Below are positions 1-64,000 of a DNA stretch of 64,000 bases, in pieces (positions within the stretch are counted from its first letter, which is position 1; every line of letters begins with the position of its first letter). Below the pieces are notes generated by a model. The model saw only the letters and a program-made list of their open reading frames with translations. It was not told where the DNA came from and searched no databases. The translations under genes and the position numbers were made by a program. The stretch covers positions 525,139-589,138 of the forward strand of contig NW_005434658.1 of NCBI RefSeq assembly GCF_000315625.1. Reading direction: 5' to 3'. Origin of the DNA: Guillardia theta CCMP2712 (Eukaryota; Protista; Cryptophyta).

Positions 1-2071
1 GAGCCTGCACATCCTTGGCCTCGTTGAGGCCGTAGATCTCAGTAACCACTTGCTCTCCTTCCTTGGCAATCTTGTCGATCTGCCAGCCATGATCAGAAGT
101 GTCGAAGCCGATGCAAGAAAAGTTCACCTGCTTCAAGAACTTCTCGTCAACGTTTCCATAATTCGCGATGAGGTCACGAAGAGCATTAACGAAGCGTTTT
201 CCGTTCACTTGCTGGCTTTTTCTCTCAGTGCCTTGAAAACCCCAGGCGTCAATAGATTTTTCAGTAGGAATCTAAGTCATCTACCGTCAGGGTTAAAAAC
301 CTTTTCGCGGGGTTTGAAGGCTTCCACGAATTGAGCTTTCCTTGCCTGGCTCATCTTCTTTAGTCGCGTACTCGCTCAAAGGATAAGAGACCTCGGGGTC
401 TTCCGTTCGCATCAGCTTGCGGATGAGGCGAATCTCATCGGGCATGGAGGCATCCTTGTACTCGATGGCCTTGTCTTTCAACATGGTCATGACCTAAAAC
501 AGTCATCATGTCCACGATCTTCTCTCCTTCACTCGTCAAGAACCTCGACAGCAGGCTGCGCTCCTGCCTTGCGAGCTTGATCTATGTTGGCCTCGAGAAG
601 CAGGATGACGCTCTCATCCAAACCGCCCTTTGCCTGCATAATACCGCTTCAGCACGTGCAAGCCATCCTCTCCGCCTCTCACATTGAGGAGCATGAGCTC
701 CTTGCGCATTCCGTTGAGGTCTCCGGCCTTCAACACCTTCTGCAGCGCGTCGGAGGCTTTCTGGATCCTGGCGCTCATGCAAGCTTGGATGGCGCTGTTC
801 AACTGAGTCAAGAGCTCCTTCTGGGGCCCATCTTCTTGCATCTTCTCGTTCAGCTGAAGTGCGCGTCAGAGGATCGCGGGCCTCACAGCTCCAAAGCATC
901 ACCCGCTCCAAGAAGCGCATGTCGATCTTGTCGTATCCGGCCTCAACGGCAGTCGAGATCTTGCTCGGGTCCTTGATCAGCTCTTGCATGAAGGCGTCGT
1001 AACTGCCAAAGGGTGAGCTTGACGCGCCTCTTTCAACGTCCATCACGTTGCAGAAGCAAGGTCCGCTGTGCTGTAAGAGTCCAGTGAGAGAGCAGAGGTC
1101 GACAGCCCGGCTGCCTCGATGTCGTCTTTCGAGACATCCCCGCGCTCCATCTTCAAAGGCAGTCAGAGGTGTCAGGGTGTGACAGCAGTCGTTTCCCACC
1201 GCTGCCTTGAGGATCTTCTGCATCAGGTCCGTGACCTGTCGTGAAAGAGCATGAGTAGAGGATGATGTCAGGAAGCATGCATGCTCTCACAGCGTCCTTC
1301 AGAACAGCCAAGGTCTCCTTCTCATCCGCATCCTTGGTGTCCTCGATCTTCCTTGCCAGGACTGCACCAGACTAGTTCAGATCAAAGCTAGCTGACCTTT
1401 TCATAACAAAAAAATGTAAACAGATGCAATCATTACAATTGTAGAAGCTGTCGTCCAACTTGTCCAAGTTCTTCTCCACCACCTTGGGCAACTCGTCGGG
1501 ATTCCTGGACGAATGTCAGCATTTATTTCCGGCAGGAGTCTCAGCCGTACGTGAAGGCCAACTCGGCGAGCAAGATCTCGTAGTCGGACGCCTGATGATA
1601 CATCCGTCAGCGAGGCGTCTTCCTCGACCTCACTGGTAGCAACCTTTGATACAGCTTTCTTTGCAGCATCATTCGACTTGTCGCTGGGGTCGGACGGACC
1701 GATCTGCCGGCATATCACGATAGAGCACGAGCTAGGGATTCTTCTGCTCTCTTACGGGGATATCTACGCCCATTCTAAGCTTAAGTTGTTGGCGTGGGCG
1801 CAGAGAAAACCCCTGATTGGGGCGCTGTCCTAGGATGGAGCACGCCGAGGGCAGTTGAGACCTCTGTCCAGGCATAGCAGGCGTATTTACATACGCGGTA
1901 CCATGGCATTGGTACAGGCCCTGATGAGCATAAGCTCCAACCAAGAAGCTGAGAATCAGCCCTGTAAAAAGAGCATTTCAGCAAATCCCGTCCGTACATC
2001 CCTATCAATCCATCTAGGATTGGAAATATTTTACGATCTGCAACCAAGGTACTTATGCTTTTTCCTCGCAT
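1..2071 (-). CDS. Multi-exon, probably plastid-directed protein of unknown function; 3' end runs off the window start
   Basis: Manual splicing gives MRGKSISTLVADRLILSFLVGAYA (signal-like), then ...SLRPRQQLKLRM (transit-like), then helical body (KVVEKNLDKLDDSFYNFL; LDESVILLLEANIDQARK; PDEIRLIRKLMRTEDPE). From memory this resembles the At4g37920-type chloroplast family; unverified. Many ~45-50 nt GT-AG introns. Confidence 0.6.
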
Positions 2072-2602
2072 CAAGTCTCTGCCCAGTCCTCTCTTTCGAC
2101 AATCTACTCCTCTCAGCCTCTCTCTGCTCACTCTGACCCCTTCCACACCCAGTCCTACTCTCCATGGCCTCGTACTCACCGCATCCGGCCATTGCTGCAC
2201 CCCCCATATCGCGGCCTCCAGCTTTCATCGCTACCGGCAGTGGTGGAATGTGATGCAGTTTTACTTCTCCAGCCCCCCATGAAAACACTATATTAAGTAA
2301 ACTTTCTTGATATAGTTTTTAATATATGTAAACATTTATTCATACAAACAAAGGAGTGGTGGTGGGTGACTCCTTTTGGCACTCTTAAAGGGATGGGCCC
2401 GGCGTGTGGGAGAACCGAATGGAAAATGATTCGATTCGACTTGAATCAGTTCAAATCAAACCGGGCCCCGGCGTCCGGGCCGAACCGGTTCAACTTGTGC
2501 ATTACCGAATCTGAGGCAGGCTTGCTTCTCAAGAAAAGCGATCAGGCAACGATGCGATCGCACTCAGGGGCGGTGGGAGTGGCGATGAGACACGAGTAGC
2601 GG

Positions 2603-4491
2603 ATGACCGTCCGTGGCATGTTGGAGGGAAGGAGATGGAGGGGATGTTTCATCGTCATGCTCGTCCTATGCAACCATGCCCGTCGCACCGACAACTTGGG
2701 GTCTACGCTGGTTGTCCCCAGGGGGCTTGAAAACGGGGGGATGCTGCTGAGGCTAAGAGGGTTCGGATCAGAGAGTTCTGGAGTGTTGGATAAAAATATA
2801 AGATGGTCCGAAGAAATGGGTTCAAGTCAGGAGGAGGAGGAGGAGGAGGAGGAGGAGGAGGGGAAGGCAGCTGGAGACTCCGATCCCGAGGAATCTGAGC
2901 TGGACCCTGAAACTTGGGTGCGCAATTTACCATCCAACATTACAGATGATCCGGAGTTTATGAAGCTGTTCTACGAACTTGAAGAATCGCTCACAAACAC
3001 CTCTCTGCTGGATTTTACTCCAAAGGAGGATAGAATGTGAGATAAATTATGCTCATAGCCTGGTGCATACTCTGATTTTTGACCTCAAAGTCGGGTAGAA
3101 TTCTGCGATGCCGCTAGCGATTGCGACGAGAAGACGGTCTGCACACAATTTGATTTCCCACTTCTGATCGTGTTTGTACCCTGATAATGCAGTTTTTTTA
3201 GGTAAAGGAGTTACATAGGAAGTATGGATGCAGATACGCAGACTTCATCAATAGCCGCTGCGAACGCACAAATATCACCGTGCTCATGGTAGCTTGCGTT
3301 GTAGCTGGTCGAGTGGCACATCTAATTTATGACACGACAGCATGCAGCAGCAAGCGGGAGCATGGAGATTGTCGAATACCTACTGAAACATGGCGCGAAT
3401 CCCAGGGTATGTGCACTGAGACGGGGTGGTGGTTGACAATCAACAGGCAGTTGGCTCTTTGAATGAGACAGCCATGCATCTTGCGGCACATGAAGGGCAT
3501 GCAGCTATTTGTGTTGAGCTGTATTGTGCTGCTCCTGAGGTTTCCTCTCTTCTGCTATAACTCTGCGATCTCCGATAGTATGACTATCACTGGTCAAGGT
3601 GTTACATTGGAAAGACTCATTCAACGCAACTCCAATCATGAGATCCATCGACATGGGTTGGCGTACTGCACTAAGACGCTATACAACATGGGAGGTAAAG
3701 TAGAGACTTTTGGACCTGTAAGTGAAACCTTCAGAGAGGTCGTTGGCATGAACATGATTCCATGTGATGTTAGGTATGTCAAGTACAGAAATTTTGCAAT
3801 GGAATGCAGTGGCCAGTCTTGACAGATGAGGTATTGGCGGATGATGAGGTAAACTCTCAAAGAGATTTTCTTCTTTTCGCTTTGTCAATAGCGTTTCTGC
3901 TTGAAGATCTTTCGAAAGAAATGTTGATCATGTTTTTATTTCTGCATTGTCAATAGCATGTCTCCCTGTTGATCTTTCGAAAGAGATGGTGTTCATGTTT
4001 TTCTTTTCGCTTTGTCAACAGCATATCTGCCTGTTTTCGTTTCTTTGCAGAAGTTGTAGCGAAATGGTTCTAACGCTCGTATCACACAGCATGCTTGCCC
4101 TCTGTGTTTGTACGGGTACATTCTCCCAGCGGTTCCACAGGAGTTCGAAGGCACCCCTATGGATTTTTGTGCTCTTTTACCGCCAGAATTCTATCCCTGC
4201 CCGTTTCCTGTCTTGCCTCGCGACGGATCTGGTCCACCCAGAGCGGTATGAATGGAAGCGCTTATGAGCTGCCCTTGACTGTTTCTGCAGGGACCATGCT
4301 GGGAGCCTATCATCAATGGCACTCGACTGAATTATACTGGAACAGGGGTTGTACAGAGCTGGCCAAGAGGGTATGATTATTTTGCTGAGACAGAAGAGAA
4401 GGCGAAAAGGAAGAGCAAGAAAAGGATTTATGCAAATCGTCAGGTCAAGGTGCTCCAGCCAAGACGGACGTTCGAGGAGGGGTTGGATTGA
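2603..4491 (+). CDS. Ankyrin-repeat protein with hydrophobic N-terminus, LRLRGF motif and poly-E tract
   Basis: Spliced exons give NITVLMHAAASGSMEIVEYLLKHGANP and NETAMHLAAHEGHAAICVEL (ankyrin consensus). Downstream exons stay in frame (…EVLADDE|RNGSNAR…GPPRA|GPCWEP…TFEEGLD*), stop TGA at 4489-4491. One internal junction near 3540-3580 was not resolved. Confidence 0.7.
3855..4035. repeat. Tandem repeat, ~3 copies of 65 bp, inside an intron (3849-4059)
   Basis: tgtcaa(t/c)agc starts at 3883, 3948 and 4013; gatctttcgaaaga at 3906 and 3971. Confidence 0.85.
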
Positions 4492-4532
4492 ACTTCTATC
4501 TTTAATGACAAACAAAAAAAAATCATACAAAT

Positions 4533-4955
4533 CTAGTGTGAAAATGAAGATCCTCGTGCAAGCATCAAAGCTGCTGACCAGTCGGAGACCTCAGACGCCG
4601 AACGCACCGGTGCCTGCAAGCTTTCGAACTTCAAGGTGGTGAATTCAATTTCCCAATTGAAACTGGCTTGCTTCAACAGAAGCTCTGCAGATGATGCTAA
4701 AAGCTGCATGTCCCTCGCCTGTGCTGCCTGGAGCTCAGCACTGTGTACAAACTCTACGCCATCCAATGGCAAAACGTTCTGTGTCGAGTGTACCGCACTG
4801 CTCTTGGACGATGCCGCAGACATATTGCTAACAGTCTCCGGGCAACCAAGTCCGAGATCCATAGCGAGCGCAGCAGACAGATCTGTTTTCTTTGCAGGCG
4901 ATGAGGACATGAACCTTGGAGTCGCTGCGCGGAGCAAAGCAGGAAGTCGCTGCAT
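4533..4955 (-). CDS. Small intronless protein (~140 aa) with mitochondrial presequence-like N-terminus
   Basis: ATG at 4955: MQRLPALLRAATPRFMSSSPAKK (R/S/A/L-rich, no acidic residues). Open to TAG at 4533. Confidence 0.55.
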   Translation of the reverse strand: MQRLPALLRAATPRFMSSSPAKKTDLSAALAMDLGLGCPETVSNMSAASSKSSAVHSTQNVLPLDGVEFVHSAELQAAQARDMQLLASSAELLLKQASFNWEIEFTTLKFESLQAPVRSASEVSDWSAALMLARGSSFSH

Positions 4956-5009
4956 GGCGGGGGCGGGAGGAAGTGAAGCGCTTCGTGAATGAGCAGCCTT
5001 ATTATGTTG

Positions 5010-6745
5010 CAAGGGAGGGGTCGGATGAGCCCTTTCCCCCACCCCTTCATCCAGTGCAGGTAAAGTGGGAAGCTAGGTTGCTAGGGTAGGGGTGGATCAA
5101 ATTAATTTAATAGTGAAGGGGTGTGGGTAGAATGACTGGCAGCAGTTCCAGAAAACTTGCCAGTGAAGGGTGGGTACTTAGGGTAGAATCAAGGGGTTGT
5201 TGTATACTTTCGAATGCCCGCAAAAACATTATTGAATGCTTGCGACGGGGCAGGGTGGTAGGGTGATGTCGCAGGGTTGGATAAGTGGGTGGGTGGGGTA
5301 CATGATGGGGGTAGGATTCAAGGGGATTCAAGGGCTAAGTTCCCACCAGGGGTCCCGGACGTTTCTATAGAAGAGGAGGGGTGGAATCATAAATTGAGGA
5401 GTGTTTGCGTCGGTTGAGCCTTTATAAATCGGGCATGTGGGGTACTCACACAAGAACCCCTCCTTTTAAAGTTTTTTTTTTTTAGTACAAGGGGTGGGGT
5501 GATGAAACGAAAATACTCCATTTCCCGAACGGAACGTCGCAGGAGGCCGAGGGACGTGAGGGATCTCCTTGGGATCTCCTCCTATTTGAATCGCATGTGT
5601 AAAGGGAAATCGTTCAAATTTGAAAATTCACCAACAATGTTCAAATTCAAATATATATAAAGGCAATGCTCCGTTGATGAGTTCTCGCATCTGAAGTCCG
5701 CCTCAGAGCCTCAACCCGTCCAGCCGGGCCGGGGCCCCCGGAGTTCCAAATGGTGATGAGTCCGGTTCAAGTGCAGGTCAACTATGGGGAGCCTTAACTT
5801 GGAGATCTTGAGGTACGGTCGCAGCATTTCTCATTTATTGTGATGGCCATGCGTATTTAACATAATCGCTCACTTAGAAAATATTGCCTCTATGCCCTTC
5901 TGCTCCAATCTTGTGCCTCATGCTTCCTGTACTACACATACCCCATTTCTCTTCGCTGGATTGAAGGGTTGAGGATGCAACCCCGAGAGCACGAAAAAGT
6001 CTCTTTTCAGAATTATTTCATGAAATACCGTCCTGCTCCATCCCTGAAATAAATTTCGAATATTTTTCTTTATATTTCAATTTTGAAAAATTATTTTTGC
6101 CTTTTTGGACAGAATTTGTGGGTCACAGTTCAAATGTTGTCACAGATCCCTCGCGTACCCCCACCCCATCAACAACACTAAACCCCACTACCCCACCCGC
6201 ACTGCTGATACTTAAATTGGAAGACCAAGTCTATATGCCTGAAGGCAAGTGAAAATGCGGTAGTAACAATAGGAAATTCAGAGCCTTGTCAGGGCTTTCA
6301 CAGGACAGATGGCCCAGCACATCAGGTTTGTGAGTTCCGACCCCCTTCTGAGAAAGGTGCAGCCAGGAAGGGGTGTTTGATGAGTAAAAGGTTGAATCTC
6401 CACATTTCAAACTTCCTTCTATGAAAATTTGAAATAAATATACTGTGGCGAAGAGAAGTTTGACATTCTGGACAAGGATTTAATAAACGTTTTATGCTTT
6501 CTCAATAGGGGTAGGGTTCTAGGAGAGTGTGGGTTGTTGGGACGGGGGTGAAATGACCAGGGGTGATTAGAACTGTATTTGTGTGGGTGGGGGTAGATGG
6601 GCATTGAACATAGTAGTGTTTGCCATCAAAGGGGGGTGGGGGTAGCCCCATGCGTCCCGACTGTAACAATGGTCTAAAAAAACGTTTTTCTATAGGGTCC
6701 CATTGTAATCAGAAAGGGGGGTACTATGAAATAGAGGGGTAGTAA
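5010..6745. other. Intergenic GGGGT(A/G)/TACCCC word-mosaic blocks interleaved with AT-rich TTCAAA/TTTGAA blocks
   Basis: G-skewed runs at 5010-5500 and 6500-6745, C-skewed run at 6150-6200, AT-rich blocks at 5584-5660 and 6000-6135. No credible ORF. Confidence 0.6.
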
Positions 6746-7326
6746 TTAAAAGACAATAGTTTAACTCACTTTAGATAGGAAAATTAGCAAAATTTACTGA
6801 AATTTGTTGAAGATAAGTAAAAATGAGAGTACAGAATGGCATCTATTCTTTTTGAATGTAAATTCTCAGACTCGAAGCAGGAGGCCGCCCCGTCCTTTAT
6901 GACGCAACCCCATCTCGCTACCTGCTCCTTGCATACCTTCCCGTTCTCTTGCCTTTGCTTTTTTGCCAGCACCGTTTGTCCTCCCCTCCCTCCTCCCTCC
7001 TCCCTCCTCCCTCCTCCTGTCACCATCACCTCAGTTCTTCCCTTCCCACCCATCATCCTGCCCCTCTTATGCATCCGCGCAGGCTGTCATTTGCCTTCTT
7101 GCCTCTTGGACTGGGCATCTTTGGAATTGATACTGTACTGTGCTGCTGCATGGTTTATAATTTTCCCTCATTTTTTCCATTATCAAGTTTGTTGTTGTTG
7201 TTATCACCATGTTGCCTCCTTCTCCTCGTAACTCGCATCACCCCATTCGGGAGTAACAATACAACATGCATGCCTTGATGTTTACATGCGATTGAAAAAC
7301 TTACTTTCATCCCAGGTTTGGGCGCA

Positions 7327-9369
7327 ATGGTTTATATTGCACGTTTGGCCTTGGTTGCCGCCGTTTTCTGTGCAGATTATGCGGCAGGGTTTGTGAATGG
7401 ACCCACAGGCTTCGGCCTCAGAAGGGCTCGCCTTCCTTCAGTTTCTCAACAGAAGCGAGTTTCCAGGAATGTGCTCATGTCAGCTACTCTTGACCCTTCG
7501 GGCAAGACTGAACCCGAAACGAAGATGAACATAGAAGAGGCGTGGAAAAGCTTCCTCAAGGTTTCTCCCCTTACCAGGAAGATCAACGCGCAGAGCAGCG
7601 ATGGGAGGAAGACGGTCGTTATCACCGGTGCCTCGAGTGGTATTGGCTTGCAGACGGCAAAGGCCATGTCTGCCGACAAAGGATGGCATGTTATCATGGC
7701 TGTACGTTCCTACTCCAAGGCTGCTAGGGCTGCAGAGGAGATTGGAATGGAGCCAGGAACTTACACCATTATGAATCTGGACCTTGCCTCTCTTTCCAGC
7801 GTGAGAGATTTTGTGAACCAGCTCAGATTGCTTGGTCGTCCCATTGATGCAATCGTTTGCAATGCTGCTGTGTGGTATCCCCGCGATACTGCTCCTCGCT
7901 TGACAGTCGATGGCTTCGAGGAGGCGGTTGGAACGAACCACCTTGGTCATTTCCTGCTTTGCAATCTGCTTCTCGGGGACCTTCCTGAGGGTGATGGGCG
8001 CGTTGTCTTCATCGGAACTGAGACTGCGAATGATGGTTTGGCTGGATTGATCCCGCCAGTTGCAGACCTCGGAAAGCTTGAAGGAATGGCTGCTGGCATG
8101 AAGAGCACCATTGATGGTGGAAAGTTTGAGCCTACCAAGGCTTACAAGGATTCAAAGGTTTGCAACGCAATTGTAATGCGTGAGATGAACAAGCGCTACG
8201 GAAAATCTCGCGGTCTTATCGTGAATGCTATGTTCCCCGGTTGCATCGCAGAGTCTCCTCTCTTCAGGCAAAAGCGTGCTTGGTTCCGGTGGCTGTTCCC
8301 TAAGTTCCAGAAGGCCATCACAAAACAGTTCGTGCCCGAGGAAGTGGCGGGTCAGAGGGTTGCAAACGTTGTTGCAGATGAGGAGCTTGGTGTTGGAGGA
8401 ACTTACTGGAAGTGGAATGCACAGGCTGGAAAGGACTTCACCCGTGTAGCCTTCGACCAGCAGAAGCAAGCAGCTGCGAACCTTGTCAAGATTCCAGCAG
8501 AGGCATTGGATGAGATGATCTCGGAGGCCGTGTGGGATCTTTCCTCTGCTCTTGTTGGACTTGGAGTCGCGCCCGAGATCTCCTTCGCGGCAAACAAGGA
8601 GTCGCTCACCTTGCAGGGTAAGTATGTTCCGGCATCACTGGCTAAGGCAAGCGTGATGCTCAAGAAGCTTAGGGAAGACATGTCATCTTTGAAGGACCAG
8701 AAAGAGGTAAGCGTCTAGCTGTGTTCTTGTTTACACGTACTGACAATCCCAAGGTCATGGCAATGGTCGAGGATGCTGAAGGGAAGACAGCTGAGGCTGT
8801 TGGAACTCTCTACTACTGGGGAAGGAGAGTGTCTGCACCCAAGATTACCTTCTCTGGCAACTACGAAACTCCACAGGACAAGCTTCAGATGCAGCTCTTG
8901 GTTGACAAGCCTCGTGCGGATCCTGTTGCAGCGGACGTCCTCCTTAAGGGCTTGACCTCTGCCTTGAAGAACTACGGCGCCGAAACCAAGCCTGCACCTG
9001 GCATGACTTTCATCGATGAGCGCGAGGGTAAGACCGGGGATGTTGCGGAAGACAACATGAAGATCAAGCTCGAGCCCTCGTGGACTGCCAACGATGATTC
9101 CATGGCCATGACCAAGGAGATGCTCGGCAAGGAGATGCTCGGAAGTGACACGAGAGAAGATCTGAAGGTCGTGTCGAGAGAGCAGGTGAGACAGATGGAA
9201 CTTGGAGTTGTCTTGTGCTGATGTCTCGTCGTAGGTGATGCAGTGGACAGCTGAGATGGATAAGATCAAGGCTCCTCCCGCTGGCATTGATGCTCAGGTT
9301 TTCGGTGAACGCGACTCGGTGAAGCGTCTTGTCTTCGAGGCCGTCTCACGAGGAGCGGTCAGGAACTAG
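7327..9369 (+). CDS. POR: Light-dependent NADPH:protochlorophyllide oxidoreductase (LPOR), plastid-targeted, with long C-terminal extension; exons 7327-8706, 8754-9185, 9235-9369 (648 aa)
   Basis: Signal peptide plus AAG|F transit peptide. Motifs ITGASSGIG, CNAAVW, GTNHLGHFLL, catalytic YKDSK, PGCIAESPLFR, YWKWN. Two phase-0 GT-AG introns of 47 and 49 nt. Confidence 0.93.
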
Positions 9370-9659
9370 ATGACGTCACTAATGGAAGTGAGTTTTGGAT
9401 TACTTCTTCTCAACGGGAACTTCTCTCGACCTCTAGATCGTGGGAAATCGAACCGCGCTTGTTGTTGATAGTTATGGTGCAATCTTTTATCTTTGTCAAA
9501 GTAAAGTATAATTTCGAGTGCATCGGTTCCGAACTTAGAACTGATCGCAACTTGCCAAGTTTTCAGTCACTGTGTCAAGCTCTCTCAGCATGGCCACTGG
9601 CTTATTAAGTATTGCTAACTGAGTTGAACGGGTTCAGTTCAACAAGGCTTTCGGTTCGG

Positions 9660-9850
9660 AATTGAAGTTTCGGCTGCCGCCGGTCCGGGGCTCAGTCCGG
9701 CCGGCGCCGCCGGCGAGCAGTGAGCCGTGATGGCCACTGGGGGGCCCGGACTCCCGGCGTCACCAACTCCCGTCCGATCGCCGTGCCGGACAGTGGGAGT
9801 CCGCCGGGCTCCAAGTTGGGCCGCCCGGCTGATGGGGTTTTGGTGGTTTT
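9660..9850. promoter_or_regulatory. CCGG/GGCC-rich GC island upstream of the gene starting at 10009
   Basis: Dense ccgg, ggcc, gactc/gagtc and cagtg words just before the ATG. Regulatory role is inferred from position only. Confidence 0.45.
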
Positions 9851-10008
9851 GACATATTTTCTTGCGCCGTTGAAAACGGCCGAAATGAAGTGGAGGAAGG
9901 AGGAGAGGGCGTGAGGAGAAGGGAGGCAAGCCTGGTAGACTGAAAGCTTCCACGGCAAGACATGCTCGCTCATACCCTTTTAAAGAACATCCTCCTCCTG
10001 CCGGCAAC

Positions 10009-13000
10009 ATGAGCGGCAGGGCGGGCCGTTGGATCAGCAGGGACGGGACCGGGAATGACTCGGGGGACGACGAGGTGAAGGCGGGGAGCCCGGAGTCCAT
10101 GTGCGTGGAGACGCTTCTCTGCAGCAAGAGCATGGAGAAGAGCATGTCAGAGAGGGAGGTAGGGGACTTCAAGCAGCTGAGAGGGCTCCTCATCGAGTTT
10201 CTCATCAAGAAGATCGATTCCAGCAATGCCATCATCATGTGGGACCTTGCCGACAGGTCCGGAAGGTACTCTCAACTTCCCCTCGTGCAACCGTGTGATG
10301 TTCTCGGCAGCAAAGCGCTGGCAGATGCCTCATTCCTGTACATCCAGCGGAACTTCCCTGTCAGATCTGCCTGACTTCCTTCCCCTGTCTGATCGACCTG
10401 TCCAGGTTATCCTCTCCAGCTCCGACGGGCTCTGGGATCTGCCGTTCAAGTGAGCTCTGCCCTCGGCATGACGACCAGCAGGGAGCCAAGTGTGACCTCC
10501 TGCTGCCCCTGCAGGTACTTCCTCCGGCTCCTCAAGAGCGCAAACCTCGCCGTCAGCTCCGAGAATGACGCGATCGAGAGCATATTCCATTGGACTTCCA
10601 TAGACGATCTGAGGAGATCAGAGCCCGAGGTCTCCTCCTCCCTACCCTTGTCATCTCCCTTCCCTTCTCTTGTCTCCCTTCCCTTCTCCTCTCCTCCCCT
10701 TCCCTCCCTTCGCCCCCCTCCGCCTCCCCTCCCGTTCCAGTCTCCTTCCCACCACACCTTTCTTCCTGCATTTCTTCTCTCTCGCATGAGATCCCTCACC
10801 ATCCGCAGGTCATCACCTACCGCTCGCTCTCTTCGCAGCTCGAGCGATTGCGGCAGGAAGTTCTCCCGTCTCTCAAGGACCACGAGAGGAGCGAGTACCT
10901 GTCCTTACAGGATCAGATACGAGACTGCGAGGAGAAGGAGCAGCTGCTGGATCAGTCCCTGGAAGCTCTCGATCGCCTTCAGAAGTCTTTGAGCAGCTTG
11001 CAGCAGAAGCTGGTGGAGGCTGCTGAAGAGCTGGCGGCAGCGAGACGCCAACTGCCGAAGCCCAAGATGATGAAGGTGAGAGAAGAGCAGGGAATAAGAG
11101 TAGACAGGATGCAAGGGAATGCGAGCAAGAGGAGGTGGCGGGAGGAGGGAGCTCGGTAGGCGGGAGCAAGCAGGGAGAAGGGGAGAGGGAACTTGTCGAA
11201 TGCTATCAAGCTGAGGGCGTGTGCAGTTGCGCTATTTCAACATGGAGCCCCCAAACCTCATCAGGCGCATAATGTGTGCCGTTGCCGTCCTTCTCAACAT
11301 CGAAGGGGAGATGGAGAGGTACTCCTTCCTCCCACCCCCAGGACGACAGGCTCCTCGGACTGTGAGTTGGAATATCTGAGCTTGACTTGATCCTTCCTTG
11401 CTGTCCCTCACAGCCTCCCCCCCTCCCCCCCCCCCCCACTTCCCAGTTCCTCTCTCCGTGATTTCTTCTTTCTCCCCCCCTTCTCTCTCCTTCCTTTCTG
11501 CTTGGCGGCCCCTCTTTCCCCAGTCAGCGAGTGACGCTCCTGCCTGGCATGCGCGCGCAGCTCCTTGTTCCACTTGGCTCAGCCTCTTGCTCGTATTCCT
11601 CCTTGACTTTCTCGCTCATCCCTCCCTGCCAGGTCCAGCGAGAGCTCAGCATGGAACAAGCCCTTGCCCTCTACAACGACCCGGACCTGCCGAAGCTCTT
11701 GAAGGACCTGGACCCCTCCCTCCTCTCCCGCGAGCAGTTCGACCTCTTTGCTCACGTGGCCTCAAACCGAAACTTCTCGGTCCACATGATCGAGCGGCGG
11801 CTGGGAGAGTCGAAGAAGGAGATCCCGACGCTCCTGACCACCTGGCTCTTGTCTGTGCGCACAGTTGTGCAGCTGAGGATCGAGGTGACTGTCAGCGTTG
11901 ACCTCCTCGTCTCACCCTCTGCTCTGCAGGAAGAGAAGACGGAGAAACTCATCGTGAAGCAGGAGGAGCAGGTGAAGGAGCGGGAGCAGAGCTTGTGCGA
12001 CTCCCAGGATCGCAAGGTGTGGGAGGAGGGAGCGGGGCTGTGGCAGCTAGCTGACAAGTTGGCAGCGGAGGACGGCAAGCCGGTACGGGAAGGTGGAGGA
12101 GGAGCTGCTGAAGGTGACGGCGATGGAGGCGCAGCTGGGTAGGAGGGCTGAGAGCCGTTGGTAGCCATGACCTCGTCCGCAGACATCGACCACAAGCTCT
12201 CCTACATGCGGCTGGTGCAGAGCAACAACGTGACCCTCAGGAGATTCTCGACCCTCCTGCGGGCAGTGCGATGGGTGACGGTCCCGCAAGGTCCCTTGCC
12301 CTGTTTTCCCTCCTCTCCTCCCCCCACTATTCTCACTCCACTACTTGTCCTTCCTCCTCGGCCCCCTGCTCCTCCTTCCTCTCTCACCATTCTTTGTCCT
12401 CCTCCCCGTCCTTCCCTGATTCCTCTCTCTCTGCCCTTTCACGATTTCTCCTCCTCCTGCCTCCTTTACTTGCTCATCTTTCATCTCCCCGACTGCTTCC
12501 TTCATCTTCTCCACCTCTCTTCCCCCGGCCTTCCTTGCTCACCTGCCTCCAGATTTCGTCGAGTTCTTCGTGCTCAAACATCCGCTCGTCAAGCGCTTTG
12601 AGGGGAGGAGCGAAATCGTTGCGATCCTGCAACACGCAAGAGAGGACGCGCGAGCTCTCCTCCTTTCATCCTCTGGTCATCACAAACAGGCGCATGCCGG
12701 CAGGCTCGTCCGCGCTTCTCTCGCCTCCCACCTCGACGCGGAGATCGCAGCAGTGCTGGCGAGGCAGACGAGGATGAGGAAGGGGCTGGAGAGCAGGAGG
12801 AAGCAGCACCGGCTGACTTGGCGATCGTCGTCTTTCATCCGCGAGCTGAACTGCCAGGGAGAGGACGGAGGCTTCTTGGGGTGCACGGAGAAGGGAAGCA
12901 GTGCAGTGCTGTGCAGGCACGGAGCAAGAGAAGCAGCCATCTACCTCTTCGGAGGCCTCGACCTGCAGGGCAGGGCCCATGCTTTCGTCCGCCGCTTCGT

Positions 13001-14898
13001 CCCGACTAGCTGGGGCGGACACTGGGAGCTGTGCAACCCGATGCAGCATGCCCGTGCCTTCTCGACCGCAGCAGTGCTCCAGAGTGAGGAGCTGGAAGGA
13101 GGAAGCGGAGGAGCAGGAGCAGGTTTTGTGCAGAGGTTCCTTGTGTGTTGCGGGATCTCAGAAGAGAGCGAGTGCCTGAGCTCAGCTGAAGTCCTGCAGG
13201 TCAAGCTGGAGGACCAGGGGAACGTCACGCTTGAGCAGGAGCTGCTGCGCAAGGGACACTGGAGCTTCATCGGGAGCGTGCAGCAAGCTCGATACCTCGC
13301 CTCCTCCTTCCTCCTCAGCAAGTCCGTCTACATCATCGGGGGATTCAAGAGCAACAGGGACCCTGTCATGACGATCGAGCGGCTGCGCCCCTCCTTCGCG
13401 AGCTTCTGGCTCCGGTCGATCACTGACTTCACCCGCCATGCTGCTCCCTGGAAGACCATCAGCAAGGAGGAGCAGGAGGAGGAGCAGGAGGAAGAGGAAA
13501 ATGTGATACCTGCTCATCAACGTGCTCATCAACGAAGTGAGCAGGACAGCCCGACAACGAGCAGCTTTACTCGAGCATCGCCCTCTTCTTCCCGCCTTGT
13601 GCTGTTCTCCTCCTACGAGAGGAAAGCAGATGCGCTCGTCCTCAGCCCAAAGACCTTCCGCACGGGAGCTCAGACCGCAAGGGAGCCGATCATGTCAGGG
13701 GGATGGGGAGGGGACGGGGGCAGCCAGCAGTGGTGGAGGAACAGGGACAGGTGCTGGAGCGGGAGGTTTAGAGCTTCCCCTCCTCAGCGGATAAAACCTT
13801 TCCTCCAGCCCGAGGCGCTGCAGCGACAAGCCCTTCACCTGAAGACGGCACACGTCAAGACTTGGGACTCCTTCCAACCTCATGCCGTCTCCTCCTCCTC
13901 CTCCTCCTCCATGTTCCCATCCTTGTCGCTCAACTCTCCGCCCTCCTCTCCCCTGCGGCGCGTCGACCAAGAACCCCCGAAGCCTGTCGTTGACCACTGG
14001 ACAGCATGGAAGCGGAAGGAGCTCGCGCGCCGAGAGCTTGTGAAGACGTGAGCGACGCCCTGCCTTGTTGCACGCGATGACGAGATGCCAGGAGGAAGAA
14101 GGAGGAGAGACGCAGAGCTCTCCAAGAGGACTCACAGGAGAACGATGAGCGGGAGGAGGAGAATCCGAGAGACTCGAAGGTGTCTTGCCTGTTGTTACAT
14201 GTTTCTGTTCTACTCATGTCTGCCGTCAGCAGAAGGAGAGGGACTCTTTCGTGAAGAGCAACAAGCAGGGAGCAGGAGCAGGAGAAGAAGGACCAAAGGC
14301 TCTTTCGATCGCCTCCCCAAACGTTTTCGACGACAAATTCCACTACAGGGTCCTTGCTGCCAAACGTCTGCAGTGCTTGTGAGCAGCTTCTTCCTCCCTT
14401 CTTCACCTCATCGCCGTCGGCCCTGCAGGTACAGGGGACACCTTGCTCGTTCCCTTCGCTCCAAGGCGGAGCAGGAGCTCTCGTCGATCTACCGCTCTGT
14501 CAACCAAGAACAGGAAGGGAGCGTACCTGCAAGGTGAAGCATCTTCCCTCCCCCCCCCCGCCTCCTCCTCCGCCTCCTCCTCCTCCTCTGATCCTGTACT
14601 AGTTCCTTCTACAAACGGCTGTCCCGCACCGTGCAAGATCAGGAACTCCTCGCGCTGCTCAAGGAGTCTTTCAGTGAGCCGATTCTCTTCCTCCCTCACC
14701 GTCTGTAACGAGACGAGCAGGAGCATACGGACCCGCAGGCGCTCTCGCGATTGGGGTGAAGGAGAAGGTGAGAAAGCTAAGGCAGAACTTGCTGCTGTTC
14801 TGATTGAACCATCGCAGGATTTCCTGAGAATGGCTCTGTCAGATACGATCAGGTTGAGGAGCTCTACAGCCTCCTCAGAGCACCTACGAGTCAAGTGA
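10009..14898 (+). CDS. Large multi-exon protein: coiled coil, Kelch-like repeats and an IQ motif
   Basis: Kelch-type IYLFGGLD and VYIIGGF in ORF 12570-14051. Splicing at 14048, ~14180 and ~14379 continues in frame to LAAKRLQCLYRGHLAR (IQ consensus IQxxxRGxxxR). CT-rich introns. End approximate. Confidence 0.6.
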
Positions 14899-15023
14899 CA
14901 GCACGGAAGCAGCTGCGTGTCGACAGCGAGGCCGAGCACAGCACAACGGGGGCAACCAAGAGGGGTTTATTCAGGCAATATACAAATGAAACAAGAGAAA
15001 GAGATGTTCGGAGTTCAAACCAT

Positions 15024-15660
15024 CTACAACAGAACGTGACAGTCTGGGAAGATGAGATTGTCGTCATTACAAGAGATGTACCAATCTAACCACTCTGAGT
15101 CAATCGCGGTGGTGCACGTGGGATTGGTAACGAGCTGACTAGGCACTGAACATGGCCCGACTTCCACTTCTTCCTCTTCCTCTTTCCCTTCCTCTTCCAA
15201 CATGCTCGAGGCCTCTTCACGTTCCTCCAACTCCTCTTGCGGGCTACAGTAGGAAGAGGACGGACAAGAATCCATCGTGAAGGAGTCGCCCATCTCCGAG
15301 GTAGATCGCATCAGTGACTGCGCCTCTGCCCGCTGGGGTCCTTCCCCCGAACTGTCCTGAGGTTTCGAAGACGATGGTTGAGCGTTGGACGCGGAAGACG
15401 TGAAGACTCTCTCGTACGGCCATCGGTTGATTCCGAGCCTCCGGCAAGCTACTTTGAGGCTTGTTAATGATACACACTGTAGAGGGGTCAGAGTCCCTCA
15501 GGCGATCAACACAAAGAATGCTTACCAGGGTCTTAGCTGCTTCCTCTTGGCGAAGGTGAAACAAAGACTTGATCTTTGAGAGATCAAGCTCAACATTCTT
15601 TATTCGCATCTTCTTGCCAGTTCCAATCCTTGCTTTCACTGTGACAACTTGTTCGGCCAT
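15024..15660 (-). CDS. RWP-RK domain transcription factor (exons 15660-15526, 15476-15024; 195 aa)
   Basis: Spliced sequence KSLFHLRQEEAAKTL|CVSLTSLKVACRRLGINRWPY is the RWP-RK signature. Acidic C-terminus. Confidence 0.9.
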
Positions 15661-16789
15661 TATTCGCAAATCTTTCCGAGTATCTTGAATGCTAGGTGAT
15701 TGTATTTCGCCAGATATGAAAAAGACTCAAGTTGCAGATTGAAGGAAGAAGGAGCAGGGTCAGGATATCAACTATAATAGGAAGGAGATGGTTGGCGATG
15801 GGGTAGCACAGAAACAGCAGAGGAACGAGCGCGCTGGACAAAAGGCTCCAGGTGCGGATAAAAATACGGAGGGCATGTCTGATGGTCACAAGGATTTCGA
15901 TGTCATCAACTCCAAAAGACTTTTTTTCAATCGAATGTTACCGATATAAAATAGTTTTTGATGGACCTCTCGGGGAATGGTCTCTAAATATCTCTTTTTC
16001 AGTCTTGAAATGCCCAACAAGTCCGTGCTATCCATGTGACTGGCGAAAATACAATCTTGCTGCCCCTTAGGGTGGGGGGTGGTACCAATGAGGTGTTTCA
16101 GTACCAGGAACAAGGGGGTATGGACCGGTCCTTCAAAGATCTCTTAGGCCTGACTCTGAAGAAGTTGTCATCACCGACGTGCGATTGTACCTACCCCCTA
16201 AAACATAGAAATATCTTGTTCAATACTACCAGTTAAACGATCACCCCCACCACCTGTAGTACCCGGCAAATCATGATGACAGAATCTGAAGCAGTCGGAT
16301 GATTTGGGCTTAGTCATCCAATAAAATTGAAAAGTAAAACACGTGTTTTCGTATCTGTCGATGGCCTCCGCGCCACTATCGGATGCGACATCCTTAATTT
16401 TTCAATTCAAGACTATTTGATTCATCACAAAATTTGAAAATTATAAATTTTATTTCAATACATATTTGAATACAATTTTTGTGAAAAGGTCATTTGGAGA
16501 GTTATTACTACAATCTTTACCACAGAAACGATGACCAACTTCCACAAGGAACTGAGGCGAACGAGCTCTAGTAATATCTTCTGCCCTCAATGTATCGGTA
16601 ATGTTGCTCTGAGGTGAACTAGCTTTCATAAGAGGGACCTCTTAGTTCCGATTCCAACAAGTGTTACTCAACTTCAAATTGTTGTCGACAGGATCGGACA
16701 ATTCAAGGGCTTCCGTTGGCAGCTGATGTCAGCAGCTAGTCAGCCAGATTGCCTTGCCGCGGAACTTGGAAACCCTCATCATCCGGCCC

Positions 16790-17480
16790 CTTCTCACGAG
16801 TCAATTCCGGCCGCTCGGTCTCGGAAGCGACTCGGTACAGGTTACTCAAAATTTATTACAGTACAGTCCAGGCATCCGCCCAAAGCCTCGGCGAGGCCCT
16901 CGGACTCGGGAGTTGCCGCCGGGCTGAGAAGGCTGAGGGCCCGGCGCCCGATCGGACATGATGCCTCGGAGCGGCCGCGGCACCCGTTACCGGCGTACGG
17001 TGACCGCACGGAGCCGGCCCGGGCCGGGCCGGGCCATCCGGAATATCCTTGAAAAAAAAGAAACTTTCCAACTGTTGGCAGGCTACTATGACACACCCAA
17101 TCATGGGCCACATAGCCTCGGAAAGCAGAATCACCCCCTCACGGGAAAACATACAGCCCAAAGCAGAAAAAGCAAAATGTCAACGCTATGGCTCGGCTTG
17201 ACTTGAAGTCATGGTTCACTAGTGATAGTAGACTATCAGGGTTCCCCGGGCCGGGACCGTCTGGCCCGGAGTGGCGTGCAACGAGTCGCCGTGACTCACG
17301 CTGGCCAAGTCACCATCAGTTGCCGCGCTCAGACCGATCAACTTGAACTGAGCCAGCAGTGTGAAGTTTAAGGCTAGTCAAGAGCCTCGGAGTCGGGCCC
17401 GGGTCTCAGCCAGACTGAGAGTCACTGGCTGCCAAGACTCGGCCGGGAGGCTTGACCCGCCCTGAGTTCGATCGGGACTG
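16790..17480. other. CCGG/GAGTC word-mosaic GC islands (16790-17045 and 17240-17480)
   Basis: Same oligomer vocabulary as 55195-56105; ORFs here are low-complexity R/P/G/A. Confidence 0.55.
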
Positions 17481-17638
17481 ACGAGGATCAGAAAGAAGCT
17501 TGCAGCGTTGCGGTGGTAAGGTCAGTCAGTGCACTGAGGGCAACTTCAATCAGTCATGCTGAGTGCAACTTGTAACTTTGGCGAGAGATGCGACAAAATC
17601 TTGGCAAGTTGGCTGATATCTGTTTTCAGCAATCGATC

Positions 17639-20600
17639 TCAGGCCAGCCAACTGGCAGAGATGGCGAAGCTGAGAAGGAAGTCAGGAAGTAGAAACGGGG
17701 ACGATTGACTGACATCGGCTCCAGAGCATCCTGCTGTTGCAACCGAGAGCAGCTCGGCCAGAGATAATTTATCCCGAGGCCCGGAGCCGTCCGGGTCGAA
17801 GCTCACGGGCAAGTGCCTCAGCATGCCTGTCAAGATCGTCCTGACCACCTCAGTCACTCTCAGTCCTTGCGGTTTAGCAGTACCTTCGAGCCTCGAGGTC
17901 CGGCAGCTTGACTTGAATCACCTGGGCTTACGTCACCAACAGCTGCTGTACGACGAACTGCTGAATCACGTGATCGAAGCGACCGGGACGGAGAAGGTCC
18001 GGGTCTAGCATGTGGACTGCGTTGGTTGCCCCCATCACGTACACCTTGAGGGATGTCAAGGGAACTAGCAAGAAGGAACAAGAGGAAGGTGAGGTAAGAC
18101 GGGAATGTGAGCGGATGCGGACAATAGAGGAGGGGAGGACCTCGGGCTTGGCTTGCAGCGCATCCATCTCGAGCTTCAGTTGGCTTGCCTTCCATGGCGT
18201 TCAAACGTCTTGTGTGAGAAGGGTGTGCGTTACCAGCTGCCTCGACCCCGTCCCGTCGTTCTCTTCGTTGTCAGGCCGAGCAAACGCCGCCTTTATCCCT
18301 GACATCAGCACCACTCAGCACCTCTGAATGGACCTGCAGCTCGTCGAGGAACAGCATGCACGGAGCTGCCTCGCACGCTCTCTGCTCTCTCTCAGACTGG
18401 GTATGCTTGACAGAGCACAAGGGGACCTGAAACATCTCGACGAGTTGTCTCTCGCTCTCCCCGATGCCGCTCTTGACAAGCTGGGCGACATCTGCTGCTA
18501 TAAAGGCAAGGCCGGCCTGATGGACCAAACACAAGTCGTCATTCACAACCATTGATCGACACTCCATCCCCACTGCGCTGACATGGACTTGGCAAGCAGC
18601 GTCTTCCCCGTGCCAGGGGGGCCGTAGAGGAGGAGAGCTCGAGCAGGTTTGATCATCCCCTTTGAAAACAAGTCCGGGCGAAGCTGGAAGGCAGTAAAAC
18701 AGAGGAGGTGTCATAGTCAGACAGAGAGTGCCTTGGGCAGCAGGAGCATCTCGTGAAGGGCTTCCTTGGCGTTATCGAGGCCTCCAACCTTGACAGGAAA
18801 AATCAGACAAGAGAAACTTGAAGGAGCGACTGTCTGATTCTCACATCTTCTAACTTGACGTTGTGGAGCGGGACTTCTTCAACTCGGCTGGAGGGTTAGA
18901 GAGGTCAACTTGCAGCGTCGTGACGGAATTAAACCTCACCCAGCACTTCGTGGTCGAATTTCTCGTATCGCTTTCATGAAGTCCTCGATACTCATAGCCG
19001 AATCATCCCGGACTTGTCCTCCCGTCAAGTAGCTGACAGCAAGTCACCAAAGATAGGATTGGTGCAGAAGGGAAAGAAGACTGACAGGCAGTCACGAAAT
19101 CTCTTCTCGAGGTATGCAGCTTGAAATACCAAATTCACCTGTCGGTCATGCGTGTCAAAGCAGTGCAAGGCAAGGTAGTAGATGGCAAGTTGAGAAAGAA
19201 ACAGTCGGAGACCTCAGCTGCACTGAATCCCATCATCTCGCTATTGATCAACTCCAGATCGATGCTATCATGGAGTGCATGTCTTTGAGCAAGAAATCTC
19301 GAAAGCCGTCTCAGCATCTGAATAATACTAGCCAACCAAAACTACCTCGTCAGCGTCAACCTCTCCTTGATACCAAGTTGCGGGAAATGCACGTGGTCAG
19401 GGATCTGAGGGTCAGTTAAAGCGTCATCGCCTCTGATTCGTCTCTAGACCTTTGTCAGGATGTTGGAGTCAATCATCTTGGTCGACTGCGACTCGAGGAC
19501 GAGGAGGCAGCCTCTGGTGGCGGATCCTTGGTGAGATGAAGTTCCTGCTGCCCGACCCCAACGACCGAGAAACATGGCAGAGGTCAGTCATCTTGCTCAG
19601 TGATCTTGCTCAGGCTCAAGGCAGGCACCTTTTTCTTGCAGGTACTTGCGCAACGTGAGTAGAAACAAGTCGTCACGTCCACTGCTGGAGAAGTCCGTGC
19701 TCAACTTGTGGGGGCCTGTCAGGGAGATCAGAGCAGCTGCTGATCATGACTAGTGTCAGGGCAGCACCCAACAAGCAGTGAGCTTGCTCTACGTGAATCA
19801 CGGCAGGGAAAAGATTCTGAGACGACAAGTCATGCTGCTGAAAAACGTTTCGAAAACAAGTTCGGCATACATCCGCTTTCTTGAGGCAGCGCGCGAAAGC
19901 GTGATCGTAGTTGGGCGGAATGAACTGTCACGGAGAGAAACTCTCATTGGGATGACAACAAGGAGAAATTCTCACCTCATGTTCGGTCTGCTGATGAGAC
20001 AAGCACGTCCACTCCTCTTGGAATGAGATCACTTGACGAACATTCAGATCCGGTAATCAAACTGTCACTCCTACCGTTCACCGCCAGGCTCTGTGCGACA
20101 TGTCGGATCAGGCTTGTCTTGCCCACTCCCGGAGGGCCCTCTAGCAGGACACAATACGGGGCCTCAAGTCCCTGGGGCGCTATCAGATGTTTCTCATCAC
20201 CTTGCTCGCTTTTCACCATCCCGTCGCCAGGGTGCGTTTGATGCACACCGGCTTTCACCAAGGCCGTCATCCTGAGCAGCACTTGATTGTTGAAGGCTAC
20301 GAAGTCAGATGTTCTCTTGCTTTTCTCAGCAGAAGACGCCTGTGGTCTTCCTATCCTGACCATAGTGTCCCAAGTACACACCGTTGTCGCCTGCTCTGTA
20401 GCATGCTCCCCTTCTGTTGCGACATAACGACATTCGCAAGGGATCTCGGAACCTGCTCGCACGCCGTCACTCCCTCGAACTCAAAACTGCGCGTCCTACC
20501 ATTTGGTCTCCTGATTTGCACGGTCGACCCATCATGAATCTCCTTCCCTATGAGTTGGAACCTGTAAGACTGTTAGAACGGTGCTCGACTCCTAACTAGC

Positions 20601-20939
20601 CGATACTTGACGAACGCCTCGGATGGCAACAATTCCAGTGAAACTCCATCACCGGGGGAGACAAGCCACATGGTACAAATGCAGACGAGCAGGTATCTAG
20701 AGAACTTCAAGGTTGTTGTGCTGCTTTTGACACTTTCTTAAATCAATTGAATCGCATACAACCTCGATGATCCGATTTGGAACCAACAGGAGGCCATGCA
20801 TCAGGCGTCATCGCACCGCTTTCTGCGGCATTGTTCGCTGCTGTCCCTGCCAAGCACTGGGCGTTTCATCCTTTCAACTCACTCCATGCCGCGATGCGCC
20901 TCCTGCCATGTGATTGTGGTTGCTCATTTTGACCCTCAT
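17639..20939 (-). CDS. Double AAA+ ATPase, CDC48/AFG2(SPATA5)-like family
   Basis: Walker A GPPGVGKT (~20120) and GPPGTGKT (~18610), [18 protein letters not shown], Walker B MLFLDELQ, second region of homology [19 protein letters not shown]. Many short introns; start approximate. Confidence 0.85.
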
Positions 20940-21781
20940 CCCCACTCCTACTTTGTGGGAACCGCCCTCCGCTGCGCCCTCCGCCGCCTCAGCCTACCGT
21001 CGGACGGTCACTGCCGTGACTGCCGTGGACTGACTGAGCTCAGTCCGTTCCAAGTCCCTTCTGGAATTTATTGTACGGCGGCCCCGGGACTGACCAGTGA
21101 GCACAGTGAAGAACAAGGGCCAACTTGTAAGTAGAAATCTCCTAGGAAGTTTTATTCAAAAAAATGTTTCGGGCTGTAATCTTTACCTATCACCGTTAGT
21201 AACTCGAAGCCTTGAAGGGCATTCGAGCAAACGAAGCTCAAAATCCGAGATGATCCCGGCGGCCCGGCGGCTACTTCTTCGCCTCGCAGTTGAGAGTTAA
21301 GGACGATTCAAAATGTGGCGCCTGCAGCAAGCAGCACGATAGATCAAAAGACGAGCAAGAGCAAAGGGGCAAGACCTGAAGGTTGAGAGCCAAACACTTC
21401 CCCTCGGAGACAAGGTTGTAGTCCAAGTCGCTAATGCTCACGACCGGATTCTGCGCTCGGATTCAGGATGAGCATGAAAGAGGCAGGGACGGCATTACAA
21501 CGGGACAGTAGATCGATATCTCCTTGGGCCCATTGGCTGGGTCTGCGAGAGAAAATCACTTGTTGCACGTATGTGTGGTGGAGGAGGAGGGAGAGGAGGA
21601 AGGGGAGGAGGAGGGGAAGGAAGAGGAGGAAGCAGAGGATGAGGAGGAGCATCAGGAGGAGCATCACCATCGTTGATGGCAGAGAATTTCCCCTCCTTCT
21701 CCTCCTTAGGCTCAAAGATCGAGAGCCACTTGTCGAAACCAAAACCACTCTCGACCTGGACATCCCATCAGGTCGCTCAAA

Positions 21782-22680
21782 CTATCGTGCACAACAGGAG
21801 CTGACAGGACGGGCAGCCCAGTCCAACGCTGGGCCATGTTGGGACTCGTTCTTGCTCTGGATCTAAGAGAAGGGCTGTCAGATAACAGAACTGATCAACT
21901 AGTGTTAACCTTGCACGCAACTTCTTGGAAGCCAAAAGTGTAGTTCTTGTTGTCAAAGTCGTCGCGCGATATCAGGGGGCTCTTGGTAGGGGCGTGCTTG
22001 AGCTCGACAGGCTTCGTCATGTACCAGAACTCATCTTCTGTTCTGAGGATCCAGTTGTCGTTGGAGTCGATCGAGCCGTACTCCTCTCCGTAGTTGGAGA
22101 CCTCCCGCTGCTTCGAGAGAGGAGAGATTGGCCCGTCATGGCTGTGCAGGTTCCTGCCGGTTCGCAAATTCAACAAGCGGATCACTTCGCCGTTCTTGAC
22201 AGGAACGTCCTTGACGAGCTCCCACCGCTGCCCTGAACGAGGCATCACGCGCCAGTGTGTGTACCCGTCCTCCTGGTCTACAGCGATGATCTGGTGCTGT
22301 CCGGAGGAAGAAGGATGGAAGTACTTGAAGTTAGTGGCGGATAGGAATCTCCTTGTCGCGAGGTGTTTGAGTTGGATGACACTCCCGTATGTCACCTGGG
22401 ATCCGCACAACTTCTGGTCCCTCTCCCTCTCCTCTGCTTCTCTCTTGGCTGCCATCTCCTCGCGGAATTTCCTCCTCTCCGCAGCATCCTGCTCCCTCGC
22501 AATCCGCTCTGCCTCTGTTGCGTTAACTGTTGAGTTTCCGTCGCTCGTGTTCGTTCCCTGTGTGGCATTGACATCTTTCTTTCCATCCCCCGCCTCCTCT
22601 GCTGATGACACATTGGAAGACAACAAGATCACCAGCAACATCAAAGCGCACACCATGTTCCAAGACCTACTCGAAGTCAT
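21782..22680 (-). CDS. SDF2-like MIR-domain ER protein with N-terminal coiled-coil insert
   Basis: Signal peptide MVCALMLLVILLSSNVSSA. MIR motifs VTYGSVIQLKH, SGQHQI, IRLLNLRTGRNLHSH, SPLSKQREVS, DSNDNW. One intron near the 3' end, then LDWAARPVSSCCAR*. Confidence 0.85.
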
Positions 22681-23104
22681 TCTCCTCAGAGAAGCAAGCG
22701 CCCTCACTAGATGGAGATGAGAGCTTGACGGACTCCTTCTGCCTTCTAGACTGTGTGTTATGACTGCTGATCGCGTCTGTGTTATGCTCCCAGCCTCGTG
22801 CTCCCTTCGATCCTCGCTTGCGTTCCCTGTTGCTGCATTCAGGGCGAAACGATCGGGCGGTTCGAACACAATTGCGCAGGGGGTATATACCAGGGTCAAA
22901 ATTTGTAAACATTTAGAAATTTTCACCCTTTTGTGTAGGCAAAATATGAAATTTTGAAAACAAACAAGTAACTTGTAGATCAGAAGTACCCTGTGAGGAA
23001 ACTCTATCTGTGTAGGACGCGTGGCCTGGTTGACATGAACAACCGGGATCACCTCAACGCATGATTGATAGAGACGATGAAGAAGCACAGACAAGGCTTG
23101 ATGG

Positions 23105-23167
23105 CGAGATATCTTCATCATGATGATCTTGTACGAGACATCTTCATCATGATGATCTTGTACGAGA
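23105..23167. repeat. 29-bp tandem duplication carrying the palindrome TCATCATGATGA
   Basis: cgaga(t/c)atcttcatcatgatgatcttgta at 23105 and 23134. Confidence 0.85.
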
Positions 23168-23222
23168 GATCACATGAGCTTCTTGAGGATAGCTCTTTTC
23201 TTTGTTTGAAGAGATCAAGACA

Positions 23223-26200
23223 TCAAGCAATACCTGTGTTCATCTCCAGCAAACTTCTATCGGCAGCACGAAAACCTCTCCAAGTATGAGAGAGGACTGC
23301 AGTCTCTCCAAAGGAGAACATGTAGTTTTGTTCCAAGCAATTCGCTATCTGAACCAACAGTGCAAGGTAATACGAAGCTGCATGTGCAAGAATTACTGTT
23401 TGCGCTAGAGAGGTGTGCTTGAAACACATAAAGTCCTCTGTTGTTGTTGTCGATACAACTTCAGAACGTTTCGGCACTAGATATCATACTCCGCTGCCAC
23501 ATGGCAGCAGGATGGCAGAAATCAGGGGCAAGAAACATGAGGAAACAGCCTCTGCCCAGTATAAACTGCCAACATCCCCATGAATGTCAACCAGAGACTA
23601 ACAGTTTGAGCAGGTCAGACAATGATACGGTTGAAGGATGCTGAGCAAACATGGGAAGAGAGACAGGCAAGTCTTCTATATCAACAAGGATCTCATTAAA
23701 CAGTTGCTCCTTCACACACATGTTGCGCTTCCGATCAGCTACGTGCAAAGTGACCATAGATCCGTGAGATCTCGCCGTGGGATAAGGAGGGGTCTCGGAT
23801 CTCTGGCGCATGATATCGTGCAGACCTTGCGGTCTCATGCTCCTCTCGTCTTCCGCTTCTGCTCTCTGCTCGCCGGTTTTCAGGAGACATTCGTCGAGAG
23901 CACGCAAGCTCACCTGACTTCCTCCTCGCCAGCACATGCAGCTCTCGCTTCGCCCGATCAGACGACTCCCCCCGCAACTCTCTTCTATACTTGTCCTCCT
24001 CCTCGCGACGCCTCCTTTCCTCACGCTCGTGGTAACTTTCCTCCTCTCCTGCTCGCTGGTCAGCCTGACTGCGGAGGGAGGGGAACGGAGACGAACCTCT
24101 CCTGATGCCTTTGGCGAGAGAGTGAAGAGCTTGCGACATTTCTCTCTTCACAATCATCTCATCCCGCGGCAGCCTCTCGTGCGAGAGAGCTCGGAGGAAC
24201 CTGACGTTCTTCATGTCACCAACTCACAAAGTCACAACGCAACAACCGTCTCGCATCTCTCTCGTCCTTCTCAGCATTCTTGTAGTGCCCATGGATCCTC
24301 GCGCGTTGTCCGCTCGCCAGGGCCTTGTCGAACTTCTGCTCGATGGTTGCTGAGTCCTCAAATTCTGCGCGAGCAACGGTGAACCAAAGTTCAAAATGTA
24401 TGGGATAGAGACCTCTGTGCGATTCCCTCTGAGCAGCTACTTCATGCCGCTGAAGACAAAAGTGAGCGCTCCTGTAAGGAGAAGCTCAAACTCACCTGGC
24501 CTAACATCTCAATCCTCTTCTCCAAAGCCTCGCAGGGCAGGCAAGTCGTCGAGGGCGACTCCTTTCTGAGCCTGATAAGCTCGGAATGGAAGTATCTGGC
24601 CTCATCCAGGAAACCCTTGGCCTCCTTGGCTTTGTGCTCAGATGCTAAGAAGAACAAGTAAGGCCACCAGACTCCTCAGAGCAACCTTCACCTGCTCGCT
24701 CTCCCTTGGCGATCGACTGTGCAAACAGAGACTCTTGGCGGACAAGCATGCTTGTGCGAGTGTGCTCGACAGCGGGATCGACGCCCTTGAACTGGAGGAG
24801 ACAGTGAGTCTTCATATCAGCGGAGATGAAGGAGAAGGAAATTACCTGAACAGCGGCCTGCGGGTGGGTAGCCAACTTAGAATGTTCGAGCTCGCCGACC
24901 TTCCCAGTCAGAACTGCGATATCCTGCACAAAAGGTCATCTTCGGATGCAGTCGATTCAAATCGGTCACCTTCGTCAAGGCTAAGATTTCACTTCGAGGT
25001 GAGTCGGAGGCTTTCTGTTGGATTGCCTGCACCTCCTTCTTCTGGCTCAACGTACCGACCTGCTGCAAGTCAACGGATCCTTCAAGTTCAATCGTCTCAG
25101 CTCCAACCTCGTGCATCAACTTGTCGACGTTCTGAGTGAGTTGAGAGATCTGTGACTCCACCTGATTGTTGGCAGCCTCGTGCGACCTCCTTGGTCGCTC
25201 TTCGTGGAGTTGACTGACATGCCTGGCATGCCTGGACTCGTTGTCGCGATCCTCCCTCCTCCGAGCATTTTCGTGCCTTGGTGAAGAGTCAGTTAAGTCA
25301 GCATACGTCAGGGGATGAGTTGAACCTCTCTCCCGACCTCCTTTCACGTGCTCGATCCTCAGCTTCAGCCTCAACAATCTCGCGAGCAAAACGCCGCAGT
25401 TCATCTTCTTCCCGCGTCATGACAGGACCATTCGTATCTTTCGTCCGCCTGAACAAGATGAACGCTAAGAGGTCAAACAAGGGACATTGAAAGCTCGAAC
25501 CTCTCTGTGAGTTCATGTAGATACTCAGCTTTCGCGAGTTCATGCTTCGCAGCTTCAAAATTCTTCGAGCCCACAAATTGTCTGGATGAGATGATCACAG
25601 GAAGCTCATTCTGGTTGATGATCCTACCGTCCGGCATGGATTACTGAGGAAAAACTGTCGTCTCCCGCTTTCACGAGGCTTTCAATCGCCTGCTTCTTCT
25701 TTTCAATCGCAGATTGAGCCTTCAGTCTCTCTTCTAACGCCTTGGCATCTCTGCTTGCATATCAATGCAAAAGCGAGTCATTTGCGCGCCAGTACCGAAC
25801 AAGCTCGTGATGACGCTGGACTTCGGAAAGGAAGCACTGTTTGGGGTGCCTCCCCCAGTCACAGACGCAAGAAGCATCGGTCGCGCATGCTGCTGCTGCT
25901 CTCTTCACTAGCTCATCCACTGACGGGATGCATTTGGGATCCGAAGCACACGCCGCTGCGGCTGCAGCAAGAGGAGCAATACATGGTCAGAGGGCGTGCA
26001 AGCAGCGAGTGCTTGGAACCTTTCTGAACCAAAGAAGTGGAGGACACGCTGCTCAATTCACGATGGACCTCAGAATTGATCTTCTTCTGCAACAAAGTCA
26101 TCGCATGCAAAAATTTCAGCAGCATCGCTACCTTGGATTCTTTATGTCTGATAGTAAAAGACAGCATTGAAAGGCAGCATTAGATTTACCATCGAGTTCA

Positions 26201-26893
26201 ACTTGTAGGCCAAACATCACCTGTCCGACCCCGCATTGCCCAAGACACCCTGGTGACAAAAGAACTAGTCAACATTTGGGAACATCATGATAAATACAAT
26301 GAAACCGACCTCTTGCTTCTCTTGTAGTTTACGCCAGTCGAATCTTCCGCTGGTGAGAGACACAGATTCTGCGAATACTTTAAACAAGAATGCACCAATT
26401 TAGCCTTCAACCAGCAAGGCCAGTTTCGCGGACGCAGAGTATAACTGCTATCAAGCATGACAAGGTAGCTACAACCTGTAATTGAGGAATTACTTCAAAA
26501 TAGCAACTTCATCTCTTGCGCGAACCGTGAATGCTGTTGAAACTGCAGTCGGAACTTTCCTCAGAGGATAAAGCGACGGGAAGGGAAAAATTGCTGTGCT
26601 CATTTGACAACGTAATCGATCACCCTTGTACCGTATCTGTGGAGACAGTAAATTGTCTTTCAAATTGAAAGGAATTAATACGCAGCGCGAATGTGCGAGT
26701 ACCATCAACAAAGCATCAACCTTCTATGCTACTCTGATCCATAAAAGCAACCACATGCCGCATGAAGAAAATAGATCATAAATCGTCTTCGTCTGTGCTT
26801 TCAGCATCCTCAATGACTTGGCACTGTGCTTCATTGCCTTTCATGTATTGCGACACATCACTGACTAACTGCTACCCACTCGCTATCCCTCAT
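23223..26893 (-). CDS. Multi-exon charged coiled-coil protein of unknown function
   Basis: Chain of minus-strand E/R/K-rich exons (e.g. ISQLTQNVDKLMHEV, EEDELRRFAREIVEAEAEDRARE) separated by ~50-nt GT-AG introns. Both ends uncertain; could be more than one gene. Confidence 0.45.
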
Positions 26894-27333
26894 GCTATTC
26901 AAGCATCTCTTCTTTTCGCCGCTTCTCTGCTCTAAGCTCTTTTATACTCTTCTCACAACTTCGCTTTCGCTCCTCCAAACCCCTCCAACCCCACCCCCGC
27001 CCTCATCCTCCCGCTTACCTTACTTCCCTCCGGCCATGCTTAGTCCGTCACCGTTTCTACACCCCTAGTCAACTAACCCCACCCCGGTCAATAATGCTCT
27101 TGAACACACTCATAAGTACCGGTCTAAAAACTACCCCACCCGTGTTATGTGATGGCGTCCCTTCGCATGTTCATATTCCGTTGCGCACCGTTACTCTAAC
27201 TCGACAGGAGTCTCGGACTCTGAGTGATCATGTACCCGGTGACCGGGCGCCGGGCCGGGCCGGGCCGCCGCCGTACCAAGATAAAAAAAAGGGTCAACCA
27301 GAAATTTTGATGGCAGTTGCTTGAATCGCGACT

Positions 27334-28778
27334 ATGGAGACGTTCAGGGGTCAGTGGGTGAACGAGAGAGACGCATGGCGGCTGAAGCAGGAGGAGTACA
27401 GGAAGCTGAGACGCGAATGCCGGCCCTTGCAGGAACTTGGTTCCTTCACAGCCTCTTTCCCATCTGCTCGTTCTCGCAGAACCTGGGACGCCCTGCCGTC
27501 GACAGCTGAAACGTCAGGAGACATGCGAAGGCCACAATCAGCGATCGTAACGTCAGCAGGTGCATCGAGAGTGAAGGGGATGAGTGAAGGTCAAGTGGAG
27601 AAGGTGAGGAGACTTGCTATTCGGCGCAAGGAGAAGAGACTGGTGGACATGAACGGCAAAGGAATGTTCGAGTCGAGCATCAATGAGGTCAGAGCAAGGT
27701 GCATGGAGCAAGCAGAGATCAAGAGCTGGTACATACGGATGACTGTGAACACAAGAAAGCGAAGGGTGCAGTTGGGATGGGCGAGGATGTGCAAGAGGCT
27801 GTTTGAGAAGGTCCGTTGGTCGTTTCTTGATGACGCACACAAGATGCAAGGGGGTGATTTACTCGCCTCTATCATCGTGAGCTCTCAGTCGACAGCGAGT
27901 GGGAAGAAGAAGCTGAACGAGCTTGCTAACGCTCAGAGCAAGCTCGACATCACAGACTACGAGCGACCTGATAGGTTGTCTGAGTTCAATGCGCAATTGA
28001 GATAGAAAACTGACAGCCCGAGCAGCAGCGCGGCTGTTCCTGAAACTCCTTCTAGGAAACAGAAGTTCTTGTTCGGGAACTACGTCGCAACCAACAACGT
28101 GGATCTCGATGCGTACTACAAGGTAATCGTTGCCATGTTCGTGCTTCCCTGACTGTTTGGCTCGTGTTGAAGAGGAACGAACGGATTTTACGGAATCTGA
28201 AGGCGTCAGAGGGCGGGTCGAAGCCTTTTGTCTTGAAGTCTCTCTCGTTGACGCTCTTTCCGAGTGCAGCCGACAGGATGGGCTATACGAGGAAGCGAGC
28301 AGAGGTAGAGAGCTTCTGAGAAGTTTCCGGCCCTCTTGACAGTCGCAACAAGCAGACATGGCTGAAGGTGTCGAGACGTGGGCATCACTGTTTCCCAACG
28401 ATGAGTTTCGCATACAACAAGAAACGTGCTCGTTGTTCCTGAGGACAAGGAAGATGACTGACATGCGGCTCGCAGTGCCCAGCTGGTGAGCCGACAGAAT
28501 GAGGATGTTGACAAGGAGTTCAAGGAGAGGAGGAGGAAGTCGACGGCTGAATGGATGCTGAAGGAAAAGACGCTGACCTCTCAGGACCTCTTGCTGGATG
28601 ACCATGTTGTCTGATGTTCTCCCTTGTGCTCGCAAAGTTGACGCAGTGGCAGGTTTGCAACCTTCGACAACTTCACGATCAGAAGGTCCGGCTGCATGCT
28701 CAAGATGGGAAGGGGCGACTGGCGGCCATGGGGAAGCTGAATCGTGTGTGGATCAACGGGGAAAGAGTCGAACTTTGA
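27334..28778 (+). CDS. Hypothetical protein, multi-exon
   Basis: 223-aa ORF from ATG 27334 (METFRGQWVNERDAW…). Later exons end …GKLNRVWINGERVEL* at 28776-28778. No recognisable domain. Confidence 0.5.
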
Positions 28779-28968
28779 GATCGTGGGGGTGAATGAAACA
28801 AGCGACATGTTGAGAGAATAACATGGGCTGCTCAATTTATGCAGGAGATGGCATCTCCTGGGCAATGAGTTCCTCAGCTGAGCTGAAGGTGACTGAGGTG
28901 GTGAATGTGATGATGTTAAACAAATCTTTTCGATTCCATATACATCTGAACCTCTCTGCCTCCTCCCT

Positions 28969-31900
28969 TTAATCGTCGAGCTGCATGAGGAGTGCAGCTC
29001 CTCTTTTTATCCAGTGGCTCTGCGGCTTTGCCGTTGGGATCACGATGGGGCAGACGAAGTTGGAGGAGTGGCCGGTGGTGGCCAGCACGCCCCTCCTGGC
29101 TGAGGTATTGTAGAGAGGAGCCACGTAGAAGCCCTCGACGAGGACGGAGCCGTCGTCCTGCCGCTCCTCCTTCCACATGCAGTGCGGGGAGGGCATCTCC
29201 TTGGGAGAGAACCACATGACCGGCATGGGACTGAAGAGAACCTTAGGCTCCGACTCCTCGAGCAGGTTCGTCTGCTTGTTCCACCGGCAGCCCTCAGAGA
29301 AGGGGCCATGCACGTAGACTCCGTTGGTGGGAGGCGTGTCGTAGTGCTCCTCTTCCATCATGATGTGCTCGAAGTTGAGGGTGTCGACCGGCAGCGTGTA
29401 CTTCCTCGCGTAGTTCTGCATGGCCCCCGTCATGAACGCATGCACGAAGAAGAAGCCCGACAGCCAGAACGTGGCCGGCTGCTTGTTGTCGATCCAACTC
29501 TGGAAGAAGGAGAGCCTGGCGAGCAGGTCGGCGATGTATCCCCCCAGAGGCTTCAGGGACGGGTAGGACTTCTTGGCCCACAGCCCCGGCACCTTGCCGG
29601 TGTTGAGCGCGACTTGGACCTGCTCGAGGTCAGCAGACATGACGATGAGGCCCTTGAGAGCCTTGCGCAGGTCCGACAGCGAGCTGCGAACGATTTCGAT
29701 GAGTCCGTTGTAGCGGATGAGCTCCTGGGAGAGGACGGTGTTCATGCTCTCATCGAAGCGGATGGGGAATTTCTTCATGACCCTCTCCCTGTCGAAGACC
29801 TGGGGGACCCTGTTGAGGATCCCCTCGGCCAGCTCGTCCAGCACCTCGTCCGCTGACTTCTTCCCCGACCCTCCTCCTCCTCCTCCTGAGCTCCCGGCCT
29901 CCGTGGAGAGCATGGTGTCGCAGAAGTAGTTCGTCTCCTGCTGATCCTTTGTGATGTCAGCGTTGTCGTGCAGGCCGAAGACTTCCGGCTGCTGAGTCAG
30001 CGGCATCTGCATGATGTAGTCGATGATCTGCGAGTGCTCCATGTAATCGATGTCAGCTGGGGCCTTGTAGAGCCCCGAGGGGGAGAAGCTGTAGTCGTCG
30101 TTGAACACGAAGGAGTTGTAGAAGTCGGAGAGCGCACAGAGGAGATACCTCCTGTCCTTGTCGTCCGTGACCCTCCCGCCATAGTTGCACTCGCCGATGA
30201 GGTAGTTGAGAGCTTTGAACTGATCCTCCTCGTACTCGTCCAGCATCATCTTGGTCTGCTTCACGCTGATCGACATGTCTCCAGAGGTGAACTCGTACGG
30301 GATGTTCCATCCGAGAGGCCCGAAGCTCCTCCTCTCCTGTATCACAGCATGGAAGAAAGAGAGAGCTGGAGGACAACCTCGTCAGCGGAGCAGGAGAGGG
30401 AGAGGAAAGGAGGGGCTCACCGTAGACGAGCTTCTTCCACTTGAGAGGCTTCTTGCAGGAGGTGAAGAATTCTTCGTCGCCGATCGGGTCGGACAGGAAG
30501 GAGCCTTTCACGTTCAGCCTGATGCCCTTGGCCGACTCGTTGGTCATCTTGATGCCGTTCTGCAAGACCGAGACTGGGAAGACGCTGGACGGGTAGCTCG
30601 TCAGCCACAACCGGAAGTTCTTGTTCGCGGTCTCCGGCTTGAACTCCTCGCAAATCCTCTCCAAGGTCACCATCCAACTCCCGTACACGTGGCAGTTCTG
30701 CAGCACCACCCACGAGCCGTTCTTGTACCCCTCCTCCACGTACTTGGCTGCGATCGGACCCTGGCCCTGCCCCAGCGACACGCTCTTGATGGTTTCCCCG
30801 AACCCCTTCTCGTCCGCTAGCTTGAAGAGAGCAGCGTTGGGGTCGGACCCAGCGGAGAGGATGAAGATGAGCGGCGTGCAGGGGTCAGAGTCCTCGTAGC
30901 AGGCAGCGAGGTCGAAGGGAGGAGGCTCTATGAACTGCTGGCCCATCTCGTTGGCGACGAAGAGCATGATGGCGGGGACGATCTTGTCCGATCGGATGCT
31001 GCGGATGATGAGGAGGCGAGTGAAGGGCTCGCACTCCTTGAACTGCCCGGGGAAGTCGAGCTTGTAGGGCTCCGAGGACTCGAAGATTTCCTTCCATTCG
31101 TCCCCGTGCTTGACGAAGTCGTCCTTGAACGATGACGTCACCTTGAGGTTCGACAGGCGCGTTATCTCTCCCCAGCTCCTCTCGATCAGCCAAGACTCGA
31201 AGGGGTTGGGAGGAGCCTGTGCCGAGCATGTCAGATCGAACAGGAATGGAGCAGAGGAAGCGAGAGGAGGAGGAGGAGGAGGAGGAGGAGGAGGAGCTTG
31301 CTTCACGTGCACTCACCTCACCCACGGCCACACCACCCGTGAGGAGGAAGCGAAGGTCCTCCTCGTCTAGCCGACCGGAAGCTCGCATGAGGCGACTGCA
31401 GAGCAGGAAGGAGAAGAGGAGCTTGTCCTTCTCGAAGAGCGAGCGGCAGACCATCTTGTACAGGAAGTAGGTGAAGTGATCGTCCAACGACGCCAGTCGC
31501 TTCTCCCTGTACACGTGTCAGTTCAAGTCATGGCAGCCCGCAAACTTCTCACAACTCGGAGCTGGGCTCGGAGTCCTTGACGCTCTGCCTGAAGAGGGCG
31601 ATGAACCAGGTCAGGCTGTACTGATACATGGGCTCGATGCTGTTGAGCGAGGAGATGGCAAAAAAGAGGATCGAGGCTCTCCAGGCCACCGGCTTGTATC
31701 CTGCTCTTGCCTCGTCGATCTTCGCCTCGGTCTCCTCTGCGATCTTCTGCTTCTCCTCAATGTCGTTGGAGAGAACCTTGGCGTCTTTGAGAACCTGGAT
31801 GCCTTCTGTGTTCTCTAGGATGTTTCCCTCCGCAGAGAGGACCTCCAGGATCTTGTCCTCTGTCTCCCGCAGCTTCCTCTTGTTCTCTGCTCCCTGTACG

Positions 31901-34900
31901 ATCAGAATATTCTTCTCCTCCTCCAAGTCCGGACGCTCCTCTGCCACCACGATCCCCAGCAGCTGGTCCTGCAGGCCGTCCTGGGTGATCATGAAGTTGA
32001 GGAGGGTGACCTTGACGGCTGTTTCCGGCATGTAGTGCGGGTTCGGCAGCTTGCTGGTGATGTAGAAGCGGAAGTTATTGGAGTACTCGATAGTCGCGTC
32101 CCCGAGCCGAATGCACATGACGCCTCCCTGCTTGAAGGTCTGCTTGAGGAGGAGCGGCTCAAGGGTCGGGTCGAGCTCTTGCAGGACGTTCTCGAGGAGG
32201 ACGGGGTTGCCGAACTGGATTGAGTTCTCGAGGGTGCGGACGAAGTCGGTGTCGGTGAGCTTGATGACCTTGAGGCCGTTCTTCTTCTCTGTGTTGCGGA
32301 ACCACTTGTTCGCCTGCCCCTGGGGGTCTATGCAGAGGGGCCACCTCCTAGCGTTGGTGACGATGATACCGTTGTCGATGGAGAAGACGTCGGAGGGCAG
32401 CCCGTTGATCGACCACTCCCTGATCTTGACTGGGTCCCCGAGCACCTTGGACAGAACGAACGTGTCTGATCGGGGGACCGACAGCTCGCCCAGCAGGTGA
32501 ATCCACTGAACAATCACGTCGTCCCTGTAGTTCTTCATGAAGGCCCCGAGGTAGGCGACGTAGGCGGAGGAGACAAGAACGTCTCCTGTGAGGTGGACAA
32601 ACTCCACCTGTAGCTCCTCCGCCACAGCCGTCCACCTCGACTTCTCACCTCCCAGCCCAGCTATCAGCTGCTCGGCCCTCTCCAGCTTCAGGGCGCAAAG
32701 CTCAGCTTGGGCCTCGAGATCTGCCTTCTTTTCCGCGCACTCTCGCAGCTGATTCTTGAGACCGTTGAGCTCGTCCACGACCTTCTTCAGGTCAGCCCGC
32801 TTGTGCTCCAGCACCTTCATCGCCTCTGCCAGCTCTCCCTCAGCTACCGACAGCGCTGCCTTCTTGGGGGCCACGATCTTCGCCACCCTGTCGTACCCCT
32901 CCATCGCCAGCACCCACTTACACAGGCCCTCAGCTGCCGTGGAGGCCTTGGCGATCTGAGCTGGGGTGAAACCCGGGTCCGGCTGGAACTCCTTGCGGAT
33001 CTTCTCGATGATCTTAGCGGGGATATTGTCCTTGTCGTAGCTCTTGAGCGACTGCAGCAGCGTACCCGTGTTCAGCAGGCGCACAGCTGGGGACCACCAG
33101 TCGTCGATCTTCGCGCCGGGTTTGTCGGGGTCGTTCTTCTTGTCGGGCTTCAGGTCCAGCATGACTAGCACCGCCTTCATCGCCAGCTGCACACCGAAGG
33201 GAGGCTTCGCCATGCTCTTGACCAGGTCGATGTCCTGCTTCTTGATCGTGTCCAGCGCCTTGAGAGCGTCGTTGAGGATGGGGATCGCCTCCGCTAGATC
33301 CGCCTCGCACTCCTCCTTCACCTTCTGTACCTCAGCAGCCTGCGATGAAAGTCAGTCAAGCAAGTTCACGTCAGCCTCCCTGCCCCACCTGCTTTGCCGT
33401 CGCTTCTTCATCCTTCATAGCGATCGCCTTCTGCGCATCGACACCAGGGATCGCGGCCTCAACTTTAGCCGTCAGCGCCTCCGTGTCCTTCTGCGCCTGG
33501 AGGAGGCCGGGCTGAAGGTCGATGAGCTCCTGTTTCATGGTGTTGACCGACGTCTCCGCCAGCGCGAGGGCCCCGAGGCCTCCGGTGTATCGCTTGATCT
33601 GCATGTTGATCTGCTCGCGCTTCTGCTTCAGCAGCGTCTTGTAGGTGTTGATGAGCTCCAGATAGCTGGTGGGGGTGACGTAGTTGTGCCTCCTCGTCTC
33701 GGAGAGGAACTTGTGCGACAGCTCCGCCACGTTCTCGTGCATGGAGATGCACATGGAGACGCAGCTCTGCCGCGTCCCGTCCTCCATCTCCACATCCGAC
33801 AGGAACCTCCTCGCCACCGACTCCAGCGCGTCCGACGGCCACTCGGTGAACCAGTCGATGGTGCAGCAGTTGACCAAGCTGGGGAACTGCCGGAGGCGGC
33901 TACGGAAGGCGTCTCCGATCGGGCTGAAGGCCAGCACGATGTGCATCAAGCTCTTGCACCTCTCAATGAAAAAGGCGTACTGGTCAGCTGGGGTGTTGAG
34001 CACCCTCCCAGCTGCCTTGGCGGCGGGTCGGCACTTCTCAGCAAGCACGGCCTTCTCGTCAGAGGCGAAGAGGTTCGGCACTTCGGCGGTGTTGAGAAGG
34101 TTGTTGAGGTCCTCGACGAACGACTCCATCTTGATCTGAGTGTCGGTGAAGAGAAAAACCGTCGGCTTTCCGTCCCCTCCTGCCACTGTGAGTAGGCGCT
34201 TCAGGTCTTCCCTCCACTCGTTCTTGCCGTACGTCTTGGAGATCTCGATCTCCACCACCGTGTAGTCCATGATGGAGGCGGCAAGCCTTGTGCAGCTCTG
34301 CCTGCCACTCCCCCCTATGCCGATCAGCAGAGCGTTTCCTCCCGGCGATCGGAGGATGCGGCAGATGCGAGTGATGTGCTCGATCATGAAGAGGAAGAGC
34401 ACCAGGTCCATGGGCTTCTTGCAAGTCGCGTTGTAGTACTCGAGGTACCCGTTGCACGCCTCGATCACCACCTCGGGGTTGGGCATCTCCTCGTAGACCC
34501 GCTTCCCGTCGGGCTTCTGGAAGTCTCCGAACAACAACCTGCGAGCCTGGGAGATGGAGACGACGCCGTCCTCGCCTTCGTGCTTGAGGTGGTCGAGGAT
34601 CTTATCAAAGTCTTGGCTGAAGCGAGCCTTGGTCTTGGTCCTCAGCGTTTCTATCAGCCACTCGCGGTCCTTGTCGTCCGTTAGACGATCGTAGAAGACT
34701 CGCATGATCTCGTGGCACCACAGCCTGCAGAACTGCGCGGGTTCGGTCATGCTGGCAGTGTCGGCCATGCAGATGCCCATAACGACCCTGCCGAAGTCTC
34801 TCAGGTTGAAGAGATAGTGACTCTTGTCCGGCGTCGGCAGCAGATTCTTGAGCGCCGCCTCGTACACCTCCATGGTCGCCTGGATGGCGGCGTTCTGAAG

Positions 34901-37900
34901 TCCCTTGATGGAGGAGGGGGTGTTGTTCTTTTCGAAGGCGTGCTTCATGATGGTAGAGAAGATCCCTGTCATCACCTCGTTGTCAAACTCAGTCACGCTG
35001 ATCATGTTGAACCATCGGAGGAAGCGAGGAGTAATGAAAGTCCTGCCTCCGCCCGGCGGGCCCATGGCAGCTACATACATCATGTCTTCTATCTTCATGA
35101 AGTTCTTCTCCTTGAGGTCGTACCAGCCATGATGGTCCATGTACTGCCGCAGGATCTCGATCGGGGGCTGAGCCCCGTACGTCTCCTTCTTGGGCATGTT
35201 GAGGTCGTCGATGAAGGCGATGCAGAGCTTGCCGATGGGAGGGCCCAGCACTCCCTTCCTCCGCTTGTCCAGCTTTGACTCGACGATCTCCTGCGTCTGG
35301 TTGGCAGAAGTCTGAGCGGAGAAGCCGAGGGAGATCACGTTGAACTTGTCTGGGGAGAGGCCGTTGAGCAGGTGGTTGTTGATGTAGATCGTCTTGCCGG
35401 TCCCGGTAGGGCCACAGAGGAGGAAGGCCATACGGTTCAGGTCGTGGGGGAGGCGGCCGTTCTGGCAGGTAGTGTCGAGGAGGTACGTGTAGCGGGTGGT
35501 GTCGACGGTGGGGACGATGATCTCGTGGGGCTGTAGGTTGGCGTCGATGGTGTGGTTGGAGATGAGGGAGCCCCATGTGGCCCACTTGCCCTTGGACGCG
35601 TCGAAGAAGGAGGAGTAGATACTGTGCTCCTTGGGGAAGGGGTTTGAGATGTGCAGGCTCCCTCGCTCCCCCTCCTCGTTGTACGGGGAGGGAACGGTCC
35701 CCGCGCAGACTTCCTTGACAAACGCGTCCATCTTGTCGCGCCCCTCCCCGTCGACGGTACAGCAGACGCTCCAGGTCAGGCTGAAGAGGAAGATGCCCTC
35801 GAGCAGCGCGTTGGCATCTTTCTCTGCCATCTGGAACTTGCCGGGCTCGACCTTGAACGGGACCATAAGGCTCTCAAAGAGCTTCAGGAAGGCCCAGCCG
35901 AGCATGATGTCCGAGGTCGGGGAGACCTCCTTGAGCTCCCTGCGGATGAACTTGATGGTTGGTGGAATGATCCACTTGAACAGGCTCTCAATCATGTCGC
36001 GCTGGGAGGACGAGATGGTCTCGGGGAGGGTGTTGAGCCAGGAGCCCAGGGAAGGGTACAGCCCCATCTGGTGTGGCTCGTAGTAGACCATACCGCACCT
36101 GCTCACGGTGGCCGGGGAGGCGACTTCGAGGTCCTGCGGCTCGAAAATCATGTTCATAGAGGAAGACATCTGAATGATCTCCCCACTGACAAGGCAGAGC
36201 TTCTTGTTGTCGTCCAGCACCGTGTTCATGTTCTCGATCCACACAGCGTCCACAGGCCCGTCAAACATGACCCACTTCCTGTCCGGCCCCTGGTCAGATG
36301 CTGCCGTCCTGAAGTTGATAGCCAATATTCCGTCGCTCCACTCGTGGCTGACCGGGTCAAACTGCCCGTAGAGTTGACCCATGGTGATGCTCTTGGGATT
36401 CATGCAGTAGATCCTGACCTTGTTCTCCTCGTTCTGCCCCAGGGTGCAGAGATGGCCAAGGGTGTCGGCGAGTACACGATAGCTGCAGGTCTTGCCTCCG
36501 TAGGACAGACCGACGACCATAAGGCCGTGTCGCACGACGATCATCTCGTAGAGCTCGATCGTCTTCTGCAGGAAGTAGGAGGTTGTCTGCAAGTTCCTCT
36601 CCTCGCACGCCTTGTTCATGGACGCCAGCATGTTGACGTAGTCAGGGGCAGGGAGAACTGTGCTGGGGAACAAATCCTTGGCGATGCCTTCGAAGAGGGG
36701 AAGGTCGTGGGAGAGGAACTTGGGGACATTGACGTCTCGGATGGCTCTGAGCATGAGGATGTCCTCGCTCGAGTCCTTGTCTGCTTGTTTCAAGTTACCT
36801 GCTGCTCTCAGGACTGCCATGACGGCTCGCATGCCGTAGTCGTAGTGTGTCTGCGAGGAGAGCTGCTCGCTGCAGAGCTTGTAGGTGGCAACGATCTTCC
36901 TTGCTAGCACGCGGGCGTCGCTGAAACCAAAAGACATGAGCATGATCTCTCCTATCATCGCGTAGTCGGGGACCATCATCGCCACTGTTCGAAACAGCAC
37001 CTTGAGGTTGTCCGGCAGGTCGCTCCTCCCGGCATAGCCTGGGTTCATGGTGATGAAGACGGCGCAGGAGGAGATCACGCGGAGGTGACTTCCCTCGAAG
37101 TCGAACTCCGTCTGACCCAGCACGATCGCTCGTTGGATCGACATGATCTGCTGCGCTACCACTGAGAGGACTTCCAGGTCGATCCTGTTGAACTCATCGA
37201 AGCACGCCCACGCCCCGCAGCTCACCACTCCCTTGAAGAACTTCCCCATCGCCAGGTAGTCAAGCCCGTCTGAGCAGTTGAACACGACGCAGTAGTTTGA
37301 GATCGCCTTGGCGAGGTCCTTGGTCGTCTCTGTCTTCCCGGTCCCTGCCGGGCCCTCCGGCGCACCTCCGAGCTTGAGCTGCAGGGCCCCCATGAGGGTG
37401 CGGTAGCAGCGATCGGTGAGAGGCGTCACGACGAGCCTAGAGCTCACGCCGAGGTACTCATAACCGTACATGATGCACGCTGTGATCATCTTGCAAGCCA
37501 CTCGCTCCTCCTGCATGTAGTAGCGAAGTTGCGCCAGCCAGGAGAAGTCCAGCACAGAGCTGACTCCCTCCATGCCGAGATTGACCGTCATGTCACGAGC
37601 GTGCACGTCAAGAACGACAAGAGCTCCGATGCACTGCCGCTGCAGCTTCGACAGTTTTCCTCGCACAAGCTCGATGAGGTCTTCGAGTTGCTGGGTGCAC
37701 TTGTCTGCGTACCTTGCAACTCCCTTCCCGTCTGGCTCCTGGATCGCTTTTTCAACTTCCAACGTCCAGTACATCTGCCCTATGACGATCGCGGTCATAC
37801 CAGGCCAATCAAGCACCCACTGCTTCCTCGGGACCGTCGGGTAAGCCTCGTACGCTTTGATCGTCTGATCCATCATCGCTTCCTTCATCAGGTGCTCCGT

Positions 37901-40900
37901 CTCTACCAGCCACTTCTCAACGGCTCCTCGTGCAGTCGCAGGGTCAAGAGTGCGAGGCCAAGGGACTAGCTCCCCCTCGGAGGAGATCATGCCATGGATG
38001 ATGAGCTGATCGTCGAACTTGAGCTTGGCGATGGCCTCGAAGCACTTCTTGAGATGGGGCTGAACTCTCGTCGGGTCCTTCGTCTCCGCGAGGATCTCCA
38101 GCAGCTCGTCGTTGGAGAGGAAGAAGAAGCGAGAAAAGAAAAGTCTCTTCTGCTCCAGGTACGCGTTTAGCCCCTTATTGATCAGCTCGAGCAGCTCGAA
38201 GGAGTTCTTGAGGCTCTCAAGCAGTCCATCCATCCTGGTGAAGTTCAGCACCTTGGGGTTGTCTATGCATCGGCTCGAAGTTTCTCGGAAGGTGCGGTCG
38301 ACCTGGAGAAACCTGTCGGCCTCGGTCGGCATCTGTTTCTTGATGTCGTCTGACGCGAAGATGGGCTCGAGGTACAACCACTGGGCCTGCACTTTGAGCC
38401 AGATGTCGATGATGTCTTGAGTAACCACCAGGAACTGCTCCCAGTCTTTGGCGCGATCCTCGAAGGGTTTGATGTAGGGCGAGGCAAGCATCGTCTGCGT
38501 CTTCACGATCTGATCGTCAAGGATTGCCTGAATCTCGTCGATGCAGGAGCCTGCAAGGATTGAAGTGCCCGAGTCTCGGTAAGGAGTCATGACAAAGACA
38601 GTCTCCTGCCAGTCCGCCAGCTGCTTGTCGAGGTTCTTCTCCAAGGAGTACTCCTTGCTAGCAGCGTCGCTGATCTCCTCGAGCTTGGTGAGGTAGGGGG
38701 TGAGCTTCTTGGCTATCATGTCGTTGAGAGACGTCTTCTCCGTTGGCTTGATCGTCTGACCCACCACGTCGGCCATCTGATCCCAATGGCGATCGCGCAG
38801 CCCGCGGTTACAGAAGATCATCATCAGCGGAACTGCGGGAGAAGGTCAACAAGCGAAGAAAAGAGACGAGCAAGGGCGAGTACCGTGTGGCTTGAACTCT
38901 GAGACGCTCGACTTCATAGACTCGGCGATCTTAAGGAGCTCGGGCTCGTCAGAGTACTGCTTGCAGTACTTGTAGGCCGCTCGGGTCATATTGTCAACGT
39001 CTCCCTCGACCTTCTCGGGGTTCCAAGACCTCAGAGGGCCCGTGTACCACTCGTTGAGGTTCTTCTGAGAGTCGAGGATGATCTGGATGAAAGCCTCGAT
39101 CGGCTCGATCGCCTGCTTGCTGGACTCGATAGCAGGGTTGACCGTTGGGTTCCAGCCGAAGATCTCCTCTTGCTCGTTGATGAGAAGCAGCTCCTTCTCC
39201 AGCTCGTCGAGGGTCCCCTTCATGTCAACAATCTTCTGCAGGTAGACGGAGACTCTCTCCGGGTTCCCGAACTCTTGGAAGGTCTCGATCTCCTGCACGG
39301 CAGCCGACAGGCTGGCCTCGAAGTCCTTCTGTCGCTTCTTGAGGTCCTCTTCCATGCCCTCCTCCTGCGACAGAACCTTGTCCAGCGCCTGCTCCACCAT
39401 GGGCTGGAGCCGTGCAGGCCATCGGTACGTGTTGGTATTCATTAGCATCTCCTCGTCCGAGATCTCCTTGCCCAGCTCGTACAAGAACTCCATCCTCTTG
39501 GCAACCCGCGCTGTCTTCTCCTTCAGCATGGCCAGCTCTTGGGGCACGTTCTCAAGGTAGTTCTTGAGCTCCTTCATCTCGTGCGATTCGCGTGGCTTCT
39601 CCATGGCACGGGCGCTGATCGCCTCGAACCGCGCGCAGATCTCGCTCATCTCCTCGGAGTTGTCGTTGAGCACCTGGTTCAGCAGCATCTCGGCGAGGGA
39701 GGTACACTTCATGGCGATCCCCTTCACCACAGGGTCCGTCTGCACGTTGTACAGGCCCATCACGGACTCCGGGATGCTGACTTGAGCGACGTCTTGAGCT
39801 GCTTCACGCAGAAGGAGAATATCCCGTTTGTACTCCTCCAACGAGTGGCGCGCTGCCTTGTACTCAGCTTCCCATCGGCTGTCCAGGTTAAGGATGGAAA
39901 TACCAGGGACAGGGCTGTGCTCCAGGCAGAAGGTCTCATATCGCTCCACCATTCGATTCGGCCCATCCATGTTCTCTTCCAGCGCGTTGCAGACTTTCTG
40001 CTTCGTGGTCACGACCGTGTACTCTTCGCTTCTCGCCACACGGATGGAGGAGGTAAGTTTGGTGTTTTCAAACAGCTGCTTGCTGATCGAGAGAGCATCG
40101 CTGTCGATGGTCTCGTCACTGATCGGAGTCTCGGGGACTATGGCCTTGTCTGCCGGTGCAAACGGAGAGTAGGAAGTCAAGCATCCGGGCTCGATCACAG
40201 GGAAGCCTTCGCAGACGGTCACAACGTTGTCGAGGATGGTGCAGAGGTCTTGCTGGAACTGTTCGAGACTTGGAGAGATGCGAATGTGGGTTCCTTGGAC
40301 TACTATACGGATGTTGAAAGGAGGAATCGAAGCTGGTTCGCCTTTCCCTTGAACCGCAAGCTCGAACTGCTCCTTGCTGAGGGGTTTGAACGATTGGATG
40401 AAAAGGTCCAGGCCTTCGAAGGTCCTTTCAAACAGGCCTCGAAGTTGCCGATTCATTTGTACTCGAATGGCCTTGAAAAGCTTCGCGCTCGACGATGGGA
40501 GCGCATGTATGGTTGGATGGGGAGGAGGAGATAAAAAGAGGCGAATTATAGCAGGATACCATCGAGTCTTGAGGAGATGGATAGTCGCTTCTGAGTACTT
40601 GATCTGGTCATCCTTGTAACTGCAAAAGAAATTCTCGTCAGTCCTGCTAGCTCAAGAAACGACCAACAGTAGGACTTACGTGTCAAGGCTCGAAGCACTG
40701 TACTGAAAAATTGAAGGAATATTGAGGTAGCATCTTGATGAGTAGTAATCGCCCCAAAGGCTTTCTAACGCAAGCGACATGACGTTTGAAGTCAATAAAT
40801 TCTCTTGTATGAACTCCTTCGCCTTTCGCACAGATTGACTCCATTCTGATAACAAATTCCCTTCAGTGTACAATTGAAATTTATCATGCCATCAAGACTC

Positions 40901-42062
40901 ACCCTCGCTTGGCATATTGAGGCCTCTTTGCAACGTATCACCGAATGTAAAAGATTCGAATCTGATAATTCATTCAACTACCTCATGAGAGTCAAGACAG
41001 TGCAAACCTTGCAATCGCTGACTCTTGAGGAGTATGTTTGATGCCGAGTCGATCCCTTTCGTTTGGATTCAACAGAACATAATCGCTGATGGCTCTTCGA
41101 ATGCTTTGCTCATAATCAAATTGAACTTCATCTGCATCAGTTCGTTACAGACGTGACATTCGCCCATAGAGTGATAACCTAGCATCTCTGATACTAAAAC
41201 TTCTTGCCTGGCCGGCGGGACTAGTGGAAAAGTTTTCAAATGTGCCAGATGGCAAGCGTTCTTGATCCATTTCTCTTTAATAGCCTCAATCCTCTCTATC
41301 TCGATGCTTTCAACCAAAGCAAAATATCTCTCGTGAGATTTTTCTTCGTCATCATGAAAGGGTATAGAGGAACCCACGTATTTCAGTGGAATTGAACGAG
41401 ACCGGGAGAACGATTCGTTGTCCGAACATTCAAACATGCCAGTACCATTGGAATTCCTTGAGTAGTAGTTGGCAGGATCTGGCTCCCTGTGAGGCTCAGG
41501 TGAAGAAAATGCAGAGCCCTTTATCCTCGAAGTAAGCTGCTTCATTGTCAAGGTAAGAGCGTGCGGCGACCAAAACATTGCAATCCTGTCGCATGGACCT
41601 CGAAAATACGAATCGTGAACATATTGCACTGAACATTTGGTCATCTTAGAATCATCAAAGATGATGAACCCCTCCTCTGTGCGTAGAGGGACTCCATTCT
41701 TGTCGTACCTGCAACGCGAATCATCGTTCAACCTTGAACTATCATGGCATTTACCTCGTGTTGAACGAGCGTTTGGTGGACGAAGCCTGGGAGCCAAGAA
41801 ACGATGTTGACTGAAGCGGTATCCCCTTGCCGGACATGGACATGGTCATCCTCTTTGGAGATCGTTTCTCCTCTGACACCACTGGGGGAACCATGATTGT
41901 TCCCTGTGAATTTTTCGTCCACTCAAATGATTCTTCTGAAGCTTTCAGTATTCCGAATCTACACGCTGCTAAGTAGTAATGCTCTTATGCTCTCGTCATC
42001 GAGCTACTCAATGCTACAGTCTCGTCTCCGACTGAATCACCTTCGATGCTCCCGTCGGCCAT
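28969..42062 (-). CDS. Axonemal dynein heavy chain, single-headed inner-arm type (DNAH3/7/12-like)
   Basis: P1 GPAGTGKTET plus CFDEFNRI, P2 GLSYGGKT, P3 GPTGTGKT, P4 GIGGSGRQS, stalk coiled coil, SLGQGQGP, C-terminus HWIKRGAALLMQLDD*. Exon junctions in the motor region check in frame. Start approximate. Confidence 0.95.
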
Positions 42063-42449
42063 CTCCCCATTTCAACCGCCTTGACTTGTATTATTCTCTA
42101 GGACCAGGTCATATCACTACTCGACCTAAGACCCAAACCGTTGATAATCGTAACGGCTTAGCCTTCGGGGCGGCCCGGCCGGGCCTCCCATCACTGTCAC
42201 TGATGCCCGGCCGTTAAATCGCCCCGATGGCATGCGAGGCTGCTGTGCTGGCGAGGCAGCGGGGGATCAGATGCCGACAGTCACTGCAGCAACAGCATGT
42301 CATGACCACTCACGGACCCGGTTGCCCGTAGCGACGGTCACTCGCAGAAACCATTGCTCAGTAGCCTTTTAAGTTTCACAACTGGCACTGCGGCAAGTTA
42401 CATGCCTACCATCTGCTGAGCCTTGCTGGGCTAACACGAGTCGGTGGCG

Positions 42450-45400
42450 ATGCAAGAGAGTTCTGAAAGCGTCAAACTCTGCGACGTCGTGGGCTGTTCG
42501 ACAAGCCCACTGACACACCCTCGTCTGTGTGACTCAGTGTATCTTGCCAGTGGTCCAATCTTAATTTGCTGGAGTTGGAAGGTTCCGAGATGTCTTGTGT
42601 GCTTGAAGGCACTCACACTTGATCTTTCAGACCGGCTCAAAACAAATCTACAAGCATACAGCTCCTGTAAGACAGGTCTGCATCAACGACAAAGGCAATA
42701 AATTGGTTCGTGCTCAGTAACAACAGAACTTGTGTCATCCTGACAAGCTTGTTCACCAGGCATTTGCAGATGACAACAACATTTTTATCATCGATGTAGC
42801 GACATTCAAGGTCTCAGACCCTCAAACAGAGTCAGGAAGACATGTAACGTTCCCTCAAAGATGCGTCAGGTTCTTACCAACTGTTGCAGGCGAACAAGCA
42901 TAAGGCGATGTTTCTTGGTTCGCATGTTCTTCAGTTGGAATTCATTGGCGATCGTGAGTTGGTGAGTGCATCGAGTTAAGCCATGAGAGCTCGCTGACAC
43001 GCATGCTAAGATATCGCTCGAGGCGTTCGATAGCGGAAGCATGGCTCAACGAGTGGGACTGTGGCATGTCAAGTCTGAGGAGGGAGTGGAAGCGAGTCAT
43101 ACCTCCTGTGACCCCCCGACTGCCTTGCAACAGCCTGTGGTCGTGATGACTCGCGCGCAGATCTGGGAAACCATGAGCCTCCTGCTCTCAAGTGCGTCCC
43201 TTCCACTTCCGACCGGGTTTTCTTCCTCTCCTCAACAGCCGTGCGATGTGCAGTGATCGCACGCGATGGTTTGTGCGGAGTGAAAGTGTGCATGGCGTGA
43301 GAAAAGCAGCAGGTGAATCAAGACAGCTCGAGTTCTCTTGGAGACACGGAAGTGAAGGATCTGAGACTTTCATCGATGCAACCTTCCACAAACTTTCATC
43401 ATGGCTGATTGTGCTGAAATCCGAGGCAAGGGGTGGAATAAAGATCGGAGAGAGAGTCTGACATGGTGTTTATCAGGGAATTATTGTTTTGCTAGATGAG
43501 AAGGGTGCAGCTGTTGGGAGGATAGCATTGCAGGATGATGTTCCATTAACAGTCTGCCTATGCAGACTAAGTGACTTCGCGGTCGGAACCAAGACTGGGT
43601 ACAACCTTACAACTCCAAGAGAATACCAGCATCTTGACAACTGTTGAAGGAAAATCTTTGTGCTTGAGATATCTTCCATGAAAGTTATACATCAATTTGT
43701 ACGAAAGTCATCGATCCTGAAACGGTCCTCATCAAAAGATTCTCAAGTGAAAGCGAGCGCGTGTATCCTGCATCACGAGATGACATGTTTAGCAGTACGC
43801 CTTGGGAATTCAAAAACTGTCTTACTTCGACGGTATCGCATGCACAAGATTTCAACCTCGCTGTGCTCCTCGTGAAATGTGCACAGGATATTTTGTTGTG
43901 CACAGCTTGGACAAGTTTATAACTTTCTTTGATGACACCGGTACCTATGAGTCACGTTCAAACATTGCTATGGCTGACCTGCTCGTGAAGGCGAAGAGTG
44001 TTTGTCTCAATTCTTGCATGCTTCACAGATCAATAGCATCTGTCCAGGTGTAATATCATAAATCCTTGGCGAACCTATCTTACTCAGTCATGGCAGAAGG
44101 CACATTTCATCAAGGTCGCCATGCCGTTTACACTGCCAGCAGTGATGAGACAGGTCAGATCTCTGCTCAAGAAGGCGATTGTCTGACTCTCACAGTGGGT
44201 GTATGGTCTGTTAACAAGCGAGGAGACAGCATAGAGGCTGCTCCGAGCAAGACGTTTCTTGACACCGCCTCCACCTTGCATCCAGCAATCTCCAGTGCTA
44301 AGAGCTCCTTTCGGGGGATACAAAAGCATGTCAGCCTTGCAATGAAGTGAAGATGTATCTTTATGATTCCTTGGCCAGGTTGCAAACTTACATCCCGGCG
44401 ATTTCCACACTCAAGAATCCTTCATAAACCGAAAGCTGTGCACTTCATGCATGACTTGTGATAGCATCAGCAAGATCCTTGCTTGCGGAACCTACTATGG
44501 TCCTTCTATCAATGTGTACAACTTACGACTTAGCATTGAATAGGTTACTGCATGATCTATTCGACAGAATCGCACGCACTGTCATGGTCGATTGATGTCT
44601 GTCATTCAAAGATATCAGGAATTGCCATCGTCCCAGGAGGAGACTATATGGTTGTGTGAGATCTCCTTTTATGCTCGTTGTTCTCAGAAAGATGCAGGTT
44701 GTTCGTTCACATGAAGGGCTGATATGGATCTTGGATCGAATCAGTGGATTCAAGAAGACATCAATTGTACATGAAGAAGTGGAGAACGATATCAGAGATA
44801 AAGTTTGCGAGCAGGTGGCTGTATTGATTGATGTACGAGTTGACATGTGGAAATGATATCATCCGCAGGTCCTTGTGTCGCTAGATTTGCAGAGAAGCAT
44901 CGACAAGCAACCTAGCAGTCAAGCAACTGATTTTTGCCGCTCAGCTATTGTTGAGAATTTCAAGGTGATGGTGATGGACTGTGGACTAGTCCGCGATGTG
45001 ACATTGCTTTCATGATACAGCTTTTGGCCTTCTCAGACATGACTACGTTGGTTGTTTACCTGGTGAAGGCGAACTTCATAACACAGGGAGGGAGCCCATT
45101 AGCGGAGGTTGTCGCAACCATTCAATTCCATTCACAACCTCTTTCAATCTCCCTGCACGCATCTCATAGATACGTGTTTGCCTTGGCCGATAAGGGGCTC
45201 GTTGAGGTGAGGAGCGCACGTGCCGTCTCTGACTTGACTAAGACGCACAAGGTCAAGTCCCTCCATGGCGAGTCGGCCTCGAACCCAGACTTGTCTTTGG
45301 TAGGCGTCGCTCCTCCACAAGAAGATGCGTGGCTGACCTGCTGCTCCAGAACGTGACGCCAATGCTGGCTCGGCATCGACGATTGACCTGTACACTATTG

Positions 45401-45873
45401 TCGATCGATCCTTCAGGACTTTTCCTCGCGTCAGTGAGCAGGGATAGCGAGCTCTCTCTTAGCTGCTTGAGCTTGTGGGAAGCAGCGACTGGGGAGTTCA
45501 TTGGCTGGAGTGACTCTCTCCCTCTCATAAGCTCCATCTGCTTCACATCGGAATGCTACATGTCTCTTTCTTGCTCCTCTCTGACTTGCACATCCAGGAT
45601 GGAAGCTACATCCTAGCGGGCTGCTCAGATGGAAGCCTCCTGCTCTTCAAGCTCTCCATGGAGCTTCGGAGAGACAGCCGACTGGCTCTGTTGGGAGGGA
45701 GCTCGCCAGGGGCTGGATATGATCTACACCAAGAGCATCACGTAACGGCAGGGCATGATCGCTGGCTGCAGGCACAGGAGCAGGTTGACGCGTCTCTACG
45801 AGCGCTTCCAAACTCGTCGGGCAAGAGTATACAACAACTATGGGAGAACAAAGAAATCTCATTCAAGAGATGA
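42450..45873 (+). CDS. WD40-repeat protein, WDR62/MAPKBP1-like
   Basis: Terminal repeats SIDPSGLFLASVSRD…LWEAATGEFIG…ISSICFTS|DGSYILAGCSDGSLLLFKL. Many short introns. Family assignment from memory. Confidence 0.65.
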
Positions 45874-45905
45874 GATAAGAAGCAAGCAATGAAACTTGAT
45901 TTATT

Positions 45906-47055
45906 TCACTTGGAAGGAGTACGTATCGACTCCTCGGTTTGCGGCGTGACATTCAGCCAAGCCTTCTCGCTCTCGTTACGCGTGTCAATTACCTTGAAGG
46001 CATCGTTCGAACCCAGGAAGCGTTTGCATCCCAGAGCATTTCCCAGTTCGCAGGCACGACGAAAGAACATCACGGCTCGCGCTCGTGCTTGGAGCGCATG
46101 CTCGCCAGTTGATGTTCCTGCTTTGACTGCCTCAATCGCCGCGTCCTCCAACATCTTGGCTTGGATCAAGCAACATCGTGCATTTCCCTGCTGACAACCA
46201 GCGTAGTACATCTCCGCAGCTTCCGCGTTGTTGTTTTGGGTTTCAACCGCTCTCTCCCGGAGCATGTCGCCTGCGAAACCGCACCCAGCTCCCTCACCCA
46301 TCCTGCATGCCGCTTGGAAGAGATGCAGTGCATGCTTCTCGTTCTTCGTTATCCCTTTGCCCTCCCACTCCATGACCCCCAAGTTGACGCATCCTTTGCT
46401 GACTCCCTTCTCGCATGCCAGCCCAAAGAATTTGGCTACTCGTTTTTGCTTTCGGGCTTCAGAACGGTCCCTGGTACTCGCAGGTTTGCTACTGACCAAA
46501 TCTCCCTTACCCTGATCCAGCAGTTGACCATAATTGTAGCAAGCTTCACCATTACCCATGGTGCATGCCTTTCGATAATACTCCCCCGCCTGCGCACCAT
46601 TACACGAGACCTCACAGCCAGTACCATCAACCTGATGTGCGTCCCTCGGAAGGCCTCGACCGTCGTGACCTGTCAGCCCGTCGTAGACCCTAGCAAGGTA
46701 GAAGCAAGCTTTCTCGTTGCCATGCTCACATGATGACCGCAGGATGTCCGCTGCTAGTTGGACATTCTGGTTTAGACCTCCTTTGCCCTCCAGGGCCATC
46801 AGAGCGTATGCAAAGCAGGCTCTGTGACTTCCTTTGTCGCACATCTCCTTCACATCATTGCTGTTCAGATTTCGATTGGGAAGATCCCCGTTGGTTGAAG
46901 ACAATTCGTCGAGAGCTCTCGCACAGTCTGACCGCGATGCTGCACACAAAATTCAGCATGCACTCAAGTTAGGGACTCTGCTACACATCATACGTACCTT
47001 CTGCAAAGTTTCCAGCGTGAGGAGCAAAACAATAAGTAAAGAGAGATTTTAGCAT
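45906..47055 (-). CDS. Cys-rich Sel1-like repeat protein (HcpB/COA7-like)
   Basis: Repeats YYRKACTMGNGEACYNYG, LACEKGVSKGCVNLG, FRRACELGNALGC. First exon MLKSLF…NFAE splices in phase 1 to ASRSDCAR. A further 5' exon up to 47339 is possible. Confidence 0.8.
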
Positions 47056-47091
47056 TTCTTCTCAAGTCCGAGGAGAGAAAAGGATGTTAAC

Positions 47092-47154
47092 TCAAGAAGC
47101 TCGTCGATCTCAGTCAAGAAGCTCGTCGATATAAGTCAAGAAGCTCGTCGATCT
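47092..47154. repeat. 22-bp tandem repeat x3
   Basis: tcaagaagctcgtcgat at 47092, 47114 and 47136. Confidence 0.9.
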
Positions 47155-47348
47155 GAACCAGGTAGCTCACTCACGCCCTCCTCTCGTTTTCGCTTCTTTG
47201 TTTCGCCTGCTCTATGTCCTTGGGTGTATGCGTGCGGCTTTCGCGCAACGGTTTCGTAACGTAAAGCGACCGATAGGACGAGTAGCGGGCCAGCCCTTCG
47301 AAGATTATTGAGTAAACAAAATGACCCTTCGTGAAACATACAGACGGC

Positions 47349-47377
47349 GAAATTATTCGCGAATAGCGAATAATTTC
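47349..47377. promoter_or_regulatory. Perfect 12-bp inverted repeat between divergent genes
   Basis: GAAATTATTCGC-gaata-GCGAATAATTTC; function inferred from position only. Confidence 0.45.
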
Positions 47378-47630
47378 AAATTACAAAAACATTTGTAAAT
47401 CATTATTTCATAGAAACATTAGTCATTGTTTGAATTTTCAAAAAAAACTTTACTTATCTGTATTCACTTTTCTGTATAAATGTTTTATTTGTTACAGGCT
47501 TTTTAAATAGCATAATTTAATTTTCAAGACATTGCCAACCATTTCGTTGACTTCGAAATCGACCTACCGCCTGTATCGGGGCCATGGTGAGTTGGTGGAT
47601 ACTTGTTCAGATTGCCAAACACGCAAGCGA

Positions 47631-48294
47631 ATGAGTGTGAAAACAGCTCCAAGAGTTGATCAGCTCTGTTTCACTTCTTTTCTGCTAATTTTTTTCCCTG
47701 AAACTTGTTGCCTATGTAATCGCAAACCCAAGGTCCAGAGATACAGAGCATCTCAATTTCCCCTCGTGCTAATCCTGATTCATCATAATTGGGTCCAATG
47801 CTGTCCACCCTATCTTCTAACGATTTTTTTTCTGAGTCACATATTCACCTGATTGTGTTCCTTGATTCTCACCTTCTCTGTTCACCTGAGATGAAATCAC
47901 TTCTTTCTCCGAGAAAAAAAACTTTGAAATGCTTGCAAATCGGTTTCTTAGTCTTGTCACGACCCCACCTACTTAACAATATTTGCCTGCTGAGAGTTTC
48001 GGCAGGTTCAGGAGGCCACCACGGACCTCTGTATGACGAAACTCCGGCTGTGGAGTCGAGTGGTAACAGGACACCAGTTATTTGGAACAAGGTATGCAGT
48101 TATGCTTTGCACCAATGCTAGAAATTAAAATCACTTTGAACAGGTTTAGTGAAAGCATCAACACCGTTAAAGATGTCGCTGAAAAATCTCTTGAGAGTGA
48201 ATCAAGCGTCCTCTCGAATGTAGAGAAATCAGTGAAGAAAGATATTAGCAACGAGTTCAACGACTATGGACATCACATGTGGGATTTGAAGTAA
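47631..48294 (+). CDS. Small hypothetical protein, multi-exon
   Basis: 3' exons splice to …YDETPAVESSGNRTPVIWNK|FSESINTVKDVAEK…YGHHMWDLK*. 5' exon uncertain. Confidence 0.4.
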
Positions 48295-48495
48295 TCGGAT
48301 ACATCTGCTTGCTTATCTTGAAGGGAATCTGTGACTTAACAATTTGCTTGCATAAAAGCGAATGTAAACCGAATGATTCTTTCATTCCGCGGCGTCCATG
48401 AATTCGTAATCCAAGCTTGACCTTTGGGCAAAAAGCCGGCACTGTATCACTTCGCATATGAATTATGTATTTTTCATTTACGTGGGAATTAGAGT

Positions 48496-49603
48496 CTAGT
48501 AGTCGCTGGGTCCAACATCCTCTGGCCTGTTGTCCTCCCACGCTGGACCATCGTAGGTTGGGTCTACAGACGGGTCCTTGGTGGCGGTCTCGTTGGAAGG
48601 AGCAGAGGCAACTTCATTCTTTGACTTTCTCAACCAGATGTCCGGAACACCTTGCAGCACGAGTCAGGATTCTACAGCTTTCTAAACGAATTGCAGGAAG
48701 AACACTCACCAGATTCGTCACGCACGATCAAGAAATCATCATCCTGTCACAATGATAACAGTAAGTAAAAGAAAGAGCCAAAGACAGCGAAAAAGACTTA
48801 CCAAGTAAGTAACAAGGAGATTCCTGGAGTACTTGAAGGGACCAGGAAGTTCAATGGACTGGCCAAATGCCTCCAATTTCATGAAGGTCTCACGCATGCG
48901 CACATCCGACTCTGCAACCAAGTTTCCCTTGCTACGAATCATTTGCTCGTTTCCAACCGCCTGAACTTTGAGGGAGGCCTCAACTCTTGGCTCAGTCTCC
49001 TCAATCTTAAGTTCGACATCCTCGACGGACAAAGCCGAGGCCAGAGGTGCAGGAAGCTTGGAAAGAAGGTTTGCAACCAGTCCAGGACGATATCCCCCGG
49101 TATACAGCAAGAGGGCAATCTCACGGGTTGGGCTAAAGACAAGGTCAGAGCAAACATCATGCATCACACTTTGCACACCTGTCGAAGAGACCTGGTGCGT
49201 AGCCGCCTGTGTACACAAGCTCCCAGCCACCGTTCATCAAAGAAGACATGGCCGGGGACTCCGTTGGGTTCATGGGCTCCAATTCAAGGAGGATCTCATT
49301 TACTTCAATCCGATTCTTGGGATCGGCCGCCTGCTGAAGTCCAGTCCCATAGCTCAACACCGTCATGAGGTCCCCCTTCAGCTGCTCGGCTGTACGATCG
49401 CTTTGTGCCTTCATCTGAACGCCGCTGGCGCGGAGCTGCACCCTGCGTGCAGTCCCGGCAGTCGCAAGCTGAGTTCCTTTCATAGAGTGAGACGCAGTTG
49501 TGACCTTGCGGATGTTCACAGAGTGAAGCGAAGGAGCAAATGCCCCGACAACATCAGCGCCAATGCAGGCCACCAAGGCGATCCCGAATGCTTTGCGGAT
49601 CAT
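48496..49603 (-). CDS. Plastid lipid-associated protein (PAP/fibrillin family)
   Basis: Signal plus GA|F transit peptide. LEPMNPTESPAMSSLMNGGWELVYT and LLVTYL|DDDFLIVRDESG|VPDIWLRK are fibrillin hallmarks. Stop TAG at 48496. Confidence 0.88.
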
Positions 49604-49794
49604 TTCTTTCAAGGTTCCAGAACAAAGACAGCAGGGAAAGAGCTCAGAATTGAGTCAAGCAGAACAACAGGAGAATGGACTATGAGTTGATATTCAGGTC
49701 GACAAGCAAGCTGGAAGAAGAGAAGAGATACGTGCCCGCTTCTCTTGTCCTGTTCCGATGCTCTATTGACGGCCTCGAGGGCTGAAAATCCTGA

Positions 49795-50460
49795 TCTAGA
49801 AGGGGGTAGCAAAGGATTGGGTGGTTCGATTGTAATGAGGTCGTCTAGTGGGGGTAGGGGTGGAAAAAGAGCGTCGGTGGGACAATGTCTAGGTGAGAAG
49901 TATGGTACTAGACGCTAATCAAAGCTAGCAGATTTGGACTTTCTGCCCAACCTGGCCAGGTAGTAGGAATATTCAATGGGGGTACCAGAACTTGGTTTCA
50001 AATAATCACAACAGGAGGGCACCACAGAAGGGTACCTTACGTCTGGTCCAAGACCAGGGGTCCCTAGAAAGGATGGGGTGAAAAATTAAAATCAAGGGTA
50101 GGGGGGTGATAAGGAAGGGGTCAGGACCACAAAGGGTAGTTCGATGCAACAGATAATATCCTGAGATCTCAATTACATGCTGTCTTTTACTTGAAATTAT
50201 AGTAAGATCCCACCTTGTGTGGTAGAAAAATTTGAGTCTCAAGATAACACCGGTGCTGGATATTTGAGTAGGGTAAAAGGCCTGTGGGGTGGGGTAGACC
50301 CGGTTGGAAGGGTAGAGGGTCACAGCTCTTGTTATAAAGCAAACCGTTCGGCTTATTCGCAGATGACCCATCAAACTACTATCATAAACGGGGGTGGTCA
50401 ACAATATTGATATCACTACCCATTATGAGACTGTATGTGCATAGGGTGGGGTGATGATTT
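49795..50460. other. GGGGT(A/G)-rich strand-skewed intergenic block between divergent genes
   Basis: Repeated ggggta/ggggtg/gggtag words on the + strand; no credible ORF. Confidence 0.6.
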
Positions 50461-50594
50461 CGATAAGAAATAGCTCGGCTGAGTAAACGAGTCCTTCGGC
50501 GTTAAATTACTTTCATTGGCCCCGGGTTTCGTTGCTGGCTGGGTGGCCAGGTGGTCATTGGAAATTCGATTACAGATACGGAGTGTGAGCAAAA

Positions 50595-52521
50595 ATGCAC
50601 GTGTCGTGCGATGACGAAGGAGCCAGCATGGCAGAGCGAAAGGGAGAAAGAGGAGCATGCATGAAGGAGAATGAAGGACACAGGAAACAGACACCAGAGA
50701 CTGTGGTCTCATGCAAACGGAAGAGAGCAAGAATGGATGACGATAATCAGATGCATGAGGAGCTCCATCTCCGGGAGAAGGAGGCAATCTTGGAAGACGG
50801 AAAGCACCCGTAAGTAGATGCACCTTCTCTTTAGTTGGCAACCTTAGATATCTTCATTAAGTTCGAGATTCTGATGTTTACTCTCAGATACGGTGTAGAG
50901 CCCTGGGGCAATTTCTATGGTAGTGCGAGGCAAAATGGAGGAACATCGATTAGGGATACCTCACTCGGCCGTTTGGCTGCATTGGACGATCAATCTCTCC
51001 TCGAAGTTCTGGGGCTTCTGAGCTATGAACATCTTCTCCTTGTTTGCATGACAAGTCGTGCTTTGTATGTGTTCGGACACCATGACGAGCTTTGGAGGAC
51101 ATTGGCCCTGAACTATCTGCAAGGAGACTTTCAGTTCGCAGATAGCTGGAAGTCAACGCTGGGAAGGAAACTTCTCGGCAAGAGGTTTCCAGGTCATAGA
51201 CCTCTGACAGTCAAAGGGCTGTATTCAGACCTCTTGTTCCAACCCTGGCTATGCGCCACAGTCGGAGTGCTCCCGGAATGGTTGGAGGTCTCTAACATAG
51301 AACGGAGAGACAACCTAACCCTTGAGTCGTTCATCGACGAGTATGAGAGACGCAACAGGCCCGTCATTGTCACAGACGTCGTCAAGCATTGGCCGGCTTT
51401 CAAGAAATGGAATCGCGAGTACCTGCTTGAGAACTTCGGCGAGAAAGAGTTTGAGGTGGGCCCAGTGAAGATGAAAATGAACAACTTCTATCACTACTGC
51501 GATCACGCCAAGGTATGGTTATTGTTCTCCTACTTATCTCGGGAGGATAAGTGATCTGTGTGATTGCCCATTTTTTCTGTCTAGGAAGAAAAACCCTTGT
51601 ATCTCTTCGACAAGGACTTCCCAGTCACTTGTCCCTCCTTGGTCGAAGACTACGAAGTACCCGAATACTTCAAACAAGACTTTTTTGAAGCACTCGGAGA
51701 TTCAAGACCAAACTGGCGATGGATCATCATCGGACCAGCACGAAGTGGTTCCTCCTTTCATATTGACCCCAACAGTACTAGGTGCTCCTCTCCCTCCCTC
51801 CCTTCCTTGTCACCTTTGACTTCTTATGATTCATTCCTCTTGCAGTGCGTGGAACGCCGTGATTTCAGGGAGGAAGAAGTGGATTATGTTTCCTCCTGGT
51901 CAGAGGCCTCCAGGAGTATTTCCGAGCGCCGACATGGCGAACGTTGCGACCTCGGCATCTATCTGGGAATGGTTCCTCAACTTTTATCCTGCGACAAAGT
52001 CTTGCAAGGTTAGTTGCGTGCTTTTCTCCTCTCTTTGAATTGTCTGTGGTATCACAACGCGATGCATAGGTCCGTCCTCTCGAATGTGTATGCGAAGCAG
52101 GAGAAATCATTTTTGTGCCTAATGGATGGTGGCATTGTGTGCTGAATTTAGAGCCGTCAGTTGCCATCACTCAAAACTATGTAAGAACCTCTCGGCACAT
52201 TGTCCACGTTTAATTTTCCTGTAGGTAAGCGAGCAAAATCTATCTCAAGTACTTCATTTTGTGAAGCACAAACCTCATTGCGTGTCTGGCGTCCCGTCAG
52301 ACTCGCGTGAAGGGTTTCATGAGAGATTTCAGGAAGCCCTCAACAGGTGCTCTGGGAGTTCCTTGTTTGCTGTGCAACTCAATTCGTGCAGGTATCATCC
52401 CGATATTCTTTGCTTACAACAACAAAAGAAGCCAAAAGCTGCTTGTCTGTCACTATGGGATACGGTTGTTGGCACAGAAATTGCAACGAAGGAACAAGAG
52501 TTCAAATTTGGATTTACTTGA
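50595..52521 (+). CDS. F-box + JmjC 2-oxoglutarate oxygenase (JMJD6-like, plant JMJ22-type architecture)
   Basis: HP|YGVEPWGN; F-box LAALDDQSLLEVLGLL…HDELW; JmjC WIIIGPARSGSSFHIDPNST, AWNAVISGRKKW, FVPNGWWHCVLN, AITQNY. The HxD…H triad is intact. Confidence 0.92.
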
Positions 52522-52582
52522 AACGACTCTGCACAAACCTTGCAGACTAACTTAAAGTGTACACAAATGTAAATAACTTTTT

Positions 52583-53386
52583 CTACTCAAGATGTTCCTC
52601 TGTCTTAGCTCGCTTCCGTGACTTAGAGCCTTCGTCACCTCTTCTGTGCTTCCTAGGAATGAAAGCTTGCACCTCAGCTGGTGTCCATAGTGGTCTGGTT
52701 GCCTTAACCCAAGACTTGCGGTTCCATATATCACGAATCGTCTTTGGCGAGACTCCATGAAGTTCTCCAATACGAGCTGCCTCCGCCATACTTCCATACT
52801 TTGACCCTGCATTGCGTGGCCGGTTTTCATAAATTTTGATGGCCAAGGACTCATCTAACGAAATGGACCAGTGCTTTTTCCTTTCCCCAGAAGAATCAAC
52901 ACTCTCGTCTTCACCTGAGGAATAGTTGGATGATGCAGCCGTAGATGCCTGTGATATTCCACTGCTGCTGGGGCTGGGGAAATTGCCACGGGGCATACTA
53001 ACAATATTGCTGAGATGATCTTCTTTAATTGCGCCCTTTTGTGAGTTTGTAGTGTTGACAAATATTCTTCCGTCAGGGAAAGGGCTCATTGTACCTGGAT
53101 GCTGAACTCTTGCATCGTTTGTTGCTGGCAATGTGCTTGAAAATGTTGCATGGCATTCCATGTTCGTTGCCCTGGCGACATTAATGCAAACTTTATCCAA
53201 GCTTGCGCGAACACATTGCGGTTCGCTTTCGTTGTTTAGGAGCCATGAAACCGCAGCTTTGTTGTGAACTTTGTCATCATTTTCATACTGTGCACTTTGG
53301 CGATGGTTGGACAAACTTGAGAGAAGTTTTATATCTTGCCACATGTCATGGGGAATTTCCCTGTGGCTGTGGAAAAGTGTTGGCAT
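52583..53386 (-). CDS. Intronless HTH DNA-binding protein of the 'SPKTIRDIWNRKSW' family
   Basis: LAIKIYENRP…AARIGELHGVSPKTIRDIWNRKSWVKATRPLW, basic NLS-like tail SRKRAK, Ser-rich linker. Confidence 0.75.
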   Translation of the reverse strand: MPTLFHSHREIPHDMWQDIKLLSSLSNHRQSAQYENDDKVHNKAAVSWLLNNESEPQCVRASLDKVCINVARATNMECHATFSSTLPATNDARVQHPGTMSPFPDGRIFVNTTNSQKGAIKEDHLSNIVSMPRGNFPSPSSSGISQASTAASSNYSSGEDESVDSSGERKKHWSISLDESLAIKIYENRPRNAGSKYGSMAEAARIGELHGVSPKTIRDIWNRKSWVKATRPLWTPAEVQAFIPRKHRRGDEGSKSRKRAKTEEHLE

Positions 53387-55194
53387 TTGATAAAGGCACG
53401 AAAAACTGTTCCAAAGTACGATTGTGCGCTTGAATTATTTCAACACCTAGCTCTTGAAACTTGAAAGTCTCTGGTGATTGTTTCTTCGCTGATTGTTTCG
53501 CAGTGTACAAGTGCCGGTGCTGCCTTAGGCGTTTCTCAGGAAGACAAGATTATCTTCTTTGTCTGACAAAGCAGCTTTGATTGTACGAGGAGAGGGACAC
53601 AAGCGACCAAGAACGGAGTCACGTAACAGGACCCCAATAAGGCGGAAAATGCAGCGAGATTGAGGTATCCAAAGAGGGCGGAAAGGAAGCAAGGATAGGT
53701 GCCAGTTGAGGTTCAAGAAGATTCAACGGACTGATGAGAGTGAAGCAAAGGAAAGAATTCCAGAGAAAAGGACAAAGAGGATGTTGGGAGCAATATTGGG
53801 AGTTAAGGATAAGTGCACGAGAAGGAATGTAGCGTGAAGCAGGAAAGGGGCAGGAAAGGGGCAGGAAGAGCAGAATGTGGAGGACGGATGGAAAGGGCGA
53901 GGGGAGCCTTCATGGGGGGGCCGCAGCTCTTTCAGAAAACATTTTTAAAATGCTGTCAAAAAATTGAATTAAGATCACCAGATACCTGAGGAAGGGCGTA
54001 TCTCAAAGAAACTACTTTATTTCGAGTTTGTAAGTATATGAAAACTCTCTCTTTCGTATACAACAGGTGGATTGAATAGATCTCAGTTTGATCTCAGCTT
54101 GAAAAACTAATATTTCAGAGACTTGATACCACCCGGGAGATCCGACCGTAGGCACCTGAAGAAATGCCTTACCACCCCCACCCATAGATAATAATATACC
54201 CTTTCTGGGTTCAGGATTTGATGGTCCCCATTCCATGTTCAAGTACGCAAGTGCGTATCTTTCTTGATTCAATATAATGCAATCATTAAATAAATGATTC
54301 GACATGAGCCCTGTATCGAGAATGAGGCTTGCCACTTGACGGGCCACCAAACAGTGCCATATCACCCACCATACTGAATCGCTTTCTTGCCACACGCCCC
54401 CCTTTTAAAAATTGTTTTATTATTTTACAATTGAGAGTTTTATGCGGTTCTAAAACGATTTTTGCTCGCCTGCAGGAGTGTCCCAAGAGACATGGGACTG
54501 ATCTCCGGGCGTGGGAGATTCCAGCAGTAAACTGGCAGCTGAAGAGATAGCTTTTGGGAGTTTCTTGCACCCACTCAGCTGACATTGCACCCCAACAGAA
54601 ATCTTGCCACTTCTGGCCCATGCACTCCTGTACCCCTGGCACCGCAAGGCAGCGGCCACCTACCGTACCGTCCCCCAGCCTTTGTCAGGGCTCTTTTGGG
54701 TACCGGGCCAGGGGCTCTGGCGCAGCAGACCCCTAGGACCCCCCCAACCGAACGCACACATGATGGATCTCCCAGAAGGAAATCCGTCCTTTCAAAAAAA
54801 AAAAAATAACAGGCTAAAAGAAAGAAATCAGGCGGCACGCGCCCCCATTTCAACCCTGAGTTTTAACAATGGACAGCGGGCGAAAAAAAAGGAGTGCAGC
54901 TGCAAGGCGAGGGCGCCATATAGGGCGGAGGGACGCATATACGGCAGTACACGCATGTGACTGCCCAGAACAAGGTAGTTGGCACGAAAGGATGCCATCT
55001 GATGGATCTCAGCCCCCGGAGATCGCTTGAGATATCTGAGCTACACTGCAAACGATGAGATACCACTGGGGTCTCTTTGATCCTAACTGAACAAGTCTCT
55101 TTTCGTGACTCAGCCGATGCAGCGGCTGAGAGCGGTGTCACTGTTCTCATAGAGTCAGCAAGCCTGACTGAAGCATCCGAGTTTACTCAAAGTG

Positions 55195-56105
55195 ATACGG
55201 TACAGTACGGCGGCGTGCGGCGTGACTGCCCGGCCGCGCCCGGCCGCAGCGCGGCCACTGCCCCAGTGCCGGCCGTCACGCGGCGGCGCGCCGGGCCTGG
55301 GCCGGCCGCACGGCGGCAGGCACCGTACCCAGCACCGTCCGAGCGGAACTCAGTGGCTGACTCACCGTCACTGTCAGTGGGCCTTCACTGCGGAACTTCC
55401 GAAGCCTCCGCCAGGCCGACCGTGCCGTCGGCCGGGCCCCGGGGCCCTCGGACTCCGGGACGGCCCGGCCTGGCGCCGGGCGGCCAGTGTCCCTCAGTGC
55501 CACGGTGTGGCACACGGTGGGGCGGCCAGGCGCCGCGCGGCGGCCGGCCTTTGAGTCCGAGCCTCCGCTCACGGGCCGGCGTTCGTGACCATCCGGCTCA
55601 CCGGGCCGCCGCGCCGCGGCCGGGTGCGGAAGTTTGCGGCTCACTGACAGACGGTCGGAGTCAAAGCCGGGCACTGTGCCGACGGTGACAGCCTGTTCCC
55701 GGGTCACCAGGAGCGGCAGTCCGGGCCGGGCGGACTCCGGCGGGATCCGGCTCAGACCGTACGGCCGGGACCGTACCGTACCGTCCGACGGACTCCGGGA
55801 CGGTCGTCGAATCCGGGCCGGCGAGCCTCAGACTCGGACCGCGGCGGCCGCCGGTCACCGGGTGCGCGGCCCGGCCGGCCCGACGGACTGCCGCGGCCGG
55901 CCGGCGGGCCGGGCCGCGCACTGCATGCCATGATACCGGCGCGGCCGGGGCCCCACGGTCGGTCACCGCCCGGCCGAGTCACTGCCGTCACCCGGCCGGG
56001 GCCCGGGCCGGCCCACTGAGCCGCCTCCGAGGCTCGGAGTGGCCGGACCGTACCGTCCGACCGTCGTACCCGGCCGGGCCGGGCGGGGCCCGCCGGCGCC
56101 GCTGG
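55195..56105. repeat. ~910-bp extremely GC-rich low-complexity CCGG/GGCC mosaic island
   Basis: Saturated with ccgg, ggcc, gactc/gagtc, cagtg/cactg and gtac words, no fixed period, sharp boundaries. Confidence 0.8.
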
Positions 56106-56298
56106 ATTGTGAACGTCTCAAGTGATTAACAAGCCAGGAATTCGGAATTTCGTGTGAATTCGTAGGCAACAAGAGGGGAAGATCTTGTGCTGGAGGGTCT
56201 CGGATCTCCTCTCTCGCTCTCCCTGACAGCTACTTGCAAGCTTGAGCTCAGACCAACACTCCTCCTCACTGACTTCCCGTGTCTCGGTTTTGCTGGTC

Positions 56299-58695
56299 AT
56301 GGAGCGATCGTCAGCATTTCAGTCGTGGTGAGAGAAATGTTGTGTTGTTGCTCCCGCCTCCACCAGGATGTCTCGGGGACTGAAGATGTGTCAGGTCAAG
56401 CATACCCATTGATCCAGTGCTTCACTGTAGACCAGTGACAACTGTAAGCCATCTAACTGTGGGACTGCGCAACTTGCATGCAAGGATTCATTCGAAAATG
56501 GCTGGCCAGAGGCTGAGCTCTGCAAAGTTCTTTGAGGTGACCTCTGCACCCTTGGCAGCTCTCTTGAAACTGATAGAGTGGATTCATTCTTTTCAGCATA
56601 ACCTGCAACCAAAGGGTCTCCAACTAACCTTCGCCAAACATGAGATCGATGACAACAACGGATTCTTGCTGCTCCCTCAAAGGTGAGACTATTGAGGTTT
56701 TCACGCGTCAGTGCATGATTGTGATCTAGCAGCAAGACAGCTGCTGAGCCAGATGATTCACATTTTGGACTGATGGGTGATCGATACTCTTACAGAAAAC
56801 TACTTGGTGTTGGCACCTTCGCACAGATATTCGAAGCAGAGGACCGTCTTTCACATCAGCCGACCAGGAACAAGGTTGCAATCAAGGTCAACGAGTATTC
56901 TGTGAATGAATTTCCCATGCTGAATTCTTAAATGTTCAGGTTACAAGGGCTGGAATGCAAGGGGTAGGAATGCAGGAATCTGAGCTACTTTTTGAGCTCT
57001 CGAGAAGGCCAGGGTTTGAAGGTGCAAACATTATCCGACCGTATTCTGCTTTTGCCTTCGAAGATCATTGGTGCTTGGTGATGGAAAAGATGCATGGATC
57101 TTTGCACGAGGTTGTTGAGCAAATGGGACCTTTTGCGCTTTCTCTCGAGTGTCTACAAAAGCTGAGCTTTCAGCTCCTGACGTCACTGAGCTTCTTGGCT
57201 TCCAACGGAGTTGTGCACGCAGATATTAGACCAGAGAATGTCCTACTGCGCGAGTCACCATGGAAGAAGGTGAATGGCCGTGAACTACCGAAATCTCTCT
57301 CCATCAAAGTCAAACTAGCGGACATGGGGAATTCCTTCCGAATGAAAAACTCTTCTGCTTACCACGACGACTTCGAACTTCAGACCCTTTACTACCGGGC
57401 GCCTGAAGTTCTCTTCGGGATGCCATTCACCACTCAGATTGACATGTGGTCGCTTGGATGCCTCTTGGTCGAGGCCTACATTGGAAGAAGATTGTTCGAT
57501 AGCTTCAACCGCTCCTCTGCGGTTGCTACCATGGCAAAGACGCTGGTCAGTATGCAGCTGACTTGTCAGTTGCATGTCTTACTGACTTGCTCTCTCAGGG
57601 AAAGTTTCCTAGGGCTCTCTTCTCCTCAGGAAAGTATTACCAAACTCTTTCTGCCCTCCCTGTGTTCCATACGAAGGAGCACGTGGAAGAGCCCGCAGTT
57701 CAGTGCCAGATCGCGTCACTGCTGCAGACCAACAATCTAAAGCTCATTTCTTTCATCTCGGGATGTCTTGAATACGACCCTGAGAGACGCTTGACTCCCC
57801 ATCAAGCTCTCTGTCATCCTTTTCTGTCTTCGTTGTGTCCTCTCCCCATCATCATTCGGGACACGTTGATGAAGATTTCGACCAAGTCCGAGGCAGCAGA
57901 GGAAACGCAGGGGAAGAGCCAGGAGGTCAACCTGTTTTCGTCGGTCAAAATGGACAAGACAACTTGCAAGGAGATGGATTTCAGCTCGTTTACTCTCAAG
58001 TCACAAGAAAGTCAACTCCTTCCTCCGTCACATCGCACTCAGGCGACCCCTGAGGTAAAATCGCAGCGGAGGGTAAGGGATCGTGAGCATTGTCAGACGT
58101 TTCTGATGATGTGCTGCAGACTGGCATGCATAAAGAAGAACAAGGGGATTCGCCATTGAAACCCAAGGCAACTCGTCCTCGTGAGTATTCTCGAGGCGAT
58201 GTGGGAAGAGCGGACAAATCGGATGTCAAAATGAAAGCAAAATCTTCAGTGAGTGGCAAACATGGCGTGAAAGGCGAGCAACGGGAAGACGCTGGTCCTG
58301 TCAGACTGAAAAAGAGATCTTCTTGTGAAGGCACGACAGGGACGAATGCTGATGTGCAAATATTGGAACCTGAGATGATCGGGAATTCCAGCAAGCCTTG
58401 CAACAGGAAGAGGAGGGAACTAGATTCTTCTCCCGAGCCCTCTGGGAACCTTGAGAAACGGGAGGCAACGCCAAGCTCGTTGGCGTCGGATGATCAAGGT
58501 GGAAGGCGGCGGCTGAGCGACAGGGCGAACAAGGGGCTGAAGCCTCAGGCATGGTGGGTGACGGACAATCAAGAGATGGAGGGCGGGGGAGTGAAGGAGG
58601 AAGTGACGATTCAAGGAAAGCGGGAAGTGAGCAAGGGGAAGCGAGAGAGTATGGTGGTGAGGAGCAATGAGAATCTCTTCAAAGCGAAGGATTAG
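56299..58695 (+). CDS. CMGC protein kinase, DYRK/HIPK-like
   Basis: LGVGTFAQI, VAIK, HADIRPENVLL, KLADMG, LQTLYYRAPEVLFG, IDMWSLGC, CLEYDPERRLTPHQALCHPF; low-complexity C-terminal tail. Confidence 0.88.
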
Positions 58696-58742
58696 ACGAT
58701 GAAAGGCTGTGAGAGGATCAGACGAGGCAACACCTTGCATTT

Positions 58743-61073
58743 TTAATCCTGTTCGACCATTTGAGGAGGGGTCATCATGTCGGGATGCTTCAGTAGATTC
58801 TGGATCCTCGGATGTCGCAGGATGGTTTTCATGGTCTCAACGTCAGCGTTGGGATCGTCCATCCAGTCCCTGAGAACTGACATCACGGGAGAAGAGAAGA
58901 GGATGACAAGAGGCAAGGAAGGCACAGGAGGCAGGACTGATCACCTGATGTTGGACGGGATTGGTTTGTCGAGGGCTTTAGCCACAATCCTGACTTCTCC
59001 TCCTGCATGGGTTGCAAACAGCTGCTGTATCTGCTCCCTGGGCTCCGCGATCTCAAGAGACGAGATGTTGCTGATCAGCTGGGGAGAGAAAGGTGAGCGA
59101 GCGAGGCAGCAGCAGCATCCCCCTCCTCACCTCCTCCATCTCATCGGTTGATGGCTCGGGCTGACCGAAGACAAGCTCCTTGACCTGCTTGCAAGTGACG
59201 AGGAGAGCAGACGCAGACTACCATGGGAACCTTCTTGGTCATGGCAGCCTCCAGCTCCTCCTGCACGGGTTCACTCCGTCAGGCACCGTCGTCACAAGCA
59301 GGTGAAGCTCACGAGGGTGAAGATGGTCTGCAGGGGGAACTCTGACTCCTCCTTCTGCGTCTCCTGCATCGCATGCTCGAGCTCGAAGTCTTCCTTCACC
59401 TCATGCCAGGTATCGTTGTGGTGCTCGAAGTTTCTTGCGGCGTAATCGTGAAGATAATCAAGAGCGTTAAACTTGCGCAGATCGATTTCTCCCTGTTACA
59501 AGGTCATTCAAAACGTCCTCCCCTTCCTCCCCCATCTTCTCCCGCGATCGCAAAAGAAAGCAAAGGACCTTTGCTAGCTTCTGCTGGACCTTCGTTGTGT
59601 TGAGGAGGGAGTGGGTTTCAGAGAAGAGAGGAGCTTTTGGGGAGGAGGGGAGGATGCCTTCTCGCTCAAGTTTCTTTGCAACCTGTACCACAATGAGGAG
59701 AAGGTGGTGACAAGGAATACAGTGCAGATAAATTGCGAGAGAAGACAATAGAGACGAAAACTTGAGAGCACTAGACTGGAAGGAGGGGAAGCGAGAGCGG
59801 AGGGCGAAAGGAAACATCCAAGAGGAGAGGGAGGTGAGGTTGTACCCAGGCAGCAGCCTTCAAGGGCCATGCGGTGATAGTGTCTCCTTGGCTAGATCCC
59901 ATGTTCCACAGGCGATCCGACAGGGGGTCCTTGGTGTTAAAGAGAGAAATGCCAAAGAGCTGCACGTCCGTAGGCTGTTGAGAGAAGATAAGGAAGGCAG
60001 GCGAGCAAGTCTGGGCAAGTCACTCACGCGGTATGCGTTGATCTTGTCCTCCTCCGTCTCCGCGTCGAAGGCCTGCGAGATGGTCAGCGATGGAGAGGGA
60101 GGAGGAGAGATGGGGGCTGAACCTTGCGAATGATGTGGCCAGTCTTGGACATAACCCAAGAGAAGATTGACTCGGCTCTGCGGGAGGCATCAGGCAGGGG
60201 GAGGAGAGGGAGTGTTTCAGGCGACCTGGGTTCCTCGTTGAGGTAGGAAGTGATCTTCTCTGCCTCCTGCGCCTGCAGCGAAAGTGAGCGGGACAAGAGG
60301 AGGCAGAGCGTGAGTACTTTTCTAGTGACTTCCTCCTTGAGAGAGCCTTGCTCCAAGTGAGAAGCAACGCGGTTGACGTTGGCAGCAAAGGCGATCTGCA
60401 ACCGTCGGATCTCCTGCTGGAATTCCAGGTAACGTGCAGACTTGACCCCCTTGTCGGGGAGGCAGAGCGCAGCTACGAATTCTTGCAGCTCCTCCCACTG
60501 CTGCTTCACCATCCTCTTCCACACAGGTGGCATCTCCCTCCAGCACGTTGCCCGCTGGCACTGCATCCATGCTGATCGTGTCCATGAGAACTCGTCGTCC
60601 GGGTCATCCCACAGGGAGCCGGCGAACCAAGAGTCAGCGTAGGAGCAGTTGTCTCCTCCCGGCATTTGAGCCTCCAAGCGAATGTCCTGGAGCATCATGA
60701 ATTGCTGCAGGAGCTGAGAGCGAGCCGATTCCTCTTCCAGCATCTCTTCTATCTTGATCATCTCCTGCGGGTCATAGTCGTATTCTCCTGCCTGTAGGCG
60801 GTACAAGTCGCCAAGAAAGATATCCTTATCGATGTCATCCATATCTGACTGGGGAGCGAGAGACGACGACAAGGCCTGATACGTCGAGCCTTCATTCTGG
60901 AGGACACCGGAGCCTCCACGCAGTCTAAGCGCTGAGCTTGGAACTAATAAAGGCCTTGCATTCAAGCAACAAGCAGGTAGAAGTAACGCTCCTGAGGTCA
61001 CAAGCAGAACAAGAAAAGAGCGCATGTGCCTGGTTGACTGCGATCCGTGAAAGGCAGTCGATATACTTGACAT
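58743..61073 (-). CDS. Signal-peptide protein with LRLRGG motif and C-terminal STI1/DP-like segment
   Basis: MRSFLVLLVTSGALLLPACCLNA (ATG 61025; upstream ATG 61073), then ALRLRGGS. Last exon VLRDWMDDPNADVETMKTILRHPRIQNLLKHPDMM resembles STI1. Multi-exon. Confidence 0.6.
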
Positions 61074-61723
61074 GGCTTGTAAAGTCTCTCTCAGATTGCT
61101 GCCATGACGCGTGAGAAAGCATCAAAGATAGTAGACGGGAGGAGAGCAACAGCATTAACATATTCATTTCATGTTTCCATATGATGAGACCATTCTCTCT
61201 ATCATTCTTCCTCTTCGCCCTTCCCCACCTTCTATCAAGGACACCATTGCTGCATTGATGATCTCATCGCAACAGCTTCCAAATCGCATTAATCATCTCC
61301 TCCTCCCACTTACTTCGTGGATCCTGCATGAAGAATGATGGTTGATTTTCGAAGGGGGTTGCCACTGTTCTTCTTTTCACTTTGAATTATTAATTTTAAT
61401 GTTTAAAGAGAAGTTCCTAGAAAAATACTCAAAGATTTTCATGAAGTCCACACATCTGAATGTTTCACGCACAAATTGAAATTTTGGAGGACCGCTCAAG
61501 GGAAATACTGAGGTTCCTTGAGGCGGCCTCCCCGTCGCTCCTCTTGCTGGAGCATTGCCATCCCTTGGCGTCGCCTTGCTGGGACTCCTCCTCCTTCCCG
61601 CTGCAACCGACTCCTCCTCTCGTCTTCTTCTTCCTCTCCTGCTGTCTCTCCTTCGGTGTTGCCTACCGTTCTTGTCCCACTCAGTCCGTGCGCTGAGCCT
61701 TCTATTGATCAGCGAGAGTCAAC

Positions 61724-62211
61724 ATGGCAGCTCGTTTCTTTCTCGTCCTCTGCTTTCTCTCAGCGGCCCCGTTGACGAGCAGCTTCCCCTCCATCCCACT
61801 ACATCAAGTTCCGATTCTTCGCGAGATCCATCGCAGTTTTCAACCAGGCCTGCGCACAGAACTCATCTCGACCAACTCCACGTACCACAAGTACCTTGCG
61901 GTTGAAAGGTAAGACCGGGCGGAGCGAATGTTATGATGATTGTCTTCTCATTGTTTCATCAGTCAAAAATCTTATCGGAGGAAAAATTTCAGCATTGGAG
62001 ACCACCCGGTCTGTTGTGCTGCCTGCGAGCTCCTCCAGTCATGACAAGCTGTTAGGTGTTGGAATTCCTTAGCAAGGTGCTGGAGTTCGGCAAGGGAATA
62101 GGAGCCTTCTTCTTCATCTCAGCAGTCGCTCACATCGGGTTCGGGATCGCTGCCGGCCCCAAACGAACTTCGCCTCCTCCCGTCAGAACCACGACTGGGC
62201 TGCCTTACTAG
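61724..62211 (+). CDS. Small (~130 aa) signal-peptide protein with one C-terminal transmembrane segment, 3 exons
   Basis: MAARFFLVLCFLSAAPLTSS|F…; last exon from 62056 VLEFLSK…GIGAFFFISAVAHIGFGIAAG…GLPY*. Confidence 0.6.
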
Positions 62212-62582
62212 AATGCGTGCGCGACTCGCTAGGGCATGAGAAATGAATGAATTGAGTCTTACAGACAGTCAAGTTCGCTGAACTAAGATATCAATGCTGG
62301 TGTACACGTTCGATCTCCTTGACGATGACGAGGACGATAGAGGTCACCACAACAAATCATCCGCCAGAGTAACACAATGAATGCGGCATTGAAGCTATGA
62401 AGCCGGACATGCCTTGTCCACATCGGTAAAGAGCACATCATAGGACGATTCAGAGGTCATTTTGCAACGAGATGCGCAAAATTTACTTGAGCTGCCCAGT
62501 TGAATAACCATAACAGTATAACTGAACTCATAATGTAACAGCAGAAGAGTTTGTGAGAGCTGATGTAATTTACAGCGCCAAA

Positions 62583-63907
62583 TCATGTGAATGGCAGGTC
62601 GTGGTTGGACCTTGGCTTCTTGATCTTGTCAAGGTTCTTCGTGATGGAGTCATACAGAATGAAATAATTGTTGCGAAGGTCATGCAGCGACAAGCAGAGG
62701 TTGACCCGCTCCCTGCGATCAACTTCTTGGATGCTCATCGCGTAATCCTTGACGCCGGGATATTTGCCAAGTCGAGAAACAAGCTTCCCGCGAGTCATGA
62801 AGTACTTGTTGATTCTTACAGGCACGTCAGTGACCAGCCGTTGAAGTCAAATATCAATCTCACCCGTCCAGCAGCGCGAAACTGGTGTCCTCTGCCTTAG
62901 CGAGATCATTCACGCTCTCTTCCTGAATCGAAACCCCGAAATTGTTGCCATCCTCCACCTTGGGGATATTCAGCTGAATCCAAATCTTGACTTTGCTCAG
63001 CATCTGAAGACAGTCTTGTATCTCCTTCTTCAAGATGGCCTAACGCGAAATTATCACGGGGACACAGCTAATCAGACGATTTCTCGTCGATCCGGAGCAA
63101 GATGACTACCTGCTGCTTCAGAATCCTCTCGTTGGATCCGAAAACGATATCGCTTTTGACGATAGAATGTTCACAGAGAGGGGCGTCATGGTCCTGAAGG
63201 ACAGGTCAGTTCCACATCTGCACGTGCAGCAGCATGTCCGAACAAGACGTCCAGACGGTCAATCAGCAGGTCGAACACAAGAGGGAACAAACAAAACAGG
63301 AATATTCATATAATACCTTGTCGGATTTCGCAGTTTTCCTGGGTGACAGGTTTCCATCTTCCACTTTCCTCTTCTTCGCGCTTGCAGCTGTGTTGTCCAG
63401 GCTTCCCTGAAAAGATTCGTGTTAGAATCAAAATGTTTGCTTCGAGATGCCAAGAAAGAGGATTCTAACAGTAAGATTGACGATGTCATCGTGTTCCGGG
63501 TATCTCCACAGCTCGTCTTCCTCTAAGATCTTGGAAAGCTCCGCCACCTGAATCAAGTTTGAATCTTGGGAAACCGAGGAGGGGGCGGAGAAAGCAAGGA
63601 AAATCAAGAACATGGTGGCAGATAGTTCAACCGCCATGAATCATCATCTGCCCTAAATGATTGGCATACAGACATGTATAACAGCATCGCGCTATGACGG
63701 CCCCTGGTCGTTTCTCACCTTTTGAGGCATCTTCTCATGGACGATAATCTCTGCCTCGGCTGCGATCCCTTGTCTGAGCTTGTCGATCTTCTGCCTGACT
63801 TCCTTCACTTGGGGGCTCTCCTCCGAGCTCACCGCGTGCTTCTCCTTCTTCTGCCCGTGCTTGGACGCCATACCGCTTCCTGCCGCGTGATCCTGAGAGG
63901 GGCCCAT
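62583..63907 (-). CDS. Proteasome activator PA28 (11S regulator, PSME3-like)
   Basis: Spliced KVKIWIQLNIPKVEDGNNFGVSIQEE (activation loop), YFMTRGKLVSRLGKYPGVKDY, LRNNYFILYDSITKNLDKIKKPRS. Confidence 0.93.
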
Positions 63908-64000
63908 GGGCGTGCCCTTCTTTTTTTAAAAGTGTAACGATCAGGGTCCATTGTAACTGTAACTGTCTTGGAGGCTCAGCTAGGGTCTAGCGGCTAGTTC

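What the first reader, a model, noticed from the sequence alone, without database searches (positions are those of the whole stretch)
8563..9369. LPOR carries a ~235-aa spliced C-terminal domain of unknown function, with a possible intron-retention switch
Seen: the LPOR fold ends at …WDLSSALVGL (~8562), but the frame continues and two clean phase-0 introns (8707-8753, 9186-9234) add 144+44 aa, giving 648 aa. The tail has normal composition (GTLYYWGRRVSAPKITFSGNYETP…). Retaining intron 1 stops at 8718 and gives a short 463-aa form. A perfect GTAAGT donor near 8618 offers another route. Known: plant and cyanobacterial LPORs end right after this final LVGL helix. I recall a C-terminally extended POR paralog in a diatom, which should be compared. 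Inference: the tail may be a fused partner, regulatory or membrane-docking module in chlorophyll a/c synthesis, possibly set by splicing or proteolysis.
Basis: partly seen in the sequence, partly recalled or inferred. Interest (0 to 1): 0.72.

Follow-up and report, generated by a model that had tools for sequence, protein, structure and literature searches.

The report
LPOR fused to phycoerythrin-scaffold repeats
The only light-dependent chlorophyll-synthesis enzyme (LPOR) of the cryptophyte alga Guillardia theta carries a real, conserved 236-residue tail built from the same kind of repeat module that red algae and cryptophytes use to hold phycoerythrin beta subunits, which hints at an unreported physical link between chlorophyll synthesis and the phycobilin antenna.

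Summary
RNA contigs from two studies splice out exactly 8707-8753 and 9186-9234 on one polyadenylated mRNA that ends near 9520. The DNA run keeps both introns. The 648-aa product is already public (Guillardia theta XP_005836929.1), and a 648-aa Hanusia phi transcript protein has the same junctions.

The LPOR model TIGR01289 ends at residue 412, so residues 413-648 are extra. This tail occurs only in cryptophyte red-algal-type PORs, is under purifying selection, and is single-copy in the genome. A red-algal POR lacks it. The diatom POR2 extension is unrelated.

New here: the tail contains three beta-beta-alpha modules that each start with AP-x-I-x-hydrophobic. They match the CALM (cryptophyte-alpha-like motif) domain. 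In PDB-wide profile searches, the best hits are the Porphyridium LR6 linker at its two CALM domains (E 0.024) and cryptophyte phycoerythrin alpha subunits (E 0.027). hhalign against G. theta alpha subunits gives P 1.5e-5. The tail has no cysteine, so no bilin attachment site.

Inference: the tail docks phycoerythrin beta subunits onto LPOR. That binding is untested.

The proposed intron-retention switch and the GTAAGT donor at 8618 have no support.

The parts
7021..7326 (+). 5' UTR (minimum extent)
   Evidence: The X8 RNA contig is collinear from 7021. The X1 contig starts at 7314.
7327..8706 (+). Exon 1 CDS, 460 aa: N-terminal bipartite plastid-targeting leader, LPOR core and first tail module
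   Evidence: ORF. Pfam adh_short E 1.4e-23. RNA contigs.
7606..8562 (+). LPOR catalytic core, residues 94-412
   Evidence: TIGR01289 LPOR equivalog, E 1.9e-109, 366 bits against a cut-off of 331, model positions 3-314 of 315.
8563..8700 (+). CALM-like module R1 (residues 413-458; begins GVAPEISFAA)
   Evidence: hhalign R1 vs R2: probability 93%, E 3.5e-7. The R1 profile's only PDB hits are the LR6 linker at CALM1, E 0.19. Found by the module-stack HMM in the genome.
8707..8753 (+). Intron 1 (47 nt, GT..AG, phase 0)
   Evidence: Skipped in RNA contigs of X1 and X8, present in DNA run X15. 10.6% divergent between strains against 1-3% in exons.
8754..9185 (+). Exon 2 (144 aa)
   Evidence: 100% identical to P0014 residues 461-604. 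RNA contigs.
8811..8828 (+). Aromatic motif YYWGRR (residues 480-485), placed like the aromatic first part of the CALM motif
   Evidence: Invariant or near-invariant in 12 orthologs. The pattern [YFW]..G....AP.I.hydrophobic has P 4.5e-5 in shuffles. The motif is defined in PMC7994580 Suppl. Fig. 3.
8829..8975 (+). CALM-like module R2 (residues 486-534; APKITF...)
   Evidence: hhalign with R1. Module-stack HMM, E 2e-14. Contributes to the LR6 CALM hit.
8985..9149 (+). CALM/alpha-subunit-like module R3 (residues 538-592; APGMTFIDER...EDNMKIKL), no Cys
   Evidence: Top two PDB hits are cryptophyte phycoerythrin alpha subunits, E 0.027 and 0.27. hhalign vs 9 G. theta alpha subunits: probability 79.6%, P 1.5e-5; score 29.5 against a shuffle maximum of 18.8. 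Absent in the Hemiselmis-type tails.
9186..9234 (+). Intron 2 (49 nt, GT..AG, phase 0)
   Evidence: Skipped in RNA contigs of X1 and X8 and in one raw RNA read of X22. Present in DNA.
9235..9369 (+). Exon 3 (44 aa plus stop). Together with 9150-9185 it forms the conserved C-terminal segment (PP.G.D..FGER..KRL..E..S.G)
   Evidence: Ten invariant columns in 12 orthologs. No PDB or Pfam relative.
9370..9520 (+). 3' UTR and poly(A) site
   Evidence: The X1 contig ends at 9520 and is followed by A12. 3'-biased raw RNA reads of X22 pile up at 9223-9525.

Best explanation
Window 7327-9369 is the single nuclear LPOR gene of Guillardia theta. It is expressed as one spliced, polyadenylated mRNA that codes a 648-aa, plastid-targeted protein.

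After the complete LPOR fold (to residue 412) comes a 236-residue tail. This tail is an array of three CALM-type modules (cryptophyte-alpha-like motif: beta-ribbon plus helix, starting AP-x-I-x-hydrophobic) followed by a conserved helical end piece. CALM modules are what red-algal phycobilisome scaffolding proteins (CaRSPs, LR6) and cryptophyte phycobiliprotein alpha subunits use to bind one phycoerythrin beta subunit each.

Inferred mechanism: in the plastid stroma the tail docks up to three plastid-encoded phycoerythrin beta subunits (two in the Hemiselmis group) onto the chlorophyll photoenzyme. The tail itself carries no bilin, because it has no Cys. This would couple chlorophyll synthesis physically to the phycobilin antenna proteins.

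Shown: the gene model, expression, conservation, the repeat structure, and the sequence kinship to CALM. Inferred: beta-subunit binding, stromal location, and any physiological role.
For: Splicing and poly(A). Identity with XP_005836929.1 and the Hanusia 648-aa transcript protein. LPOR ends at residue 412.

The tail is conserved in 12 cryptophyte PORs (21 invariant columns) and shows mostly synonymous change between strains, while introns diverge 10.6%.

Internal repeat R1~R2: hhalign 93%, E 3.5e-7. AF2 secondary structure is 3x(beta-beta-alpha) plus helices.

Unbiased profile searches of 177,635 PDB sequences: the module stack gives LR6 as the top three hits, aligned on its CALM1 (331-365) and CALM2 (393-414), E 0.024-0.027. 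R3 gives cryptophyte alpha subunits as the top two hits, E 0.027 and 0.27. R1 alone gives only LR6.

hhalign R3 vs G. theta alpha subunits: P 1.5e-5, with 0 of 600 column shuffles reaching the score.

Foldseek's best-ranked chains are CaRSP1, LR6 and cryptophyte alpha subunits: 9 of the top 50.

The motif fits the published CALM consensus with exact spacing. The AP motif occurs three times (P 1.5e-5) and the aromatic-to-AP pattern has P 4.5e-5.

LR6 and alpha subunits have a helix after the ribbon, as predicted here.
Against: Each database E-value is marginal (about 0.025). Pfam PF02972 does not hit the tail. The R2 and R3 HMMs do not retrieve alpha-subunit genes from the genome. The R2-alone and whole-tail profiles find nothing in the PDB.

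The link from R1+R2 to R3+alpha is only P 5.6e-4, probability 30%. AF2 models have low confidence, pLDDT 38-49, and the VIA second look did not recover the CALM chains.

Cryptophyte phycobiliproteins function in the thylakoid lumen whereas LPOR needs stromal NADPH, so the two would meet only before beta-subunit export.
Confidence: 0.55

Rival explanations
1. The modules descend from CALM but no longer bind phycoerythrin beta. They serve LPOR itself, for example in oligomerisation, thylakoid docking or autoinhibition of the dark-state enzyme.
For: The modules have diverged far from alpha subunits and CaRSPs: PF02972 is silent. The most conserved stretches (YYWGRR, and the C-terminal FGER..KRL) are not part of the beta-binding ribbon. 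LPOR and lumenal phycobiliproteins sit in different compartments.
Against: The ribbon-start motif and the strand-2/helix pattern are kept in every repeat of every species. That fits a conserved binding partner of the CALM kind better than a relaxed linker.
Confidence: 0.2
2. The gene encodes a polyprotein. After plastid import the tail is cut off, giving an ordinary ~37 kDa LPOR and a free CaRSP-like scaffold (or a discarded peptide), as proposed for diatom POR2.
For: Diatom POR2, predicted at 59 kDa, is detected at about 44 kDa (PMC4930169). The LPOR fold ends cleanly at residue 412.
Against: The first module starts immediately after the last LPOR helix, with no linker or low-complexity spacer. 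The diatom extension is unrelated. No protein-level data exist for cryptophytes.
Confidence: 0.12
3. The resemblance to CALM is chance. The tail is a cryptophyte-specific domain of unknown fold and function.
For: E-values are near 0.025. AF2 confidence is low. Several profile searches were negative.
Against: Two independent repeat profiles each land on this one small family as their best hit among 177,635 sequences, aligned exactly on the annotated CALM segments. This is backed by the shuffle-controlled hhalign, the Foldseek ranking and the published motif spacing.
Confidence: 0.1
4. Intron 1 retention (or use of the 8618 donor) is a regulated switch that makes a tail-less 463-aa LPOR.
For: Retention would stop translation after 3 codons. 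Short introns are prone to retention.
Against: There is zero contig depth over both introns in two RNA runs. Eleven RNA-type runs (X1-X11) hold 0.84-0.93 of the sampled words, and 0.93, the top value in four of them, is about what a spliced transcript lacking the two introns would hold (my arithmetic). The database 'short forms' are genomic contigs. Contigs cannot exclude a minor isoform.
Confidence: 0.03

Closest known systems
Red-algal CaRSPs and the LR6 rod linker (CALM repeat scaffolding proteins; Rathbone et al. 2021, PMC7994580; PDB 7LIX, 7LIZ)
   Same: Both have tandem copies (2-5 there, 2-3 here) of a ~50-residue module that starts N-x-A-P-x-I-x-hydrophobic, often preceded by an aromatic segment. 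The module forms a beta-ribbon, followed by a helix in LR6. Neither has a chromophore Cys. The best PDB hit of the module profile aligns on LR6 CALM1 and CALM2.
   Different: Here the repeats are fused to an enzyme (LPOR), not to a Pfam00427 linker domain. The host is a cryptophyte, which has no phycobilisome. The leading Asn and the GQP of the consensus are not kept. Binding of phycoerythrin beta is not shown.
Cryptophyte phycobiliprotein alpha subunits (Pfam PF02972), single and tandem forms (PMC9951199)
   Same: Module R3 aligns over 42-44 positions: AP-x-IT-x-D-x-R, the loop Gly, and [DE][DE]-x-M-x-[VL]-K-V. It comes from the same organism group and has the same ribbon-helix order.
   Different: R3 has no Cys for bilin attachment and no PF02972 hit at Pfam thresholds. 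No lumen-targeting signal is apparent in the leader (read by eye). It is embedded in a 648-aa enzyme rather than being a 60-80 aa free subunit.
Diatom and pelagophyte POR2 C-terminal extension (PMC4337275, PMC4930169)
   Same: Both are LPORs with an extra C-terminal region of unknown function, transcribed with the enzyme.
   Different: It sits on a different (prasinophyte-derived) POR lineage, is poorly conserved, and shows no profile similarity to the cryptophyte tail (hhalign probability 0.6%; scores at the shuffle mean).
Canonical LPOR (TIGR01289) of cyanobacteria, plants and red algae
   Same: The core passes the equivalog cut-off. YKDSK and TGASSGIG are present.
   Different: Canonical enzymes, including the red-algal Madagascaria POR (385 aa), end within about 5 residues of the LVGL-equivalent helix.
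LHPP idea in angiosperm etioplasts (PORA-bound pigment acting as antenna for PORB; from my own knowledge, contested in the literature)
   Same: The concept of an accessory pigment-protein feeding excitation energy to the LPOR-bound substrate.
   Different: No sequence relation. Here the putative donor would be a phycobiliprotein subunit recruited by a fused scaffold.

Membership tests
LPOR (TIGR01289, SDR superfamily) | Full-length match above the curated equivalog cut-off | tested here: met
   E 1.9e-109, 366 bits against 331.35; residues 94-412; model positions 3-314 of 315.
LPOR (TIGR01289, SDR superfamily) | Rossmann GxxxGxG-type motif and catalytic YxxxK | tested here: met
   TGASSGIG and YKDSK are invariant in the alignment. 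Pfam adh_short E 1.4e-23.
LPOR (TIGR01289, SDR superfamily) | Light-dependent Pchlide reduction | not testable with these tools
   Enzyme assay needed. According to PMC4337275 this is the only por gene and there is no LIPOR in G. theta. It is the only full LPOR-like locus in the genome.
CALM domain / CaRSP family (PMC7994580) | Ribbon-start motif N-x-A-P-x-I-x-hydrophobic | tested here: met
   AP-x-[IVM]-x-hydrophobic occurs at residues 415, 488 and 541 (P 1.5e-5 in shuffles; none in the core) and is kept in all orthologs. The leading Asn is not kept.
CALM domain / CaRSP family (PMC7994580) | Aromatic segment about 8-10 residues upstream of AP (optional in the family) | tested here: met
   YYWGRR before R2 with the consensus spacing, P 4.5e-5. 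Absent before R1 and R3.
CALM domain / CaRSP family (PMC7994580) | Tandem repetition (2-5 copies, about 52 residues each) | tested here: met
   Three copies 73 and 53 residues apart. R1~R2 hhalign 93%. Two copies in Hemiselmis-type proteins.
CALM domain / CaRSP family (PMC7994580) | Detectable sequence kinship to accepted members | tested here: met
   The top PDB hits are LR6 CALM1/2 (E 0.024) and alpha subunits (E 0.027). hhalign P 1.5e-5 with shuffle control. The values are marginal individually.
CALM domain / CaRSP family (PMC7994580) | Two-stranded beta-ribbon structure | tested here: inconclusive
   AF2 DSSP gives strand-strand-helix three times, but pLDDT is 38-49. Foldseek ranks CaRSP1 and LR6 first at E 0.06-0.07. 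VIA gives no support.
CALM domain / CaRSP family (PMC7994580) | Binds a phycoerythrin beta subunit | not testable with these tools
Cryptophyte phycobiliprotein alpha subunit (PF02972) | Pfam PF02972 match | tested here: not met
   There is no hit on the tail by protein scan or by genome-wide family search, which found 24 alpha-subunit places elsewhere.
Cryptophyte phycobiliprotein alpha subunit (PF02972) | Chromophore-binding Cys in the loop (FDxRGC) | tested here: not met
   The G. theta tail has zero Cys. R3 reads IDEREG or DDRxx at that place.
Diatom POR2-type extension | Sequence similarity to the POR2 tails (for example Dactyliosolen fragilissimus P0026) | tested here: not met
   hhalign probability 0.6%. 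Score 10.4 against a shuffle mean of 11.0.

The most novel reading that the evidence does not exclude
The CALM tail tethers chromophorylated phycoerythrin beta subunits next to the LPOR active site so that they act as a green-light antenna for the photoenzyme. Excitation absorbed by phycoerythrobilin (about 545-565 nm) would pass to bound protochlorophyllide and drive chlorophyll synthesis in the green-dominated light that cryptophytes live in. That would matter most in species such as G. theta, which lack the dark enzyme. A corollary is that this fusion is a surviving Cys-less multi-CALM scaffold in cryptophytes, that is, a relative of the long-sought ancestor of the cryptophyte alpha subunit.
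Probability: 0.15. Interest if true: 0.92.

Novelty: new variant of a known kind. Interest (0 to 1): 0.7.

Why it matters
LPOR is one of very few natural photoenzymes, and in G. theta it is the sole route to chlorophyll. A fused array of phycoerythrin-beta-binding modules would be the first physical connection between the chlorophyll branch and the phycobiliprotein antenna. Both draw on the same tetrapyrrole pool.

It also bears on the origin of the cryptophyte antenna. The current model derives the alpha subunit from a red-algal CaRSP. In the papers read here, the only cryptophyte relatives of CALM mentioned are alpha subunits, single or tandem. This tail is Cys-less and multi-CALM, sits on a gene of red-algal ancestry, and is present in both major plastid-bearing cryptophyte groups.

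The idea can be tested directly with pull-downs, reconstitution and an action spectrum of Pchlide reduction.

Tried and rejected
- **Pfam, NCBIfam.** Neither gave a family for the tail or for single modules.
- **HMMER search of 1.84 billion representatives with a tail profile.** It returned only cryptophyte PORs and their fragments, so there is no free-standing or non-cryptophyte relative at that sensitivity.
- **PDB profile searches.** The whole tail, aromatic+R2, R2 alone and the C-terminal segment gave nothing meaningful.
- **Genome-wide HMM searches with R3, R2 and the module stack.** They found only the POR tail itself.
- **AF2, run twice (4 and 12 sequences).** pLDDT was 38 and 49. Foldseek E-values were all above 0.05. 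The VIA second look listed only unrelated helical matches with Z below 4.
- **ESM Atlas structure neighbours (SRPBCC, AHSA1, DUF1499).** TM was 0.42 or less, so I dropped them.
- **Complex prediction of module R3 with a cyanobacterial C-phycoerythrin beta.** Two reference ids were not held. This gives no verdict, and I did not attempt it by any other route.
- **Homology with the diatom POR2 extension.** Rejected.
- **The 476-aa 'short forms' P0001 and P0015 as evidence of intron retention.** Rejected, because they are ORFs on genomic metagenome contigs that keep both introns.
- **Raw RNA run X22.** It was 3'-biased with only 70 reads, too few to quantify retention.
- **Paper searches.** They found no paper that links CALM and POR or treats this protein.
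- **Joining the exons.** Full-length analyses used the stored public proteins P0014 and P0002.
Full report
**Observation**

The ORF that starts at ATG 7327 encodes a short-chain dehydrogenase (Pfam adh_short, E 1.4e-23). It passes NCBI's LPOR equivalog model TIGR01289 (366 bits against a cut-off of 331). That match runs from residue 94 to residue 412, model positions 3-314 of 315.

The frame then stays open to 8706. The stretches 8707-8753 (47 nt) and 9186-9234 (49 nt) are GT..AG and phase 0. Exon 2 gives 144 aa and exon 3 gives 44 aa plus a stop at 9367-9369.

**Transcript evidence**

I laid four runs on 6900-9900.
- A 2131-nt contig of run X1 covers 7314-9520 with exactly those two skips and then runs into poly(A).
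- A 987-nt contig of run X8, from another study, has the same two joints.
- DNA run X15 is collinear with the genome.
- In the bins that contain the introns, depth equals exon depth times the exonic fraction of the bin (for example 4028.9 x 67/101 = 2672.7). So no assembled RNA contig covers either intron or uses the GTAAGT at 8618-8623.
- 3'-biased raw reads of X22 pile up at 9223-9525.

**Organism and public record**

The assembly (87.1 Mb, 669 contigs) and an exact cluster look-up identify Guillardia theta CCMP2712. The 648-aa protein XP_005836929.1/EKX49949.1, named 'protochlorophyllide oxidoreductase' (P0014), matches exon 2 at 144/144 residues. A 648-aa Hanusia phi transcriptome protein (P0002, 96% identical in the core and 92% in the tail) has the same residues across both junctions. 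The gene model is thus already public. What is not annotated is the nature of residues 413-648.

Whole-protein work used these stored proteins by reference.

**Distribution and constraint**

Word-index searches and a full HMMER search of 1.84 billion representatives with a tail profile found the tail only on cryptophyte PORs and their fragments: Guillardia, Hanusia, Proteomonas, Rhodomonas, three Hemiselmis species, and metagenome or Logan entries.
- The red-algal Madagascaria POR (385 aa) stops about 5 residues after the last LPOR helix.
- The tail is single-copy in the genome, and there is only one full LPOR-like locus. This agrees with PMC4337275, which states that G. theta has one por gene, of red-algal type, and no LIPOR.
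- Against Hanusia, Rhodomonas and Hemiselmis, core identity is 96%, 80% and 65%, and tail identity is 92%, 46% and 38%. The tail keeps 21 invariant columns across 12 sequences.
- Two metagenomic Guillardia-like strains differ by 15-16% upstream and 10.6% in intron 1. They differ by only 0.9-2.9% in the exons, mostly at synonymous sites, and this includes the tail exons.

The tail is therefore a selected, structured part of the protein.

**What the tail is**

BLASTP of the protein against its own exon 2 hinted at an internal repeat. Profile comparison confirms that R1 (413-458) is related to R2 (486-534): hhalign probability 93%, E 3.5e-7. A third unit, R3 (538-592), has the same layout.

Each unit starts AP-x-[IVM]-x-hydrophobic, at residues 415, 488 and 541. 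Three such occurrences have P 1.5e-5 in composition-preserving shuffles, and the motif does not occur in the core. In both AF2 runs each unit is predicted as strand-strand-helix, though at low confidence (pLDDT 38 and 49).

Foldseek with the weak model gave no significant E-value. However, its best-ranked chains were Porphyridium CaRSP1 and LR6, followed by further phycobilisome chains and cryptophyte phycobiliprotein alpha subunits: 9 of the top 50. I treated that as a lead and tested it by sequence.

1. The R3 profile searched against all 177,635 distinct PDB sequences returns cryptophyte phycoerythrin alpha subunits as its two best hits: 7t8s_D at E 0.027 and 1qgw_A at E 0.27, over 42 positions.
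2. A stack of all 28 modules returns as its three best hits the Porphyridium LR6 linker (E 0.024-0.027). The alignment falls exactly on the two segments that Rathbone et al. define as its CALM domains, 331-365 and 393-414.
3. R1 alone hits only LR6.
4. R3 against nine G. theta alpha subunits, taken from the genome through PF02972, gives hhalign probability 79.6% and P 1.5e-5. The score is 29.5, against a mean of 9 and a maximum of 18.8 in 600 column shuffles.
5. The published CALM consensus (aromatic-x-x-G-Q-P / N-x-A-P-x-I-x-hydrophobic / V-x-V ...) fits R2 with exact spacing: Y-Y-W-G-R-R-V-S-A-P-K-I-T-F, P 4.5e-5. R1's GVAPEISFAA nearly equals a Porphyra CaRSP repeat, GLAPDISFAA.

The tail has no cysteine, like the red-algal CALMs and unlike the alpha subunits.

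**Evidence against the CALM assignment**

- Each E-value is marginal.
- PF02972 itself does not hit the tail.
- R2 alone and the whole-tail profile find nothing relevant.
- HMMs of the modules do not retrieve alpha-subunit genes from the genome.
- The bridge from R1+R2 to R3+alpha is only P 5.6e-4.
- The VIA second look did not recover the family.

Taking everything together, I put CALM ancestry of the modules at about 0.85. The reason is that independent repeat profiles each pick this one small family as their top hit in a whole-PDB search.

Hemiselmis-type tails have R1, R2 and the end piece but lack R3. The last ~55 residues (PP.G.D..FGER..KRL..E..S.G) are the most conserved part and have no detectable relative.

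**Mechanism (inference)**

In red-algal phycobilisomes each CALM holds one 'lone' phycoerythrin beta subunit. In cryptophytes the single-CALM alpha subunit does the same (PMC7994580). By homology, the LPOR tail should dock up to three beta subunits, or two in Hemiselmis.

The N-terminal leader has a hydrophobic signal peptide followed by AAG|F. By my reading, using what is known of cryptophyte plastid import, it has no lumen-targeting hydrophobic domain. LPOR also needs NADPH. I therefore place the protein in the stroma, where the plastid-encoded beta subunit is made and, from background knowledge, chromophorylated before export.

What the association achieves is open. The candidates are a holding or assembly platform, a coupling of the two tetrapyrrole end-products, or an antenna for the photoenzyme. 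I give beta binding about 0.5-0.55 and the antenna role about 0.15.

**Rivals**

- CALM-derived modules re-used for LPOR self-assembly or docking (0.2).
- Post-import cleavage into LPOR plus a free scaffold, as suspected for diatom POR2 (0.12).
- Chance resemblance (0.1).
- A splicing switch (0.03).

The diatom-type extension (for example Dactyliosolen fragilissimus, P0026) is unrelated: hhalign probability is 0.6% and scores sit at the shuffle mean. LPOR has therefore acquired C-terminal extensions independently in these two POR lineages.

**Novelty**

The searchable literature contains no paper that combines CALM with protochlorophyllide, or that treats this protein. The POR evolution papers mention the diatom extension only. 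The cryptophyte antenna papers describe single and tandem alpha subunits, not POR.

The finding is a new domain architecture of two known kinds: an LPOR, and a CALM repeat array.

**Not done**

cpeB is not in the nuclear assembly.

Noticed in passing
window 7300-7326: The X1 RNA contig starts at 7314, directly at an AG, and carries 8 unmatched letters (GCTGGTCA) before it. The X8 contig is collinear from 7021. This could be a 5'-UTR intron, an alternative leader, or a strain difference.
   Followed up: no
window 6975-7030: A run of CCTCC/CCCTCC repeats lies in the 5' UTR or promoter region of the POR gene.
   Followed up: no
window 10009-14051 (+): The downstream ORFs show only a weak, sub-threshold Kelch_6 match (12570-14048, E 0.0048, 17.3 bits against a cut-off of 25.3). 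No other family was found for the ORFs scanned in 582-14048. No phycobiliprotein or tetrapyrrole gene lies next to POR.
   Followed up: partly
L035 (G000:C70:181639-181767, minus strand): A 43-residue nuclear match to Pfam PF00502 (phycobilisome protein), E 3.4e-7. It may be a plastid-DNA insert or a diverged globin-type fragment. The real cpeB is not in the nuclear assembly.
   Followed up: no
L022/L023 (G000:C47:244147-244512, minus strand): Two PF02972 matches lie back to back in one open frame. This is apparently one of the 'tandem alpha subunit' genes described in PMC9951199.
   Followed up: no
P0008 (Rhodomonas salina, 143 aa) and P0007 (132 aa): These fragments carry the R3 and end piece of the tail. 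PMC4337275 listed R. salina as having only the stramenopile/haptophyte-type por, so it probably also has the tailed red-algal-type gene. In both fragments part of the sequence departs from the tail alignment, possibly unspliced or out-of-frame stretches (not checked).
   Followed up: no
L013, L014 (ENA PRJEB17505 metagenome contigs): These are genomic contigs of a Guillardia-like strain with both introns in place. They are 15-16% divergent upstream of the ATG but 1-3% divergent in exons. Their called 476-aa ORFs mimic a short POR isoform in protein databases.
   Followed up: yes
window 8715-9287 (minus strand): A 190-aa antisense ORF overlaps exon 2. It is a mechanical ORF only. All RNA joints are GT..AG on the plus strand.
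   Followed up: partly
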